The position numbers and the translations under genes are program-made. Below, one piece after another: positions 1 through 64,000 of a stretch of DNA of 64,000 nucleotides (the stretch's first letter is position 1; each line of letters opens with the position of its first letter). A model generated the notes under the pieces. That model was given only the letters and a program-made list of their open reading frames with translations, was not told the DNA's origin and did not search any database. The DNA comes from a virus. Location: the IMG/VR virus record IMGVR_UViG_3300031741_000001, positions 17,828 through 81,827 of that record; one strand, written 5' to 3'.

Positions 1-305
1 TCCCTAATTGGAATAACTGCTGACGGAGACCATCTAGCTCTGGTTCTATCAAGACCATTATCTATCGTTAGATCGCATCCTTTCTTATTGTTATTATCTA
101 TACACGCATCCGCACAGAAGTTAATAGCGGCAGCAGCTATCTTTTTCTTAACAGCCAAAACGGCATTCAGGGTTTCTTCATCGATAGCTTCACCGGCGAA
201 TATTTCTTTATACTGCTTTTTGCTAATGCTATACTTTAACGTCCCATCCTTCGGGGTCTTACCTACCAACTCCACATTCAAAAACTTTCTTTTCAAAGCG
301 CTCAT
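1..305 (-). CDS. hypothetical protein, 3' end runs off the window (MSALKRKFLNVELVGKTPKDG...)
   Basis: Manually translated open frame from the ATG at 305 to the window edge, directly downstream of ORF 308..1018; absent from the ORF track because it is truncated. Confidence 0.7.
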   Translation of the reverse strand, partial: MSALKRKFLNVELVGKTPKDGTLKYSISKKQYKEIFAGEAIDEETLNAVLAVKKKIAAAAINFCADACIDNNNKKGCDLTIDNGLDRTRARWSPSAVIPIR

Positions 306-307
306 AC

Positions 308-1018
308 TTACCCTACTTTCTTTACATTTAGTTTATTTAATTCGTCGGAGAAACTTTTCCCAATGTTTGTAATTCTGGTCGATGATATATTCGAAATCAA
401 AAAATCTTTTAATATAACTCGCACAGCTTGGAGAGTTCTTACATAGAGCTCCTCTTCCTTTAACCCCACCTGTTTTTTAATCGAAAATAATTCAAAACAA
501 TCGGTGATATAACCTTGAAGATATTTCGATCTCATTCTATACGCGTCATCTACTTTATTAAGACTAAGCAAAACTGATCTGAAGAAGGGATAGTTATTTC
601 GCTTACCTATCATTTTAGTATGTACGTGTTTTAGTACATCGAAGATAATTATTTTCTTACCCATAGACATTCTAAGGTTTGCAAACAGTTGTTTTAATTT
701 ATCACACGTCTCTTGAGTATTAAAGATCTTTTCGATATCAGCTACTAGTTTCTTTTGTTTTAATTGATATAGATACCGCTTTCTATATTCTAAAACTGCA
801 GAAACTAAAATGTAGTCATTTTTATCAATACTATCCGCAATAAAGGCACTCCCATCAGGGAAAATGCAATGTTGCACTAATCTATCCCCGAACGTTCGGC
901 AAACATATCTAATAGGAACAGCTAGTGATTCTAAAACAAAATCGTTACTGGTTCTAATTAGAGTGTTAAACTCATTATTCCACGAGCTTCTTAAATTTTG
1001 ATTTCCTACGTTTTTCAT
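308..1018 (-). CDS. hypothetical protein (probably early)
   Basis: 236-aa ORF downstream of an early-type promoter motif at 1073-1087. Confidence 0.7.
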   Translation of the reverse strand: MKNVGNQNLRSSWNNEFNTLIRTSNDFVLESLAVPIRYVCRTFGDRLVQHCIFPDGSAFIADSIDKNDYILVSAVLEYRKRYLYQLKQKKLVADIEKIFNTQETCDKLKQLFANLRMSMGKKIIIFDVLKHVHTKMIGKRNNYPFFRSVLLSLNKVDDAYRMRSKYLQGYITDCFELFSIKKQVGLKEEELYVRTLQAVRVILKDFLISNISSTRITNIGKSFSDELNKLNVKKVG

Positions 1019-1179
1019 GATGTGACTTTCTCTAATTTGTAGCTAAAATTATATGGGCTAGTTCGTCTATACTAATAATATATATTTAAAAAATTATTGA
1101 GATTTCTTAGTAGTTATTTTAAAGGTATTTTGTCTATATTATAGTATGATTGTATTAATTAAAACGTATTGGAGAGAAA

Positions 1180-3720
1180 ATGTATATTAGAAAAATATAT
1201 CTTAAAGATTATAAACCTTTAATAACAATTAGTAATATTCATGAGATTACTTTGATACTAGACGAGAGAAGCATCAATTGTGTGTTGGGGGATAACGGTA
1301 GCGGTAAAACGTCAATCCTTAAAGAACTCACCCCGTTTCCTCCAGTAAGCACTTCCTTCTTAAATACGGGTAAAAAAGAATTAGAGATTGTTCATGACGA
1401 AATAGATTATGTTATTAAAACGGATTTTAATAATAAAGAACATACTCATAGTTTTATGAGAGGGGCTGAGGAACTTAATATATCTGGGAAGAGTAATGTT
1501 CAATTAGATCTTTGTTTAAAGCATTTTGGATATTCTACTTTTATAGATAAGCTATTTTCTAATAATTTTAAAATATCAGAACTTAGGAAGCATGAACGTA
1601 AAGAATTATTCTTTAAGATATACCCTTCAGATATTACTTTTATTTCGGACACGTATAAAAAGGTCATATCGAAGATAAAAGAAATTAAAAGTAACATTAA
1701 AATGTTAGAAGATAGAAAATCAGATCTTAAAACTAGAATGATAAGTAAAGTTGAATATCGGAGTATGTTAAATGAGAAAGAAAATCTAGAAGCGATTAAT
1801 AACAACATAGATCAATTAATTTTTATTTTAAATTATTATAATGACGATAAAGGAAAACAGATAACCAATAGTCCAACCCTTAATGAACTTCAGAAATCTT
1901 CAAATCTTATATACAGAAGAATAACTGATCTTAAAAAACAAACTACTATCAATCTTACAAATAATCCAGAAAAAAGATTAGCTATTCTAGAAAGTAAAAA
2001 GGTTTTTCAGAATAAGAAATTTAAAGATCTACTTAACGATCTTGATAAAGAAAAAGAAGCTTTGAATAAATTGGAAGAATTAGATAGTATAGATTTAGTA
2101 GTTCTAATAAAAGAATTAGAGGATAATATTGATTCCAATACAACTTTCCAAAACGATCTTAATATAGATAAAACCATATCGGTTATAGTTGAGGATAGAT
2201 TAAGTGATTTTGCTTCTAGAGTTTTTGTTATCAGTAATCGATTGAGAGATATATCAGAAGATAATCTAACCTTTCTAGATCCCAAAGAAGCTAGCGATTT
2301 AAATAATGAAGCTTACTCCATATCTAAAGAGTTAGAGTTCTTTATTTCTAACAGGAATCAACTAGAAACTCAACTGGATAAAAAGCTTTCAGATCAGAAT
2401 AGAAGAACCCGATTTTCATACCCTAAAGAGTGCGAATTGAAATGTGGATTAAGAACTCACTTCAGTAAAATTAAAAAAGAAATACAAAGCGAAATAGACG
2501 TGTTTTGTGAAAAAAAGATTAAAATATCCAAAACTATTTTAGATTTGGAAACTCGTCAAAATGAGGTCAAAACCTTGCTCCAATACGTCTATATTACCGA
2601 GCCTATTTATGCAGAAATAAGCTCCATTTTATCCTCGTACACCTGCAAAAACTACGTACTTGAAGACCATCTTCTTAATATCGCACTTTCGCGAAGTCCG
2701 TTAAAAATAGCTTTTAAACTTAAAAAAATAATAGAGAATTCTAAAAACATTGTTCTATTTGAAAAAAAGAAAAATCAGATAAGTAAAGATTGCTATAAAT
2801 TAGATATACTGAAGAAAACTAAGCTTCCAGTTCAGGAACTTTTAAACTCCACCATCTTAGAAAAAAGAGCTATAATGGCTGAAAAAGAAATAGAATATTT
2901 AACTATTCAAAAGGAAATATTTATAGATGAAAAACACACTAATCTTTTAAAACAATTCACATCAAATAAGAAAGAGTTTGAAAACCTTAAAAAAGCTTTT
3001 GAGGAAACATCAATTTGTGAGATTCTTAAAAAAGAAATTCTATTTAATAAAAAGAAGATTGAAGAACTTTCTTTCTATAAGAAAAAGACAAACGCTTCTT
3101 TAAAAGTTCTAGATGATGAAGTTTTAGATCAGAAGAAAATAAGAATAAAGTTAAATGAAGAAATATTACCATCTCTTAAAAAATGCTATACTGAATTAAA
3201 TGATGTTGAAAATTTAGAAAAAGGATTATCTCCTAGTAGAGGGATTCCGCAGATTTATATAAGTCGACTTCTTAATTCCATTATAGAGATAGCTAACGAA
3301 TTCATTAAAGATATCTGTACATACCCGATGGAGATATCAACACTAGATGAGAATCAACTTTTAGATTTTAACTTCGCTGTTCTTTTCGATACCCATCCAG
3401 TTAGTGAAATTAAACTATGCTCAACTGCCCAAAAAAGAATAATAGATATATCTTTTACAATAGCGTTATGTGTCTTTACTAACATGAGTGAACATTTCGG
3501 ATTGAGGATAGATGAGATGGATAGTTTCTTAAATAATGCTCACACCGTTAGGTTAGCTGCCTTCTTAACTAAGACAGTTAAGAAATATAACATGACTCAA
3601 TTGTTTATGGTAGCCCAAAGAACTATTCTTCTAAACTCATTTAAAAAGGATAATATCTTCTGCTTAACCGACGGGATGTGTATAGATCAGAGCATGAATC
3701 CTAAGATGATCAAAAAATAG
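1180..3720 (+). CDS. sbcC: SbcC/Rad50-like SMC-family ATPase
   Basis: Walker A GDNGSGKT, long coiled coil with central Cys pair (CELKC, zinc-hook-like), ABC signature-like CSTAQ, Walker B LRIDEMD. Confidence 0.85.
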   Translation: MYIRKIYLKDYKPLITISNIHEITLILDERSINCVLGDNGSGKTSILKELTPFPPVSTSFLNTGKKELEIVHDEIDYVIKTDFNNKEHTHSFMRGAEELNISGKSNVQLDLCLKHFGYSTFIDKLFSNNFKISELRKHERKELFFKIYPSDITFISDTYKKVISKIKEIKSNIKMLEDRKSDLKTRMISKVEYRSMLNEKENLEAINNNIDQLIFILNYYNDDKGKQITNSPTLNELQKSSNLIYRRITDLKKQTTINLTNNPEKRLAILESKKVFQNKKFKDLLNDLDKEKEALNKLEELDSIDLVVLIKELEDNIDSNTTFQNDLNIDKTISVIVEDRLSDFASRVFVISNRLRDISEDNLTFLDPKEASDLNNEAYSISKELEFFISNRNQLETQLDKKLSDQNRRTRFSYPKECELKCGLRTHFSKIKKEIQSEIDVFCEKKIKISKTILDLETRQNEVKTLLQYVYITEPIYAEISSILSSYTCKNYVLEDHLLNIALSRSPLKIAFKLKKIIENSKNIVLFEKKKNQISKDCYKLDILKKTKLPVQELLNSTILEKRAIMAEKEIEYLTIQKEIFIDEKHTNLLKQFTSNKKEFENLKKAFEETSICEILKKEILFNKKKIEELSFYKKKTNASLKVLDDEVLDQKKIRIKLNEEILPSLKKCYTELNDVENLEKGLSPSRGIPQIYISRLLNSIIEIANEFIKDICTYPMEISTLDENQLLDFNFAVLFDTHPVSEIKLCSTAQKRIIDISFTIALCVFTNMSEHFGLRIDEMDSFLNNAHTVRLAAFLTKTVKKYNMTQLFMVAQRTILLNSFKKDNIFCLTDGMCIDQSMNPKMIKK

Positions 3721-3736
3721 TATATAACCAACTTAT

Positions 3737-4564
3737 TTGAAAGGGAGCAATATGCCAAATAGTACTATGGATGTGACGTTAACTAGGATACGTCATAATA
3801 TTCCTGAGGAGATCTTAGAAGTAGCTTTTGCAACAGAAGAAGATAATCTTTTAGAACGTGGACAGATTCCTCTATTAGAAAAGATTAAGAAAACAGTAAT
3901 TCGTGATAGATTGATGGTCGATTGTAATCTATTTGGAGGGACCAGTACAAAGATTCCTTTAGTCTTAGAGTATCATGAGAGAACGGCTGGGTTTTGGAAG
4001 GGGGGAGTTTACACCTCTCCATTATATTGTATCTATAGAATACCCCCAGAAGCTAGGAATGGGTTACCTATAGTAGCCGTTAACGGATTGTCTTTAAATC
4101 CTGGAACTGGAAACTTCTCCAGTGGTTGGGGTGGAGCGAGTATCTCAGGTATTGGTGGGGAAATTCTATCTTCTAGAACATTCGCTAACGAACCAGTATA
4201 CCCTATCCCTAAACTATTAGCTGGCGATTTGATAAAGCTTCAACCTGGACAGATGAGCCATATGGATTTTGTTCTTTCATGTAAACTATCTCACGATCCC
4301 GACTTCTCTAATATGGGAGCATCTGCTATCAATGTATTCGCCGAGTTAGCTCTATGTGCTGTTAAAGCGTATATCTATAATAAATTAAAAATAAAAATAG
4401 ATAAAGCTTTTATAAGTGGCGGATCTGAGATAACGTCATTTAAAGAGATAGTAGACGGTTACGCTGAAGAAAACACAAGATACTTAGAATTACTAGACGA
4501 GTATTTCGGCGCGTCATGTTTAGAACATGAAACACTCATGTCTTTGGCTCTCTTTATGGTCTAA
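3737..4564 (+). CDS. conserved phiKZ-like virion structural protein; true start probably at an internal Met (MPNS)
   Basis: IRHNIPEEILEVAF and AYIYNKLKIKID segments resemble the conserved jumbo-phage protein next to SbcC (recall, not searched). Confidence 0.55.
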   Translation: MKGSNMPNSTMDVTLTRIRHNIPEEILEVAFATEEDNLLERGQIPLLEKIKKTVIRDRLMVDCNLFGGTSTKIPLVLEYHERTAGFWKGGVYTSPLYCIYRIPPEARNGLPIVAVNGLSLNPGTGNFSSGWGGASISGIGGEILSSRTFANEPVYPIPKLLAGDLIKLQPGQMSHMDFVLSCKLSHDPDFSNMGASAINVFAELALCAVKAYIYNKLKIKIDKAFISGGSEITSFKEIVDGYAEENTRYLELLDEYFGASCLEHETLMSLALFMV

Positions 4565-4621
4565 GTCCAACTTAATCCTACATGTAGTTATTGTATAATT
4601 TTAATAAAAAAAAATAAAACT

Positions 4622-4654
4622 ACCATCTACATATCTTTAAGATATGTAGATGGT
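4622..4654 (-). terminator. intrinsic terminator hairpin between convergent genes
   Basis: 15-bp perfect inverted repeat ACCATCTACATATCT/AGATATGTAGATGGT with a flanking A-run. Confidence 0.8.
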
Positions 4655-4666
4655 GTTGGGTTTCTC

Positions 4667-4831
4667 TTATAATTTTCTTTTAACAATATTCTCTATTCTC
4701 CGCTGTAAATTTTTATTCTTTTTCTTCAAATTCTCTTTTTCTTTTTTAGATTCTTTAATCACGTGTTCTTGATAAAAGACATAAATTAAGATTGCAGTTA
4801 TTGGAATTATTACTGGAAGTAATTCTGACAT
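4667..4831 (-). CDS. small single-pass membrane protein, 54 aa (MSELLPVIIPITAILIYVFYQEHVIKESKK...), not in the ORF track
   Basis: Manual translation; GGAGA ribosome-binding site upstream; hydrophobic N-terminus followed by a Lys-rich tail. Confidence 0.65.
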   Translation of the reverse strand: MSELLPVIIPITAILIYVFYQEHVIKESKKEKENLKKKNKNLQRRIENIVKRKL

Positions 4832-4833
4832 TC

Positions 4834-5124
4834 TTATTCTCCCTTTTTAATAAATTTAAGTTGATTAAAATTAAAATCTTTTCCTAGATCGCATTCTCGG
4901 TGATCTAGGAAAAGAGAGGTATATGGGTATCCTTTGTATGTCCATCGTTTGGTTTCAGTATTAAAAATTATCGATCCTCCCCTACGGAGCTTCCGAGTAT
5001 TCTGAGATAAAAACCAATAGTATTCAGTATTCCGATCTGTCAAAACCCGCAGAGTATTTAAATTTGCTTCTAGGGATGTTTGATCTAAACACCCCACATA
5101 TTTTAAATACCGTAAAACTAACAT
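4834..5124 (-). CDS. hypothetical protein
   Basis: 96-aa ORF overlapping the upstream gene, in operon. Confidence 0.6.
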   Translation of the reverse strand: MLVLRYLKYVGCLDQTSLEANLNTLRVLTDRNTEYYWFLSQNTRKLRRGGSIIFNTETKRWTYKGYPYTSLFLDHRECDLGKDFNFNQLKFIKKGE

Positions 5125-5663
5125 TTGATATGACCTAAAAGAATTTTAGAGAACTCTTCCGATATTTCCTCTACGAGACTATACTGTAGTCGGCAGGGTC
5201 TCTTCTCTCTCAATACCTTAATGAACTTTTTCTTAATTATATCAATATCTATCTCTCCTATTTCTTTTTTAGGTATGGTTTTATAAATAGGTTTACCGAG
5301 AATATCTCCAAAGTGCCTACCCTGTCTAAAAATATCAGAGATTCCAATCTTCGTTTTTTCAGGAATTAGCATAGCTATAATATAGTTAGCTTTAATCTCC
5401 AACGGACTAATACCCATGTTTGTTACTACCACACCAATTTCATTAGAATCAGAAAGCTCTGGATATTTGAGGATTAGTGTTTTCTTTCCAAATTTTTTAG
5501 AAGGTGGTTTAGCGATGTGGAATTCTATTTTAGAATTCGGCTTCAAAGACAATCCGGTTCTTATAGTCGCTGAACTCTTTGGTAGAATAGTAACATTCTC
5601 CATCGAATACAACTCTAAGTGTTTACACACACTACTCATGACGTAATAGATATCGGTAACCAT
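5118..5663 (-). CDS. degenerate trimeric dUTPase-fold protein (catalytic motifs eroded)
   Basis: Scaffold pattern LELYS..VTILP...IRTGLSL...EIGVVVTN...EI...IAML matches dUTPase, but the RSG, G.ID.DY.G and C-terminal Gly-rich motifs are absent. Confidence 0.6.
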   Translation of the reverse strand: MVTDIYYVMSSVCKHLELYSMENVTILPKSSATIRTGLSLKPNSKIEFHIAKPPSKKFGKKTLILKYPELSDSNEIGVVVTNMGISPLEIKANYIIAMLIPEKTKIGISDIFRQGRHFGDILGKPIYKTIPKKEIGEIDIDIIKKKFIKVLREKRPCRLQYSLVEEISEEFSKILLGHIKC

Positions 5664-5665
5664 AC

Positions 5666-6088
5666 TTATATTCCCTTTATATATTTTATTCCATTGACTT
5701 CAGATATGCGTATTCGACATGCACTATTGATCGCTGTCTTATTTTTGAACGGACAAGTCCCAACATTACAGAGATGATTGCATATTTTCTTTTTATAGAA
5801 ATTAGCAAAAATGAAATCTAGTAATCTATCATTCACTCGCTGTATGTTTAGTTCATCGATTTTGGGTTCCATGATTTTACACACTAACTCTGGAGGAGTT
5901 TTTAGGGCTTTGGATATTTTCCTTCTAGCAAACCCGTGACCAAACAGGAATTTTTTTATTTTACCATAATTCATAAAAACTAACCTATCGTTACTTTTTC
6001 CCCAAAGTATGAAACCCGATTCGTTCTTACAGGATCCCCATGTGATTTTATTCTTTAACCTGGGGATCTCAATAGAGTTATCTTTCAT
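5666..6088 (-). CDS. hypothetical protein with a Cys-rich C-terminus
   Basis: 140-aa ORF in operon. Confidence 0.6.
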   Translation of the reverse strand: MKDNSIEIPRLKNKITWGSCKNESGFILWGKSNDRLVFMNYGKIKKFLFGHGFARRKISKALKTPPELVCKIMEPKIDELNIQRVNDRLLDFIFANFYKKKICNHLCNVGTCPFKNKTAINSACRIRISEVNGIKYIKGI

Positions 6089-6089
6089 A

Positions 6090-7895
6090 TCACTCCTTTA
6101 ACCATTTTTTAATGGATATTATTTCAATGCCATACTTAATAGCTTTTTTGGTTTTAGATGAAGTGCTATTCTCATCTGCCACTACTAAGAGATCAACATC
6201 TTTAGAAAGTCCACTAACTGGAGTGAATCCTTTATTCAACGCTATCTCTTCGAGTTCTTTTCTTGGTAATTCCATTTTCCCTGTAAAGACAACTTTAGGT
6301 CCGGTAGTTTTAGTCACAGTTCCTTTAATACCTTTAAGAGTTATCTGCGAGAGCTGTCTATCTATTAAGTCTTTATTTTCGGATAACCCATCCGATATTG
6401 TGAAAGACATTTCTTCGCCTAAATCTTTTATCTGCATTAAATCATCTTTTGTTTTAGTAAGTAGTTCGTTAAAAGACATAAAACTTAAAAGAACTTTTGA
6501 ACATCTTAGACCTATTCCATGGAATCCTAAAGATGCTAAATATTTATAATCTTCAATTACTCTAACACTCTGAATATTATTGAAAAGTTTAGTAGCTGAT
6601 TTTTCGCCATATCCTTCCAATTCAGATATATCTTTAATAGTTAGATTTAAAAGATCATCTATAGCTATCTTTTTAAATTTCTTTAAAATCTTTCTAAGAG
6701 TAGGGACTCCCAATTCTTCTATATCCAGTCTCTTTATCGATTTCAATGCTCTATTCAATACCATCTCCTCACACTCGTCGTTTAGACAAATAAGCTCTGT
6801 CCCTACTTCCATAACATCTCCTTTACAATAAGGACATGCTGTAGGGATATTCATATATCCTTTTCCCGTATGAATAACTTTAAGCATATGTGGAATTACA
6901 TCCCCAGCTCTTTCCACTTCTAGTCTATCAAGAACATGTATCATATTATCCTTTACATGTTTTAGATTATGGAGAGTCACATTCGTTATGGTTACTCCGG
7001 AGATAATTATAGGAGTTATCTTAGCTACTGGTGTTAGACAACTCGTTCCCGCTGTCCAATTGATATCCTCAATTGTAGATACTTTAGAAACCCCTGTGAA
7101 TTTAAAAGCTATCGCTCCCTTAGGGAAACTTCCAGTAGATCCTAATTCTTTATAATACGTATCGTCTTCAACCTTAACTACAACCCCATCTATCGGGTAT
7201 CCAGCGCTTTTAATAAGATTAACATGAATGTCCCATTCCTTTTTAAAGTTCTTCTTAGATACTCTAAAATGGAAATGATTGAAGTCTATTAAAGTTAATG
7301 GTTTAATATTAATATCGGAGATGTCTTTCATCCCTAAAATACCAGCTACAGCACTACGTTGGTTTTTATACTTTTCACCGTTGCTTCTTTTAAGTTGACT
7401 AAAATATTTATTATAATCAGCGTTAGTTATAATTATCTCCCCTCTAATTTTATGATCACAGCTACTTGAAAGGAATTTCAATATTTTAAGCTTATCAGAA
7501 ATATTCTGACTTTCGGTTCCTTGTCCTTTAGTAGTGAGCATCTTATTATTCAAAAAAGCACTTACCCCATCATACTTCGGTTGAATAAGAAATATTTCAT
7601 CTTTGGTTCTAGCTATTTGCTCTACCCAAGCCATCAAAGATTTTTTACCTTTAGGAGCATTATCAGCATGGTAAGTTTTATTCAAACTTAACATATCTTC
7701 ATCAATCGATCCCATCGAGTGCACTTTAGGAACTTGAGGTTTTAATAACGCGTTATCTGGGTCAAGATCTTCTAATTCTCTAAGTATAAAATCATACTCT
7801 ATATCTGTAATCTTAGGATCGCTATCTTCCCAATAAGCTTTATTATGCTTCTTTATTTCTTTTTCTAGTTTTTTAATATCGAAAACTTTTCCCAT
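6090..7895 (-). CDS. ligA: NAD-dependent DNA ligase
   Basis: Domain Ia Y...P.ITD.EYD, KYDG adenylation motif, RGE, DGVV.K, AFKF, RAGDVIP, C4 zinc finger, HhH repeats, C-terminal BRCT (VVFTG...SK..KA..YGI). Confidence 0.95.
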   Translation of the reverse strand: MGKVFDIKKLEKEIKKHNKAYWEDSDPKITDIEYDFILRELEDLDPDNALLKPQVPKVHSMGSIDEDMLSLNKTYHADNAPKGKKSLMAWVEQIARTKDEIFLIQPKYDGVSAFLNNKMLTTKGQGTESQNISDKLKILKFLSSSCDHKIRGEIIITNADYNKYFSQLKRSNGEKYKNQRSAVAGILGMKDISDINIKPLTLIDFNHFHFRVSKKNFKKEWDIHVNLIKSAGYPIDGVVVKVEDDTYYKELGSTGSFPKGAIAFKFTGVSKVSTIEDINWTAGTSCLTPVAKITPIIISGVTITNVTLHNLKHVKDNMIHVLDRLEVERAGDVIPHMLKVIHTGKGYMNIPTACPYCKGDVMEVGTELICLNDECEEMVLNRALKSIKRLDIEELGVPTLRKILKKFKKIAIDDLLNLTIKDISELEGYGEKSATKLFNNIQSVRVIEDYKYLASLGFHGIGLRCSKVLLSFMSFNELLTKTKDDLMQIKDLGEEMSFTISDGLSENKDLIDRQLSQITLKGIKGTVTKTTGPKVVFTGKMELPRKELEEIALNKGFTPVSGLSKDVDLLVVADENSTSSKTKKAIKYGIEIISIKKWLKE

Positions 7896-7935
7896 TATAT
7901 TTCTCCTTATAGTATAATATGGTATTTTTAAGTTA

Positions 7936-8145
7936 TTATTTACGTACGATACTAGTATTGATATCTAAAACCCCCGTAACCATATCGAGAATTATTTCTT
8001 TCTCCATGGTGTGTTTAGCGGGGAATAACTTTTTAAAAATAATATCTAAAGATTCTTGTAGTTTAGTAATATTTAATTTATCATCTTTAGTATTTTTAAG
8101 AATACAATTATTCGTCTCGGCTTTAAATAGCGCCTGCTTATCCAC
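7936..8145 (-). CDS. hypothetical protein
   Basis: 69-aa ORF coupled to the upstream ORF. Confidence 0.55.
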   Translation of the reverse strand: MDKQALFKAETNNCILKNTKDDKLNITKLQESLDIIFKKLFPAKHTMEKEIILDMVTGVLDINTSIVRK

Positions 8146-8450
8146 TATCTGCCTCTCGATAACTCTAAGTATTTTTTACTATATTTAAGATTCTTATAAA
8201 TCTTTTTAATATCTTTTCTAGATAGCTCACGAGAGGTCCTGACGGTCACATGCACCGAGTAGACACCGACACATTTTTCTTGGTGGATGCTGAAGCAGTC
8301 CCCATAGTTATTAAAACTATTTATTGTTCGAGCATCGTCTAAACGCATTCTTTTTGGATGTCCTAACTCTTTTAGTAAAACGCATATCTTTTTTATCGTT
8401 TTCTTTTTACTGATTATTATCATTTTTATTATCCTTATAAAGTTTAGCAT
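8145..8450 (-). CDS. hypothetical protein (start possibly at the second Met)
   Basis: ORF within the early cluster. Confidence 0.55.
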   Translation of the reverse strand: MLNFIRIIKMIIISKKKTIKKICVLLKELGHPKRMRLDDARTINSFNNYGDCFSIHQEKCVGVYSVHVTVRTSRELSRKDIKKIYKNLKYSKKYLELSRGR

Positions 8451-8838
8451 GTTCGGAAGAACAAAAACTATTATTATGATTTTTCTCTTTTCCGCAGTAA
8501 ATACAATAGCTTACCTTAGTTTTTGTTCTATGCCTTAACCCACTTAGCGGTCCTAGTGTGGGAGAATTAAGTCCTCCCAAAGAATCCATTATCGTTTCAA
8601 TTTTAGGTTTTTTATTCATTATCACTGCCTCACATTTTTTAAGTTGCTCATCGTTGGGATTATATCCAAGTAATACTACATCATATCTATTCCGTAAAGC
8701 TTCCATAACCATAGGAGTTGCTTTACCCGTTCCTATTATCCCTATTCGTGGCTTTCCGACTCCAGCCATAGCGAATTGAGGTTTAGGTAATTCATGCTCA
8801 TCTAACTTTACTAAGTTTTGTATAACATCGTCGTTCAT
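8407..8838 (-). CDS. hypothetical protein with a C-terminal CxxC...C..H zinc-ribbon-like motif
   Basis: YCIYCGK...FCSSEH. Confidence 0.6.
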   Translation of the reverse strand: MNDDVIQNLVKLDEHELPKPQFAMAGVGKPRIGIIGTGKATPMVMEALRNRYDVVLLGYNPNDEQLKKCEAVIMNKKPKIETIMDSLGGLNSPTLGPLSGLRHRTKTKVSYCIYCGKEKNHNNSFCSSEHAKLYKDNKNDNNQ

Positions 8839-8858
8839 AAATCTATATCCTTTAAGAC

Positions 8859-9560
8859 CTAAGTCTTAGATTTTTTCAATACTATTCCATATCTCCAGTT
8901 GCCGTACGGATGTTCTAGCGTAGGGGCTAAGAAGTCGTCTATACTAGTTCCTCCGTAAGAAATTCCAATCGCATTAAAAAGTTCTTCATTTCCCCAATCC
9001 TTTGGAGGATGCCCTCCCATGCATGGAAAGATATGTTCTTTTTTAAGTTCCTCCATAGTCTTGCTTTTAGGATAACAAACAAAATCAAAACGCTGGTTTA
9101 TGTTTTTTAAAAACAGTTCATCAGCAGTAGGTTCTCTTTCAGTTTCAATAACTGGTGTCATGAAAGGGAATTCAATATTGATACGTTTCAGTTCTTGTTT
9201 TAAGATATTAGCCATTATAGCTAACGAGCTTTTAGGCATTGAAAGACTTCTAAAATCTTCTATTTTTAAAAGATCTGATACCGTGTACTCTCCAGCTGAT
9301 TTATCAGGAGTAGTATCTTCAATATCTTTAATAATTCTATATGTTGTAGAGATTGCGTGAGATCCCATCTCTCCCAAAGTAATACACGCTATAGTATTCT
9401 TAATGAATCCTACTCTAACTACAGTCTGTATTACTCCTCCCTCAGATCTATGTATAGCAATACATGTGTATTTCTCGTTTAGTTTAAATTCTTTAAATAG
9501 TTTATTGCCATTTTTCTTTAACCATTCCGATATATATTCAAGTTTTTCTCCAGTATCCAT
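8859..9560 (-). CDS. hypothetical protein
   Basis: 233-aa ORF with GGAG ribosome-binding site. Confidence 0.7.
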   Translation of the reverse strand: MDTGEKLEYISEWLKKNGNKLFKEFKLNEKYTCIAIHRSEGGVIQTVVRVGFIKNTIACITLGEMGSHAISTTYRIIKDIEDTTPDKSAGEYTVSDLLKIEDFRSLSMPKSSLAIMANILKQELKRINIEFPFMTPVIETEREPTADELFLKNINQRFDFVCYPKSKTMEELKKEHIFPCMGGHPPKDWGNEELFNAIGISYGGTSIDDFLAPTLEHPYGNWRYGIVLKKSKT

Positions 9561-10030
9561 TAGAATGTACTCCTGTCTATTTCCGAGAATCGCTCGACCG
9601 TTTTAGGATATTTAATCTTTAAAATTTTACAAATTAAATCTAGACTATCTTCGAAGATAGCTTCATCGTCAGAATCTCCAAAACCAGTATTGCTGTATTT
9701 TTTAAAAATTTCATCTAACTTTTTCTTAGCGTCTGTATCATTAATAACTTTTGGTTTTGGAAAGACTTTATTATGAATTATCTTATTCCAGTCCCACGCC
9801 AATTCGTGTTTTTTAAAACTAAAATTCTTTTTAACTTTAGTTCTTATTCCCCGTAAAGATATTCTAGTATGGATTTCTTCTTCTCTAACGGTTTCGAAAA
9901 TAAGTTCACCATCTTCTATTTTTATATAATTTAGAGTATATCCGCAACTGAGATATATCGGATAATTGATGCTATCGGGATCTTCTTTGACTTTTTCAGT
10001 TATTTCTTTTAATTCTCTTTTATATTTCAT
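9560..10030 (-). CDS. hypothetical protein, probable paralogue of 10027..10482
   Basis: Shared segment EI..[KR]V...P[DE]SI.YPI.L and C-terminal [YF]PKT..R. Confidence 0.7.
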   Translation of the reverse strand: MKYKRELKEITEKVKEDPDSINYPIYLSCGYTLNYIKIEDGELIFETVREEEIHTRISLRGIRTKVKKNFSFKKHELAWDWNKIIHNKVFPKPKVINDTDAKKKLDEIFKKYSNTGFGDSDDEAIFEDSLDLICKILKIKYPKTVERFSEIDRSTF

Positions 10031-10482
10031 AGCGCACCTCCCTTACTCTTGCATATTCTCGCATAAGTTTTAGGGAATCCTCGTTTTATTAAACTATTAA
10101 GACGGGTGAGAGATTCCCGTATATGATTCTTTTTAATATGGTTACCTGTTTCAGATTCTATTATAGAATCTGATTTAATGAATATAGAATAATGAATTGC
10201 TACAATCCACACATCGCTCATATCAGAAACAGATTCGGCTAGTCCCCTTGGCGTGTTTATAAAAAGCCTCTTTACTTCAGCGTAGTTATCGCTAATATCA
10301 AAAGCCAACGCTTCCTCTACTATTTCCATTTTTACTAAAAGCCATTTATCATCCAGAATTATAGGATATTTAATGCTTTCAGGTTTATTATTGACTCTAG
10401 TTAAGATCTCGTCAAAGATATTATTTATCTCAATAGATTTACTAAATTCGCTCATTAGCTTCGACATTTTGTTTCTCCTCAA
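10027..10482 (-). CDS. hypothetical protein, first gene of an early cluster (likely start at MSKL)
   Basis: Downstream of the early promoter at 10519-10530; paralogous to the next gene. Confidence 0.7.
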   Translation of the reverse strand: MRRNKMSKLMSEFSKSIEINNIFDEILTRVNNKPESIKYPIILDDKWLLVKMEIVEEALAFDISDNYAEVKRLFINTPRGLAESVSDMSDVWIVAIHYSIFIKSDSIIESETGNHIKKNHIRESLTRLNSLIKRGFPKTYARICKSKGGAL

Positions 10483-10510
10483 TGTAGTTATGTTATTTTA
10501 AACCTTCTTC

Positions 10511-10530
10511 TAATAATATAATATATTTCT
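10511..10530 (-). promoter_or_regulatory. early (virion-RNAP-type) promoter AGAAATATATTA
   Basis: Same motif at 1073, 46698, 52563, 57365, 58478 and 63983; resembles the phiKZ early consensus TATATTAC. Confidence 0.7.
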
Positions 10531-10558
10531 ATTTTTCGTTTGAGAAAAAAAAAGAAAA

Positions 10559-10584
10559 ACAGCTCTTCCGTACGGAAGAGCTGT
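10559..10584 (-). terminator. intrinsic terminator
   Basis: Perfect 26-bp palindrome ACAGCTCTTCCGTACGGAAGAGCTGT followed on the minus strand by a long U-tract. Confidence 0.85.
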
Positions 10585-10587
10585 AGA

Positions 10588-10785
10588 TAGATCTGACATA
10601 AGAACAGGGTAACTCTTATATGAAATAACTTAAACTGATAAGTATCCCAACTTTCCTATTTTGCGAATATAGTTTCACACCTAGTATATGTTGCACATTG
10701 TTATCCACGTTAATATGAAATAACACGTTTCTACTTTTTATGTATATAGTAAAAACGCTACGTGATGGTGGTCAGTCCAGACCTA
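10588..10785 (-). ncRNA. candidate structured RNA, element A
   Basis: Several stems whose imperfections are G-U pairs on the minus strand; collinear motifs shared with element B at 41570. Confidence 0.55.
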
Positions 10786-10796
10786 AAATTTAAAGG

Positions 10797-10916
10797 TTAA
10801 TCATCGTCATACATCATATCATCGTCGTCACAATCCATATCTCTACGCATCATTTCATCATTATCATCATCCATATCTTCTTTACTATTTCTGTTATTTA
10901 CACCTAAAATATTCAT
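10797..10916 (-). CDS. 39-aa acidic micropeptide MNILGVNNRNSKEDMDDDNDEMMRRDMDCDDDDMMYDDD
   Basis: ATGA overlap with the stop of 10913..11476; MNIL start shared with head proteins; SKE candidate protease site. Confidence 0.7.
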   Translation of the reverse strand: MNILGVNNRNSKEDMDDDNDEMMRRDMDCDDDDMMYDDD

Positions 10917-11476
10917 AATATTTCTAAATCCTTTCGTGAGACTTTTATATAATTACTAAAATTAACTATCTGCGGCAAGTATTTAAAATGCGCTCCTGGG
11001 GCTCTGTCCCACAGTTCTTTATTTTTTACTTTATTGGTATACGCTTTCGTAAGCTGTAGTAGTCTACTTCCAGACTCTATCAATTCTACTTTTCTAGAAA
11101 TTTGAAGTACCGAATCTCCTGTAAGTTTAGAAAAATCCAATCTAAATCTATATTTTATTTTAATTATCCCTGCTAAATCTATGGGAGTAAAATAAATACC
11201 ATAATTGATGTAAGGCTTATTTAACGCTCCTCTATAGAAAAGATTATAAGCTGCTTTCCAGTATATTTCTGCGTTCTCTAAAGGTGTGTTGTATTCGGAA
11301 ACCCCCTTTAGTTTTAATGAAATAGCTCTTTCAGCATAACCATATACTCTTTCATGGCTTAGATTTCTATTGACTGGAAGCAATTTTCCTAGTTTTAAAA
11401 TTTTATCTAAACTAGCTTCATCAAAAACATAGTGATATATAGCCACTTTCTTATTCAACCCTAAAACGCTCATCAT
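10913..11476 (-). CDS. putative ADP-ribosyltransferase-fold protein
   Basis: IYHY....SL.KIL..GKL.P and GIYFT pattern, typical of His-initiated ART folds. Confidence 0.45.
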   Translation of the reverse strand: MMSVLGLNKKVAIYHYVFDEASLDKILKLGKLLPVNRNLSHERVYGYAERAISLKLKGVSEYNTPLENAEIYWKAAYNLFYRGALNKPYINYGIYFTPIDLAGIIKIKYRFRLDFSKLTGDSVLQISRKVELIESGSRLLQLTKAYTNKVKNKELWDRAPGAHFKYLPQIVNFSNYIKVSRKDLEIL

Positions 11477-11481
11477 ATCTC

Positions 11482-12792
11482 CTATAGAAATTTAAATGAT
11501 TGTAAAATTATATATTGGATAAAAGCTATTCTCAATGTGGCTTTAGTAGATTCTCTTTTTACTTTAATATTTTTATCTATAAAAATACCAACACTATCCT
11601 TTATAGAAAGTAGATCTTCATTGAGTATCCTACTACTCTTATAAATATCTGAAGTCTTTTTAAGGATAGCTAATTTCGATTTAAAGTTAACTGTTTTATC
11701 CAACATGCAGAATCTTAAAGTTTTTTGGACTATATAAGATATTAGAACTTTATATCCTTTAAGATAAGTTATATTGTTTTTCTTAAGTATTTCATTTTGA
11801 GTTTGGTTCTTATATTGTAAAATAGCCAAATCTGAGAAATGAGTCAAAAGGGTTCTTAGTATAGTAGGATTGATATTCTTATTAAGCCCTACCACTAGCT
11901 GTATCATTTCATGATCTATGAATTGATTCATATTAAGAGCACTACTAGCAACATTTAAGATAATATTATCAAAAGATGAAGTGAGTTCTTTAATTACTTT
12001 CTCTCCTGCAATATTCCCGACTAAGTCTTCCTGTCTGAATTGTTGCTTCTCATCTCTCACTCTATAAAACTCTCTTACTATTTTTCTTATCTGTAATCGC
12101 ATCCTAGTATTTATATCAGTAATGACATAAACTACTTTTTTATCCGAAGTGAAATTAATCAATGTTTTATAATGGATAGAATCAATCTTCATTAATTCTT
12201 TGCATCTATTCTCTAGAACAGCTTTCCATGTCGGAGTTCTAGGATTCTTAATATCGAACTTATAACTAAGCTCATCTATAGTTTGTTCCATTACAGTTTG
12301 TTGAGGAGTATACGGGAACATATAATTCACACAAGAAGTGAAAAATTTATAATTTAACATTTTTAAAAGTGTGAAGATAAATATTTCTTTTTCTTTACTA
12401 GACACCGATGATTTATATCCGCAATGACAAAGCCAGATTGTTAGAATGTTGTACGCATCGCAGAAAACACTATTGGTTGGATCTTTAACTTTCTTTCTTA
12501 GATAGATAAGATATTCCGTAGTGTATATAGTTTGTCTAAATTCTTCAATATTAATATCAAAGATATCAAAAATCATATTGTATTCTGTTGGTAAAAAATA
12601 CATCCTATTAACACCCAATAGTCCTGTATTGAGAGCTAAAGGATGTTCTTTCTTAACTTCAAAAACTGAACACATCTTTACTAATTGAGCTATTCTAGAA
12701 GAAGTAATAGGAACGTTATATTTTAAACTAAGCGCTTTCTTCAATGTCGGTAGTTGGTTTTCCATCATTATCTCTTTCAGTAGTTTGAACAT
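11482..12792 (-). CDS. conserved phiKZ-like virion-associated protein
   Basis: 436 aa; NYKFFTS...F.Y...L..KF.IK...W pattern recalled from jumbo-phage core proteins. Confidence 0.55.
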   Translation of the reverse strand: MFKLLKEIMMENQLPTLKKALSLKYNVPITSSRIAQLVKMCSVFEVKKEHPLALNTGLLGVNRMYFLPTEYNMIFDIFDINIEEFRQTIYTTEYLIYLRKKVKDPTNSVFCDAYNILTIWLCHCGYKSSVSSKEKEIFIFTLLKMLNYKFFTSCVNYMFPYTPQQTVMEQTIDELSYKFDIKNPRTPTWKAVLENRCKELMKIDSIHYKTLINFTSDKKVVYVITDINTRMRLQIRKIVREFYRVRDEKQQFRQEDLVGNIAGEKVIKELTSSFDNIILNVASSALNMNQFIDHEMIQLVVGLNKNINPTILRTLLTHFSDLAILQYKNQTQNEILKKNNITYLKGYKVLISYIVQKTLRFCMLDKTVNFKSKLAILKKTSDIYKSSRILNEDLLSIKDSVGIFIDKNIKVKRESTKATLRIAFIQYIILQSFKFL

Positions 12793-12976
12793 AGTGGGGA
12801 CACGCTATAACTGAAACGAATCCTTTCTTATGCTTACATTCTTTTCTACAATAATCGCAAGTTTCACAAGTTTCATTGAATGGATTTTTAAGACAAGATG
12901 AGTAATGTCCGTTATAGAATTTCTCTTCTGTGAAAGTTTGAAAGCAATATTTACAAGTGTATGTTTTTTTATTCAT
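12728..12976 (-). CDS. small zinc-finger protein
   Basis: CKYC...H...C, CETC..C...C and CPHY Cys clusters. Confidence 0.6.
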   Translation of the reverse strand: MNKKTYTCKYCFQTFTEEKFYNGHYSSCLKNPFNETCETCDYCRKECKHKKGFVSVIACPHYVQTTERDNDGKPTTDIEESA

Positions 12977-13030
12977 TTATGAGTCCTTTAAGGTTAATTG
13001 TTTTCCTATACTATGTTATATAATAGCTTT

Positions 13031-15133
13031 CTAAAACCTTAAGTTAGCGAATACCTGTAGACTGCGTTCTGAGCCATCAAAAAGATTAAACTCTACATTT
13101 TCAGTTTTCTTTTTAGCTTGATCCATAGATATTATTTTTGGTTCAATAATATCTTTATCTAATAGAGACTCTAAAGATTTAATTTCATTTTGATAACCCA
13201 TCTTTAAAGTAGGAGAAAAACATTCTTCTTCTTTTTTCTTTATCCTTTGAAGTCTATCGAAGATCTTCAGTTGCTGTTCTTTATATTTAGGGTCTACTTT
13301 AGCCCCATCGTGGGTGATATTCTTTAAGAAGATATTTCTATCTACTCCATAAAGATTAATATTCTTACCGTGAAGAATAAAAAAACAAGATAATAAATAC
13401 GCTATAGTTAAATCGTCATTCGATCCTACCATATGATCTATTCTATTGTTTTTAATTATCAATCCTAATATTTCTGAAATAAGATCGGGATCGAATATTT
13501 TATCATAGTTGGTATCTAGAGCTTGGGGCATTACCGTTTCAAATAGAATATCTCTAGAAGCAGCTCCTGTCCAAAAACCAAACTTTTTAATAATATCTCC
13601 ATCGACTGATGGAATTTCGGTAATCAATTCTTTATCTTGAGTATACTCCTGATAGTAGGCATTATAAATACGCTTTAATGGATTTAATTCTTTTTCCAAT
13701 AGGGCTAATATTAGAAAGTCTAAAAGTACTTTACCATTTTTATTACGCTCTGGAATAAATATAGATTTCGGGAATTCTAATAACATACTTAAAATATTTT
13801 TCACAACATAAGCAAAATTAGTTAGATTACATTTCCAAGTACACACCACGGACATATCTCTAGGGTCTGTCATGACCATAGTAGTGAAATCTATCCCTAC
13901 ATTATCGCTAGTATCGGATCCTATAACGAATGGGATATTTTTCTCTTCATACTTTTTGAACTTTGAAGGGTGAGTAAACCACCTTATAACTATTCCATTT
14001 TTAACTTCAACGAAAACTGGTTCTTTAATATTATCTTCTAACTTCTTAGACATATCTTTACTTATTGCTGATAGTCCTGACGTATGCTCCCATTTATTTA
14101 AAAAGTCACAGGCTATAGTAGCTGGATCTTTATCTACAGTAACCTTCTTGAGCCAAGCAGCGTCTTTGCCTAATTGTAAATGGCTATATTCCAAATAACA
14201 CATTTGGTTATTAGAATTAGAATCTACTACAGTTTTAAGCTCTTCAACGTTTTTAGAATCATATAACTTCTCAGTAAACCGCATACAATTATTCTTAATA
14301 CCGTAAGCGTATAGCCCGCAAGGATCTGATAATCTACCAGCTGTTGTAGTAATCATGTTAGTACAAGGAAACCCAGTTGCTCTAATTTGATCTGCAGCTG
14401 CGGTTATAGCTGATGTAGCTGAAGGGTAAGATAGATCGTTATTGATATAATGTCCGAACTCATCCCAATGCTCAAGACCTATCGACGGACCTCTACCTTG
14501 ACTACTAGCTCTTAATTTACTTGTTTGAGCAACGAAAGTTTTATACTTAGTTTTTAAGAAGTTATAACTAACTCCTTCTTTATTATTTGTATCGACTACT
14601 GAATTTTTAATTAGAAATTGCGGTAGAGCGTCTCTTATTAGTTTTAATCTCTCTACATTCTCTAGAACCAGAATATTATCTTTAGCAAAAAGTGCTGCTG
14701 ATAAATCCTGTCCAGCTAAATAACATACCCAAACAAAAACACTGATAGCTGCGATAGTTTTACCTATCTGCCTAGGCATTGTTAGAAATGGAGTAATTGA
14801 ATTACAAAAAAGCCAAGTTAATCCAACATTGGCTCTATTGAAAATATATGGAGAAGTTCCGGATCCCTGCGAGGGAACTCTAGCCACTTCTCGTAACATA
14901 TACCATATATTGATTTTACATTCAACAGCTATCCTAAGCTTCATCTCAGCTGATAAATCTTTACTGAACGGGTCAACATTTATTAATTGCGGTTGATAGA
15001 GAGCGAGAACAAATTTATTATTCTCTACTCCCATCCGTTTTAATAGCGTAGCAAATTTTACCGCAGAAAGATTACTAGTCTGATAATGGCATATGGCATT
15101 CTTCTTAGAAAAATCTTCCTTAAATAAAATCAT
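13031..15133 (-). CDS. terL: terminase large subunit (phiKZ gp25-like)
   Basis: MILF.ED start, PRQIGKT Walker A, WDE Walker B, TTTAG, nuclease motifs GSDTSD..G.D, ERN and DD. Confidence 0.9.
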   Translation of the reverse strand: MILFKEDFSKKNAICHYQTSNLSAVKFATLLKRMGVENNKFVLALYQPQLINVDPFSKDLSAEMKLRIAVECKINIWYMLREVARVPSQGSGTSPYIFNRANVGLTWLFCNSITPFLTMPRQIGKTIAAISVFVWVCYLAGQDLSAALFAKDNILVLENVERLKLIRDALPQFLIKNSVVDTNNKEGVSYNFLKTKYKTFVAQTSKLRASSQGRGPSIGLEHWDEFGHYINNDLSYPSATSAITAAADQIRATGFPCTNMITTTAGRLSDPCGLYAYGIKNNCMRFTEKLYDSKNVEELKTVVDSNSNNQMCYLEYSHLQLGKDAAWLKKVTVDKDPATIACDFLNKWEHTSGLSAISKDMSKKLEDNIKEPVFVEVKNGIVIRWFTHPSKFKKYEEKNIPFVIGSDTSDNVGIDFTTMVMTDPRDMSVVCTWKCNLTNFAYVVKNILSMLLEFPKSIFIPERNKNGKVLLDFLILALLEKELNPLKRIYNAYYQEYTQDKELITEIPSVDGDIIKKFGFWTGAASRDILFETVMPQALDTNYDKIFDPDLISEILGLIIKNNRIDHMVGSNDDLTIAYLLSCFFILHGKNINLYGVDRNIFLKNITHDGAKVDPKYKEQQLKIFDRLQRIKKKEEECFSPTLKMGYQNEIKSLESLLDKDIIEPKIISMDQAKKKTENVEFNLFDGSERSLQVFANLRF

Positions 15134-15873
15134 TTTTTACCAATCCTTTCATTGAGAGCCGATGCTGGTATAAGCACAACCGCATTTTCTTCAAAGACTT
15201 CTTTAGCCTGGGCTTTAGTAATAATTTTTTTAGTTATTAGAAGATTTTTAATTTTAGTTTCTACTTTAAGTAACATTTTATTATGAACTGTTATATCGTT
15301 AATATTTCCTCCAGCAGCTGCCATACTATTCTTAAGAATAATAAAGACCACGCTAGACCAAGTTAAAATATCACCAGAAGCCCAAATCGCTATATCTGAT
15401 AGTGAGAGGAGCGCGTTAGCGTGAGTGGTGACTTTAGCTTTACATGCTTTAATAGAACTTAATAATGCTAGAACTCCTAGCCCATTAGTCCCCATGCTAG
15501 TTATTTCTATAATCAAATTAGAATTCTTGGGAACCGTTTCTAGTAAATGGAGAATGAATGGAAGAAACGTCATAGATTTTCTATTAAGGTATAGTCTAAA
15601 AGTTAATTTCTTATCCGCTGATATAGTTTGTGAGACAAAAACATTAGCTGGAATCTGCTCAATTTTAGATAGAGCTCCATATGTTGGATCTAAAGGAGTT
15701 AAATCTTCCATCGCTGGAATCAATTCGTTTTCTAACAAAAAGTCTTCTTCCCATCTTTTAGATAACTCAAGAAAATCTCCTTTAGGTATACCTTCTTCTT
15801 CTTTTTTACCATTTAGAACTTTAGGTTTTAAGCTCTCTATTGATGTTAGATCAATATCATCTATTATATTCAT
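15130..15873 (-). CDS. ClpP-like paralogue, probably non-catalytic
   Basis: Aligns by eye with the adjacent ClpP-like gene (I.ITS.G, AKV...AN.L.S) but has Lys where the catalytic His is expected; MNII start and SIE/AME sites. Confidence 0.55.
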   Translation of the reverse strand: MNIIDDIDLTSIESLKPKVLNGKKEEEGIPKGDFLELSKRWEEDFLLENELIPAMEDLTPLDPTYGALSKIEQIPANVFVSQTISADKKLTFRLYLNRKSMTFLPFILHLLETVPKNSNLIIEITSMGTNGLGVLALLSSIKACKAKVTTHANALLSLSDIAIWASGDILTWSSVVFIILKNSMAAAGGNINDITVHNKMLLKVETKIKNLLITKKIITKAQAKEVFEENAVVLIPASALNERIGKK

Positions 15874-16514
15874 TTTTTGATGATTCCATTTCTTTTAGTT
15901 TTTAGAATAGCTTTTTCAATTCTCTTTTTCATCTCGGGAGCTGATATGAAAACATTAAGCTTTTTGAACATAACATTTTCATACTCCACTTTAGTCATAT
16001 ACCCCATATCTAGATAAAAACGATATCTATCATCGAACCATTCTAGAATTGAAACTATAGTGTTTTCAATGTCTAAAGACTTACCTTTTATCATCTGAGT
16101 AGGTCCATGAATCATTATCTCAGCCCACTCCCTTATTTCAATGCATTCTGGAGGGGCTTCAAGTAATATTAGTGATCCACATGATGCACAGAGTCCATTA
16201 GCTACAACTTTAAGCTTAGCCCTTGTTCTATGCATTGCAGAGGCTATCCCTATCCCACCGAAGACATCCCCTCCAGGAGTTTGGATTATTATATCTATCT
16301 CATCATCTTCAGTTGCCGATAATAGCTCGTCTATCGCTTTGACGTAGACATAATTAGATAAGACGTCGCTGGTAAGATATATCTGTATTTTAAAACCAGT
16401 TTCGGTTTTAGTTTTTGATATATTCAACGCGCTAGGGAAAACTGTCCCCATCACCATACCGTTCTCTGCTTCAACTATATTTTCTTTAGTCATTGCAATG
16501 TGTTGGTTATTCAT
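15870..16514 (-). CDS. ClpP-family serine protease
   Basis: IQTPGGDV, GLCASCGS (nucleophile Ser) and IMIHGP (His); start placed at MNNQ after an AAGGA ribosome-binding site. Confidence 0.75.
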   Translation of the reverse strand: MNNQHIAMTKENIVEAENGMVMGTVFPSALNISKTKTETGFKIQIYLTSDVLSNYVYVKAIDELLSATEDDEIDIIIQTPGGDVFGGIGIASAMHRTRAKLKVVANGLCASCGSLILLEAPPECIEIREWAEIMIHGPTQMIKGKSLDIENTIVSILEWFDDRYRFYLDMGYMTKVEYENVMFKKLNVFISAPEMKKRIEKAILKTKRNGIIKK

Positions 16515-16524
16515 TGGGCATTCC

Positions 16525-17346
16525 TTAATTATAACATGAGTGAAAAATTGATTTGCGTTTTCCATCGGATGTTAGGATATGGTTTTTATTTTTAACACCA
16601 CGATAACTATTTTCAATAATTATTTTATCCGTCCCCAACATCTCGAATAGCTCTTCCGACTGTAATGATTCAAACCCGACAGCAGTTCTATAAAAATCAT
16701 CTTCTCCAGTAAAGTCTTCAAATGGTATTGGGCATTCTAAACTTTCAGTAGCTCCCATGAATCTTTTAGAAGCTTCAGCAAAACCGCCTGATTCTACAGC
16801 GTCGAAAGTGATAAGAGCAATAACCTTCTTAGTCATTATTCCATTTACAAGAGTTGGTGGGTGAGTTAATGCTCTTAATGAAAAAGCAGTATTTCTTTTT
16901 GGATCTGCAAAAGAGTCAACTAATTCATCTTTATAAGGTCCGCAAGTTCCAATGTCTCCTTCTATCAGCAAAAGACCATCTTCAGTTTCTCTACTATTGA
17001 CATGAGTAAAGAAATGGGATAATCTAGTTCTATCTATGAACGCGACTCTTTTAACTATCTCTCTAGGATTACCAGCGCAGAACGGATGTCCCCATTCTCC
17101 TTCTAGTCCTCCTTCAACTAACTTTTTATAGAAAGTTGTTTTGGGATTAGTCATCCCATTTACGAAACTCGTTTCATCATACTGGACATTATTCCTAGAA
17201 GGTTTTCTAAGAATAGCTAATGGAACTTTTTTAAATATTCCATCCTTATCTGGAGTAATTGTTTTTAAACTTTTACCGTCAATAGTATGCAGTGTCTGCA
17301 TATTAAAAATTACATTTCCCATACTTTCAAGTGCTGGATTAGACAT
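16525..17346 (-). CDS. prohead (head maturation) protease, phiKZ gp175-like
   Basis: GEWGHP, FSLRA and TFDAV motifs; candidate self-cleavage sites ALE, ATE and GFE. Confidence 0.85.
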   Translation of the reverse strand: MSNPALESMGNVIFNMQTLHTIDGKSLKTITPDKDGIFKKVPLAILRKPSRNNVQYDETSFVNGMTNPKTTFYKKLVEGGLEGEWGHPFCAGNPREIVKRVAFIDRTRLSHFFTHVNSRETEDGLLLIEGDIGTCGPYKDELVDSFADPKRNTAFSLRALTHPPTLVNGIMTKKVIALITFDAVESGGFAEASKRFMGATESLECPIPFEDFTGEDDFYRTAVGFESLQSEELFEMLGTDKIIIENSYRGVKNKNHILTSDGKRKSIFHSCYN

Positions 17347-17348
17347 AG

Positions 17349-18407
17349 TTAACCTTTCGAGTCGTATTTTGAAATTAGAATCCCTTTTCCCCTTAAGAAT
17401 AGAGGCTTTTTAAAATTAGTTATCTTTAAACTAAAAAACATTTTAGGAGTAAACGTTGCGGAACTCCTTTTCATATTGGATAGTGATAATAGTCCATGAC
17501 TTTGTAGAAGCATCGCTAGTAATTCTGAACAGAACACCTTATTAGGAGAAACTTTTCGATTTCCTAAAACTATAGTATTTCCAAAGATAGCTCTAGTGAA
17601 TTTTGTAAAACTAGCAAATTCAGCTCCTAAGTATTTCTTGATAAAGTCTTTAGTATCTTTATTCTTTTCACAATTAAACATTTCTGGAGTAGAGCATCTT
17701 CTGACACATATGTATTTCTCGTTCAACCCGTATTTCAGAACTGAAGTTAATTTAACTCCATTATCCATAGTAGCATCGAACATCCATAATTTATTTTGAT
17801 TCTTTACAACTATACCAACATGAGTGAATATAGATCTAGTTAAGAGTACGGTAAAAACATTAGCTAGTTTTTTAAACTTAGTAAATTCTGAAAAAATAAT
17901 AATATCTCCCGCTTGCAGATCTAATTTAGAGACGACTGAAATACTTTCAGTAGAAACTCCAAAACATTCTTTAATGATATCAGGAGAGATAGTATTGAAA
18001 TTTAAAGACAATGTTTCGTCGGCTTCAATATCTCTAAGACTTTTTATTACATATCCGCTATCTTCTTTAAGTATAGTAATATTACTATCGAAAGATTGTT
18101 CTACTATCTGAAAGAATAAATTATTCTCGTCTTTATTGATATAATTAAATATATGATTTTTCTGTACTTTATTTTTAATGAAAAATCTCTGTTGATCTTT
18201 AATAATATCTATCTCTAGATTTAAAGAATTTAGATTATTAGAAACACTCTTCAAATCTTTTAAACAATTATCAGCTAAGTCACACCTAGCCAGTTGTGAA
18301 AGGTTCTCTTCAGATGATATGAAATTCTCTAAAGATGGAGACATGCCCTCAGCCTTTACTTCCTCTATGAGTAAATTAATATTTTCTATATCCGTTACAA
18401 GACTCAT
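17349..18407 (-). CDS. permuted papain-like NlpC/P60 (YiiX/YaeF-type) enzyme with a propeptide and a degenerate SET-like segment
   Basis: LQAGDIIIF, FTHVGIV and FCSELLA motifs; upstream SLRDIEADETLSLNF; SLE and STE sites. Confidence 0.7.
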   Translation of the reverse strand: MSLVTDIENINLLIEEVKAEGMSPSLENFISSEENLSQLARCDLADNCLKDLKSVSNNLNSLNLEIDIIKDQQRFFIKNKVQKNHIFNYINKDENNLFFQIVEQSFDSNITILKEDSGYVIKSLRDIEADETLSLNFNTISPDIIKECFGVSTESISVVSKLDLQAGDIIIFSEFTKFKKLANVFTVLLTRSIFTHVGIVVKNQNKLWMFDATMDNGVKLTSVLKYGLNEKYICVRRCSTPEMFNCEKNKDTKDFIKKYLGAEFASFTKFTRAIFGNTIVLGNRKVSPNKVFCSELLAMLLQSHGLLSLSNMKRSSATFTPKMFFSLKITNFKKPLFLRGKGILISKYDSKG

Positions 18408-18418
18408 GAACCTTCCCT

Positions 18419-19195
18419 TTATTTAAATTTTAAATATCCGTTATCTTTAAGAAAAGCTTTAAAGAATTTATGAACTTCAAAAAGGAATTTACCGAAGTCT
18501 ATCATTCTTTGTGCAACTTCTTGAGTTAATAAGCACATTAGTTTAAATTCTTCTTCTCTATTCTTACGCTCATCTCCTTTTGATCCATCTATCATCTTTT
18601 TTATTTTTAAAAGATTGATTTGATTAGCAGTTGCTATTTTCATGTTATCTAAGAGATCATATTTCCGCCCTCCGTAAACTTCGATGAAGTCTAGATATGC
18701 GGAACCGTATCCTAAAGTTTTAAGCGTTTTAAAATAAGCTATGTCTTTATTCAAAGGTTGTAGCTTAATAGGCTTTCCGTAAGCAACTTTAAGATTGACT
18801 TTCTTTAATCTTTTATTAAGCTCATCTGTTGGGTTAACTGTAAAGATAAAATCTTCTCGTTTATATCCAAAAACTTTTAAAGCACTGTTATATGCATGCA
18901 TACTATCTTTAAGTAGCTGAGCCGTGAAAGGTCCCTGTTTAAAATCTAATTTTAAATCCATAAACTCATTTGCTAGTTTAGTTTCTTCTCCTTTAAATTT
19001 AGGAACTTCTTTTTCTGAATTGATTACCTGCTTATTCATAATACTAAAAACAAGAGCAGCATATTTCCCATAGTCATCTAACCAGACATTATAGTTTTTC
19101 CACATAATGTCGGAGCTTTCACCTATTGAGATATTAGGAACTGTTGGATATCCGAAAACTTCCATAGATGTATTTTTTATATTTAAAATATTCAT
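18419..19195 (-). CDS. internal head protein (paralogue family)
   Basis: MNILNIK start, SME site, L..LGY motif shared with the family at 24294-27508 and 30198-31740. Confidence 0.6.
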   Translation of the reverse strand: MNILNIKNTSMEVFGYPTVPNISIGESSDIMWKNYNVWLDDYGKYAALVFSIMNKQVINSEKEVPKFKGEETKLANEFMDLKLDFKQGPFTAQLLKDSMHAYNSALKVFGYKREDFIFTVNPTDELNKRLKKVNLKVAYGKPIKLQPLNKDIAYFKTLKTLGYGSAYLDFIEVYGGRKYDLLDNMKIATANQINLLKIKKMIDGSKGDERKNREEEFKLMCLLTQEVAQRMIDFGKFLFEVHKFFKAFLKDNGYLKFK

Positions 19196-19683
19196 ATAGT
19201 TTTCCCCATCATATAATCTATAGGCTTAAATCCCATTTTCGTGTAAGCTGCGACTGCTTGTCTATTTTTAACTATAACTCCTAAAATAACCATATCCACT
19301 TTTGGGTATTGTTTCTTATAAAGCTTCAAAGCTTTATCCATCAGCAACGGTCCAAGCCCTTGATTTCTAAAATCCTTATCCACAACAAGACTAGATACGT
19401 AAACGCAATCCCTATAATCGGATGGACCTAATAATACAAATCCTATTAATTCATTTTTATTAAATAGAAGAAAGACTTTTTTACCTTTCCTCATCCAGTG
19501 TAAAACTTCTTTGTCGGTATCTAGAATGCTTAAGTTTGAAGGCATTCTATCTCTATATAAAGTAATTTCTTCTCTATGGTGAGCATCTAACTGTTCGTCT
19601 AACTCCATTATACGTTCTGAAAATTCTCCAATCCGATTCTGCTTCAACTCACTTACTGTTATTTTAGGTTTTAAAATATTCAT
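19192..19683 (-). CDS. GNAT acetyltransferase
   Basis: LVVDKDFRNQGLG acetyl-CoA-binding motif and N..A...Y.KMGF. Confidence 0.9.
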   Translation of the reverse strand: MNILKPKITVSELKQNRIGEFSERIMELDEQLDAHHREEITLYRDRMPSNLSILDTDKEVLHWMRKGKKVFLLFNKNELIGFVLLGPSDYRDCVYVSSLVVDKDFRNQGLGPLLMDKALKLYKKQYPKVDMVILGVIVKNRQAVAAYTKMGFKPIDYMMGKTI

Positions 19684-19684
19684 A

Positions 19685-20377
19685 TTACATCCTCAATAGA
19701 TTTTCTATCTCAGCTAGATTTTTATTATCTTGCACTAGTGAGGCGTTTATTCCATTAGCAAAATAAGTACCTATCAATCTACTACTTGTCGATACGCTAG
19801 CATGACTAACGTCACTTAAAGGTATTTGTAATTCCCTACCTTCCATTGCAGTGTGCCTATATTGAATGGTCGGACTACCTTGTTTTCTACTAAGATGAGC
19901 AATCAATATTTCAAAGATAGAATGATCTACATTAAAGTTAATTCCTGTATGTCTACTTACCTTATCGAACATGAATGCTTTATCGTCATATGTAATGAAT
20001 GAAGGAGTTTTTGTAGAATTGATATATTCATAGAAAACTACCCATCCGATTCCTGCCATTTGAATTAACTCAGTAGTCTCAATAAAAGCATTTCCCTTTT
20101 TAAGAGTAAGTAAAATATATTTTTCTTCGTCTTTATTAATTTCTTCTATTTCCGTAGATTCCATTACTATAATTCTAGGAAGGAAAAACCCACTCTTATA
20201 AGTCTTACCTTTGTCTATAACTTCCAATTCAAAAATAGCTAAAGTGCTAATCTTATCGGATATCTTTAAACATGCAAAATTCTTAAATCTTTTAGCTATG
20301 TATACTTTAAGAGTCTCGCCTATGAAGATAACTTTAGATCCTTCTTTTTTAAAAAACTGTTTAACCTCACTGTTCAT
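19685..20377 (-). CDS. virion RNA polymerase beta-prime C-terminal fragment (phiKZ gp96-like)
   Basis: IFEILIAHL (compare HIEIIVRQM of beta-prime), S..SRL...YF...I..SL and IENLL C-terminal pattern. Confidence 0.6.
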   Translation of the reverse strand: MNSEVKQFFKKEGSKVIFIGETLKVYIAKRFKNFACLKISDKISTLAIFELEVIDKGKTYKSGFFLPRIIVMESTEIEEINKDEEKYILLTLKKGNAFIETTELIQMAGIGWVVFYEYINSTKTPSFITYDDKAFMFDKVSRHTGINFNVDHSIFEILIAHLSRKQGSPTIQYRHTAMEGRELQIPLSDVSHASVSTSSRLIGTYFANGINASLVQDNKNLAEIENLLRM

Positions 20378-21758
20378 TTAAACCTCCAACGATAACTGGG
20401 GTGATTATATTAGGAGATGCTCCGTATATTACCATTAATGAAATCTGATAATTATTAAAGTTATCATACACCTCATTAAAATTACGATAAGCAACATCTA
20501 GATAGTTGTTTTCTAAATCATCTAAAATCTTGTAGCTTGTTTTTAAAAATCCAGTACTTGGAATAGGCGTCTCGCTACTATTAAGAATATTATTTCCAAG
20601 ATACGGTAAATCCATAATGGCTCTAGTCTTATCTGGATATATCAGTCTTAAATAATCTATAATTTCTTTAGTTGTTTCTTGAACTAAAAGACCACCTAGG
20701 TCCTTTGGAAAAAGAATATCATTTACGTTTATCTTTCCGTGACTAGAGTAGAACATTGGTCTCAGATGAGAGTTCTTTACTAAAATAATATAATTTTCGA
20801 AATTAACCGGATCCGAAATACTTTTACCATATTCCTCTATGGTTTTAGAAGATACTATATTTGAATTATATTCAAAGTCTGATAAAATAATATCGTTACT
20901 CATTAGTATTTTCTCTAACCCTATATTATCTAGATCTACTTCTATAGTCGAAGTATTAGGCATATTGTAATCTTTAGAGAAAAACATTCTACCAGCTATC
21001 ACTACTATTGGAGTAGCGTCCCCTATATCTTTAGGCATGACAGCAGATATTCTATTTTTGGTTACTGTGTTCTTACAGTCGCTAAATCTAATGGTAGTCA
21101 TCCCACCAACGTTTGAAAAATCAACTAGTAATAGATTTAGATTTCTATTTGCTGTAGTTGTTAGATATCGTGTAGTGTCTTTAGCCCAGAGCTCGTTATC
21201 AAAAACCATAGGGTATCCAACTACTCCATTAATTATAGGAATAGTATTTTCAAATGAAATCTCGTCTGCTGTTTGAGAGAAAAAGATATCGGTAAGCATA
21301 TATTTTAAATTTGGATTATTTTTAACTGTAGGGTTTGATGTTATAGAATATCCGCATGTGATACTCTGAGAATTCTCTACTGATATTATTTCAGGAGTTT
21401 TCTGTATTATTGAAGAGAATGGTAGGGGAACGTATAACAATTTCCCATTCTGATTATCCAACATCGTGATAGGAGTAAATGTTTGAACTGTATAAGTTAG
21501 TATATCAATATCTGTAATTTTAGTTATAAATTCTATCCATGTTAATGAACCAGATGTACTATTCGGTTCTCTTAACATTAAAGTTAAATTTAAAAAAACA
21601 TTCTTGGCGGTGCTCCCGTTGGTAATACAAACTACAAACTTCTGATTAAATCCGACAGTCGATAATATCGAGTCTAGCGATAAAGTGTTCGATGAGAATG
21701 CTAATATATCAGTATCTGTTATTTTAAGTGTGTATAAAAAGGCGTTATTGTTTTTCAT
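20367..21758 (-). CDS. virion structural protein
   Basis: 463 aa, beta-rich, P..VIAGR motif, late-type promoter upstream. Confidence 0.55.
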   Translation of the reverse strand: MKNNNAFLYTLKITDTDILAFSSNTLSLDSILSTVGFNQKFVVCITNGSTAKNVFLNLTLMLREPNSTSGSLTWIEFITKITDIDILTYTVQTFTPITMLDNQNGKLLYVPLPFSSIIQKTPEIISVENSQSITCGYSITSNPTVKNNPNLKYMLTDIFFSQTADEISFENTIPIINGVVGYPMVFDNELWAKDTTRYLTTTANRNLNLLLVDFSNVGGMTTIRFSDCKNTVTKNRISAVMPKDIGDATPIVVIAGRMFFSKDYNMPNTSTIEVDLDNIGLEKILMSNDIILSDFEYNSNIVSSKTIEEYGKSISDPVNFENYIILVKNSHLRPMFYSSHGKINVNDILFPKDLGGLLVQETTKEIIDYLRLIYPDKTRAIMDLPYLGNNILNSSETPIPSTGFLKTSYKILDDLENNYLDVAYRNFNEVYDNFNNYQISLMVIYGASPNIITPVIVGGLNEQ

Positions 21759-21810
21759 AAGTATCTCCTATTCTTATATATAATGTTTCCAAATAAAAAG
21801 AAAAAGAAAA

Positions 21811-21842
21811 ACACTAGGTGGAGTCGGAACTCCACCTAGTGT
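21811..21842 (-). terminator. intrinsic terminator
   Basis: 14-bp perfect stem, 4-nt loop, long U-tract on the minus strand. Confidence 0.9.
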
Positions 21843-21872
21843 ATTAAGCATAGATTATTTTAAAGATTTTAC

Positions 21873-22553
21873 TTAGAAACGTTTTCCTAACATAGATCTA
21901 CGTTCGTCAGCTCTGTCTTTAGCAGATTGTTTTTTATAAGCTTCATGTCCGTAGTCATGACCCTTCATACTGCGTGATTCGTCAGCTCTTGATTTTGCAG
22001 ACTGTTTCTTCATGTCAGCATAACCTTCTTTTCCATAATACTTATCAAGACCGCGAGCATCATCTTCACGAGCTTTAGCACTTTCATTATATTTCTTTTC
22101 GTGAGCATAATCATCTCCGCGCATTCCACGTGATTCATCAGCTCTTGATTTTGCAGACTGTTTCTTCATGTCAGCATAACCTTCATGCCCGAAATGTTTT
22201 CCGATCATTGATTTACGCTCGTCGGCTCTATCAGCAGCTGACTGTTTTTTCCAACCGGAAGCTTCATGTCCGTAGTCGTGACCCTTCATACTGCGTGATT
22301 CGTCAGATCTGTCTTTAGATGTCTGAGCATATTTTTTCTTTTCAAGAGCTAAAAGAACTTCTTCAAGAGATATTAAAGCATCTTCTCTACAGTTAAGATC
22401 TACTACATCACGAAGAACTTCGTCTTCAACGATAAAATTTCTAATAGTTTCAGATAGACCGTGCTGGTCAACCATGTCGAAAATATTACAGATGATATCT
22501 GTCTGTGAATCTAGATCTGCGCTTCCGTTACTTTCTGTGCCGATGTTAAACAT
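21873..22553 (-). CDS. repeat protein with an acidic propeptide; candidate peptide precursor
   Basis: Six 22-28-aa units of the form KKQSA..RADE.R.M.G..[YF]GHE; own promoter-like site and own terminator. Confidence 0.8.
   Translation of the reverse strand: MFNIGTESNGSADLDSQTDIICNIFDMVDQHGLSETIRNFIVEDEVLRDVVDLNCREDALISLEEVLLALEKKKYAQTSKDRSDESRSMKGHDYGHEASGWKKQSAADRADERKSMIGKHFGHEGYADMKKQSAKSRADESRGMRGDDYAHEKKYNESAKAREDDARGLDKYYGKEGYADMKKQSAKSRADESRSMKGHDYGHEAYKKQSAKDRADERRSMLGKRF
21876..22340 (-). repeat. six imperfect in-frame tandem repeats (66-84 nt)
   Basis: Near-exact DNA duplication GATTTTGCAGACTGTTTCTTCATGTCAGCATAACCTTC near 21990 and 22147. Confidence 0.9.
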
Positions 22554-22646
22554 GTTGTTCGTCTTTCTTTGTTTGTTTTTATTACTTAGGAAATTTATTA
22601 AATAGATATATTATTAGCTTATATAATATATTTAATTTTTTTTTAA

Positions 22647-24290
22647 TTACTGATGTGCTTTTTGTACAATTAAAACTGGAACAGCATAAATTATTTCATA
22701 TTGGGTAGCTGTTTTAAACAAAAACTCTACTAGAACTGTTTTATTGGAGTAGAGAGTGGGAGTAGCTAAATTAAATAGAGCATTGTATTTAGAAACTTCT
22801 ATAGGTGAGGTTATTAAAATCTTTCCTGTTGTAGCATCTCTCAGTACAAAATGAGTAGGCACCTGCGGTACGGTATCGATAGCGGCAACGTATGGTGGGG
22901 ATGCTTGAGAGTAGAAATTAAAAAGGAAACTTTTTTCTGAGAAAAGATTAGAGGATATATAATATTGTTTTAATATCGCGTCATAGAATACCGTTGGTCT
23001 AACAAAAGCACCGTAACTTCGTCCATATATTAATTCGTCAGTAGAAGCGTCTGCTAATAAATAAGGCATATCCGCTACTGGTAAATCTAAATGAATCGAG
23101 AATGCCTGAGTGAAGTTTGGATTACCTGAGACAAACGATTTAGTAGTTATCTCTAAGTTCTGCCATACGCCCAACGAAGCTCCGTTGAATTTAGTAGCTC
23201 CAAAAGTAATATCGGAACTAGGGATTATTTTCATCGCTTTTTCATTTTGAGAATATCCCGCATATCCTAGAGTCCAAGATTTAGAAATGCCATCATAGGT
23301 TGGTATTATTGAAATCTTAGAATAATCAAGTAATGGTGTTGGTAGTATTTTAATAGTTTTTTCAAAAACTAGAACCCTATTAACGTTCTCGTCAAAGATA
23401 CTACATATTGAATTATCGGATAAGAAGTATTTAATCATTATCTTAAAATCAACATTAGGTGTATCTGTAGATACATCTTCAAGACCGTAAATAAAACAAG
23501 TCTTTCCATCTATCGGAACAAGTTGTTCTGAACCATCTTGGAAAATAAGCTTAGGCCAGAAGGTCAAAGCTGTTACATTCTGATTAAGATATAGAGCCCA
23601 ATCAGAACCCGTAATTTGATTAGCAGTAGCGACGAAACCCGTAATAGGATTAGACGTATCCTGAAAATCTGTAAGTATAAGAGCTTTTCTTGAAATTAAG
23701 CGATACTCGGATATCTGCATTCCAGCAGCGTCATATAGTTCTAAGTAAACAGTATTACCTGGGTCCATAGGGTATGCGGTATAGCAATTTAAGCATCTGC
23801 TAATATTAGCTACTCCAGTAGGGACTATCGGTACTAGACTCCCCTCTACCTTTCCTTGACTATCCACATAGATACTTATAGGGACTTTTGTACCATCCGT
23901 TGTCGTGACGACTAATTGATAATTAGCAGCATCCCCGCCGTCGAATGTTATTTTTTCATCAACTACTAATCTAGTTCTAGTTTGTCTAGTATCATAGAAA
24001 AGCATACATATTTGATTTCCATATCCGGATACTATAGGACCACCTTTTGAAACAACGCCGATAGGTTCAATATCAGATTCGAAGGTTACTGGATTAACAG
24101 CTACTACAACGTACAACATTTTACTATTAACATCAATAGTCTCAATTATCAACGAATCTACTGCTGGTATAAAATACCCTTTTATCGACGGTCCATTATT
24201 AGGATTGAAAATCTTCTCTAAAGGATAAACTTGAGGGAGATCATATCCTATAAGTTTTATACTCTCACTTCCTAGCTTTTCTTCTTTCAT
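22647..24290 (-). CDS. virion structural protein (phiKZ gp26-like by size and synteny)
   Basis: 547 aa, PTHFVL motif, position in the gene block upstream of the sheath. Confidence 0.6.
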   Translation of the reverse strand: MKEEKLGSESIKLIGYDLPQVYPLEKIFNPNNGPSIKGYFIPAVDSLIIETIDVNSKMLYVVVAVNPVTFESDIEPIGVVSKGGPIVSGYGNQICMLFYDTRQTRTRLVVDEKITFDGGDAANYQLVVTTTDGTKVPISIYVDSQGKVEGSLVPIVPTGVANISRCLNCYTAYPMDPGNTVYLELYDAAGMQISEYRLISRKALILTDFQDTSNPITGFVATANQITGSDWALYLNQNVTALTFWPKLIFQDGSEQLVPIDGKTCFIYGLEDVSTDTPNVDFKIMIKYFLSDNSICSIFDENVNRVLVFEKTIKILPTPLLDYSKISIIPTYDGISKSWTLGYAGYSQNEKAMKIIPSSDITFGATKFNGASLGVWQNLEITTKSFVSGNPNFTQAFSIHLDLPVADMPYLLADASTDELIYGRSYGAFVRPTVFYDAILKQYYISSNLFSEKSFLFNFYSQASPPYVAAIDTVPQVPTHFVLRDATTGKILITSPIEVSKYNALFNLATPTLYSNKTVLVEFLFKTATQYEIIYAVPVLIVQKAHQ

Positions 24291-24293
24291 AAT

Positions 24294-25223
24294 TTAAACC
24301 TTCTTTATAGCTGATCTACAAATCTGAACCATTTTGTAAAGAAGAAGATCTGTTTCGCTCACACAGACCCTCAGTACTTTTTTATAGATGAGAGAATTTT
24401 TCTTAAAAAGAACAGCATCTTCTTTAGATAAAGATCCTTCACCTTTCATATTCAAGTTAGCTTGTAGAAGAGCTTTGATTTTACTATAAAGATTTTTAAA
24501 GAAATGCTCGTATTGTTTAAATGTCAAACAATCATCTAATGATCTTTTAATAGTTTCTTTAGTCCAAGCGGCTTCTAGTAGAGTTTTTTTTCTACGATCG
24601 GGGCTTTCTGTAGCTATTATTTTACCTGAAGAATTCATTTCGAATCCTATTTTTGGAAGATCTTTAACGATATCCGGTATTCCTTCTTTCAAAACCTTTT
24701 CAACTGAAGTTTTTTGAAACTTCTTGATGATAAGATTTAATTCTCTAAGTCTTCCATTAAACTCGGTCGGAGTCGGTATCTCCAAAGATCTATTCGAGAG
24801 ATATATCACTGGATTCTCATCTATTAATTTTTTAAAATCTTCAAGAACTATAAGATTACCAAAAAATCTATTAAAAAATGAGAGTAGGACTTTCTCAAAA
24901 GAAGAAGATATATTACCAACTGAGATTAAGCTCTTTGCGAAGAACTCTAATGAGAAATCAAAATCCTCGCTAATGATGTCAAGATTCTGCTGGTGAGTCA
25001 GTCTAGGATTAATAAAATTAGAAAGCATCGCCAGCCCGTCAAGAGATGCTGTTTTTGAAACTAATATATTTTTAATTTTAGAAATCTCTTCTAAGTAATT
25101 GATTTTAGAGCTTTCTTCATTACACTCGCAATCAAAACTGTTGAGATCTTGTATGAATATGAGCATCTCGGTCGTTTCCGGAGTTTCGTTCTTCGGTCTT
25201 AATAGTGATAAATTTAAAGACAT
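24294..25223 (-). CDS. internal head protein paralogue
   Basis: Acidic propeptide ending FSLE; LLEAAWT motif. Confidence 0.65.
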   Translation of the reverse strand: MSLNLSLLRPKNETPETTEMLIFIQDLNSFDCECNEESSKINYLEEISKIKNILVSKTASLDGLAMLSNFINPRLTHQQNLDIISEDFDFSLEFFAKSLISVGNISSSFEKVLLSFFNRFFGNLIVLEDFKKLIDENPVIYLSNRSLEIPTPTEFNGRLRELNLIIKKFQKTSVEKVLKEGIPDIVKDLPKIGFEMNSSGKIIATESPDRRKKTLLEAAWTKETIKRSLDDCLTFKQYEHFFKNLYSKIKALLQANLNMKGEGSLSKEDAVLFKKNSLIYKKVLRVCVSETDLLLYKMVQICRSAIKKV

Positions 25224-25236
25224 TACGAATCTCCGT

Positions 25237-26136
25237 TTAAATATTCTCGATACTATTTACTAAAATAGCTAGTTTTTTCATTAAAACAATACCACGACCT
25301 GAAGCATGTCTTATAATACTTCCATATTCAGTACGTTTCTTAACATTATTTTTAATGCTAAATTTATCTTCTTTTTTATCCCGTCTATCTTCTTTAGAAA
25401 GCATTTCAACTTTTTTAAGATAATTCCTTATTTGAACCCCAACTCCAGTAAGAGCAATACATGATTTTAGAGCTACTATTATATTACTCTTTGTCCACCC
25501 ACTATCCATCAGAACAATATCGGCGTTTCTCTTTTTAGGAATTTTAATCTTCCCTCTCTCAGTATTTACTCTTAGACCTGTCTTTTCTAAGTCTTTTAAG
25601 AATGGGGTTAAGTCTGCTTGGATTCCTTTTTCTGGCGATATGGCAAACATCTTTTCAAGAACTCTTGTTACTACTCTAATTTGCTCGATAAATTCTTTAG
25701 CTGGCAAAATCGCCATAGTTTTATTAGCATATTCTTTCAATCCGTATTTCCCAATGTCCGATAAGTTTCTAGTAAATCTTCCATTGAATTTTTCCATAGA
25801 TTTCTCAAACTGTTTGGATACTACTAAAATCTTACTTAGAAATGAATTTTCTAAAACTAGAGCTTCGTTAGCTATTTCAATATCTTCAATATTTTCTAAA
25901 GCTATTTGTTTTCTAGTAGTACAATCTATTTCTATTTCTTTAAGCGAATCTCCATGCAAGTCTAGAAGTTCTTTGGTGACTCCAAAATTAAAAATATGCT
26001 CTTTAACTTTCTGCAAATTAGCTAATGATTCTAATTGAGCCTCATACTCTTCAAAATCATCTAGACTATCTTTAAACGCAACTAGATCATCATAAAGAGT
26101 CGTTGATTCTTCTGTCTTAATATTAAGTAAATTCAT
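25237..26136 (-). CDS. internal head protein paralogue
   Basis: MNLLNIK start; SLA/ALE/ANE region; LMDSGWT motif. Confidence 0.65.
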   Translation of the reverse strand: MNLLNIKTEESTTLYDDLVAFKDSLDDFEEYEAQLESLANLQKVKEHIFNFGVTKELLDLHGDSLKEIEIDCTTRKQIALENIEDIEIANEALVLENSFLSKILVVSKQFEKSMEKFNGRFTRNLSDIGKYGLKEYANKTMAILPAKEFIEQIRVVTRVLEKMFAISPEKGIQADLTPFLKDLEKTGLRVNTERGKIKIPKKRNADIVLMDSGWTKSNIIVALKSCIALTGVGVQIRNYLKKVEMLSKEDRRDKKEDKFSIKNNVKKRTEYGSIIRHASGRGIVLMKKLAILVNSIENI

Positions 26137-26145
26137 TTGTTTATC

Positions 26146-26832
26146 CTATCTTATTGTTTTTTTAACCAATCGTAAAATATTATTTGTTATTATTAAGTAT
26201 TCTTTAAAGACTAAGAATACTATTTTTTTATAAAAAGCAAATTCTTTTCTGTTGCTACGTAATGCTAACTGCACATTTTTACCATTATTTTCAATACTAT
26301 CAGAAAGTTCCTTAATATCTGAAATCTCTCGAAAGGCTTCTTTGAGAGTGTTAGGATTCCAACCAACTGACGCGATATCGACTTTTTCTATCTTCTGGGC
26401 ATCGAGTTTAAGAGTTTTCCCTAAAACTAGAGATACGTTTAAAGAATGCAGATCCGTCTTATACTTCGATATATTAAAATTCGTTAACTCTTCTTCTGAT
26501 AGTTTACTGAATTCAGTTAATATTTTTCTACACGTTCTTATTTTCTGTAATGTTATGTTGGCAGATTCTATCCTAACAGATACGTTTTCTAGGTTCTTAA
26601 AACCTTTAATCTCTATCCTTTTTCTATACTTATCTATCTCGGATTGAGCAACCCGTATTGTGGATGTTAAATTGCTAGCTTTACTGAAGTGTTTAATTTG
26701 TCCAAGTATTAATGTCTTTTTATTATCACTACTCTTATCGTCCACGAATATACCTTCAGTAGCCACGCAATCTTCATCTTTCAACAAAGAATTCAATTCG
26801 CTTTCAAACAAATCGATTTTTAAAATATTCAT
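26146..26832 (-). CDS. internal head protein paralogue
   Basis: MNILKIDLF start; ATE|GIF site; IASVGWN motif; clearly similar to 26834..27508. Confidence 0.7.
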   Translation of the reverse strand: MNILKIDLFESELNSLLKDEDCVATEGIFVDDKSSDNKKTLILGQIKHFSKASNLTSTIRVAQSEIDKYRKRIEIKGFKNLENVSVRIESANITLQKIRTCRKILTEFSKLSEEELTNFNISKYKTDLHSLNVSLVLGKTLKLDAQKIEKVDIASVGWNPNTLKEAFREISDIKELSDSIENNGKNVQLALRSNRKEFAFYKKIVFLVFKEYLIITNNILRLVKKTIR

Positions 26833-26833
26833 A

Positions 26834-27508
26834 CTATCTCCTTGTCGCTTTGACCAATCTTAAAACGTCGCGGGTAAGAACTAAATACTCTTTTAATAAA
26901 GAAAACATTAGGTTGGTATAAACGGCAAAAGGTCCTTTATGATCTTTAACTTCTTTCTTTAGAGTTTTAGCTTTGCCATCTATGTTTTGTATGAATTTTT
27001 CAATATCGTAAATATCCCCAAACGCCTTTGTAATATTTTCAGTAGACCAACCATTCTCCAATAAATTTATTTTTTTATTTTTAGTTTTAACATTCTTAAA
27101 CTTAAAATAATCTACTGTAGATATGTTTAAAAATTCTAAATCTTTTTTATATCTTTTGAAACTACTATATTGTAAATCTTTAGCTGAATAATTACTAAGC
27201 TGATCTATTAATTTTTTACATCGTGTTATCTGAGGGATAAGAACCCTGGCTGTAGGTACCGCTACTTGTATTCCGGTTAAATCTTTAAACCCCTTTTTAT
27301 CTAATCTTTTCTGATACCTCTTAATTTTAACTTTAGCAGCTTTTACCGTATCCGTAATTCTTGAAGTTCTCGTCCATCTAGGTTGGCCTATACGAGCTCC
27401 GAAACCATGATAGAAAATCCCTTCTAATGAGAAATCTATATCTCCGAAATCTTCGTCTAATAAAGCGTCTACGTCTTGGTCAAAAATATCAATGTTTAAA
27501 ATATTCAT
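26834..27508 (-). CDS. internal head protein paralogue
   Basis: MNILNIDIF start; SLE|GIF site; LLENGWS motif. Confidence 0.7.
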   Translation of the reverse strand: MNILNIDIFDQDVDALLDEDFGDIDFSLEGIFYHGFGARIGQPRWTRTSRITDTVKAAKVKIKRYQKRLDKKGFKDLTGIQVAVPTARVLIPQITRCKKLIDQLSNYSAKDLQYSSFKRYKKDLEFLNISTVDYFKFKNVKTKNKKINLLENGWSTENITKAFGDIYDIEKFIQNIDGKAKTLKKEVKDHKGPFAVYTNLMFSLLKEYLVLTRDVLRLVKATRR

Positions 27509-30168
27509 TTCAATCCTTTAAATTCGGTTAAGTATCCCTTAACTCCGATTGTTGGTTCTTGTGGTAGTTCGTCTACAGCTATCATAGTTAACGCTATATA
27601 ATCTTTCATATCAGTAGTGACATAATTATAGAAAATGGGGTAAGCGTCTATGAAATTAAAATCTAAATCTCCATTAAAAATTAAATCAAAATCTTTTAAA
27701 TAATTATAAGTTTTAATCTGAGCTAATAGAGCGGTTATATTTGGATCAAAAACTACTGATTTCTCACCGGTCACTATATCTCTAAACACTATCGATAGGA
27801 ATAAACTATATAGTTTATAAGGTCTAGGTATTATAACTTTAGCGGGAATCTTTTTTACTGAAATAAAATAATCACGTAAATAAGATATTCGCTTAGTATC
27901 TGGCAACTGAAGAATACTTTCCTTGAAAAATTCCAAAATATTAGGATTGATAAATGTTCTAGTGCCATAAATAGATCCGATCGGAGAAACTGTATCAGTA
28001 GAAAATAAATTAATAGAATGATTCTGAACTTCAACATTATTTTTAACATCTCCGTTTATAGAAAACATACTTATTTGAGGGTAGTATGCTACTATACTCT
28101 CTAGAGGCAACGTGTCCCTTTCGGTATTGAAAAACCCACCATAGTCGGTGAAATCCTCTGCCCTATATGCATAGAATTCTACTTTATTATCAGTAGGTTT
28201 TAAATAATCCATATTTTGAATAACTGCCTGGGTTGATACTATACTTCCAGATTCCCCTTTCGATATATAGATCTTATAATCTATATCTTTAATTAAAGTT
28301 TTTCCATTCAAAAAACCTAACGTGCAGAATTCTCCTAAGATGGGATACGGCGTTCCGTTATATGCGGTCACTAAGTCAATGACAAATGGATCTTTATCAG
28401 ACGATATATCATTAATATCTAAAGTAAAACTATATAGACCTTTAGAATTTTGTATAATGAATGTTTTCCCTACAGTGTTTTCTGGAAAAGTTACAATATA
28501 ACTAAGCCCGCTAGGTGAGATAGAGAATAACGAATATGGAACATATCCAATATTGGAGGTCTTCTCTATGAGTTGAATGGCTACACTCTCAGAGATCTCT
28601 TCATATACTAAAATATCACCATAAGGAATCACAACAGATAACGATACTGCTTCTGGTTTAAATGCAATAGTATGTATAGATGAATTTAAAAATAACTCAG
28701 TTGCCGACTCGTCGCCGGTAGTGAAGACTACGGAGCTATTTACTTCTGCCACTAAAGAGTTGTCCTTTATCCCGGTTACTGTAATAAGATCGTCGTTTAT
28801 TTTTAATCCGTTGATATAGAACATCAAAGCTAATTTCTCATTTCTGAAAAATGTAGGTATCGGAACAACTATCTCATGCGATAGCCCTTCAGGTATAGTC
28901 CCTCTCACAATACTTTCGCTAAGTAGCGAAATGCTATTAAGAACTCCCAACTCTTTAAAATAATCAGCTGGTATTGTTTTTCCATATTCCTCTATATTGA
29001 AAGGAACATTATTCACCATTTGAACATATAGAGATTCTTCTAAAGAAGATCCTTTCCAGAAAGATAGATTAGGATATTGTTTAGTTAAAGCTTCCGAAAT
29101 GAATTTTAAAATTATCTCATCACTCTGAGTGTATAGCAGATCCATATAGTAGCTATTTCTAACTAGATAGTTAACTTGACCATGATCTCTACAGATAACA
29201 TGTAGAGTAACCTGATCGCATTTTAAATACGCCTTATAACTTTCTATAACATAAATAGGTATAGAGAAATCGTTATGGGTAATCTGAGCTATCGGTACTT
29301 TGGTCTGACACCGATGCATGAATAGACCCTTAAGACTACCTGAAGGTATCCCTACGGGTCTTATAAACACATCACATGTGTTATTAGTAATAACTCTCCC
29401 ATTAGGATTAAGAGCTTTGGGGATGTGGACTATCTGCTTAAAGCAATTATCTTTCGTGCTAAAGAATTGGTAACTATCAGAACTGTCTTGTAAATCGATA
29501 TCAAAAGTGCATATAACATTATTATCTACTAAGGTTTCAACATAATCACCTATTGAGATATCTGTTAGTTTAGTCACTTGAGCCTCGTACCCGTTAAGAT
29601 AGATAGTAGTGGCTTTTAAGCAAGATGCGAATGCTAATTGAAGATCGTTTATTGTTTTAGGATTAAAACAAGATAACGTGGTTTTCCCCGATTCTTTACT
29701 ATCATAGTACGGTGCTATAAAAATACTCTTAGGTAGACTTCCAAAAGGAGCATCGATAGCTTCTATCATAACTTTATCGGCGGCTAGATAATATCCATTA
29801 TTATTAAAATCGTTTGAGATATACATCTCTCCACGATAGAACATCTGACCGTTATCGCCATGGACTCTTAAAATTAAATTACTCAAGGCTAAGAATTTAT
29901 CCATCTCTATCCATTGAGTTTCCGTTTCTACCACAGGACCTTCCATAGCGCTTCTTGGAATATAGTAGAGATAATAAGCTTTTCTATTATTTGGTAATCG
30001 TATAGTGCGGTGATTGACGGTAGCAGAAGATGTAAAGTATCCATAAAAATGAGGAATGATATTATGCCTATATTCGGCAGATGTAGCATTCCAAACTTTC
30101 TGAGTCAAATAGTCATCTAGAGCTATCGATACCGTTGGTATAATATCTATTGGAGTCGTTTCCATCAA
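27505..30168 (-). CDS. large virion structural/baseplate protein (phiKZ gp27-like)
   Basis: 887 aa; VWN, QITHNDFSIP and INGL motifs; synteny. Confidence 0.65.
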   Translation of the reverse strand: MMETTPIDIIPTVSIALDDYLTQKVWNATSAEYRHNIIPHFYGYFTSSATVNHRTIRLPNNRKAYYLYYIPRSAMEGPVVETETQWIEMDKFLALSNLILRVHGDNGQMFYRGEMYISNDFNNNGYYLAADKVMIEAIDAPFGSLPKSIFIAPYYDSKESGKTTLSCFNPKTINDLQLAFASCLKATTIYLNGYEAQVTKLTDISIGDYVETLVDNNVICTFDIDLQDSSDSYQFFSTKDNCFKQIVHIPKALNPNGRVITNNTCDVFIRPVGIPSGSLKGLFMHRCQTKVPIAQITHNDFSIPIYVIESYKAYLKCDQVTLHVICRDHGQVNYLVRNSYYMDLLYTQSDEIILKFISEALTKQYPNLSFWKGSSLEESLYVQMVNNVPFNIEEYGKTIPADYFKELGVLNSISLLSESIVRGTIPEGLSHEIVVPIPTFFRNEKLALMFYINGLKINDDLITVTGIKDNSLVAEVNSSVVFTTGDESATELFLNSSIHTIAFKPEAVSLSVVIPYGDILVYEEISESVAIQLIEKTSNIGYVPYSLFSISPSGLSYIVTFPENTVGKTFIIQNSKGLYSFTLDINDISSDKDPFVIDLVTAYNGTPYPILGEFCTLGFLNGKTLIKDIDYKIYISKGESGSIVSTQAVIQNMDYLKPTDNKVEFYAYRAEDFTDYGGFFNTERDTLPLESIVAYYPQISMFSINGDVKNNVEVQNHSINLFSTDTVSPIGSIYGTRTFINPNILEFFKESILQLPDTKRISYLRDYFISVKKIPAKVIIPRPYKLYSLFLSIVFRDIVTGEKSVVFDPNITALLAQIKTYNYLKDFDLIFNGDLDFNFIDAYPIFYNYVTTDMKDYIALTMIAVDELPQEPTIGVKGYLTEFKGLK

Positions 30169-30197
30169 ATGCTCCCTTTAATTTATAAATTTATATA

Positions 30198-30983
30198 TTA
30201 TCTCTCTGGAGCTCCGAGCACCAGTCTTAGAATTCTATTATTGGAAGTTAATATTTCCATAGTTTGATTGCAAGCTGTTGCGTTCACCCATAGATAATTA
30301 TAGAAATTCTTTTTTAACATTCTCTTTTCTTTAGGGGAATTGTCCGATTTCTTAATGAGTCTTTTAGCATCTCCGAATGTTGTTGGAGCCATATTGAGTG
30401 CTCTTATAGTAGCTTCCCCAAGTTTAATAGAGAGCGGAATGAGCTCTCTTATAGTTCTAGGAGTATATCCTGCTTTCTCTATTGAAATTCTAAAACTCCC
30501 TAATCCAAATTTCCTAAGAAATGTTTTAATTTCTCTGAAGTCTACAGGTCCCTCACTATCGGTATTCTTTCTATTAAGAGGATCAAGTCCAATCTTTTTA
30601 GATAAAACTATTATTCTTTTTAAATTAACTTTAAAAGGATCACTCTTATCAATATGAGATAGTTCTCTGAATTCTTCCAGTAAAACATTAGTATAGAATT
30701 CCACAATATCTAGAGGAATGATAGAAGATTTTTTACTTAAAGATAAATCAATGTCAGACTTGTTTAATGTAAGTCTTTTAAGAAATCTTACAAAGCCCAT
30801 AATCGTTTCTATTTTAGATATTCTACCTTCGTCCGTCGTGTGGATAGTAGCCGTCATGCCCGCGGAGCCATCAAGACCCATTGCTATACCTGGAGTTACT
30901 CCGGTTACTCTTGTCATATTATACGTAAGAACTCTCTCCATGGATGCTTCTTCATTTAAACTATTTTTTAATAAATTATACAT
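30198..30983 (-). CDS. internal head protein paralogue
   Basis: MYNLLKNSL start; SME|R site; IEKAGY motif. Confidence 0.65.
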   Translation of the reverse strand: MYNLLKNSLNEEASMERVLTYNMTRVTGVTPGIAMGLDGSAGMTATIHTTDEGRISKIETIMGFVRFLKRLTLNKSDIDLSLSKKSSIIPLDIVEFYTNVLLEEFRELSHIDKSDPFKVNLKRIIVLSKKIGLDPLNRKNTDSEGPVDFREIKTFLRKFGLGSFRISIEKAGYTPRTIRELIPLSIKLGEATIRALNMAPTTFGDAKRLIKKSDNSPKEKRMLKKNFYNYLWVNATACNQTMEILTSNNRILRLVLGAPER

Positions 30984-31011
30984 ACTTAAATATTTCCTTT
31001 ATTTAAAATAT

Positions 31012-31740
31012 TCATTCTATCCTCAGCGTTTCAAAAATTACTAAAGTTGATGTTAAGACATTCAAAGAGCTAAAGACAGCCATGCTGTAAATCCACTGCA
31101 AATCATTAAGCTTTTCTACAGCTACTTTTTGATCGTATTTAGGCGCTCCTGATTCTTTAATTTTATCTACAGCCTTCCATAGAGACGCTTCATTGATATT
31201 TTTAAAATCTAGTAGTCCTTTACAGAGAGCCATAGTTGATTTTTTTAAAGTCATGAGATTGTTATAATCATATCCTAATTCTGCTATATCTTGTTGATTC
31301 TTTTTAGAACTTCCAAATGCTCTAGAGAAAAGGTTTTTTCTATCGGTTGGAACTTCACTACTTTTTTTAGAAAACTTATTATAAGGATCTTCACCTATCT
31401 TGCATGATAGTTTAGCAATAGTCGTCATCTTCCAACTAAATGGACTTTTAGTAGACATCTTCTTTAGTTCATTTAGAATATTAATAATAGCTGTATTTAG
31501 AAAAGCTATTCTATCTTCAGGTAATCCTCCAGTTTTTCTAGTAGATCGTTTTTCGACATCTTCTTTAGAAACGTTCCATTTTTTAAGAAAATCATATAAT
31601 ACTTGAACAGACTCTAAAGAGTCTACTTTCAATGATCCCATCCAATTAAGTTTTTTTCCGAAACCGCCGTCGGATCCCAGAGTAAGATTTCTTTCCATAG
31701 CAACATCTTCTGCGGGTAAACTGTTTAATATATTGTACAT
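31012..31740 (-). CDS. internal head protein paralogue
   Basis: MYNILNSL start; AME|R site; IAELGY motif; similar to 30198..30983. Confidence 0.65.
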   Translation of the reverse strand: MYNILNSLPAEDVAMERNLTLGSDGGFGKKLNWMGSLKVDSLESVQVLYDFLKKWNVSKEDVEKRSTRKTGGLPEDRIAFLNTAIINILNELKKMSTKSPFSWKMTTIAKLSCKIGEDPYNKFSKKSSEVPTDRKNLFSRAFGSSKKNQQDIAELGYDYNNLMTLKKSTMALCKGLLDFKNINEASLWKAVDKIKESGAPKYDQKVAVEKLNDLQWIYSMAVFSSLNVLTSTLVIFETLRIE

Positions 31741-31750
31741 AATATCTCCT

Positions 31751-32740
31751 TTAGAAGTTAGTTATTTTAAGAGAAGCTGTTAAGGCATCCATATCTTTTT
31801 TAAATCCAGTTTTCTTTATAGTATTAGTTATAGTCGGATTTTTAAATCCTGAAACGTTTTTAAGTAATACGTAAACAAAATATGGAGGGTATGTTAACGC
31901 CAATAGCATGGTCTGATTATCAGAAGCACTCATTGCAAACATCTTAAAGAGGATAGGCAATCCGAAGAACTTCATCCTTGGAGGTCCTGATGTTTTTAAG
32001 AAAGAACATATATTTAAAAGAGTAAGTTCTTTATATTCGTCGTGGAATAAATCCAAACGCCCGTTTATTTCAGATAACGTTCCTAAGAAAGCGCATCTAT
32101 TTAATAGGTATGGAACTTTATCGTTACTTTCTCTACCAAGCATTTTGGCGTAGTATGCAGCGAATAATGTTTGGACTAATCTAAAGTCCTGAAAATCTAA
32201 ATTGAATGTTATCTGTAAAAGTAAAGAGATTATATTACTGTACATTTTAATAACTATAGAAGCTATAGTTGGAGATAACCATCCATTACTCACATCGTAA
32301 GATTTACAAAGAGTAGCTAATACGACAGTATTAAAAAGTCTCATACTATCACTTATTCTAATCTCTTCGGTTCTTAATTGTTTTTTAAAAACATATGGAG
32401 TTATATTGACCCAGGGTTTCTTTAAGTAGTCAGGACATTGCTTAAGAGCTTCTCCATCAATGACTATCTGTTCCATCAGAAGTATTTCAGGTATTGAAAC
32501 AGTTTGAATATCTGAGAAATTCATAAAGTATATCTTATCCAATTTCCTATCTAAAACTATCCTATTGAAAATATCAGTAAGTGGAGTACTCGATAGAGTT
32601 CTAGCTGCTGCTATTATATTAAGCCCTATAGATCCTACTGTTATTTCCGGTTTAAATTTAATAAGAAACGGAATAGCTTTCTGCGCTTGGGTCTGTAGAT
32701 CTGTCGCTTTCGCGTATTGGCTATTGAAAATAGTTTCCAT
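31751..32740 (-). CDS. virion structural protein (phiKZ gp28-like by synteny)
   Basis: 329 aa, divergent from the sheath gene, ALTYPPYF motif. Confidence 0.6.
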   Translation of the reverse strand: METIFNSQYAKATDLQTQAQKAIPFLIKFKPEITVGSIGLNIIAAARTLSSTPLTDIFNRIVLDRKLDKIYFMNFSDIQTVSIPEILLMEQIVIDGEALKQCPDYLKKPWVNITPYVFKKQLRTEEIRISDSMRLFNTVVLATLCKSYDVSNGWLSPTIASIVIKMYSNIISLLLQITFNLDFQDFRLVQTLFAAYYAKMLGRESNDKVPYLLNRCAFLGTLSEINGRLDLFHDEYKELTLLNICSFLKTSGPPRMKFFGLPILFKMFAMSASDNQTMLLALTYPPYFVYVLLKNVSGFKNPTITNTIKKTGFKKDMDALTASLKITNF

Positions 32741-32780
32741 TTTGCCTCATTTCTATTGTTTTAATTTAGGTTTCTCTTTA

Positions 32781-32845
32781 TATAGAATAGTTTATTAGAA
32801 TCTCTCTTAAGGTTAATAGTAGCTTATTAATCTCACCATATTATA
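32781..32845. promoter_or_regulatory. divergent late-type promoters (ACTATTCTATA on minus; ACCATATTATA on plus)
   Basis: The same 11-nt pattern recurs upstream of many late genes. Confidence 0.55.
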
Positions 32846-32892
32846 TATAGAAAACCATTTAAGTTAATATCACATTATCTAAGGAGGATAAA

Positions 32893-35025
32893 ATGATCAT
32901 TAAGCCTTATCCGCATGTAGACATAAACGTGGAGGATGAAACCGACGTGGAGGTTTTTCAAACCGCGTTTGAACCTCTAGCTAAGGAATTAATTTTCCTG
33001 AAATCTGAAATGGGAATACCCTTTGAACCTGTCTGGTGCGAAACTTTTAATGTTGCGCAAAAGAAATTCGGTGCAGGGACTTTCGACGTAACGAATAAAA
33101 CTTACTTCTCACAAGCAGCTTACTTCGCTAATACTATCTTCCAGAACAATGGAGCTTTCGTCTGTAGAATATCTCCGTTCGGTATCCCGATCCCAAAAAC
33201 CCAGACCGGTAAGACAACCCCTATGGTTTTAGCTACTCAAGCTTTTATGATTCTAGAAGTTTATTACAGACCAACAACTATCGTTATCCCTCCAGCCGAT
33301 CCTAGTGAGATTCCAGCCACTCCTGCTGTACCTAACGGAGTTGAATTGTTTTGGAATTGTAGGACAACTTTTGAAACTGGTGAAACCATAGCGGATATTA
33401 AGAAAATAAAATCAAGATCTGTACCGAGTACTGGAACCGATAAAACAGCATGGACCGTTTTACCGATTGTTTCATTTTTGGAAGACACTCCAGGAGCTTG
33501 GGGAAACAATACTGGATTTCAACTATTTTACAATTCAGATTTTAATGATCCTGCTTTTGTTCAACGTCCTACTATTAATTCTCTACTATTATCGTTTGCT
33601 CCAGTTCAGAAACCATCAGGAAGTACAAATCTAGTTTCAATATTCAATAAGTATTCTAGTAAAGTTAATAATTTTGCAATAGCTCCAGATGTAACAAATC
33701 TGGCTACTCAAAGAAAAATTTCTGGTAAAGAACTATTAGCTAATAACTTTAGTGGCGATTGGGCTCTCCCTTACTCTCCGTTCTTCTACAGTTCGAATTA
33801 TGCAGAAATAGGCGAAGCTATTATAAAATACGAATATCCTCCTCCTGCTGACCCAGCAGCTGTCCTTCCAGTTTATACTATAACTACTGGATATCTTATA
33901 AATCTTTTAAGTCTTAAAGACTTAAATAATGTTCCTTATACTAAAGCCGTTTTCTATACTCCATCTACCGATCCTACAACTCCAGTTACTACATTACCAA
34001 CACCTGCTCAGATGGCAGACGGGGTTAGTCACTTATTAGCTGGCGGACTCGATGGAAGTATCGATGATACCACAATTGAAAGTTTAATTCAAAACTGGTT
34101 AGCTGTTAGTATTAATCCTAAAATAACTGATGTGCCTAGATTCCCATTTACCCACATCACTGATCCTGGTTATAATATTCTAACTAAGAAAGCAATCATA
34201 GCTTTCCAAACTACAAGAAAGCAAGTTAAGAGTATTATATCAACTCAGCAAGTTACCACTGCTAGTTTCGCTAACTCTCCTGCTAACACAACTATCAATA
34301 CTATAGCAGAGGACGAGTCAATCGGCGAAGCTCTAAGAGCATACGCTTTACTTCAAAGAGAGTCTATTATTAAAGGCACCAGTAGCTGTAGAACAACTAT
34401 TTTTATGCAGTGCGGTATTGTGAACAATCAGTTATACACCGATTATTTACCAGCAACTTTATGGGCTGCTACTAAAAGAGCTCAATATGAAAATAGAGAT
34501 TTTATTAATCAATTTCCAAACGCTCTACCTAACGCTAACGTTGGTATTTTTACAAGTGTGAACTGGACTCCTAATAACGCTCAAGAAAAAGAAATGAGTT
34601 GGAATGCCGGATTGAACTATTTCCAATTTTATGATCAGAAGCGCATTCATTATGCTGCAATTCGCTCAGTATACCCTTACGATAGTAGTGTTCTAGTAGA
34701 TGATTCTTTCACTGATATTATCGTTTTCACTAAATACAAAATAATAACATGTTGGGCGATATTCTCAGGTATCAAATTACCAGCAGCAGAATTGCATCAG
34801 CAAATAGAAAACGAATTAACAGAATCATTAAATGCAATGTATAATGGAAAAGTCAACTTCACAGTTCTGGCTTACCAAAATGCTATAGAAAAACAACTAG
34901 GGTATGTGACTCATGTTACTGTCAACATCTACGACACTACAAGTAATAGAGTTTGGGAAGTAGACATTGTCTGTAAACCTTTAAGTGCTCTAAATGCTCA
35001 ATCCACTGGCGTGTCAACAACTTAA
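32893..35025 (+). CDS. tail sheath protein (phiKZ gp29-like)
   Basis: 710 aa; FG..TFD, LAGG.DG, D.GY...TK and SVY..D.SVL motifs; followed by the tube gene. Confidence 0.85.
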   Translation: MIIKPYPHVDINVEDETDVEVFQTAFEPLAKELIFLKSEMGIPFEPVWCETFNVAQKKFGAGTFDVTNKTYFSQAAYFANTIFQNNGAFVCRISPFGIPIPKTQTGKTTPMVLATQAFMILEVYYRPTTIVIPPADPSEIPATPAVPNGVELFWNCRTTFETGETIADIKKIKSRSVPSTGTDKTAWTVLPIVSFLEDTPGAWGNNTGFQLFYNSDFNDPAFVQRPTINSLLLSFAPVQKPSGSTNLVSIFNKYSSKVNNFAIAPDVTNLATQRKISGKELLANNFSGDWALPYSPFFYSSNYAEIGEAIIKYEYPPPADPAAVLPVYTITTGYLINLLSLKDLNNVPYTKAVFYTPSTDPTTPVTTLPTPAQMADGVSHLLAGGLDGSIDDTTIESLIQNWLAVSINPKITDVPRFPFTHITDPGYNILTKKAIIAFQTTRKQVKSIISTQQVTTASFANSPANTTINTIAEDESIGEALRAYALLQRESIIKGTSSCRTTIFMQCGIVNNQLYTDYLPATLWAATKRAQYENRDFINQFPNALPNANVGIFTSVNWTPNNAQEKEMSWNAGLNYFQFYDQKRIHYAAIRSVYPYDSSVLVDDSFTDIIVFTKYKIITCWAIFSGIKLPAAELHQQIENELTESLNAMYNGKVNFTVLAYQNAIEKQLGYVTHVTVNIYDTTSNRVWEVDIVCKPLSALNAQSTGVSTT

Positions 35026-35045
35026 AATAGATAAGAGAGGAAATT

Positions 35046-35897
35046 ATGTCAGGAACAAATAACAATTTTATTTCGAATGCTTCTATTTTTGGTGGCGGTG
35101 CCGGGATTACCGTAGCCAATATGGAAGTGGGAGCTCAGTTAGGGGTTGGGATACAACCTAAGAATTTAGATGCTGCTACTCCACTTCTTTTTACACCCAC
35201 AGTGATCGTTGTAATGCAACTACCGACAATGTATAACGATGCTAAGTATTTACCTTTAACTAAAATGATTAAAGCTTTATTGGAAGGTTGCGCCAAGTCA
35301 GTCACCGGTATAGATTTTGAGTATACTCTTGAAACTCTAGATCAACCTGCCGGTAATGATGGTCAGAACCTTAAAATTCCATCAAAGACTAAAAGATCTG
35401 AAGTTACTCCTACTTTCACTATCCCTGAAGTGACAGGTAATTTAGTGTGGAACATTTTCACGCAATGGACTAACGATGCTCAGAATGCTGATACTAACGC
35501 TTCTATGGCAACTATTGATAAACCTGGAACGTTTACCATGTCAGCCTACTCGATGAGTATGATGGCTATCCAATTCGATCCTACAATGATTCCTGAGAAT
35601 ATAGTAGCATCTGCTTACTATACTGGAATGTTCCCAACAAGTCCAGGTGGAACACTCGGGTTAGAAAGACAAATTGCAACTCCAAAAGTGATGGATAGGG
35701 ATGTTGTATTTAGCGGATTAGTAATGCATAATCAATATATTCACAAATTGGGTATTCAAATAGCAAAGATTCTTCAATTAAGAAAAGCTGTTTATCTCAA
35801 TGAAAGAACTGGAGTTACTAGTATTAACTCAGCAATAGCGAATGCTGGACTTGTTGAACAAGTTAAAGCAGTCATCGCTAATCAAGGAACGACCTAA
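35046..35897 (+). CDS. tail tube protein (phiKZ gp30-like)
   Basis: KALLE...KS.TG.D, P.F...E..G and .MFP motifs; directly follows the sheath. Confidence 0.8.
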   Translation: MSGTNNNFISNASIFGGGAGITVANMEVGAQLGVGIQPKNLDAATPLLFTPTVIVVMQLPTMYNDAKYLPLTKMIKALLEGCAKSVTGIDFEYTLETLDQPAGNDGQNLKIPSKTKRSEVTPTFTIPEVTGNLVWNIFTQWTNDAQNADTNASMATIDKPGTFTMSAYSMSMMAIQFDPTMIPENIVASAYYTGMFPTSPGGTLGLERQIATPKVMDRDVVFSGLVMHNQYIHKLGIQIAKILQLRKAVYLNERTGVTSINSAIANAGLVEQVKAVIANQGTT

Positions 35898-35904
35898 AAA
35901 AAAT

Positions 35905-35943
35905 AACTCAACTTCTCTCGTTCTGAACGAGAGAAGTTGAGTT
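35905..35943. terminator. bidirectional terminator between tube and portal
   Basis: Near-perfect 39-nt palindrome with A and T tracts on either side. Confidence 0.85.
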
Positions 35944-35964
35944 TTAGCTTTTACTATTCTACTA

Positions 35965-38355
35965 TTACCATCCACCACCACTTGAACCTTCAGAGTCGCC
36001 GTTTAAAACTTTAACTCTATCATTAACACCTTTAGATAGGTTTATTAGATATTGAGTAAGATCGGTTAAGTCAGAAGAATCTATACTTTCTAATTCTGGT
36101 AACTCAAACATTTTATGATATCCAATGTCTTTTATTACTTTCTTAAGATTTTTAGTTTTCATTAACATCTTAACGCTAGTTAGTGTATTTTTTAACTTCT
36201 GATCGTCCACCGGAATACTATCGTTTGGATATAAAGCATCGAAAATGGTATCTAGGGTTCCTACTATTTCATTAACCTCAGTATATTTACTTTTATTAGT
36301 AGCTACATTACAAGTAGGTAGAGTCACTTTAATATTTCTAATAACGTCTTCTAGAGCTACCTCTTCCTTCTCGGTACCTTCGGGCACCTTCACATCAGCA
36401 TCATCCAGTATAGCTTTTATTTTTTCACGCAATGGAAAAGAATACTTTACATAGTTTCTAATAAATTTATTATTAATAGGAGCTACTTGTCTTTGCCTAA
36501 CTCTAATCACATTGGAGAAATGTAAATCCGTAGTTGCAATCGATCTACTATACTCGTTCTGACCCATTTCATTAATAGCTGATGGCGGAACTCCTATATG
36601 GATAATTGCCATCTTAGTTAATCTCTCTAGAAGTCCTGGCTCAGCCTGAGCAATATTAGAATTCCTATGTGTCTTCTCTACGCTTAAACTACCTTCTAAC
36701 CCTTTCATATTCTTAGGGAATACTTTTGTAGCTAAACCTATGATATTTTGAGTAGAGGTGTATGGGTTTGTGTTAAAACGTGGAGTGTTCTTCATCACAG
36801 CAATATTCTTATAGGTCTGTAATGTTTCTTCAATATTAATATTCTTTTTATTAACGTCTACTTCTATTATTGTTTCATCAACTGCATTTTTCATAGTTGT
36901 TAAAACATTAGAAATAATCAGAGTAGTTCTTAGAGCTAAAAGGAATTCTATATCTTCTAGAAGCGATTTACCTGTCCCATCGTCGTTAAACTCGAAAGCG
37001 TAATACATCATTAAAGGTTCTGGGACAAAAACTATTTTAGTTTTAATACCATGAAGCATATTATAGAAAAGACATTTGGATAACCCATCATACTGGTGTA
37101 GAGTTATTCCTTCTCCAAGATCTAAACTTCCTAATTGTTCTTTAAGTAGTTTCTTAATAGTTAAAGCAAAGACAGCTTTAGCTGCTTTCTTTTTTTCGAT
37201 ACCGCTAAAATCAGAGAATATACTTTTATTCTGATATCCGTTACCATAAAGAGCCCTATAATTATCGTTAGATAATCCACTTGGGGAATCGTTAACGCTA
37301 CCCATCATACTCGAAGAGAGAACGTTATCTAAATCGTCAGTGAGAACAAAGTAACCAATATGCTCTCTAGTTGATCCTGGAACACAAACCGGAACTGTTA
37401 AAGCTGAATCCAATTCTAATACGAATGGATGATCCCCTTCAATAACATCAGCAGTACCGTTCAATGAGAAAATCTTGCTCTCACCAAATCCTAGAACTTG
37501 AGATTCCATTTTCTTTAATAGATCTCTGGATTTATCTAAACTCTTTTTACTATCCTGTATCCTAAAAGGATTACTTACAAACGATAATGAATCGAGATTA
37601 TCTTTTATAAACTCTAATGAGCCTTGCACTAGAGCTTTAGTACATTTGGATGCTTTTTGCATAGAATCAGCATCTTCTATCTCTAAAGATTCAAAAGAGA
37701 TATCAAGTATTGCGTCCTTTTCTAAATCGTCAGAGAACTCCTTAGTGAAGCTAAGATCTTTAGAATTCGTAAAGCAATTAAAACTCTCTAATCCTACACC
37801 TTTATCGGTTAAGAGATCCAATGCTCTTATTTCCGATCTAGGGACAATCATCACTGGAGCAGCTCCTTCATCGAAAAGACTTTTATCTAACCACTCTTTA
37901 AGTTTTACTCCAAATTGAAATTCGTCATTGAAGTAGTCGTTTAAAAATGTCGATAGGGATGTGTCCAAAGTCGAGTTACCTGTATCTACTTGAACATTAA
38001 TAGCATCGGTCTGCATGTCAGTTGGTGACATTATAGAACTTACATAAATCATTTTAAGTTGTGATATTTCTGGAGAGAGATACGATAGATCTTTTAACCT
38101 CTTCTTAACGGTAGATCTTTGAGATGAGATTGTTTTAATATGAGAAACCATATTCCCTATTATCTCATGTTCATTAAATCCTTTAGTTTTATCTGAAACT
38201 GTCATCTTCTGCAATTCAGATTTACTAAATTGGGATAAAACTATTTTTGAATTCTCATTTGTTTCACTTATTACATTTTGCCCACTCAAGATTGGTGATT
38301 TTACATCAAAAATATTAAAAACTCTTAAGATACTTCTAAATAAACCTTTAGCCAT
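35965..38355 (-). CDS. portal protein (phiKZ gp129-like)
   Basis: SSIMSP, PVCVPG...HIGYFVL.D and Y.AF.F...G.GKSLLE motifs; internal GLE/SFE/SLE sites. Confidence 0.75.
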   Translation of the reverse strand: MAKGLFRSILRVFNIFDVKSPILSGQNVISETNENSKIVLSQFSKSELQKMTVSDKTKGFNEHEIIGNMVSHIKTISSQRSTVKKRLKDLSYLSPEISQLKMIYVSSIMSPTDMQTDAINVQVDTGNSTLDTSLSTFLNDYFNDEFQFGVKLKEWLDKSLFDEGAAPVMIVPRSEIRALDLLTDKGVGLESFNCFTNSKDLSFTKEFSDDLEKDAILDISFESLEIEDADSMQKASKCTKALVQGSLEFIKDNLDSLSFVSNPFRIQDSKKSLDKSRDLLKKMESQVLGFGESKIFSLNGTADVIEGDHPFVLELDSALTVPVCVPGSTREHIGYFVLTDDLDNVLSSSMMGSVNDSPSGLSNDNYRALYGNGYQNKSIFSDFSGIEKKKAAKAVFALTIKKLLKEQLGSLDLGEGITLHQYDGLSKCLFYNMLHGIKTKIVFVPEPLMMYYAFEFNDDGTGKSLLEDIEFLLALRTTLIISNVLTTMKNAVDETIIEVDVNKKNINIEETLQTYKNIAVMKNTPRFNTNPYTSTQNIIGLATKVFPKNMKGLEGSLSVEKTHRNSNIAQAEPGLLERLTKMAIIHIGVPPSAINEMGQNEYSRSIATTDLHFSNVIRVRQRQVAPINNKFIRNYVKYSFPLREKIKAILDDADVKVPEGTEKEEVALEDVIRNIKVTLPTCNVATNKSKYTEVNEIVGTLDTIFDALYPNDSIPVDDQKLKNTLTSVKMLMKTKNLKKVIKDIGYHKMFELPELESIDSSDLTDLTQYLINLSKGVNDRVKVLNGDSEGSSGGGW

Positions 38356-38370
38356 GATAATCTCCTTTTA

Positions 38371-38405
38371 TATAGAATGGTTTGCTAAAGATTGAACATT
38401 TTATA
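38371..38405. promoter_or_regulatory. divergent late-type promoters (ACCATTCTATA on minus; AACATTTTATA on plus)
   Basis: Mirrors the arrangement at 32781-32845. Confidence 0.6.
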
Positions 38406-38435
38406 TAATAAATATTTTTAACCGAAGGAAAAATA

Positions 38436-40748
38436 ATGATTACTTTTAATAATATTTTTTGTGAAAACATTACATATTTCCTTAAGACTCTATGTATCAA
38501 GAATGATTACTTCGCATCTATAATCAAACAAGAGTACATGTTAAGTAACCAGCTCGATAGTCTTGCCGATATTAACAATCCGTACTACCTTAATATATGT
38601 GGGGAATACGCTCCAGGACAATCCATGATTAAAGTAACTTCAATAGAAACTGGAGAGGTTATAGATTTCACTAAATCTAATCTAAATAGAGATGCTAAGA
38701 CCAAATTTACATATAGTGTTAATAATCCAAAATTTGATGAGCTTTTAAATAGATATCCAGGGCAAGAGCATTTAATATTATCTATAAGATATCCAGCAAT
38801 AGAAACTCAACTATTACCATATACCAAAGATACAACTATTTTAATGGAAAAACTTATAGCTAGAGAAAACTATTCCATTTTAACTTACGATTCCTCATTG
38901 TTTTTTAACAATGAGGAATTTTCAATGGTTGAACGTTTAACTCAAACTATGAAACTTATTAGAGATCGATACGACATCCCTTCGTTCACTTACGAATTCT
39001 ACTACCCCCATTTGATGTGGATAAATATATGGAGTTGTTTGTTTTTAAGCTTCGTAACTCAGAGAGTTTGTAATTTAAGAACATCTAAAACTATACCTTC
39101 TCAGATTTGGGAATTTTTAACGTCTAAAGGGCTATCCAATTATCGTAATGTTTTAACAGAAAAACAAAGTTTATTCTTATATAGAAATATAGAATATCTT
39201 CTAAAGAATAAAGGCAAGCAGGGAAATCTTTCATATCTTTATGATAAACTACTAAACGAGAGTGGGGTTGCGTTATGTTCTATAGTTGTAATGCAAAATT
39301 CTAAAGGGAGTGCTGAAGATTGCGTACCAACACCTGAAGCTATCCAAGAAATATATAATACATATTCATTTCCATCTAATAATTTAGGTCGTGGCGTAGA
39401 TACTATTGGAGAAATAATAGAAGAGGAATATAAGGTTGGATTAGAACCTATTAATTCCGCTAGCGTGATAGCTTCTCAAACCGCTTCGTTTAGTAAAAAA
39501 CCTCAAACCGCAACAATGACAAACCTTATCGATATACAAGGTAGTTTCACTAAAGATTACTATCTTAATTTAAAATTAAGATTTATTTTGGATACTACAC
39601 TATCTCTAATATCCGAAAGTGTAATAAAATACAACATAGAGGTGCAAGCGCCTGATAGCGACATTAAGGTTCTATTAACTACTGGAGATGCCGTAGCTTT
39701 AATGTATTACTGCGCTATGATACAAAACCCTCAGATAGTTCTTTTCACTACAGAAAATATCCAATCTTACATTGGAGTTAGTTTTGATTGCGACGGTGAG
39801 ACTATGACTCTAACTGTTGATAATAAGGGAAAATACCTAGGGAAATATGTCGGTATATTAGAACCGATACAGATACCTACAAGCACTTATGTCAACTACG
39901 CGTTTAAAGAAAATCTAACAGTTTCTATGATCCCCACAACGTTTAGTTTTAGAAACATAACATATGAAATGTCTAAGTTTTTAGATGCTCAAACGGTAGT
40001 TGATTATTTTAAAAACACTAAAAAGAGTTTCTCTACCCCTACTGAATTTACGGACTACCTAAACGCTTCACTTGTAAACCTAATTAAATATTATGGTGAA
40101 ATGTATTCGACAATGGATAGAGTTAGGAATAGAGCGTTTTACATAGCTCTACATAGTCTTCTAAACCCTAGGGATATAAAATTTGAACTAGTCAATAGGT
40201 TCACAACTTATAAGGCTTGGTTCACTGCATATCCAGATCTAGGTAGGATAATTTCTGGATTTAAAACTAGAGCTAATCCTGCTGAATTATACTCAGCTTT
40301 CTCCATTAAGATTCTAGAAACTTTTTTAACAAATTCCACATCCAATACTCTAGAATTCTCAACAAAAAAATATGGAAAGATTAAAGAACTACTTATTCAA
40401 CTATGTAGTTATACTATTGGATTCATTAGTAGTAAAAGTAAGAGTACCGAAAGATTTATCTTCAAAAATAAAAAAATGTTAACATTAACTAAAAGTATTC
40501 ATAAATCTCCATTTTTTATTCACCTACCATTATGGAACTTTTCATCTGGGAGTAGGAGTGATGGTAAGGTAGAGATAAATAATCTAATATCTTTTAACCC
40601 TGATCGCACAACTTCGCAATTCAATTCAACTCTAGTAATAAATTTAGATAGAAAGATAGAGATAGGTTCCGATAACGCGTCAGTAACATACATACCCAAA
40701 CAAAATAAAATAAAATATAAAGGGAAATTCTATGTCAACAATATTTGA
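38436..40748 (+). CDS. virion structural/baseplate protein (phiKZ gp128-like)
   Basis: YYLNICGEY, LT.KQ.LFLYRNI.YL..N.GKQ and QLCSY motifs. Confidence 0.7.
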   Translation: MITFNNIFCENITYFLKTLCIKNDYFASIIKQEYMLSNQLDSLADINNPYYLNICGEYAPGQSMIKVTSIETGEVIDFTKSNLNRDAKTKFTYSVNNPKFDELLNRYPGQEHLILSIRYPAIETQLLPYTKDTTILMEKLIARENYSILTYDSSLFFNNEEFSMVERLTQTMKLIRDRYDIPSFTYEFYYPHLMWINIWSCLFLSFVTQRVCNLRTSKTIPSQIWEFLTSKGLSNYRNVLTEKQSLFLYRNIEYLLKNKGKQGNLSYLYDKLLNESGVALCSIVVMQNSKGSAEDCVPTPEAIQEIYNTYSFPSNNLGRGVDTIGEIIEEEYKVGLEPINSASVIASQTASFSKKPQTATMTNLIDIQGSFTKDYYLNLKLRFILDTTLSLISESVIKYNIEVQAPDSDIKVLLTTGDAVALMYYCAMIQNPQIVLFTTENIQSYIGVSFDCDGETMTLTVDNKGKYLGKYVGILEPIQIPTSTYVNYAFKENLTVSMIPTTFSFRNITYEMSKFLDAQTVVDYFKNTKKSFSTPTEFTDYLNASLVNLIKYYGEMYSTMDRVRNRAFYIALHSLLNPRDIKFELVNRFTTYKAWFTAYPDLGRIISGFKTRANPAELYSAFSIKILETFLTNSTSNTLEFSTKKYGKIKELLIQLCSYTIGFISSKSKSTERFIFKNKKMLTLTKSIHKSPFFIHLPLWNFSSGSRSDGKVEINNLISFNPDRTTSQFNSTLVINLDRKIEIGSDNASVTYIPKQNKIKYKGKFYVNNI

Positions 40749-41562
40749 ATCAGAATATTCAGTAACGACCATAATTGGATTATTGAACGAATTTGAAAGC
40801 ATGACCGCTCTACAACAAACCGTATTATCCAAGTGTACTATTAACGCTCAACATAATGTAATACCTACAGTTATGCCAACTAAGACTCCGCAACTATTCT
40901 ACTTTGGAATAGGGATTAATGGATATTATAATGTTAATCAAGATACTCCACCGTTATCGCAGCCTTATATGCCAGCAGCTACGGATATGGATTTATATCA
41001 ACCAATACCTTTTAGAATAGTTCCGATAACTGCTGATCTCTCTCCAACCGAAAGAGCTCAATATAGAATGAGAACTATGCAGACATTTAACGGAACGCAA
41101 TACTTTTGTTACTGGCTTAAATTAATTAATTTCACAACAAAAGAAGTTGAGGTGATGCAAGTTAACCCTACTGGAGGAGAAACCCCGTACGTTTTCAATC
41201 CTAAAAATCTGAAGCCTATACCAAAAAAAAGTAGTACTGGTCAAATAGTCAATGCTTCTGGCGATACCGTGATAGTAAGTTTATCAGGGACATGTCCTAT
41301 TCTGGGTAGCGAGATAGTCGAAGTTATAAATATAATGTATGGGGATCTTCGCTTTGCTAATATAAGCGAATTAGGATTCTATACTGGTCAGGATGTAACC
41401 GCTCAAGGACCCGATGGAAAAGGTGGAGAAATTTCATATACTGAAAGTGCTTATACCCAACTTTCAAGTAAATTATGCAGTCTCCCTATTCCACTATCTA
41501 AAAGCTCTAAAACTTATATTGAGACAATAGAGTATGTGAATAGTAACGTCATTAATGTTTAA
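40732..41562 (+). CDS. virion structural protein (phiKZ gp127-like)
   Basis: YFGIG..G, PIPF, YRMR, YWLK and ISELG motifs. Confidence 0.7.
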   Translation: MSTIFESEYSVTTIIGLLNEFESMTALQQTVLSKCTINAQHNVIPTVMPTKTPQLFYFGIGINGYYNVNQDTPPLSQPYMPAATDMDLYQPIPFRIVPITADLSPTERAQYRMRTMQTFNGTQYFCYWLKLINFTTKEVEVMQVNPTGGETPYVFNPKNLKPIPKKSSTGQIVNASGDTVIVSLSGTCPILGSEIVEVINIMYGDLRFANISELGFYTGQDVTAQGPDGKGGEISYTESAYTQLSSKLCSLPIPLSKSSKTYIETIEYVNSNVINV

Positions 41563-41569
41563 TAACTTC

Positions 41570-41726
41570 AGATAGCGTTTAAATGGCATTTAAGACACCA
41601 TCAAGCGTAATTGTTATGAATGACTCATAATCATTACCATGAAGACATATCTTCAATGAGGTGTGCCAAAACGATTAGTTGAATATTAAAAATATCGGAT
41701 GCTTAAAGTTTCCATTTAAAGTCAGG
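41570..41726 (+). ncRNA. candidate structured RNA, element B
   Basis: Nested stems TTTAAATGG/CCATTTAAA, TTTAAG/CTTAAA and ACACC-TCA/TGA-GGTGT enclosing two hairpins; motifs shared with element A. Confidence 0.55.
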
Positions 41727-41768
41727 CGAACTATAAGCGAGGTTTATGCTTTTAATGCATTTTAGAAT

Positions 41769-41806
41769 ACTATCTATAGGCATCTGAAAAGATGCCTATA
41801 GATAGT
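41769..41806. terminator. terminator-like hairpin between convergent units
   Basis: 17-bp perfect stem with a GAAA loop. Confidence 0.8.
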
Positions 41807-41902
41807 TTGAGGTATTCCAGTAAGTGGCTGTTCTTACTATAGTGGTTGTCTGGTTGTTTGCATAGGAAGCTTTATACTAGCCTATGCTCTAGTCTTTAAT
41901 TA

Positions 41903-43930
41903 TTAAGTAAGCAACACGTGTCCGTTAGACGCTAATGCTGCGAATTGTTTTTTAATGATATTAGTATCCCTTGTTGTATAGAGGTTTAGTTTAAAACCAT
42001 TATTAACGTCTTTACTATCTCTTATAGTAAATAATTTATTATTAGCTTTTTCTAGATCTATAAATTTACCAGCTTCACTTAGAAGCCTAGTGAAAACTTC
42101 AGAGACCTCGTCCGGTTTAGTACTTCCTAGATCGCCTTCAGGTACGTCAATATTTGTTAGATATATTCTATTTGCTTTTACCGTGAATACAGTAAACGTT
42201 ACTGCCAATGCTTCTATAGCATCACGTGCTTCTTTATTGTTATTATTAGTAGTATTACTTTCAACTATATAGCTCCAGTAATCTCCAACTCTAAATTGTC
42301 CATTTGGAGTATATTTATTACGTAGTGCTTCTATGATAATTTTCCTATCTCTCATATTCTCGAAGTCTAAAATAGTAGAATGGTCAGTAATGAATGTTTC
42401 CACTCCAATAGAAACTATATTCCGAGTCATCTTAGTATAGTCTGCATTGTTTTTAAATCTAGCGAGTTTAGGCGCGTCGCATAAGAATAATTCTTTAATG
42501 GCACTTATCTCAGTGATACCGATAAAACCATCTTCAGTATCTAACTCACCAAAAAGACCAGAACCTAGAATATAAGAATTAACACTAGATACAAGCATCT
42601 CTTCAAATATAGCTGCTGTCTTTTTCTTCTCACCATCTAGAATAGCTTCTAGAACATTACCCATCTCTTCCGGTTTGCAACCGATAAGATGTTTTTTAGT
42701 TTTATCTATCAAAGTTTTAAATTCCTCAACTGGAACTTTCTTAACCATGAGCTCTGGGAATTCTACTATCTCTAAGGATTTCTCAGTCGCTCTATTCTGA
42801 TTATCAGAACAATCATCTAACTTCTCAACAATTTCTGACTCGAAAGACGGTCTCTTAATTTTAGAAACTTTAATCTTAAAATCCGATAGGTCAGTTTTTA
42901 CTTTTTTCTGAGATATTGATGTGTGGGCGTTTTCCCATTCCTCTAAAGGCTCAATCACCCAATTGAATATCTTGGGTATCGGTTCCGTATTAAATAAATT
43001 ATCCATTTTTCCATCCCGATTTCTCGTTTCGCGTTCTGGGTATTCTGTAAAATCTCTAGAATTGCTTTTATTTTTAAAATTAGTGGCTTTTATTTCAGCC
43101 TGAGCTTTCCTAGTGGCTTCTACACTTCTAGCATTGCGGATATTCTGTTCTGCTACAGACACATAACCGTTATCATTTCGTGTAGCACCGCAGTCATATT
43201 TAGAATGTCTTGGTTGCGGATCATCATCTTCTCTATAGGAACTTATAGTCCTAGGGGCTCTATCTATAGGTTGTTCTCTACGGAATCCGCCGCTACCATT
43301 GTCGAACCCTCTATCGTTGCCGAATCCTCTATCGTTACTATAACGGCTATCGCGACAACCATCACCACCGTTACGGTTATAATAACTATTATTGCTATAA
43401 CTATCATTTCTTTGACGATTATCAAAACTTCTAGGATCTTGATATCTGTTATCGTTATTATATCCACGATCTCTATTATTTTGATACCTATTATCGTTAT
43501 TAAATCCGCGATCTCTAGGATCTTGATATCTATTATCGTTACTGTAACTACGATCTCTATTATCTTGATACCTATTATCGTTACTGTAACTACGATCTCT
43601 AGGATCTTGATACCTATTATCGTTACTGTAACTACGATCTCTAGGATCTTGATATCTGTTATCGTTATTATAACTACGATCTCTACCGCCCTGATCTTCT
43701 ATCTGTTTAAAAAGATTCTGTAACCATACCTTTAACTCATCCTCTATCTGTGAGACAGTAGGAGAACCGTATCTAGATAACTGTCTCTCATAAAAGGCTC
43801 CAACTTCATTTTCTATAGTAGCTAGAATATTTCCGGCATCTATTGCTGTTAAATTATTACTTTTAACATTAGCAGCTAATAACGTATCCGCTTTCTGCAC
43901 GATTTGTCTTGTTCCAAAATTATCTGACAT
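41903..43930 (-). CDS. protein with an N/D/R/Y-rich low-complexity repeat region
   Basis: 675 aa; six copies of DRSYSNDNRYQDPR-like units; co-transcribed with an RNAP subunit. Confidence 0.8.
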   Translation of the reverse strand: MSDNFGTRQIVQKADTLLAANVKSNNLTAIDAGNILATIENEVGAFYERQLSRYGSPTVSQIEDELKVWLQNLFKQIEDQGGRDRSYNNDNRYQDPRDRSYSNDNRYQDPRDRSYSNDNRYQDNRDRSYSNDNRYQDPRDRGFNNDNRYQNNRDRGYNNDNRYQDPRSFDNRQRNDSYSNNSYYNRNGGDGCRDSRYSNDRGFGNDRGFDNGSGGFRREQPIDRAPRTISSYREDDDPQPRHSKYDCGATRNDNGYVSVAEQNIRNARSVEATRKAQAEIKATNFKNKSNSRDFTEYPERETRNRDGKMDNLFNTEPIPKIFNWVIEPLEEWENAHTSISQKKVKTDLSDFKIKVSKIKRPSFESEIVEKLDDCSDNQNRATEKSLEIVEFPELMVKKVPVEEFKTLIDKTKKHLIGCKPEEMGNVLEAILDGEKKKTAAIFEEMLVSSVNSYILGSGLFGELDTEDGFIGITEISAIKELFLCDAPKLARFKNNADYTKMTRNIVSIGVETFITDHSTILDFENMRDRKIIIEALRNKYTPNGQFRVGDYWSYIVESNTTNNNNKEARDAIEALAVTFTVFTVKANRIYLTNIDVPEGDLGSTKPDEVSEVFTRLLSEAGKFIDLEKANNKLFTIRDSKDVNNGFKLNLYTTRDTNIIKKQFAALASNGHVLLT
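43430..43685 (-). repeat. 42-bp in-frame tandem repeat, about six copies
   Basis: Plus-strand unit approximately GATCTCTAGGATCTTGATACCTATTATCGTTACTGTAACTAC. Confidence 0.95.
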
Positions 43931-43948
43931 TATATTTCTCCTTAAAAG

Positions 43949-45460
43949 TTATATTATTTCTAAATCTTTAGGGATTATGAAATCCCCATTTTTTGTTATT
44001 TCCAAATATGGATTAATGTTCCCTGCTTTAATAGGACTACTCGTTGATATACTTAAAACGCTTTCAACTGCCAATTGGCTAGTGTGAGATTTCAACAGCT
44101 CTATTGGAATGTTAATTTTAGCTTTTTGAGCAACTCCGTCAGCTATTGATATTTCTTCATTTTTTAACGATCTGAACTTCTTAAGGTGTATCCCTAAAAG
44201 AGTATTGTCGTTATAGAAAGATGGATTAGACCTAAACACATTAGACTTACTCATCCAATTTCCTTTTTTAGAACTTCTCCTAACAAATTTCAACATCGTT
44301 TTAGGAGACAGCCCTTCTTTACTATTCAATACATCATAGAGATTATTAAAAATACTCTCACAAATAAACCCCATTATCTGAGAAAGACTACCTAGCTTCT
44401 TATCTCTAAAATCTACAGGGTTATACTTTTTAAGATTATCATCAAAGGTATAGAATACGTTTAAAAGAAATTCTTCTAAAGTCTCAACACCCATACCTAA
44501 AGTTTTTAAATTAAAGATAGCTGACGGATCCAATAGCGTATCGTTCATCGCAATACTTTTTTTAGCATGTATGTAGTTAGACACATCCTTGATATGCGTC
44601 CCGTAAGTATATCTTCCATATACTGTCATGAAGTAACTGGGGCGTTCATCATAAACTTGAGATATTGTAAACTTCTTATAAAAATTTAAAATTGTAAAGA
44701 TAGAAAACAAAACCCTACGTTTAAAAACATCTATTGTTAGCAATGGGTTAAAAGCTAGATACATATTAGTTTTAATTTTAATATATTTAAATCTACTCTC
44801 TTGAATTGATTCACATAGAAATAAATCTTCTTTATTGATACTGTAAGTCTCTAAGGTTTTGAACCACCCAATTTTCATGAGATGGTATAAGGGCAATGGT
44901 ATTTCGTATTTACTTTTCTTCTGGTGGACTTTACCAGTTATTATCGTATCATGATACGGTTTCCCTTCAGTTGGTTGGAACGTTACTCTTTCGGTTCTAC
45001 GGAAAGAGAGCCACGCTCTCCTAACTTCAAATCTTAATTCATTCACCCCTCTATAGAATCCTCTTTCTATAATAGGGAAGATAGGGAAGTATTTAGTGTC
45101 TGACTGAATTATAGCTTTATTTACCATAAACGGTATTTCCACATGTATCGGATACACGTTACCGGAGAATTCTAAATCGTACCGCATCACATAGAAGCTA
45201 CTATATGTTGTCTGTATAGTATTTTTAAGATATTTAAAAGTCTTATAATAATTAATACTATCTTCCGGAGATAGTTTTTGTTTACCTAAATATTTAACTT
45301 TGTCTTCTCCAAGAAGAATGATACACTCTTGCAATAATGTTTCAATAAAACTAGGTATCTCTTTTATATTGTCTTCCCTGTAATCGTTTATTAGATAGTC
45401 ATTGAACGGCGGTAGATGGTTAGCGTATTCTTCTAAAATATATTTCCACGTATCATTCAT
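43949..45460 (-). CDS. non-virion RNA polymerase beta N-terminal fragment (phiKZ gp123-like)
   Basis: P.FN start, Y.G...LSPE, H.SQL..ES and INPY motifs recalled for this family. Confidence 0.65.
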   Translation of the reverse strand: MNDTWKYILEEYANHLPPFNDYLINDYREDNIKEIPSFIETLLQECIILLGEDKVKYLGKQKLSPEDSINYYKTFKYLKNTIQTTYSSFYVMRYDLEFSGNVYPIHVEIPFMVNKAIIQSDTKYFPIFPIIERGFYRGVNELRFEVRRAWLSFRRTERVTFQPTEGKPYHDTIITGKVHQKKSKYEIPLPLYHLMKIGWFKTLETYSINKEDLFLCESIQESRFKYIKIKTNMYLAFNPLLTIDVFKRRVLFSIFTILNFYKKFTISQVYDERPSYFMTVYGRYTYGTHIKDVSNYIHAKKSIAMNDTLLDPSAIFNLKTLGMGVETLEEFLLNVFYTFDDNLKKYNPVDFRDKKLGSLSQIMGFICESIFNNLYDVLNSKEGLSPKTMLKFVRRSSKKGNWMSKSNVFRSNPSFYNDNTLLGIHLKKFRSLKNEEISIADGVAQKAKINIPIELLKSHTSQLAVESVLSISTSSPIKAGNINPYLEITKNGDFIIPKDLEII

Positions 45461-45471
45461 TTAAAAACTCC

Positions 45472-46656
45472 TTAGACATGTAATACTTTTTTAAGAAAAA
45501 TATCCTTTAAAACGTCTAGGCATACTCCTAGAATATTCAAGAACGTTTTCCCCATAGTGTCTCCTATCCATTTCTTCTGCTTCTTCATATTATCGAAGTC
45601 TTTAATCTGTTGACTTCTTTTTATATCATCGAAATCCTTTTCTTTCTTATTTTTAATATCAATAATTTCTTTTTTATACTCAATAATATCCCCACTCAAT
45701 TTATCTTTTTCGACTTCATGTTTTCTTTTGAGTTCGGTTATTATTTCTACCTGTTGCTTTTTCTCCCAGAGTAATTTCTTACTTAGCTCTTTCTTATCCA
45801 ACCTAGCTTCTTCTTTTACTTTCTCCATTTGAGGTTTGGTAAAGATGTTTTCTAAATCTTTACGGTGCTCTTGTCTAGCTTTTTCTAAATCTATAAGAGT
45901 TACCCCAAACAGTATAGCTTTATTTAAAGACAAATCCATATTATGGACATGGAATTTGTTTTCAACAAATAAAGTTAAGTCTATATCTTTAACCTCTACT
46001 GGATTATTTGGAGTATTGAAAATACTACAGACGTTCTTACCTTCAAAATGAGTCACCGCCACTCTATTAACTATTCCGCATAATTCTACATGAACCGCAT
46101 TAACATCTCTAAATTCTTCACCTGTTAGATTTACACTCATCTTGATATTAGAACTTCTATCACTATCGTATAGTTCTAAAAGCTTATCCATTCTTATTTT
46201 CTCTGGACTAACATAAGTTTTAGCTCTAGGGTGGATAGGTACTCCATGTTTTTTAATAAAAACTACAATATCCAATTCAGGAATATACGCTGGAGAGTTA
46301 TCGTGAATTTCTTTAAGACTAATATTATAGACTTCGCTATCTGCAATATCATCCCCTCTGGGACAATAACTCCGTCTCTCTCGTCGGTTAAAGAAAGATT
46401 TCCTCAATACTACTCTAAGAACTTCATGCCCAAGAAAAGTCGCGCAGCCGTTACCTACTTCACCAACCTTTAGGTTTGGAGATATGTAAGTTACAATGCC
46501 TAAATTATCGACTATTCCACATTCTACACTACCCCTATTAGTATAGAACTTTTCTATATAATATCCTGACTCATGTCCATAAACTGTACTAACTAAATTA
46601 GTGTCCGGACTTATACTCATTGTGTATAGGTCGTTAATTATTTCTTTTCTTTTCAT
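45472..46656 (-). CDS. conserved jumbo-phage protein with a C-terminal coiled coil
   Basis: YIPELDIV...IHP motif; first gene after the early promoter at 46698. Confidence 0.6.
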   Translation of the reverse strand: MKRKEIINDLYTMSISPDTNLVSTVYGHESGYYIEKFYTNRGSVECGIVDNLGIVTYISPNLKVGEVGNGCATFLGHEVLRVVLRKSFFNRRERRSYCPRGDDIADSEVYNISLKEIHDNSPAYIPELDIVVFIKKHGVPIHPRAKTYVSPEKIRMDKLLELYDSDRSSNIKMSVNLTGEEFRDVNAVHVELCGIVNRVAVTHFEGKNVCSIFNTPNNPVEVKDIDLTLFVENKFHVHNMDLSLNKAILFGVTLIDLEKARQEHRKDLENIFTKPQMEKVKEEARLDKKELSKKLLWEKKQQVEIITELKRKHEVEKDKLSGDIIEYKKEIIDIKNKKEKDFDDIKRSQQIKDFDNMKKQKKWIGDTMGKTFLNILGVCLDVLKDIFLKKVLHV

Positions 46657-46697
46657 TAAGACGTTATCCTTTTTGGAATTTTATATTATTTATCAAA

Positions 46698-46713
46698 GTA
46701 ATAATATATTTCT
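46698..46713 (-). promoter_or_regulatory. early promoter AGAAATATATTATTAC
   Basis: Recurrent motif; lies upstream of the non-virion RNAP operon, as expected for an early promoter. Confidence 0.75.
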
Positions 46714-46783
46714 AAGATTCCAATGAGGGATTTACTTAATTAGTAAATAGCGACTTATACTATAATAGATTATAGTAATATAT

Positions 46784-46819
46784 AACCTAAAGATAGACCG
46801 TAAAGTCTATCTTTAGGTT
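46784..46819 (-). terminator. terminator-like hairpin
   Basis: 15-bp perfect stem immediately after the stop of 46823..47815. Confidence 0.75.
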
Positions 46820-46822
46820 GTT

Positions 46823-47815
46823 TTAGATCGATGAGTTTAGTTTAAGTCGGTCGTATCCTAAATCTATTACTTGTTCTCCCATTGCAGCTCTACCCATCTG
46901 TATACTTGTTTGCATCGGTTCGTCTGGAAAAAGTGCAGGCATTAACGATCCTCCCTTATTAGTAAAATTAACGATGGAAGGACCATCCATCATTTCGGTT
47001 TTTAGATCAGCAACGTCTAGTAATGTCCCTATCGGGCTTTGCGCTTTTAAATCATCAGCCATATCGGTTATAGACGATAGACCAAAACCATTACTGGTTG
47101 TGCCTACTAACCCAAAAGAACTGAAGCTGTCATCCGCTAATCCACTAGTCATACTCTGAAAAGCTGCGACATTCTCCAAAGATTGATTCATATTTCCTGA
47201 TAATGTGCTAACGCTACCAGATAGATTAGCGATGTTACTTCCTCCGTATTTCGTTATAGCACTAGCGTATCCGTTTATACCCCCTTGACCTGCGATGACT
47301 GGTAGGGCATCTTTAACGACAGCTTGTCCTTTCGTTGTCAAAGCTGCTGCACAATCTAGAAGATCTCCGAAGATATTAAACTTATCCATAAGCCCATCCA
47401 GACCATCAAAATTACCCAATAAATCTTTAAATAAGTTTCCAAAACCCAAGTCTCCTAAAAGATCATCTATAAGTCCGTTTATGGAAAATCCATTAATAGC
47501 ATCGCAAGTAGATGAGAGGGAATCTACATTATCGGATAATTTTTGGAGTAAGGTTAATTCAGTTGGTTTCTCTACTGCTTTATCAGAAATATACGACCCG
47601 TCTCGCATGGCTTTGAATGACTTATCGATCTTAGCTTTTACTTTAGTTAACTTAGCCTCATCGGTTATAGGTTCTTCTGCAAAAACACTCATAGCTCTTA
47701 AAGATTCGGATTTCTCTTCAGTAGTGGTAAATGAAAAATTGTAAGCGGGTATAGTATTATCTACTAGAGCTGGTTTTACCGATCCCGTTCTAAAAATATT
47801 AGATGGTTGTGCCAT
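46823..47815 (-). CDS. hypothetical, probably virion, protein
   Basis: 330 aa, rich in Gly/Ser/Asp/Leu. Confidence 0.6.
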   Translation of the reverse strand: MAQPSNIFRTGSVKPALVDNTIPAYNFSFTTTEEKSESLRAMSVFAEEPITDEAKLTKVKAKIDKSFKAMRDGSYISDKAVEKPTELTLLQKLSDNVDSLSSTCDAINGFSINGLIDDLLGDLGFGNLFKDLLGNFDGLDGLMDKFNIFGDLLDCAAALTTKGQAVVKDALPVIAGQGGINGYASAITKYGGSNIANLSGSVSTLSGNMNQSLENVAAFQSMTSGLADDSFSSFGLVGTTSNGFGLSSITDMADDLKAQSPIGTLLDVADLKTEMMDGPSIVNFTNKGGSLMPALFPDEPMQTSIQMGRAAMGEQVIDLGYDRLKLNSSI

Positions 47816-48213
47816 TAGCCTTCTCCTATTTCATTAATTAATAACGCTACTCTTTTTAAATCGCTACTTAGAACCGCAAATTCTCCATGATCTAAAATCA
47901 TTTCAATAGTAGCGTCAAAACTTTTAATTTGTCCTTTTGAAAATCCTTCAGGGTTAAAAATAGCTATAGTGGTTCTATCTGGATCGTGAGCACTATCGAT
48001 CATTTCTGCTATAGAAAAAACTCCTGACATTTTCTTATTGATTAGGTATAGATGGATATTACAAAGATTCTTTTCCTTCCGCTCTATCTCCTGGCATTCT
48101 TCTGTCCAGTCTTCGACGACGGGGTTGAAGAAATCAATATCTAACATAGGGATTAATTCATCTCTCCAAGTAGTTTGATTGCAAGTTCCTCCAAGAAATA
48201 CTTTATTTTTCAT
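47815..48213 (-). CDS. nucleoside 2-deoxyribosyltransferase-like protein
   Basis: KVFLGGTC...WR, FFNP.VEDW and S.AE motifs. Confidence 0.75.
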   Translation of the reverse strand: MKNKVFLGGTCNQTTWRDELIPMLDIDFFNPVVEDWTEECQEIERKEKNLCNIHLYLINKKMSGVFSIAEMIDSAHDPDRTTIAIFNPEGFSKGQIKSFDATIEMILDHGEFAVLSSDLKRVALLINEIGEG

Positions 48214-48222
48214 AACATCTCC

Positions 48223-48891
48223 TTAAAAATTATTATCTAAATGCATTCCTCTTAAAAGCACATTTAGAGTATGGGCTGATTTAACTCTAGTTTGAGAAGT
48301 TATATTCTCGGTATTGCAAGATCCTGTTTCTTCTAACTGTCTTCTAAATTCTCCATATGTATCAATATCACCTCCTCTTATTTTAAGAAGTTCCACTAAA
48401 GACTTATCCAATCCTCGTGAGTGTAACACTCTAGTTTCCTGCACACTAAAACTAGCTTTGCCATCAGCTCCGCTAACTTGACCAGTGAGACCGTCAATCG
48501 ATTTATCGTCATTGGGAACTTTTAACTTGTTATCTAAGAATTGCTGCATCCTTCTAACTGACATTTTTAAAATAGGATACCTCTCGTTGGTTAAATACTT
48601 CTTTCCAGAAAATTCATCAACTAACCACACTCTACTAGTTAATTCAGTTTTAGTTAAAACTGAAGCTTTCTTTATATCTTCCATTTCCAAATTCATTTTC
48701 ATATTAGGAAAGACTATAAATATCTGTTCTTTTTTTTCTTTCAGTAAAGTAATAAATCTTTTCAAACCTTTTTCGTCTAAAGTTTTAAAAAAAATTATAT
48801 ATCGTTGGCTGTTTACTTTAGAGGGATCTAGTTGATCCATAACTTTACAGATCATTTTTAATATTTTATTTTTCTTTTCTTCAAAACTCAT
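48223..48891 (-). CDS. virion RNA polymerase beta C-terminal fragment (phiKZ gp149-like)
   Basis: RRMQQ...K, D.LTGQV, S..E, ELLKIRGGD and S...L.VLLRGMHL correspond to the beta C-terminus. Confidence 0.75.
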   Translation of the reverse strand: MSFEEKKNKILKMICKVMDQLDPSKVNSQRYIIFFKTLDEKGLKRFITLLKEKKEQIFIVFPNMKMNLEMEDIKKASVLTKTELTSRVWLVDEFSGKKYLTNERYPILKMSVRRMQQFLDNKLKVPNDDKSIDGLTGQVSGADGKASFSVQETRVLHSRGLDKSLVELLKIRGGDIDTYGEFRRQLEETGSCNTENITSQTRVKSAHTLNVLLRGMHLDNNF

Positions 48892-48933
48892 GGTAAACCT
48901 CTTAAAAGAGGGACGAATCCCTCAAAATTATTC

Positions 48934-49338
48934 TTATGCTACAAAAGGATCTATTGAATTCAACGCTCTTTTATTCGTAAATTCAAAATCCTCTATGTTA
49001 ATCATTTTTAGGAGTGGTGGTTTTCCATTAACTAAACCGCTCTCTCCTAATAAATTCAAATCTCTATCGAATATAATAATAGATTTCTCATCTAGAACAT
49101 CATCCAGATGTAAAAATACAATTATCATATTCTTTTTAACAACAACCAAAATAGGAAATGGCAATTTCCATTCAGGTCTAATCATCTTATTATTATCTAC
49201 CCATCTAGAACATCTACTATCGTAATCCATATCCGTTCGGATTACAGTTCCTCCGTGACTAACAGCAGTTGCTAATTGTTTTTTAGTGATGCTGATTTTC
49301 CTGCCTTCATAAAATGTGGTGATAAGTGTTTTACTCAT
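48934..49338 (-). CDS. hypothetical protein
   Basis: 134-aa ORF with AAGGA ribosome-binding site. Confidence 0.6.
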   Translation of the reverse strand: MSKTLITTFYEGRKISITKKQLATAVSHGGTVIRTDMDYDSRCSRWVDNNKMIRPEWKLPFPILVVVKKNMIIVFLHLDDVLDEKSIIIFDRDLNLLGESGLVNGKPPLLKMINIEDFEFTNKRALNSIDPFVA

Positions 49339-49399
49339 TGAGATTCCTTGTAGTAACTGAAAATTAATTTTTAACTAAAAGATTTGTTTATATAGTATT

Positions 49400-49945
49400 T
49401 TAGACTTTTATCCCTCTCGATATCAAATACCCTACCATGGCACCTAAAATGTCTTTGAATGCTTCAGCCATTAGATTAATCATTTCTTTAAGTTGTTTAA
49501 ATTTCTTTTCAGTTATTTCTACGATTTCCATACTGGAACCTGTAGGTAGCGCTCCGAATAATCCGTTCATCTCCATTTTAGTTTGATGTATGAACATATA
49601 TATTTCTCTCATACCATCAGGATTACACCATAAAGCATTTTTAAAAATATCAGACCTCGTTGCTACGAAATCGAAGGATACGTCAGATCCATTAACTTTA
49701 GCATATCCTGTATTTTCCCCAAGAGCTCCAATTAAAGCTTTTTGAATACTCACCACAATATCAGTTAATGGCATTCTAGATGCTAAACTATTTTTAAGGA
49801 TAGAACCTATTGTTCCTAGAGCTACTACCGTGTCTGCTATTTTACTAAAATCTAAAAATTCGCATACTAATGTTGCATCTTTAAATGGAGCATGCTCTTT
49901 AAGTGTTTGAAGTTGTCCTAATATCAAATGGTGTTCTAAAATCAT
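49400..49945 (-). CDS. hypothetical protein
   Basis: 181-aa ORF with AGGAG ribosome-binding site. Confidence 0.7.
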   Translation of the reverse strand: MILEHHLILGQLQTLKEHAPFKDATLVCEFLDFSKIADTVVALGTIGSILKNSLASRMPLTDIVVSIQKALIGALGENTGYAKVNGSDVSFDFVATRSDIFKNALWCNPDGMREIYMFIHQTKMEMNGLFGALPTGSSMEIVEITEKKFKQLKEMINLMAEAFKDILGAMVGYLISRGIKV

Positions 49946-49957
49946 TTTTCTCCTTTA

Positions 49958-52129
49958 TTATTTTATTGGGAAATTGGCTTTTTTTAAATCTATCTTTATA
50001 TTAGATTTGGGTATTAAAGAATGTAGGTTCTCGAAGAATAAAAATCTATTTTTAGATTTAGATACTAAGTCCGTAGGGATATTTACCATAACAGATTCCG
50101 AAATAGGAACTGCTGCTAATATTTTAACTATCACTCCAGGCGGTTTAAGCATCTTAAGTTTTTCGTTCTTCTTTACTCTAGAAACTCTTAGTGTATTTAA
50201 TTCTTTGGAATTGACATGGAAAATAACTACTTCTTCGCTAGTTATTGTAGTGATGTATATAATATTCGATTTAGCCCCGTCGTAAGAGAAACCTCTCTTA
50301 ATAGGTATTTGCGAATATACACCCCAGTCGACATTCCCAGTTTTATCAACACTCATGAAAGTATCTCCTATATGGAATATAGAATCTTTCAACTCGTTCC
50401 TAAACTTCAACCCATCTACTCTTAGAATCCCCACATGCGAAATAGAAATAGTGTGTCTGAGCTTATCCTTTGAAGTTATAAAGTCCTCACACGAGAACTC
50501 TTTTGGGTGATCTACGATATCTTCTGTTATAACACGATTATCGTTAAGAATATATTTCTTAACTGATTTGGTTGGATAAAGATTAAAACTATACCCTGAA
50601 TTTTTAAAAGATTTAAGTAATGTTTTAAACTCTTCCATATCCCTAAATTGAATTACTCCTCTATCTCCTTTCATGCACCCAATGAAGTTATTAAATTTAC
50701 TTTTTCTTTTATAGCTTTTATATTTCTTTTTAAGTCCTTCTATATCTAACTTGATTCTCTCATCAGTATGGGAATAATCCCATTGTAATTTTTTAAGGGA
50801 TTCTTTATTACTCGATATTGTTTCTCTTAGTTGATCGACTCCAGTTTTGGTTAATTTTTCTAAGTTAAAATCTTTAGCTATATACCTAACTTGACTCTTA
50901 CTTAATTTAAACTTTTTAGTTAGGTAGTCTAAAGTATCTTCTATAGAATTAGCATTCTCGAAAACTCTGGTGAATACTTTTTTGTTCTCCAATGCTATTA
51001 TCGTAGCTTGAGCATTTCTATTTGAAAAAATAAGAGAATTTTGTTTACCATTCAACGCTCCGATTATTGATTTTTTCCTTTCCATCAACCAGAAGTATAA
51101 AATATTAAAATGGTTAGCTGGTGTTTGCTTCCCTTTATCGGTAGAGAAGTAATAAGATGGATAGAACTTCATAGAAAATCCTATATCTTTTTTAAGCTGC
51201 TCTAAGATAATAAAAGGATCTACTCCCCGTTTTAGATCAATAATAGTGTCTCCAAAGAATCTACTTTTAGAATAGTTTGCTATTCTAGAAACATATTTAT
51301 TTAAATAACTACCTTTAATTGAAAAGATATTTTTTAAATTAGAATCGCAATTCTTTACGAAGGTTTGACCAACCGGAATAGTTCGTAATATTATTTTATT
51401 TGGATGAATAATCATAGTACCGTCGGTTAGGATAGGTATTTGATAATTGGTATTGCTATACTTTGAAATAAGTTCTTTTCTATTTCTTATATATAATTCT
51501 ATTGGAAAATCAGGTACTAAATTCTTATAAAGACTAGGGAGTATTTTAAAATCGTTTTCAATAAATGAAATAGTGAGATTGCATAATTCTTCAAAACATA
51601 ACGCTGGAATAACTGACCTATACCCAATACCCATAGCAAATGAATTAGTTAATAATCCCATAGGTAACTTAGGGATGAAATAAGCTGGCTCTACAGTCGT
51701 TTCTGTTTCGGTAGGGACGAACTTTAAAGTTCGTAAATCTATTCCTTTAAAATAGATATCCGAAGCAAATTCACTCATCCCAATCTTTAAATACCTAGGA
51801 GCTGCCGATTCTGTCGACTTACCATATCCACCGATATTACCATCGCTTTCCATAAGTGGGAAGTTGTTATTAAAAGGTTGAGCCATTCTCCTAATAGCTT
51901 CCCCTATAGATATATTACCAGCCGAATGATACTTCTCAACTAACCTACCAGTGATAGTAGATATTTGAGTTTGTGAAATATCATCTTTAGAAACGTATAA
52001 TATCCTTCTATGGATGGCTTTTAAACCATCGATTAGTGAAGGGTATTTATCCTTAATTAAATGTTCCGAATAAATCTTAAGATTCTTTTTTAACGCTTCT
52101 GACGCGTGCATCCCTTTTTCCATATTCAT
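49958..52129 (-). CDS. gyrA: type IIA topoisomerase, GyrA/ParC-like subunit
   Basis: DGLK..HRRIL, YH, GN.G, AAPRY (catalytic Tyr) and PDFP motifs. Confidence 0.85.
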   Translation of the reverse strand: MNMEKGMHASEALKKNLKIYSEHLIKDKYPSLIDGLKAIHRRILYVSKDDISQTQISTITGRLVEKYHSAGNISIGEAIRRMAQPFNNNFPLMESDGNIGGYGKSTESAAPRYLKIGMSEFASDIYFKGIDLRTLKFVPTETETTVEPAYFIPKLPMGLLTNSFAMGIGYRSVIPALCFEELCNLTISFIENDFKILPSLYKNLVPDFPIELYIRNRKELISKYSNTNYQIPILTDGTMIIHPNKIILRTIPVGQTFVKNCDSNLKNIFSIKGSYLNKYVSRIANYSKSRFFGDTIIDLKRGVDPFIILEQLKKDIGFSMKFYPSYYFSTDKGKQTPANHFNILYFWLMERKKSIIGALNGKQNSLIFSNRNAQATIIALENKKVFTRVFENANSIEDTLDYLTKKFKLSKSQVRYIAKDFNLEKLTKTGVDQLRETISSNKESLKKLQWDYSHTDERIKLDIEGLKKKYKSYKRKSKFNNFIGCMKGDRGVIQFRDMEEFKTLLKSFKNSGYSFNLYPTKSVKKYILNDNRVITEDIVDHPKEFSCEDFITSKDKLRHTISISHVGILRVDGLKFRNELKDSIFHIGDTFMSVDKTGNVDWGVYSQIPIKRGFSYDGAKSNIIYITTITSEEVVIFHVNSKELNTLRVSRVKKNEKLKMLKPPGVIVKILAAVPISESVMVNIPTDLVSKSKNRFLFFENLHSLIPKSNIKIDLKKANFPIK

Positions 52130-52547
52130 CCTCGCTAGGTGGTGCGCTAATTAAATCACCTAAATTAAATTTTTCTAAACTATCGTGAATGTTTAAAGAT
52201 ATCTCAACATCCATTATCTCAAATTCTAAGATATGGGAGATGACCGTAATAAAAACAGCATAGCTTAAGTTTCCTCTTTTAATAGCAGCTAATACATTCT
52301 TCTTCTGGTCGTATATTTTTTTGGGATTAGTTTTTAAACACGAGTATTTTTTATACTTAATATTAAATCTCTCCAACGTGATGCTCTTCTGAACAAAAAC
52401 CGATCGTAGTAGAAGATCTAAAATGTTTGTACATTTTTTAATATCTTTTTCTTCAAAAATATTTGTTCCAATCACACTCTCCTCTTTATTGATTTGGTTT
52501 TTTTTAATATTAGATAATTTTTCTATAATTTCTTTATCAATCATCAT
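52077..52547 (-). CDS. hypothetical conserved jumbo-phage protein
   Basis: 156 aa, behind the early promoter at 52563. Confidence 0.6.
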   Translation of the reverse strand: MMIDKEIIEKLSNIKKNQINKEESVIGTNIFEEKDIKKCTNILDLLLRSVFVQKSITLERFNIKYKKYSCLKTNPKKIYDQKKNVLAAIKRGNLSYAVFITVISHILEFEIMDVEISLNIHDSLEKFNLGDLISAPPSEDEYGKRDARVRSVKKES

Positions 52548-52562
52548 GTTTCTCCTTTCTAA

Positions 52563-52578
52563 GTAATAATATATATCT
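52563..52578 (-). promoter_or_regulatory. early promoter AGATATATATTATTAC
   Basis: Recurrent motif. Confidence 0.7.
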
Positions 52579-52593
52579 ATAAATAAAATGGTT

Positions 52594-53220
52594 TTATTTA
52601 GATTCGCGGATCTCCTTCTCCCGATGTTGGATTTTCCTAAAGATACTTAATTTTTCATTTTCTCGAAAAGCAGCATTCTCAATATATACCATTGAGAAAT
52701 TATGAAGAATATTTAAACTATATTTCAACCATTGACTCTCAGTCATGCTGTATTTTCTACGATTGATTGCTTTGATAAGATTGTCATATACCACTCTCAC
52801 ACTTAAAATATCTAGATCGAATTCATTATCCTTCCCTATAAACGCAATAGAATAAGATCTAATAGTATACCCAGCTAAAATTGATAAAGCGTCCTGGTCG
52901 GTAATCGCTGCTAAAGATACTTTTAAAGAACAATACCATATAAAGATTTCTGCAAAATTAAAAAGAGATAATTCGTTTAATGAATTTATTATTTTAGAAT
53001 GAATAAGGTTTATTTTTTCAAAAGTTAAACGACCTTCTAAAAAATATTCCAATTCTAAAATAGAAACAAAACTATCTCTTCTTGATAGAATGATACTTAC
53101 TATATTTTTAAACTCTTTATTGGTGTGAGGTTTTTTTAAATCAATTCTATAATTGAAGATACTGTATAATGTATCAACGTACCTTTTTTTGAGAAGATGC
53201 GATAAGCTTTTAGATTTCAT
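52594..53220 (-). CDS. hypothetical protein
   Basis: 208-aa ORF overlapping the end of the GyrB-like gene. Confidence 0.6.
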   Translation of the reverse strand: MKSKSLSHLLKKRYVDTLYSIFNYRIDLKKPHTNKEFKNIVSIILSRRDSFVSILELEYFLEGRLTFEKINLIHSKIINSLNELSLFNFAEIFIWYCSLKVSLAAITDQDALSILAGYTIRSYSIAFIGKDNEFDLDILSVRVVYDNLIKAINRRKYSMTESQWLKYSLNILHNFSMVYIENAAFRENEKLSIFRKIQHREKEIRESK

Positions 53221-55615
53221 TAACTAACTTCTTTCTAGCGTCGGTTTTCACTCCGAATAACTGATAGAAAACATCAACGTCTCCAATTTGAGTTATTGGG
53301 AAATAATCCCTGGTATCTTTATTTACACATGTAAAAAATAATTGACTATTCGACATTCCCCCTAACCCTTTAAACCTATTTATTTTAAATTTCTTATCGA
53401 ATATTTTAAGCATTAGATATAATTCAACTAAGGTTATCGGATCTTTATTTAATTTATTAGTTTTGAGTGTGGTTATCTGTATAGATGTTCTATCCCAATC
53501 TAAAATTCCTATCGCTGGTATGATTTTTTCTTTTATTATTTTCTTAATCCCAGCTAATCTAACGAATAACTCATCGTCGCCATCTACTAATATTAGAGAA
53601 CTGAAGTCTTTATTGAAAACAACATTATCTAATTTTAGAATAGATTTAATTTTTGGTAAATTAGGCTTCTTAGGATCTAAATAATCCACACAGAAAATAA
53701 GTCTTTCTAATAACGCAGGATCTATCGTTAGATAGTTCGCGCACTCTTCGATCACCTCTCCTATATCGAGAGCCGTTCTACAGAAACTTTTAAAAATTGC
53801 TCCGGTTATCCTAATCTTATTAATAAAAATATGAAAGAATTTCTCATAGATAACTTTAATCTTCAACTCTATCAAATCTTTTTTACTTTGAAGATACCTA
53901 GTATCTTTTTTAGTAGAGGAAAAAGAGTATAGTGGAGGATTAGATAAAAACACTTTCCCTTCTGAAAGAATCAATGGGTTTATTTTAAAAAGAATCGTAA
54001 CCCACAATGCCGAGATATGGTACCCGTGAGCATCAGCATCGCAAAGTATTATTATTTTATTAAAATTGATATTGTCTAAATTTGTATGTTTAGGACTAAC
54101 CCCCATTATTGTAATCAAATCCGTAAAGAGACTATCTTTAAACGGATCTGACTTTTTGATAAAGTTAGTAGGCTTTCCCCTAGACTTGAAAACCGCTTGA
54201 TATTCTTTTTCACAAACTTGACTAACTGCTCCTCCAGCAGAGTTACCCTCAGAAATAAATAATTCAGTTATACTACTATCCACGCTCGCACATTCACAAT
54301 AACAAGAATCATTATTTAATCTACTAGTGACGTTCTTAAGGTTAGAATTTAAATGAAAAGCTCGTTTGACATATTTATCATATTTTCTTTTAATATCTTT
54401 TTCTAAAAGGCAATAGAATTTTCTCCAAATCTCTTCTCCTAAACTATCTAAATGTTTCTCTAATTGCTTAGTATAATCCTTTAAAAAGTCGGTATCTTTA
54501 AAACTATTTTTAGTCTGACCAACAAAAACCACATCGGTGTATAGAATAAGGCAATACCCGACGATAGGTATTTTATAATTTAATTCTATAAAATTCTTGA
54601 TGTCCGAGTTATCTTCAAATCTCTTTAAAATATTTTTAAGAACTTTCAATAACCCTAAAATATGAACACTATTAGGATCGTCTATGGGAGTTCTATTCAC
54701 AGTCCCAATTAAACTTGTGGATAAATAATCTAAATTTTTAGATGGGATAAAGAATTCTATTTCGTATCCTAGAGTTTTCACCAACTCCTTAAACTCTATT
54801 TCCTTTACCAGTTTAGAAATCTTCCACGAAAAGATATTCGGAACACTCGCCTTCTCAGAACAATATTCTAACCTATTCAGTGTTTTAAGTGGATAATAAT
54901 CGTTATGTGATTTTAAATATCTTTTAAAGAATTTCAAAATCCGCTTCGGATTAAACATTAATACTTTCTCGTCTACCAACCCATCAATGACTCTTAATCG
55001 TATAGTGCCTTTATACACAAACGCAAATGAAAATTCTAGGAGCCTAACGACTTCCTCGAATTCTTCTTCCATATACTTATCAACGTTTTTCAAAATAGAT
55101 TTATCTAAACTATAAAAAATAGAAGTGCCTTCTACAAACTCAACTGTTGGTTTACCTGGAATTAAAAACTCCTTCTTAACTTTACCCCTACACATCGTTA
55201 GTGAACCAATACCCTCACCCCTTACTGATACAGCTGTGAAGGTTTCGCTAAGCGCCGCACATGCAGTTGCCCCTACTCCGAAAATTCCAATGGAGCAACT
55301 GTAGGCATCTGACCATTTTCCACTACTCTTGGTTTTAGTATAAATATCGTTTAAGCTATATATCGGAACTCCCCTACCAGTATCCTGCACCAATACTTGA
55401 TATGTGTCTTTACCTTTAAAAAATACAATATCTATATCTACATTGGGGGTGTTATTTCCTTCATCGAAACAGTTTTGAACTATCTCTTTAAAGAGGTGGG
55501 TCTGAGCCAGATGGGTACTGACATCTGGAATATACATATTTGAAACCTTCCTAAGATGAGCTATATCACTAAGGACTTGTATGTGCGTATCGTCGTATTT
55601 TACATCTTTACTCAT
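53210..55615 (-). CDS. gyrB: type IIA topoisomerase, GyrB/ParE-like subunit
   Basis: EIVQN..DE, DTGRGVP, G.FGVG, EGNSA, DADAHG.HI and RFKGLG motifs. Confidence 0.9.
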   Translation of the reverse strand: MSKDVKYDDTHIQVLSDIAHLRKVSNMYIPDVSTHLAQTHLFKEIVQNCFDEGNNTPNVDIDIVFFKGKDTYQVLVQDTGRGVPIYSLNDIYTKTKSSGKWSDAYSCSIGIFGVGATACAALSETFTAVSVRGEGIGSLTMCRGKVKKEFLIPGKPTVEFVEGTSIFYSLDKSILKNVDKYMEEEFEEVVRLLEFSFAFVYKGTIRLRVIDGLVDEKVLMFNPKRILKFFKRYLKSHNDYYPLKTLNRLEYCSEKASVPNIFSWKISKLVKEIEFKELVKTLGYEIEFFIPSKNLDYLSTSLIGTVNRTPIDDPNSVHILGLLKVLKNILKRFEDNSDIKNFIELNYKIPIVGYCLILYTDVVFVGQTKNSFKDTDFLKDYTKQLEKHLDSLGEEIWRKFYCLLEKDIKRKYDKYVKRAFHLNSNLKNVTSRLNNDSCYCECASVDSSITELFISEGNSAGGAVSQVCEKEYQAVFKSRGKPTNFIKKSDPFKDSLFTDLITIMGVSPKHTNLDNINFNKIIILCDADAHGYHISALWVTILFKINPLILSEGKVFLSNPPLYSFSSTKKDTRYLQSKKDLIELKIKVIYEKFFHIFINKIRITGAIFKSFCRTALDIGEVIEECANYLTIDPALLERLIFCVDYLDPKKPNLPKIKSILKLDNVVFNKDFSSLILVDGDDELFVRLAGIKKIIKEKIIPAIGILDWDRTSIQITTLKTNKLNKDPITLVELYLMLKIFDKKFKINRFKGLGGMSNSQLFFTCVNKDTRDYFPITQIGDVDVFYQLFGVKTDARKKLVNEI

Positions 55616-55728
55616 AATGTTTCTCCATGTTAAATATTGGTATATTAAATAGTCGAATCAACTTTAAAAAAACTTAGATCGAAAAGAGCTTTATCATAAT
55701 ATATAACAAACATAACCGAGGTACTATT

Positions 55729-56148
55729 ATGATAGACTACGATGAATTAGAGAATAGCTTTTTAAAATTAGGGGATATTGAAAAAAAAACAGATGGTTTA
55801 CGTGATAAAATATCAAATAAATTAGAAACTGTTATCGACGCAATGACTATAGACTGCGATATGGATAAAGCTACAGTAATAGACGCTAAACTTAATGTAC
55901 TCAAAACCGTTGACGATATTTTGAAATCTAAAGAAAACACAACTACTTCTAAAATTAAATTAATAATGCAGAAACAGAATATAGAAAATATTAGAAAATC
56001 TAACGACAACACTGCTGAGATATTAAAAAGTGTCTCTTTCGGAAGTCTCAATACTTTAAATAACATATCGGTCGATCTTGAAGAACTTCTCGCTCAACAA
56101 TTCAATGGATCTGGTGAGGTAATTTTAGATGGCGAATTATCGGAATAG
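55729..56148 (+). CDS. hypothetical helical protein
   Basis: 139-aa ORF with GAGG ribosome-binding site and a late-type promoter at 55693. Confidence 0.7.
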   Translation: MIDYDELENSFLKLGDIEKKTDGLRDKISNKLETVIDAMTIDCDMDKATVIDAKLNVLKTVDDILKSKENTTTSKIKLIMQKQNIENIRKSNDNTAEILKSVSFGSLNTLNNISVDLEELLAQQFNGSGEVILDGELSE

Positions 56149-56359
56149 TAGAAACAACACTGACCAGTGTCAGATTTGTTTAAAAAATCATCCTAGCAAT
56201 AAGGTCTTCTAATCCTTTTCGCATTATAGGTAATATAGAGTTGAATTTTATACAGTTCTAACTGTTCTCATAGATAATTTTATACTAGCTATAAGCCTAG
56301 TTCCAAATATTTCATATTACCAATAAATCATCCTTGCGGAAGAGTAAGCGTTTCGCTAT
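56149..56359. ncRNA. candidate structured RNA, element C
   Basis: Long stem TTAT-GGTAATAT/ATATTACC-ATAA enclosing two hairpins; a GCAA-capped hairpin on the minus strand. Confidence 0.35.
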
Positions 56360-57322
56360 CTAAAGGCAGAACAATAATTTAAATAAATTCCAGAATCTTC
56401 TGAAAAGCCCAACCTTAGGTTGTTGAACCGGTTCTGACTCTAGAGGTTTAACTGATTCTTTCTCGTCAGAGATATCGTCAGGGTTACTTTGTTTATCTAA
56501 CTCACACGCTATCTCATCAGCAGCATCTAATATTCTAGCATTTTCTACTTTAAGGTCAACAATCTCAGCTGCCTGTTTAGCGTTAATTTCAGTAATAGTT
56601 TTAATATCGGATACTAAGTTATCTATTTCAATATTATTATTATCACATAATACTGGAGCTTCGTGACTGCGAGCGCATGCCAAATCGGCTTCTAGATCGC
56701 ATACTTCGTCTCTAAGACTATCTCTCTCATTTCTAAGAGATTGTAGTTCTTCAGAGTCGATCATTTCAGAACCAGTATCGTTATCCACGCCCTGATATAT
56801 GGTTTCTCCTAATGTAGATCTACGCTCGTCAGCTCTGGGAGTAAAGCTTGCCATAAGTGTAGGTTGAGATACTATGTCGTCAAACGATAAGGCGTTTCTT
56901 GGAGCGCATTCAGGCACTCTACTACGCCCATCACCCCTATCCTTACATCTTTCGAACTCATCGAAATCTAAAATGTTATTATCGTCTATATAAACTTTCT
57001 CGATCTTTTCGTTACTATTTTCACTACAGTAATCTCTTATTATAGTTTCGAATCCACCATGTTCAGTATGAGGTTTAACTTCCCACTTTGCCCAAATAGG
57101 TGTATTAGAAGTGATAGATATTTCATTCAACCCTGAATTTACTTTTCTTCCTAAAACTTCTACTAAAGCCACAAGCTTTGCACTATCTCTAGGCATTCTC
57201 TGAACTTCTTCTTGAGTCATTCCAAGTTTCTTTAAAGCCAATGAGCTTAGTTTGAATTGACCTTTTCTAGCTATAACGATTGTTCGGCTCTGCTGTTCTA
57301 ACGGTATTGTTGTATTATTCAT
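56360..57322 (-). CDS. early protein with an acidic coiled coil and an amphipathic C-terminal helix
   Basis: Heptad-like segments; ends GLFRRFWNLFKLLFCL. Confidence 0.7.
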   Translation of the reverse strand: MNNTTIPLEQQSRTIVIARKGQFKLSSLALKKLGMTQEEVQRMPRDSAKLVALVEVLGRKVNSGLNEISITSNTPIWAKWEVKPHTEHGGFETIIRDYCSENSNEKIEKVYIDDNNILDFDEFERCKDRGDGRSRVPECAPRNALSFDDIVSQPTLMASFTPRADERRSTLGETIYQGVDNDTGSEMIDSEELQSLRNERDSLRDEVCDLEADLACARSHEAPVLCDNNNIEIDNLVSDIKTITEINAKQAAEIVDLKVENARILDAADEIACELDKQSNPDDISDEKESVKPLESEPVQQPKVGLFRRFWNLFKLLFCL

Positions 57323-57364
57323 TTTACTATTCCTTTATTTTTTATTAAATGTTTTGTTTTCGAG

Positions 57365-57380
57365 ATAATAATATATTTCT
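57365..57380 (-). promoter_or_regulatory. early promoter AGAAATATATTATTAT
   Basis: Recurrent motif. Confidence 0.7.
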
Positions 57381-57405
57381 ATTTTTTGGATGAAAAAATT
57401 AAAAC

Positions 57406-57441
57406 CTGTATCTATAGAGCAATTAAGCTCTATAGATACAG
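57406..57441 (-). terminator. intrinsic terminator
   Basis: 15-bp perfect stem abutting the HNH stop codon, followed by a U-rich tract. Confidence 0.85.
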
Positions 57442-58425
57442 CTAAATAGTAATATGACTTCTAACTCTACCGACGTCTATATCTCTAATAATGCTCTTGG
57501 AGACTTTAAAAGTTTCAGCAATAGCGCTATACCGTACGCTATATCTATCTGTCATTTTTAAAATCGACTTAATCGTTCGAGTTTGTTGATCTGTAAGTTT
57601 GCTAGCTGGATGATTTTCTCCTAATAATGTTTTACCGTTTATTTTTGAAGATATAGAATTTTCTTTATATGTACTTCTTTTAAGATTGCTTAATTTAAAA
57701 TTTGCTTTATTGTCGTCTAAATGTTCCACTATCGGATAGTTGTTTTCATTGGAAGTTAAAAACGCGTCCGAGATTATATTATGATATCTTAATGTAAAAT
57801 TTTTAGAATTCACATAAAACGTACATATTGGATATTCCCGATTATCTTTTATTATCTTTAAGAATTTATAATTTCTATGACTCCATATTCCGATATCCTT
57901 AACTACACTATAGTTTTCTAGAAGATAATACTTTCTTTTAATAATCTTTTTATAATATTCGCATTCTTTATTCCAAAGTTTAGGAATATCCGAGAATCTC
58001 ACCACGGTATCTTTTGGAAAATCTTCAATATAGTTTTCAAAAACAATTCTCTTTAGTAAATCTCCTTCAGGAAAAATAATATTTCCTTCTATATTTATTC
58101 CGGAGTTAATTTTACCAATACGTCTATCCTTATTGTTATATAGCTTTCCGTCTCTGGTTATTTTATAATTAGGATAGTTAAATTGCTCTAATGTCTTAAA
58201 TTCCCTATCGTATTTAAAAAGATAATTTTCCTCAAATAAATCCCTAAAGATACTAATATGCGCAATGGCTTCAACTGGTCCGCCCTTTCTTTTTAAGTTA
58301 TAAAATCTATATCCTTTAGAATCCACTATAAGTTCTTCTCTCCATCCGTTTTCATGGAATAATTCTCCACTAGAACTTTCCATATAAAATTCTGGAAAGC
58401 CTAAATGATCTAATGTTTTTCTCAT
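57442..58425 (-). CDS. free-standing HNH homing endonuclease
   Basis: VEHLDDNKANFKLSNL...T.KEN HNH motif; GENHP.SKLT and a C-terminal HTH; repeated N-terminal Y.I...G.L modules. Confidence 0.85.
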   Translation of the reverse strand: MRKTLDHLGFPEFYMESSSGELFHENGWREELIVDSKGYRFYNLKRKGGPVEAIAHISIFRDLFEENYLFKYDREFKTLEQFNYPNYKITRDGKLYNNKDRRIGKINSGINIEGNIIFPEGDLLKRIVFENYIEDFPKDTVVRFSDIPKLWNKECEYYKKIIKRKYYLLENYSVVKDIGIWSHRNYKFLKIIKDNREYPICTFYVNSKNFTLRYHNIISDAFLTSNENNYPIVEHLDDNKANFKLSNLKRSTYKENSISSKINGKTLLGENHPASKLTDQQTRTIKSILKMTDRYSVRYSAIAETFKVSKSIIRDIDVGRVRSHITI

Positions 58426-58444
58426 TTTTTTCCTTCAAATAAAG

Positions 58445-58493
58445 ATTATTATACTGAGAGAACTAAGTTCTCTCAGTATAATAATATATTTCT
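58445..58493 (-). promoter_or_regulatory. 19-bp inverted repeat overlapping an early promoter
   Basis: ATTATTATACTGAGAGAAC-TAA-GTTCTCTCAGTATAATAAT; the right arm is part of the promoter motif at 58478-58493. Confidence 0.75.
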
Positions 58494-58520
58494 GAAAATC
58501 AATTCAAGTTTTTAAAAATA

Positions 58521-58928
58521 TTATTTCTTTGATCTTATAGCTTCAAGATGGCTCCTAGCTTCTCTGAAAACATCACCAGCAGCTGTTTTACTCACATTAG
58601 CTGCAAAATTAACCATCTTCATCGCTTCGCTGGCTGGTACTTTTTTAAGTAAGGCTTCAGCTAGCGCTTTACCTGATTTAAAAACTTCATGTATTTCCTC
58701 ACCCGGTTTTATCCCTAGCAATCTATGCATCAGACCTTCTTTAACTTTCGGGAAGTCTTCAACGTTACGCACCTCTATAGCATTCCCAACACACCCGCAC
58801 ATTTTGCAGATAGGTTCTGAAAGTCCGTGTTCTTTAATAATGTCTTGAAGTTTTCCGAGCATACCTATAGCCTCTTTATCCATAAAAGATAATTCACTAT
58901 TTTCTATACTTTCCTTTGGTTCCTGCAT
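58521..58928 (-). CDS. hypothetical, possibly head-associated, protein
   Basis: SIE site and IIKEHGLSE segment similar to the propeptide of 21873..22553; late-type promoter at 58970. Confidence 0.6.
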   Translation of the reverse strand: MQEPKESIENSELSFMDKEAIGMLGKLQDIIKEHGLSEPICKMCGCVGNAIEVRNVEDFPKVKEGLMHRLLGIKPGEEIHEVFKSGKALAEALLKKVPASEAMKMVNFAANVSKTAAGDVFREARSHLEAIRSKK

Positions 58929-58994
58929 TTGTCTTCTCCTTATGAAATTAAATATGATATGAAAGTTTATATAATATGGTAAAAATAAATAAAT

Positions 58995-59035
58995 ATTCTA
59001 CAGTATCCACCCACGTCAGGCAGATACTGTAGAAT
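58995..59035 (-). terminator. intrinsic terminator
   Basis: 13-bp stem followed by a U-rich tract on the minus strand. Confidence 0.75.
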
Positions 59036-59103
59036 GAAGATAACTATTGTTTGGAGAAACATGTTATTATCTGTAAATTATATGATCTACTTAAAGTAGT
59101 TCT

Positions 59104-59568
59104 TTATCTGATATGTCTAGCTATAAAACTCATTACATGCTTATACGGAATAGCTTTATTGATATTCTCTAGTTTAAGAATAAACGCTTTTCCTGATTTC
59201 TTACAATCAACAAGTTCAGCTAATACTGCATAAAAAGATCCATAGATATCTCTGTCTACTTTAGATAGAGATCTAGTTAAAACTAAAGCTCTTTTCTCAG
59301 ACATTAATCCATGTCTTTCTTTAGTGAAGAATTCCAACAAATGATCTAAAACCATTTCGCTTTCTGAATATAAAGCAAATCTTATAATCTTATTAAACTG
59401 CCTTACTCTTAAACGCATGTTCTCTTCATTATCTGAAGCTTCGCATAAAATTTTATATTCTAATAGCTGTTTATGAACTTCAGCCGTGTTCGGATCGACG
59501 ATAGTTTTTTCTGGTGAAACATCTATGGGTTTTTTATCAACGGGGAGTACTGGTTTTTTGGGAGCCAT
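59104..59568 (-). CDS. hypothetical, probably virion, protein
   Basis: 154 aa with a late-type promoter at 59598. Confidence 0.65.
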   Translation of the reverse strand: MAPKKPVLPVDKKPIDVSPEKTIVDPNTAEVHKQLLEYKILCEASDNEENMRLRVRQFNKIIRFALYSESEMVLDHLLEFFTKERHGLMSEKRALVLTRSLSKVDRDIYGSFYAVLAELVDCKKSGKAFILKLENINKAIPYKHVMSFIARHIR

Positions 59569-59663
59569 GTGAAATTTCCTTTTATAATTATTATGTATAT
59601 ATTATAGTGTTTATATTTATTTCTCCCTAGTTATATTATATTAGAACATAGTTATTTAAAACC

Positions 59664-61025
59664 TCAAATAAAATATTCTTCAAAGTCTATTGCATCATAA
59701 GTGAGAGCAACCCCATGCATAGCCTTCATTTCGAGCGTTAAGAATGTACTAGTCAGATTTACCATCTCCATATTAACTGCTTTTAGATCTAAAGCTGCGA
59801 AGTTTTCTCCGCAACATGTTTCACAAAATCCATCTACCGTAAGACAATACATTGGAGATCTAAGTATTATTTTTTTATTGATATACGAAGCATAATTCTT
59901 TTTAGTTATTTTAGCGAGTTCTCCGTTTTCTATCATATACCTTCCGAAGAACTTATCAGTTAAATCTTTCTCTAGAATAAATTCTAATCCTTTTTTAACT
60001 CCGCAGTTCTTCTCTCTTATTTCAGTATCTTGAAAAACTCTTAACATGAAGTTAGTCATAGCCCCACCTCTAGCCGTAGCGGTGGCTCTACCGAAAGATC
60101 CTTTTCTAATCTCATTAGAAATAGTTGGGAAGTCTTCTTTATCCCACCCTTGAGATAATGAATATTTTAAGAAATTGAATGACGTTAAATCTTTATCGAA
60201 AGATTCTATCCCGCCAATATTTAAATACATTTTCTTTCTAGCAATAGCATAAGCTTTTTTACCAGCAGCGTTATAAAACCCAGTAGATGGATCTCCTTCA
60301 AGGTATTCTTTATCCTTAGCTATTAAGGCATCCCCTATTTTAGCTGCTACTAGAGGGTTGGTTAAGTCCCCTTTATGTTTTTCAAAAAGTTCTTTTTTAA
60401 ATTCATTTACTCCAGGGAAAGTAGTTAAGCTCTTCTCAGTAAAAGATGGAACGTTTAATTCTGAAAAATGTAGAAGATAAAATCCTTGATTCATAAAAAG
60501 ATTATACTCATCCATAGATATACTTCTATCTAATAGTTTAGAAGCAACCTCACTCTCAACATCTCCTATATTAAAAGGCTTATTAAAGAACTCTATTTTG
60601 TCTTTAAAGGCATCTATTAAAACTACTTGGTTAAGTAATATTCTCCCTAAAGATACTTTTTCAGCTTTATCGTTTTTGAAATTTATTATTTCTCCAGGCT
60701 CTATAGTGACTTGATCGACCAGATTAAAAATAGGAGTATTCTGCTTAAAGTCCTTAATGTAAGTTACCTTACCATCTAGAGTATAAACTACAATATCCGA
60801 TATCTTAGGAGAATCGCTATTGATTATATAGAAAGCATTATCTGACTGTATTGTAAAAGTCCGTCCGGACTTGAGTGCCGTGTATGTTTCTATAGTCAAT
60901 TTAAAATCTAAGACTGGTAGGGTGGTCGTAGAGAATAAAGTTAAAAGGAAAGATTTATTTACAAACTTATCGGTTAAGGAAAAAATAATAGACTTTATGT
61001 TTTTAGGTAGTAGTTTCTGATCCAT
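59664..61025 (-). CDS. virion RNA polymerase beta-prime middle fragment (phiKZ gp80-like)
   Basis: Bridge helix-like RKGSFGRA..TA.GG, zinc site C...LRSPMYC...FC..C.G, trigger loop-like MKAMHG. Confidence 0.85.
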   Translation of the reverse strand: MDQKLLPKNIKSIIFSLTDKFVNKSFLLTLFSTTTLPVLDFKLTIETYTALKSGRTFTIQSDNAFYIINSDSPKISDIVVYTLDGKVTYIKDFKQNTPIFNLVDQVTIEPGEIINFKNDKAEKVSLGRILLNQVVLIDAFKDKIEFFNKPFNIGDVESEVASKLLDRSISMDEYNLFMNQGFYLLHFSELNVPSFTEKSLTTFPGVNEFKKELFEKHKGDLTNPLVAAKIGDALIAKDKEYLEGDPSTGFYNAAGKKAYAIARKKMYLNIGGIESFDKDLTSFNFLKYSLSQGWDKEDFPTISNEIRKGSFGRATATARGGAMTNFMLRVFQDTEIREKNCGVKKGLEFILEKDLTDKFFGRYMIENGELAKITKKNYASYINKKIILRSPMYCLTVDGFCETCCGENFAALDLKAVNMEMVNLTSTFLTLEMKAMHGVALTYDAIDFEEYFI

Positions 61026-62034
61026 AATTATCCCCTACAGGTATTAAAGTTATTAATCTTTTAATTTCAATATTTATAGAACTATCAAAAATCATTTTTT
61101 TAGAAATCATTTCAATAAAAGTCGATGTTGGTTTTTTAAAATCTATAGCCATGGCAAACAACTCGGAAACTATTAAAACTAATTCACTTTTAGTTGGTGT
61201 TGTATCTTTATAGAAGTCTAAATGGTGATTACTCCTTTTAAGATGTTTTTTAAAAATATCGGTTTGGTATAATTCTAAGATTCTATTCTTATCATACACT
61301 ATAGATAAGAAATTAAAATAGTCAGTAGCTAAAAGATCGTTGTCGTATCTAGTAAGTTCATCTGTTAAGAATTTAATATTGAGATCTTCTTCTTCTCTTA
61401 TTATTGATTTAACAGCAAAAACAACATTAGCTTTATGGGTGTTGAGATATGTAGTAAATTCGGTTATTGGTGTTATTAAACATTCTTCAATAGTCTCAGC
61501 ATTATCTAATTTGCTTTCAGTGAGGTTAATAAGTTCTTTAAGATAAGGTCTAAACTCATCAGTAGAAATAAAAAGATCTTTTCTATCTATAATAAACTCT
61601 AGATTATCATTAGATGGAAATCTACTATGAAGAAACTCTACTATTTCAATAGCCATATCGTCTGGATTGGCATTTTCTAAAATAGCTACTATATGGTATC
61701 TGACTTCTTCACTTGTTCTATTATAGAATGTGCAAAAGAGCCTCACATCAAAAAGTCTTCTTAAAACTAACAAGAGTGAAGTAGTGTGGAGATTTTCATA
61801 AATCATATCTAGATTCTCTTCAAATGAAATACCCATCTCTTCCAACTCAGCTGTAATCTGAGATGTTAGATTATTACAAATAAACTGAGGTGTAGCGATC
61901 GTTTTACATTCTCTAACTAGAAGCTTAAATTGCTCCCCAACATAATATTCTGCTATATTAGGGGATATAGCGATATAGGCTGATATCATCTCATCATACG
62001 AATCCGGTATCGAATCGACGTTTGTTATTGGCAT
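61003..62034 (-). CDS. hypothetical protein
   Basis: 343 aa, co-transcribed with the RNAP fragment; late-type promoter at 62071. Confidence 0.7.
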   Translation of the reverse strand: MPITNVDSIPDSYDEMISAYIAISPNIAEYYVGEQFKLLVRECKTIATPQFICNNLTSQITAELEEMGISFEENLDMIYENLHTTSLLLVLRRLFDVRLFCTFYNRTSEEVRYHIVAILENANPDDMAIEIVEFLHSRFPSNDNLEFIIDRKDLFISTDEFRPYLKELINLTESKLDNAETIEECLITPITEFTTYLNTHKANVVFAVKSIIREEEDLNIKFLTDELTRYDNDLLATDYFNFLSIVYDKNRILELYQTDIFKKHLKRSNHHLDFYKDTTPTKSELVLIVSELFAMAIDFKKPTSTFIEMISKKMIFDSSINIEIKRLITLIPVGDNYGSETTT

Positions 62035-62080
62035 GATTCTCCTTAAGAAAAAAAATAATTTTATTATATATATATAATGT

Positions 62081-62114
62081 TAGGAGAACTATCCAGTAGA
62101 GGATAGTTCTCCTA
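62081..62114 (-). terminator. terminator-like hairpin
   Basis: 14-bp perfect stem TAGGAGAACTATCC/GGATAGTTCTCCTA. Confidence 0.7.
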
Positions 62115-62231
62115 TTGTGTTATATAATTTCTGAAATTATTTTGCCTATAGCTCCATTGACATTTAACGCTATTGTATTTTTATCTTCATGATCTTGTCT
62201 GAACTGTCTTTCTGAACAAGGACCGTTAGGT

Positions 62232-63920
62232 CTACCATAAAAAGTCTTTCATCTCGGAAGATAATTCTCCATTTTTCGCGAATCCATTAAAAACTCTATT
62301 TAACTTTACAGTTAAAAATTCTGGATTCACTATAGTTACTTCAATTTTACTATTTAATCGTTCCAATTTTTCTTTAATAATTTCTAGAAAACTCTCCGAA
62401 TTGTTCATACTATTCGCTCCATTTATTATAGCTTTTCTCTGTTTACAAAATTCATCCCAACTTAACGAGGTGCTAATATTTTGAAGAAAATTTTGTGATT
62501 CGGAATTAATTTTATATTTAAGAATATCTTCATTAATTAGCATCCTTCGTTTACCCAAGTCAGTAGTAAATCTATTAACATATTCTCTCAACTCTTCTTT
62601 ATTATCAGCACTTTCCAGTCGTAACGCTTTCTGCGTTTTTTTAATTAACATTGGACTATTAACAATATCCCTAATTGGAATAACAATACCTAGGATGGCG
62701 GATATTGCTTCTCTAATGTCGCTCGTTGAATACTTTCTATACGGACTTTCTTTGGCTCTTTTGATTTCCTCTAAAAGTTCCTCTCTTTTTGAATTAAAAT
62801 TTATCCAATCAGGTTCTTTACAAATCTCCCAGCCTTTTTCAACCAACTCGGATGGAACATTCTCAATCTTGCCTAGGTCTACACCAACAAAACCGCGTTT
62901 ATTATTAACACTACTAATAAATTTTCTAATACGGTCCGAAAATAACTCGTCACCAAATTCAGTTCTATCACATTGTGAGAATTCTGTAACTATCTTAGTT
63001 AAAGATGCACTATAAAATATATCGTTAGAACATATTAGAATACCTGCCACATCAAAAATATATTGTTCTAAATCTTTAAAATCCACTTTTTGAAGCGGCA
63101 CCTTCTCTTTTTCCGTATCGGCGGTTCTATCCATAATTGTACTTTCTATTTTTTTAATCGTAATTTCTCTCCCCATATTAAAACTATCCCAACTGCTAAT
63201 ATTTATTAGCAATCTAATATCCTTTTCCCATTGTAATAAATTCTTTGGATTTTTCAATGGAAAGTATAGAGAATCTATCTGTTTCGTAATTAAGCATCTT
63301 CTATTTACAATAGATGTAAATTGACCCACGGTATGATGAAGATCTACTAACGCATTTCCGCGCGTTTTAGCATTTAAAACATTAGGTATTGTAGTAGACA
63401 TGCTGTTTCTAAATTCTTTATGATTTTCTATATCAAAAATAGAAATACATATACCGGTAAATGTTTTAATATCATTTTGAATCTCTAGTGACGTTAAAGT
63501 TTCTGGTACTTTAATTAGAGTTTTCAGTTCGTTATCTAAACCGTCTTTAATGGAACTCAAATCAAAACTAATTTTCGCTAATAAAGCATCTTTTTCTCTA
63601 TTAAAATCGTCCCATTCTACTATTTCAATAAGCTCTAATAATACTTTAGAGCTCTCCGGATTAGAGCCAACAGTATCAATATTGAAAGTTAATAAGAAGT
63701 CTTTTACAATATTCATCCTATTTTCCATAGATACGAATTTGTTCACCTCCTCTATTAAAAGATGCTCCTCATCCATACTGAAGGTTTTTAGGAGCTTTAC
63801 ATCTAAAAAGCGGGTAGCTGTTACGGCTAGATTAGGATAGAATTCTAAATATCTATTAGAGATGTTATAACCCGTAACTTCTAAAATAATATCATGTATT
63901 TCGTCATCTTCTATTTTCAT
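62232..63920 (-). CDS. early protein built from four tandem domains of about 120-135 aa
   Basis: Four copies each of I....G..I and W..F...[RK]...[IL] motifs. Confidence 0.75.
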   Translation of the reverse strand: MKIEDDEIHDIILEVTGYNISNRYLEFYPNLAVTATRFLDVKLLKTFSMDEEHLLIEEVNKFVSMENRMNIVKDFLLTFNIDTVGSNPESSKVLLELIEIVEWDDFNREKDALLAKISFDLSSIKDGLDNELKTLIKVPETLTSLEIQNDIKTFTGICISIFDIENHKEFRNSMSTTIPNVLNAKTRGNALVDLHHTVGQFTSIVNRRCLITKQIDSLYFPLKNPKNLLQWEKDIRLLINISSWDSFNMGREITIKKIESTIMDRTADTEKEKVPLQKVDFKDLEQYIFDVAGILICSNDIFYSASLTKIVTEFSQCDRTEFGDELFSDRIRKFISSVNNKRGFVGVDLGKIENVPSELVEKGWEICKEPDWINFNSKREELLEEIKRAKESPYRKYSTSDIREAISAILGIVIPIRDIVNSPMLIKKTQKALRLESADNKEELREYVNRFTTDLGKRRMLINEDILKYKINSESQNFLQNISTSLSWDEFCKQRKAIINGANSMNNSESFLEIIKEKLERLNSKIEVTIVNPEFLTVKLNRVFNGFAKNGELSSEMKDFLW

Positions 63921-63982
63921 AATAATTTGGATCTTTCTTTAAGATTGTTTATTTAGTATGCGAAAATATACTTTTCTAGAAA

Positions 63983-63995
63983 GTAATATATGTCT
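63983..63995 (-). promoter_or_regulatory. early promoter AGACATATATTAC
   Basis: Contains the exact phiKZ-type TATATTAC. Confidence 0.65.
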
Positions 63996-64000
63996 ATTAT

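What the first reader, a model, noticed from the sequence alone, without database searches (positions are those of the whole stretch)
41570..41726. Structured RNA element B downstream of a baseplate-type operon
Seen on the plus strand: UUUAAAUGG (41578-86)/CCAUUUAAA (41712-20), UUUAAG/CUUAAA, and ACACC-A-UCA/UGA-GGUGU closing a junction made of AGC, hairpin GUAAU..UUAUGA/UCAUAA..AUUAC and hairpin GAAGA/UCUUC. Junction order and linker motifs match element A. As with A, it lies between the last stop codon of a late operon and a strong hairpin, in a 340-bp gap unusual for this dense genome. Note that the predicted outer stems of A and B differ, so the shared fold is only partly resolved.
Basis: partly seen in the sequence, partly recalled or inferred. 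Interest (0 to 1): 0.8.

Follow-up and report, generated by a model that had tools for sequence, protein, structure and literature searches.

The report
Hairpin cluster in a phage 3' trailer
The stretch is a non-coding trailer behind a virion-protein gene of an uncultured marine phiKZ-like jumbo phage; it holds a stable 70-nt Y-shaped fold, but I found no sign of a conserved RNA family, so it is most likely an ordinary 3' untranslated hairpin cluster.

Summary
Only part of the proposed fold holds up.

- **Core.** The inner three-way junction (41595-41664) is stable: shuffle z is -3.4, it ranks in the top 1% of 73-nt windows of this genome, and its pairing probability is 0.7-1.0 in every sequence context.
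- **Outer stems.** The two closing stems drop to probability 0.02 or less once the natural flanks are added, because a local hairpin (41701-41738) takes their 3' strands.
- **Whole element.** The 157-nt stretch folds no better than about 6% of genome windows.
- **Element A.** Homology to A is not supported by gapped alignment, nhmmer or a covariance model. Only a k-mer chain score is high, and unrelated loci reach the same level.
- **Homologues.** None appear in Rfam, in 43 syntenic loci, in five whole relative genomes, or in exact-word scans of IMG/VR and GTDB genomes. Most relatives have only 30-116 bp at this junction.
- **Data limits.** No sequence variants and no RNA data were available.

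Best reading: a lineage-specific 3' trailer hairpin cluster ahead of a shared 17-bp hairpin.

The other half of the gap, on the minus strand, carries a pseudoknot family that does covary.

The parts
40732..41562 (+). Last gene of the plus-strand virion-protein operon (276 aa, DUF7208 / phrog_3315); its stop codon is at 41560-41562.
   Evidence: ORF list; PHROG and Pfam hits; annotated as virion structural protein in cultured Chimalliviridae-type phages.
41595..41664 (+). Robust core: a Y-shaped three-way junction. The closing helix is ACACC-A-UCA/UGA-GGUGU. The long hairpin is 41607-41637 and the short hairpin 41640-41655. The bases GCCA follow directly.
   Evidence: MFE -19.9 and shuffle z -3.36. 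Genome rank 121 of 10904. Helix probabilities 0.5-1.0 in four sequence contexts. Only one G-U pair, and the minus strand folds almost as well at -19.0.
41578..41720 (+). They depend on where the RNA is cut and are probably not formed in a natural transcript.
   Evidence: Probability about 0.95 when the RNA is cut at 41570-41726, but 0.02 or less in the contexts 41563-41773, 41563-41815 and 41500-41902.
41701..41738 (+). Local interrupted 12-bp hairpin that uses the 3' strands of P1 and P2 and so competes with them.
   Evidence: Helix probabilities 0.86-0.90 in the context 41563-41815.
41769..41806 (.). Perfect 17-bp hairpin with a GAAA loop, shared by the two convergent units. It has no U-tract on either side.
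   Evidence: Inverted repeat I1, 100% complementary. Probability 0.97. It drives the whole-gap z of -5.4. The terminator consensus scan finds no U-tailed terminator here.
41809..41893 (-). Minus-strand trailer of the 675-aa gene. It holds one of four genomic copies of an ACUAG-R-N7-CUAGU-AUAAA..N7' pseudoknot (core 41860-41893) and a hairpin at 41821-41838 with loop AACAGCCA. It is not part of element B but fills the other half of the same gap.
   Evidence: Four copies found. Covariance model R2 finds exactly these four. In stem 2, 6 of 7 pairs change on both sides, 97.9% of cells are paired, and 0 of 500 shuffles reach the observed score.
41903..43930 (-). Convergent 675-aa gene with 14-aa tandem repeats. 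It has no detectable relatives in phage records or IMG/VR, and it sits where relatives have a gene of about 550 aa.
   Evidence: ORF list. No tblastn match in phage records and no IMG/VR relative. Only a weak local similarity to the positional counterpart, E 0.03. Tandem repeat D1.

Best explanation
The stretch is the non-coding 3' trailer of the plus-strand virion-protein operon of an uncultured marine phiKZ-like (Chimalliviridae-type) jumbo phage. What the sequence shows is a row of local structures rather than one closed 157-nt RNA: a stable 70-nt Y-shaped junction (41595-41664), a 38-nt hairpin (41701-41738), and the perfect 17-bp hairpin (41769-41806) shared with the convergent gene. The rest is inferred. 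The operon's transcript probably runs through the trailer to the big hairpin. The stacked hairpins would then act generically, as a barrier to 3'-to-5' exonucleases and as insulation between the two converging transcription units. Nothing points to a specific conserved RNA machine. The element is specific to this lineage and is not a homologue of element A.
For: - **Position.** It starts 8 nt after the stop codon and ends 43 nt before the shared hairpin, between convergent genes.
- **No promoter of its own.** The genome's recurrent promoter-like motif is absent from the gap. No ORF longer than 31 aa is present.
- **Stable core.** The core fold is more stable than chance and holds in every context. 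The long-range closing stems do not.
- **Local hairpins dominate in this genome.** The best-folding windows are almost all intergenic hairpins.
- **Other long trailers exist here.** They include element A and the four pseudoknot-bearing trailers.
- **The junction itself is conserved.** Relatives keep the convergent arrangement, usually with only 30-116 bp, enough for one hairpin. The extra sequence here is therefore a lineage-specific addition.
- **Precedent.** Published mapping of a Chimalliviridae phage found 132 transcript ends, 15 of them bidirectional, and a few intergenic small RNAs (PMC11512511).
Against: - Transcription of the trailer and its 3' end are not shown.
- The 17-bp hairpin lacks the U-tract that this genome's unidirectional terminators carry, so whether it terminates transcription is an assumption.
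- A top-1% fold in a gap four times longer than in most relatives could reflect a specific function that cannot be seen without comparative data.
- The fold is nearly as good on the minus strand and has a single G-U pair. The structure therefore does not fix the strand, or even show selection at the RNA level.
Confidence: 0.45

Rival explanations
1. Neutral spacer. The extra 250 bp is lineage-specific filler, for instance left by recombination at a variable junction, and its hairpins are what AT-rich sequence with palindromic TTTAAA words gives by chance.
For: - The whole element is ordinary against the genome background, at rank 267 of 4086.
- 44 of 45 pairs in the MFE-derived structure are Watson-Crick and the fold is nearly strand-symmetric.
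- No homologue was found anywhere.
- Relatives do without it.
- The neighbouring 675-aa gene is itself fast-evolving or an orphan.
Against: - The core junction is in the top 1% of the genome and well defined, with its MFE structure making up 16% of the ensemble.
- The genome is otherwise densely packed.
- The sequence is identical in contigs from four marine studies, though that mainly shows one strain.
Confidence: 0.27
2. A specific functional non-coding RNA. The Y-shaped core would be a protein-binding scaffold or a 3'-UTR-derived small RNA, one of several RNA modules that this phage places in its 3' trailers.
For: - The core fold has z -3.4 and is robust to context.
- The same gap and three other trailers carry a pseudoknot family with real covariation, so this phage does keep RNA modules in trailers.
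- The collinear word chain between A and B is high against shuffles: 64 versus 38 +/- 6, with 0 of 300 shuffles as good. A's locus is also the best partner for B genome-wide.
- Intergenic small RNAs exist in a cultured Chimalliviridae phage (PMC11512511).
Against: - No second copy and no homologue were found, and there is no Rfam match even at E 10.
- Unrelated loci reach the same chain score: 68 at 4499 on the minus strand and 65 at 36974.
- Gapped alignment puts the A-B pair only in the top 2-4% of windows.
- The shared words do not fall in equivalent helices. UGUUAU and UCAUA pair with each other in B, but in A they are adjacent, and A's MFE pairs that stretch with GGAUAAC instead.
Confidence: 0.2
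3. A DNA-level element. One form would be a small non-autonomous insertion bounded by imperfect inverted ends, TTTAAATGG(N2-4)TTTAAG. Another would be a pair of protein-binding palindromes.
For: - The 9-bp and 6-bp inverted ends lie 125 nt apart.
- The pairing is all Watson-Crick and strand-symmetric.
- The site is variable among relatives.
Against: - There is no other copy in the 82-kb contig or in five relatives' genomes.
- Exact-word scans of IMG/VR and of 185,579 prokaryote genomes found nothing.
- No target-site duplication is visible in the flanks.
- A 9-bp inverted repeat is roughly what chance gives in 340 AT-rich bases (my own estimate).
Confidence: 0.05
4. A hidden micro-gene: the 28-codon frame 41679-41765, which starts with TTG and lies downstream of the GAGGUG in the closing helix.
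For: - The frame ends 3 nt before the big hairpin.
- An SD-like GAGGUG lies at 41659-41664.
Against: - The start codon is TTG and the spacer is 14 nt.
- The frame is only 28 aa and has no similarity to anything in relatives' loci.
- Frames of this size are expected by chance.
Confidence: 0.03

Closest known systems
3'-UTR stabiliser or insulator hairpins between convergent bacterial and phage operons (REP-type stem-loops, bidirectional terminator regions)
   Same: It lies directly behind a stop codon between convergent genes. It consists of stacked local stem-loops ahead of one long shared hairpin. It has no coding capacity and no promoter motif of its own.
   Different: It is not repeated, unlike REP elements. 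The shared hairpin has no U-tract. The first structure is a three-way junction rather than a simple hairpin.
Intergenic and UTR-derived small RNAs mapped in Chimalliviridae phage 201phi2-1 (PMC11512511)
   Same: The phage group is the same in the broad sense, and the elements are short structured non-coding stretches between genes. That study reports 11 small RNAs, 3 of them intergenic, all of unknown function.
   Different: Those were defined by mapped 5' and 3' ends, and one is conserved in position across genera. Here there are no RNA data and no conservation. The conserved one lies in a 5' UTR, not a 3' trailer.
phi29-type packaging RNA (pRNA), a three-way-junction phage RNA
   Same: Both are phage-encoded RNAs built around a three-way junction.
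   Different: There is no Rfam match in this region even at E 10, and the only sub-threshold hits there are spurious ones to the 17-bp hairpin. pRNA belongs to small podoviruses with protein-primed genomes, which I state from general knowledge. The size and the junction linkers differ.
The ACUAG/CUAGU pseudoknot family of this same genome (four copies, one 90 nt away on the other strand)
   Same: It sits in the same kind of place, a trailer between a stop codon and a hairpin, and in the same gap.
   Different: That family has four copies and compensatory changes in 6 of 7 stem-2 pairs. Element B has one copy, no comparative support and none of the family's motifs.

Membership tests
Shared family with 'element A' (10588-10785, minus strand) | Sequence similarity beyond background | tested here: not met
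   - Smith-Waterman: 406 of 500 shuffles score as well.
- Three gapped scoring schemes: 61-102 of 2702 genome windows score at least as high as A-B.
- nhmmer: nothing at A up to E 100.
- Only the exact-word chain is high (64 versus 38 +/- 6), and unrelated loci match that level.
Shared family with 'element A' (10588-10785, minus strand) | Same secondary-structure architecture | tested here: not met
   Covariance model R1, built from B's fold, gives no hit in 10588-10785 at E 10 with filters off. A's MFE is a rosette of six hairpins, not a nested three-way junction.
Any Rfam family (including pRNA, hammerhead and other ribozymes, riboswitches) | Covariance-model score at or near the gathering threshold | tested here: not met
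   There are no hits at gathering thresholds in the window. At E up to 10 the only hits are spurious microRNA models on the 17-bp hairpin, and nothing covers 41578-41726.
tRNA or tRNA-like element | Cloverleaf with D, anticodon and T arms; acceptor stem followed by a discriminator base and CCA | tested here: not met
   ARAGORN finds nothing at default settings or at 80% threshold. Only junk calls appear at 60% or in mitochondrial mode. The closing helix is followed by GCCA, but the fold has two arms, not three, and no T-loop.
Intrinsic (hairpin plus U-tract) terminator | G+C-rich stem followed by a run of U | tested here: not met
   The consensus scan finds none in 41000-42400. The hairpins of B are followed by CAUGAAG and AAUGAGG, and the 17-bp hairpin by UUUGAGG.
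This genome's ACUAG/CUAGU pseudoknot family | ACUAG-R-N7-CUAGU-AUAAA followed by the complement of N7 | tested here: not met
   The pattern and model R2 find four copies, none within 41570-41726. The nearest is at 41857-41896 on the minus strand.
Miniature inverted-repeat insertion | Terminal inverted repeats, target-site duplication, multiple copies | tested here: not met
   Imperfect inverted ends are present. No duplication is visible in the flanks. There are no further copies in the contig, in relatives, or in exact-word scans of IMG/VR and GTDB genomes. The host genome is unknown, so the copy-number test is incomplete.

The most novel reading that the evidence does not exclude
The Y-shaped core would be a genuine, lineage-specific RNA module of a marine nucleus-forming-type jumbo phage. 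It would belong to a habit of loading 3' trailers with functional RNA parts, alongside the covarying pseudoknot family in the same gap. It might act as a protein-binding scaffold. It might instead pair through its UGAGGUGUGCC strand with the conserved GGAAUACCUC-type tails of the pseudoknot modules.
Probability: 0.15. Interest if true: 0.55.

Novelty: new member of a known kind. Interest (0 to 1): 0.2.

Why it matters
As it stands this matters little. It is one more structured 3' trailer in an uncultured phage, with no conservation and no expression data.

Its value is mostly as a contrast. In the same 340-bp gap, the element that looked most elaborate to a reader without tools has no comparative support. 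A shorter pseudoknot on the other strand has four copies and clear compensatory changes.

If closer relatives or metatranscriptomes later showed that the core junction is kept or processed, it would add to a very small set of known non-coding RNAs in phiKZ-like phages. The RNA biology of that group, inside a phage nucleus and using phage RNA polymerases, is little explored.

Tried and rejected
- **RNA evidence.** No RNA holder was listed among the sequencing runs.
- **Natural variants.** Contigs from four marine DNA runs were laid on 39000-45000. There are no differences in the gap. A relative at about 85-90% identity appears only in short pieces at 39646-39972 and near 43010, which do not reach the gap.
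- **DNA similarity.** BLAST against phage records found nothing. The only matches within the own genome are the self-match and the hairpin.
- **IMG/VR pattern scans.** A 20-mer and a junction pattern with a variable middle both gave zero hits.
- **GTDB genome scans.** Two 24-mers from the core gave zero hits.
- **Relatives found through the flanking proteins.** The DUF7208 protein alone found none in IMG/VR. Its alignment found 15 IMG/VR and 30 JGI loci, none above 45% identity. The 675-aa protein found none.
- **Gene remnant.** blastn and six-frame tblastn of the gap (stops read as X) against relatives' loci gave only chance-level hits, all with E above 0.2.
- **tRNA-like idea,** prompted by GCCA after the closing helix: rejected by ARAGORN.
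- **Pseudoknot motif elsewhere.** All 51 IMG/VR pattern hits lack full stem-2 pairing and are therefore chance. Model R2 found nothing in five whole relative genomes.
- **Earlier scan notes.** Look-ups by sequence and by relatives returned nothing.
- **Timed-out run.** I replaced it with a composition-regressed MFE scan.

Full report
**Setting.**
- The window is bases 17828-81827 of an 81.8-kb IMG/VR virus contig estimated to be about 31% complete.
- Its genes match PHROG families for tail sheath, tail tube-like protein, virion structural proteins and a polymerase subunit.
- The gene just upstream of the finding is a DUF7208 protein. It has about 30% identity to 'virion structural proteins' of phiKZ-like jumbo phages of Pseudomonas, Erwinia, Serratia and others.
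- The nearest relatives I could reach are metagenomic and share at most 45% identity. One at 60% could not be fetched.
- The phage occurs in marine metagenomes from four studies.
- 'Baseplate-type operon' is therefore not established. 'Virion-protein operon' is.

**The observation.**
- The gap 41563-41902 (340 bp) lies between the plus-strand DUF7208 gene (stop at 41560-62) and a convergent 675-aa minus-strand gene that ends at 41903.
- The reverse strand folds less well, with z -1.75.
- The strong hairpin is a perfect 17-bp stem with a GAAA loop at 41769-41806. It accounts for most of the whole-gap z of -5.4.

**How much of the fold is real.**
- I scanned the whole contig with 157-nt windows on both strands and regressed MFE on composition. 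Element B then scores z -1.5 and ranks 267 of 4086, so about 6% of windows fold as well.
- The inner three-way junction behaves differently. Cut out as 41595-41667 it gives -19.9 kcal/mol, z -3.36, with 1 of 200 shuffles as good, and the MFE structure makes up 16% of the ensemble.
- In a 73-nt genome scan the junction ranks 121 of 10904. Thirty-three loci are as good or better, most of them long intergenic hairpins.
- Partition-function pairing probabilities settle the architecture.
- With natural flanks (41563-41773, 41563-41815 or 41500-41902) those stems fall to 0.02 or less, while P3, P4 and P5 stay at 0.5-1.0.
- The 3' strands of the outer stems are taken up by a local hairpin at 41701-41738, with probability about 0.9.
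- The defensible element is therefore a 70-nt Y-shaped junction followed by separate hairpins, not a closed 157-nt multi-junction RNA.
- The junction has a single G-U pair and folds almost as well on the minus strand, -19.0 against -19.9. Structure alone does not fix the strand.

**Relation to element A.**
- Local alignment of A with B is at chance: 406 of 500 shuffles score as well.
- A covariance model built from B's fold and run with filters off finds only B itself in the window. Nothing at A reaches E 10.
- A's own MFE is a rosette of six hairpins.
- One measure does stand out. The best collinear chain of exact words of 5 nt or more scores 64, against 38.2 +/- 5.7 in dinucleotide shuffles, with 0 of 300 as good.
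- In a scan of real genome windows, A's locus is B's best partner and B is A's second best.
- However, unrelated loci reach 68 and 65 in the same scan. Three gapped scoring schemes put A-B only in the top 2-4% of windows, and nhmmer sees nothing.
- The shared words also do not sit in equivalent helices.
- I conclude that homology with A is not supported. A faint relationship cannot be excluded.

**Homologues elsewhere.**
- None were found. Rfam gives nothing at gathering thresholds or, over the element itself, at E 10.
- Model R1 finds nothing in the other 17.9 kb of the contig, in 43 syntenic loci of relatives, or in five whole relative genomes totalling 1.26 Mb.
- Exact-word scans of IMG/VR and of 185,579 prokaryote genomes are empty.
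- ARAGORN rejects a tRNA-like reading, even though GCCA follows the closing helix.
- The gap has no frame longer than 31 aa, no similarity to relatives at DNA or translated level, and no copy of the genome's recurrent promoter-like motif.

**What relatives have at this junction.**
- The arrangement is conserved: the DUF7208 gene, then a convergent gene of about 550 aa, then a convergent gene of about 520 aa.
- The 520-aa gene is clearly orthologous to the window's 503-aa gene, with E 4e-94.
- In roughly three quarters of 37 loci the spacer is only 30-116 bp, enough for one hairpin. A few have 350-1100 bp, but I counted only frames of 150 aa or more, so those may hold small genes.
- The 250 extra bases here are therefore a lineage-specific addition beside a fast-evolving 675-aa gene.

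**What fills the rest of the gap.**
It is one of four copies of an ACUAG-R-N7-CUAGU-AUAAA..N7' pseudoknot.
- A small model finds exactly those four. On the model-fitted alignment, 6 of 7 stem-2 pairs change on both sides, 97.9% of cells pair, and 0 of 500 shuffles reach the score. Slid controls collapse.
- The alignment leans towards that structure, and two of the copies are near-duplicates, but the signal is clear.
- That family, not element B, is the well-supported RNA in this gap. I did not find it outside this genome.

**Mechanism.**
- *Shown:* the position, the lack of coding capacity, the stability of the core, the instability of the outer stems, and the uniqueness of the element.
- *Inferred:* the virion-protein mRNA runs through the trailer to the shared hairpin, and the stacked local structures protect its 3' end and separate the two converging units.
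- Published mapping of a cultured relative shows many hairpin-type transcript ends, some bidirectional, and a few intergenic small RNAs of unknown function (PMC11512511).
- I put this reading at 0.45, neutral spacer at 0.27, a specific non-coding RNA at 0.20, a DNA-level insertion at 0.05, and a micro-gene at 0.03.

**Verdict.** The element is an ordinary kind of thing, a 3' trailer hairpin cluster, in an unusual phage. Interest is low unless closer relatives or RNA data show otherwise.

Noticed in passing
window 41857-41896 (-), 56264-56304 (-); L048 16477-16516 (-), 6533-6573 (-): There are four copies of an H-type pseudoknot: ACUAG, one purine, a 7-nt stem-2 strand, CUAGU, AUAAA..., then the stem-2 complement. 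Stem 1 is invariant. Stem 2 shows changes on both sides in 6 of 7 pairs, and its G-U pairs appear only on the minus strand. All copies lie in trailers behind stop codons.
   Followed up: partly
window 41821-41838 (-); L048 about 16436-16453 (-) and about 6453-6468 (-): A second module lies downstream of the pseudoknot: a short hairpin with a conserved loop (AACAGCCA, CACAGCCA or AACAGACA) and stems that differ (GUAAG/CUUAC, ACAAG/CUUGU, GUAA/UUAC). In two copies it is followed by a GA(A)UACCUC tail that resembles an anti-Shine-Dalgarno sequence.
   Followed up: no
window 41657-41667 and 41808-41818 (+): The 3' strand of B's closing helix, UGAGGUGUGCC, resembles UGAGGUAUUCC just past the big hairpin. 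It could therefore pair, in 10 of 11 positions, with the minus-strand GGAAUACCUCA tail of the pseudoknot module. I did not test this, and it may simply reflect Shine-Dalgarno-like GAGGU words.
   Followed up: no
window 46699-46714, 57366-57381, 52564-52579, 58479-58494, 10516-10531 (all -): The motif TAGAAATATATTATTA recurs upstream of minus-strand genes. It appears 22 times with up to 3 mismatches, against 11.4 expected, and the best copies are all intergenic. It is probably a phage promoter class.
   Followed up: partly
window 35898-35948, 4622-4655, 41769-41806: Convergent gene junctions carry long perfect hairpins without U-tracts, whereas unidirectional gene ends in this genome have hairpins followed by 9-11 U. 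This suggests two kinds of transcript-end signal.
   Followed up: no
window 43388-43723: Six tandem 42-nt (14-aa) repeats lie inside the 675-aa gene, which has no detectable relatives. Assemblies from two runs break into short contigs exactly there.
   Followed up: no
window 39646-39972 and about 43010-43060: Short contigs in one marine run differ at about 10-15% of positions from the window. A related strain or species therefore exists, and it could supply the missing comparative data for the gap.
   Followed up: no
window 21882-22325: Internal direct repeats of 67-123 nt, spaced 156-165 nt apart, lie within the 226-aa minus-strand gene 21873-22553. This indicates a repeated protein domain.
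   Followed up: no
window 4660-5117: Another long convergent gap (553 bp) holds two strong hairpins (4622-4655 and about 4876-4915), a possible small membrane-protein frame between them on the minus strand, and a roughly 200-nt structured trailer on the minus strand. That trailer has z -2.8 when the 4876-4915 hairpin is included.
   Followed up: no
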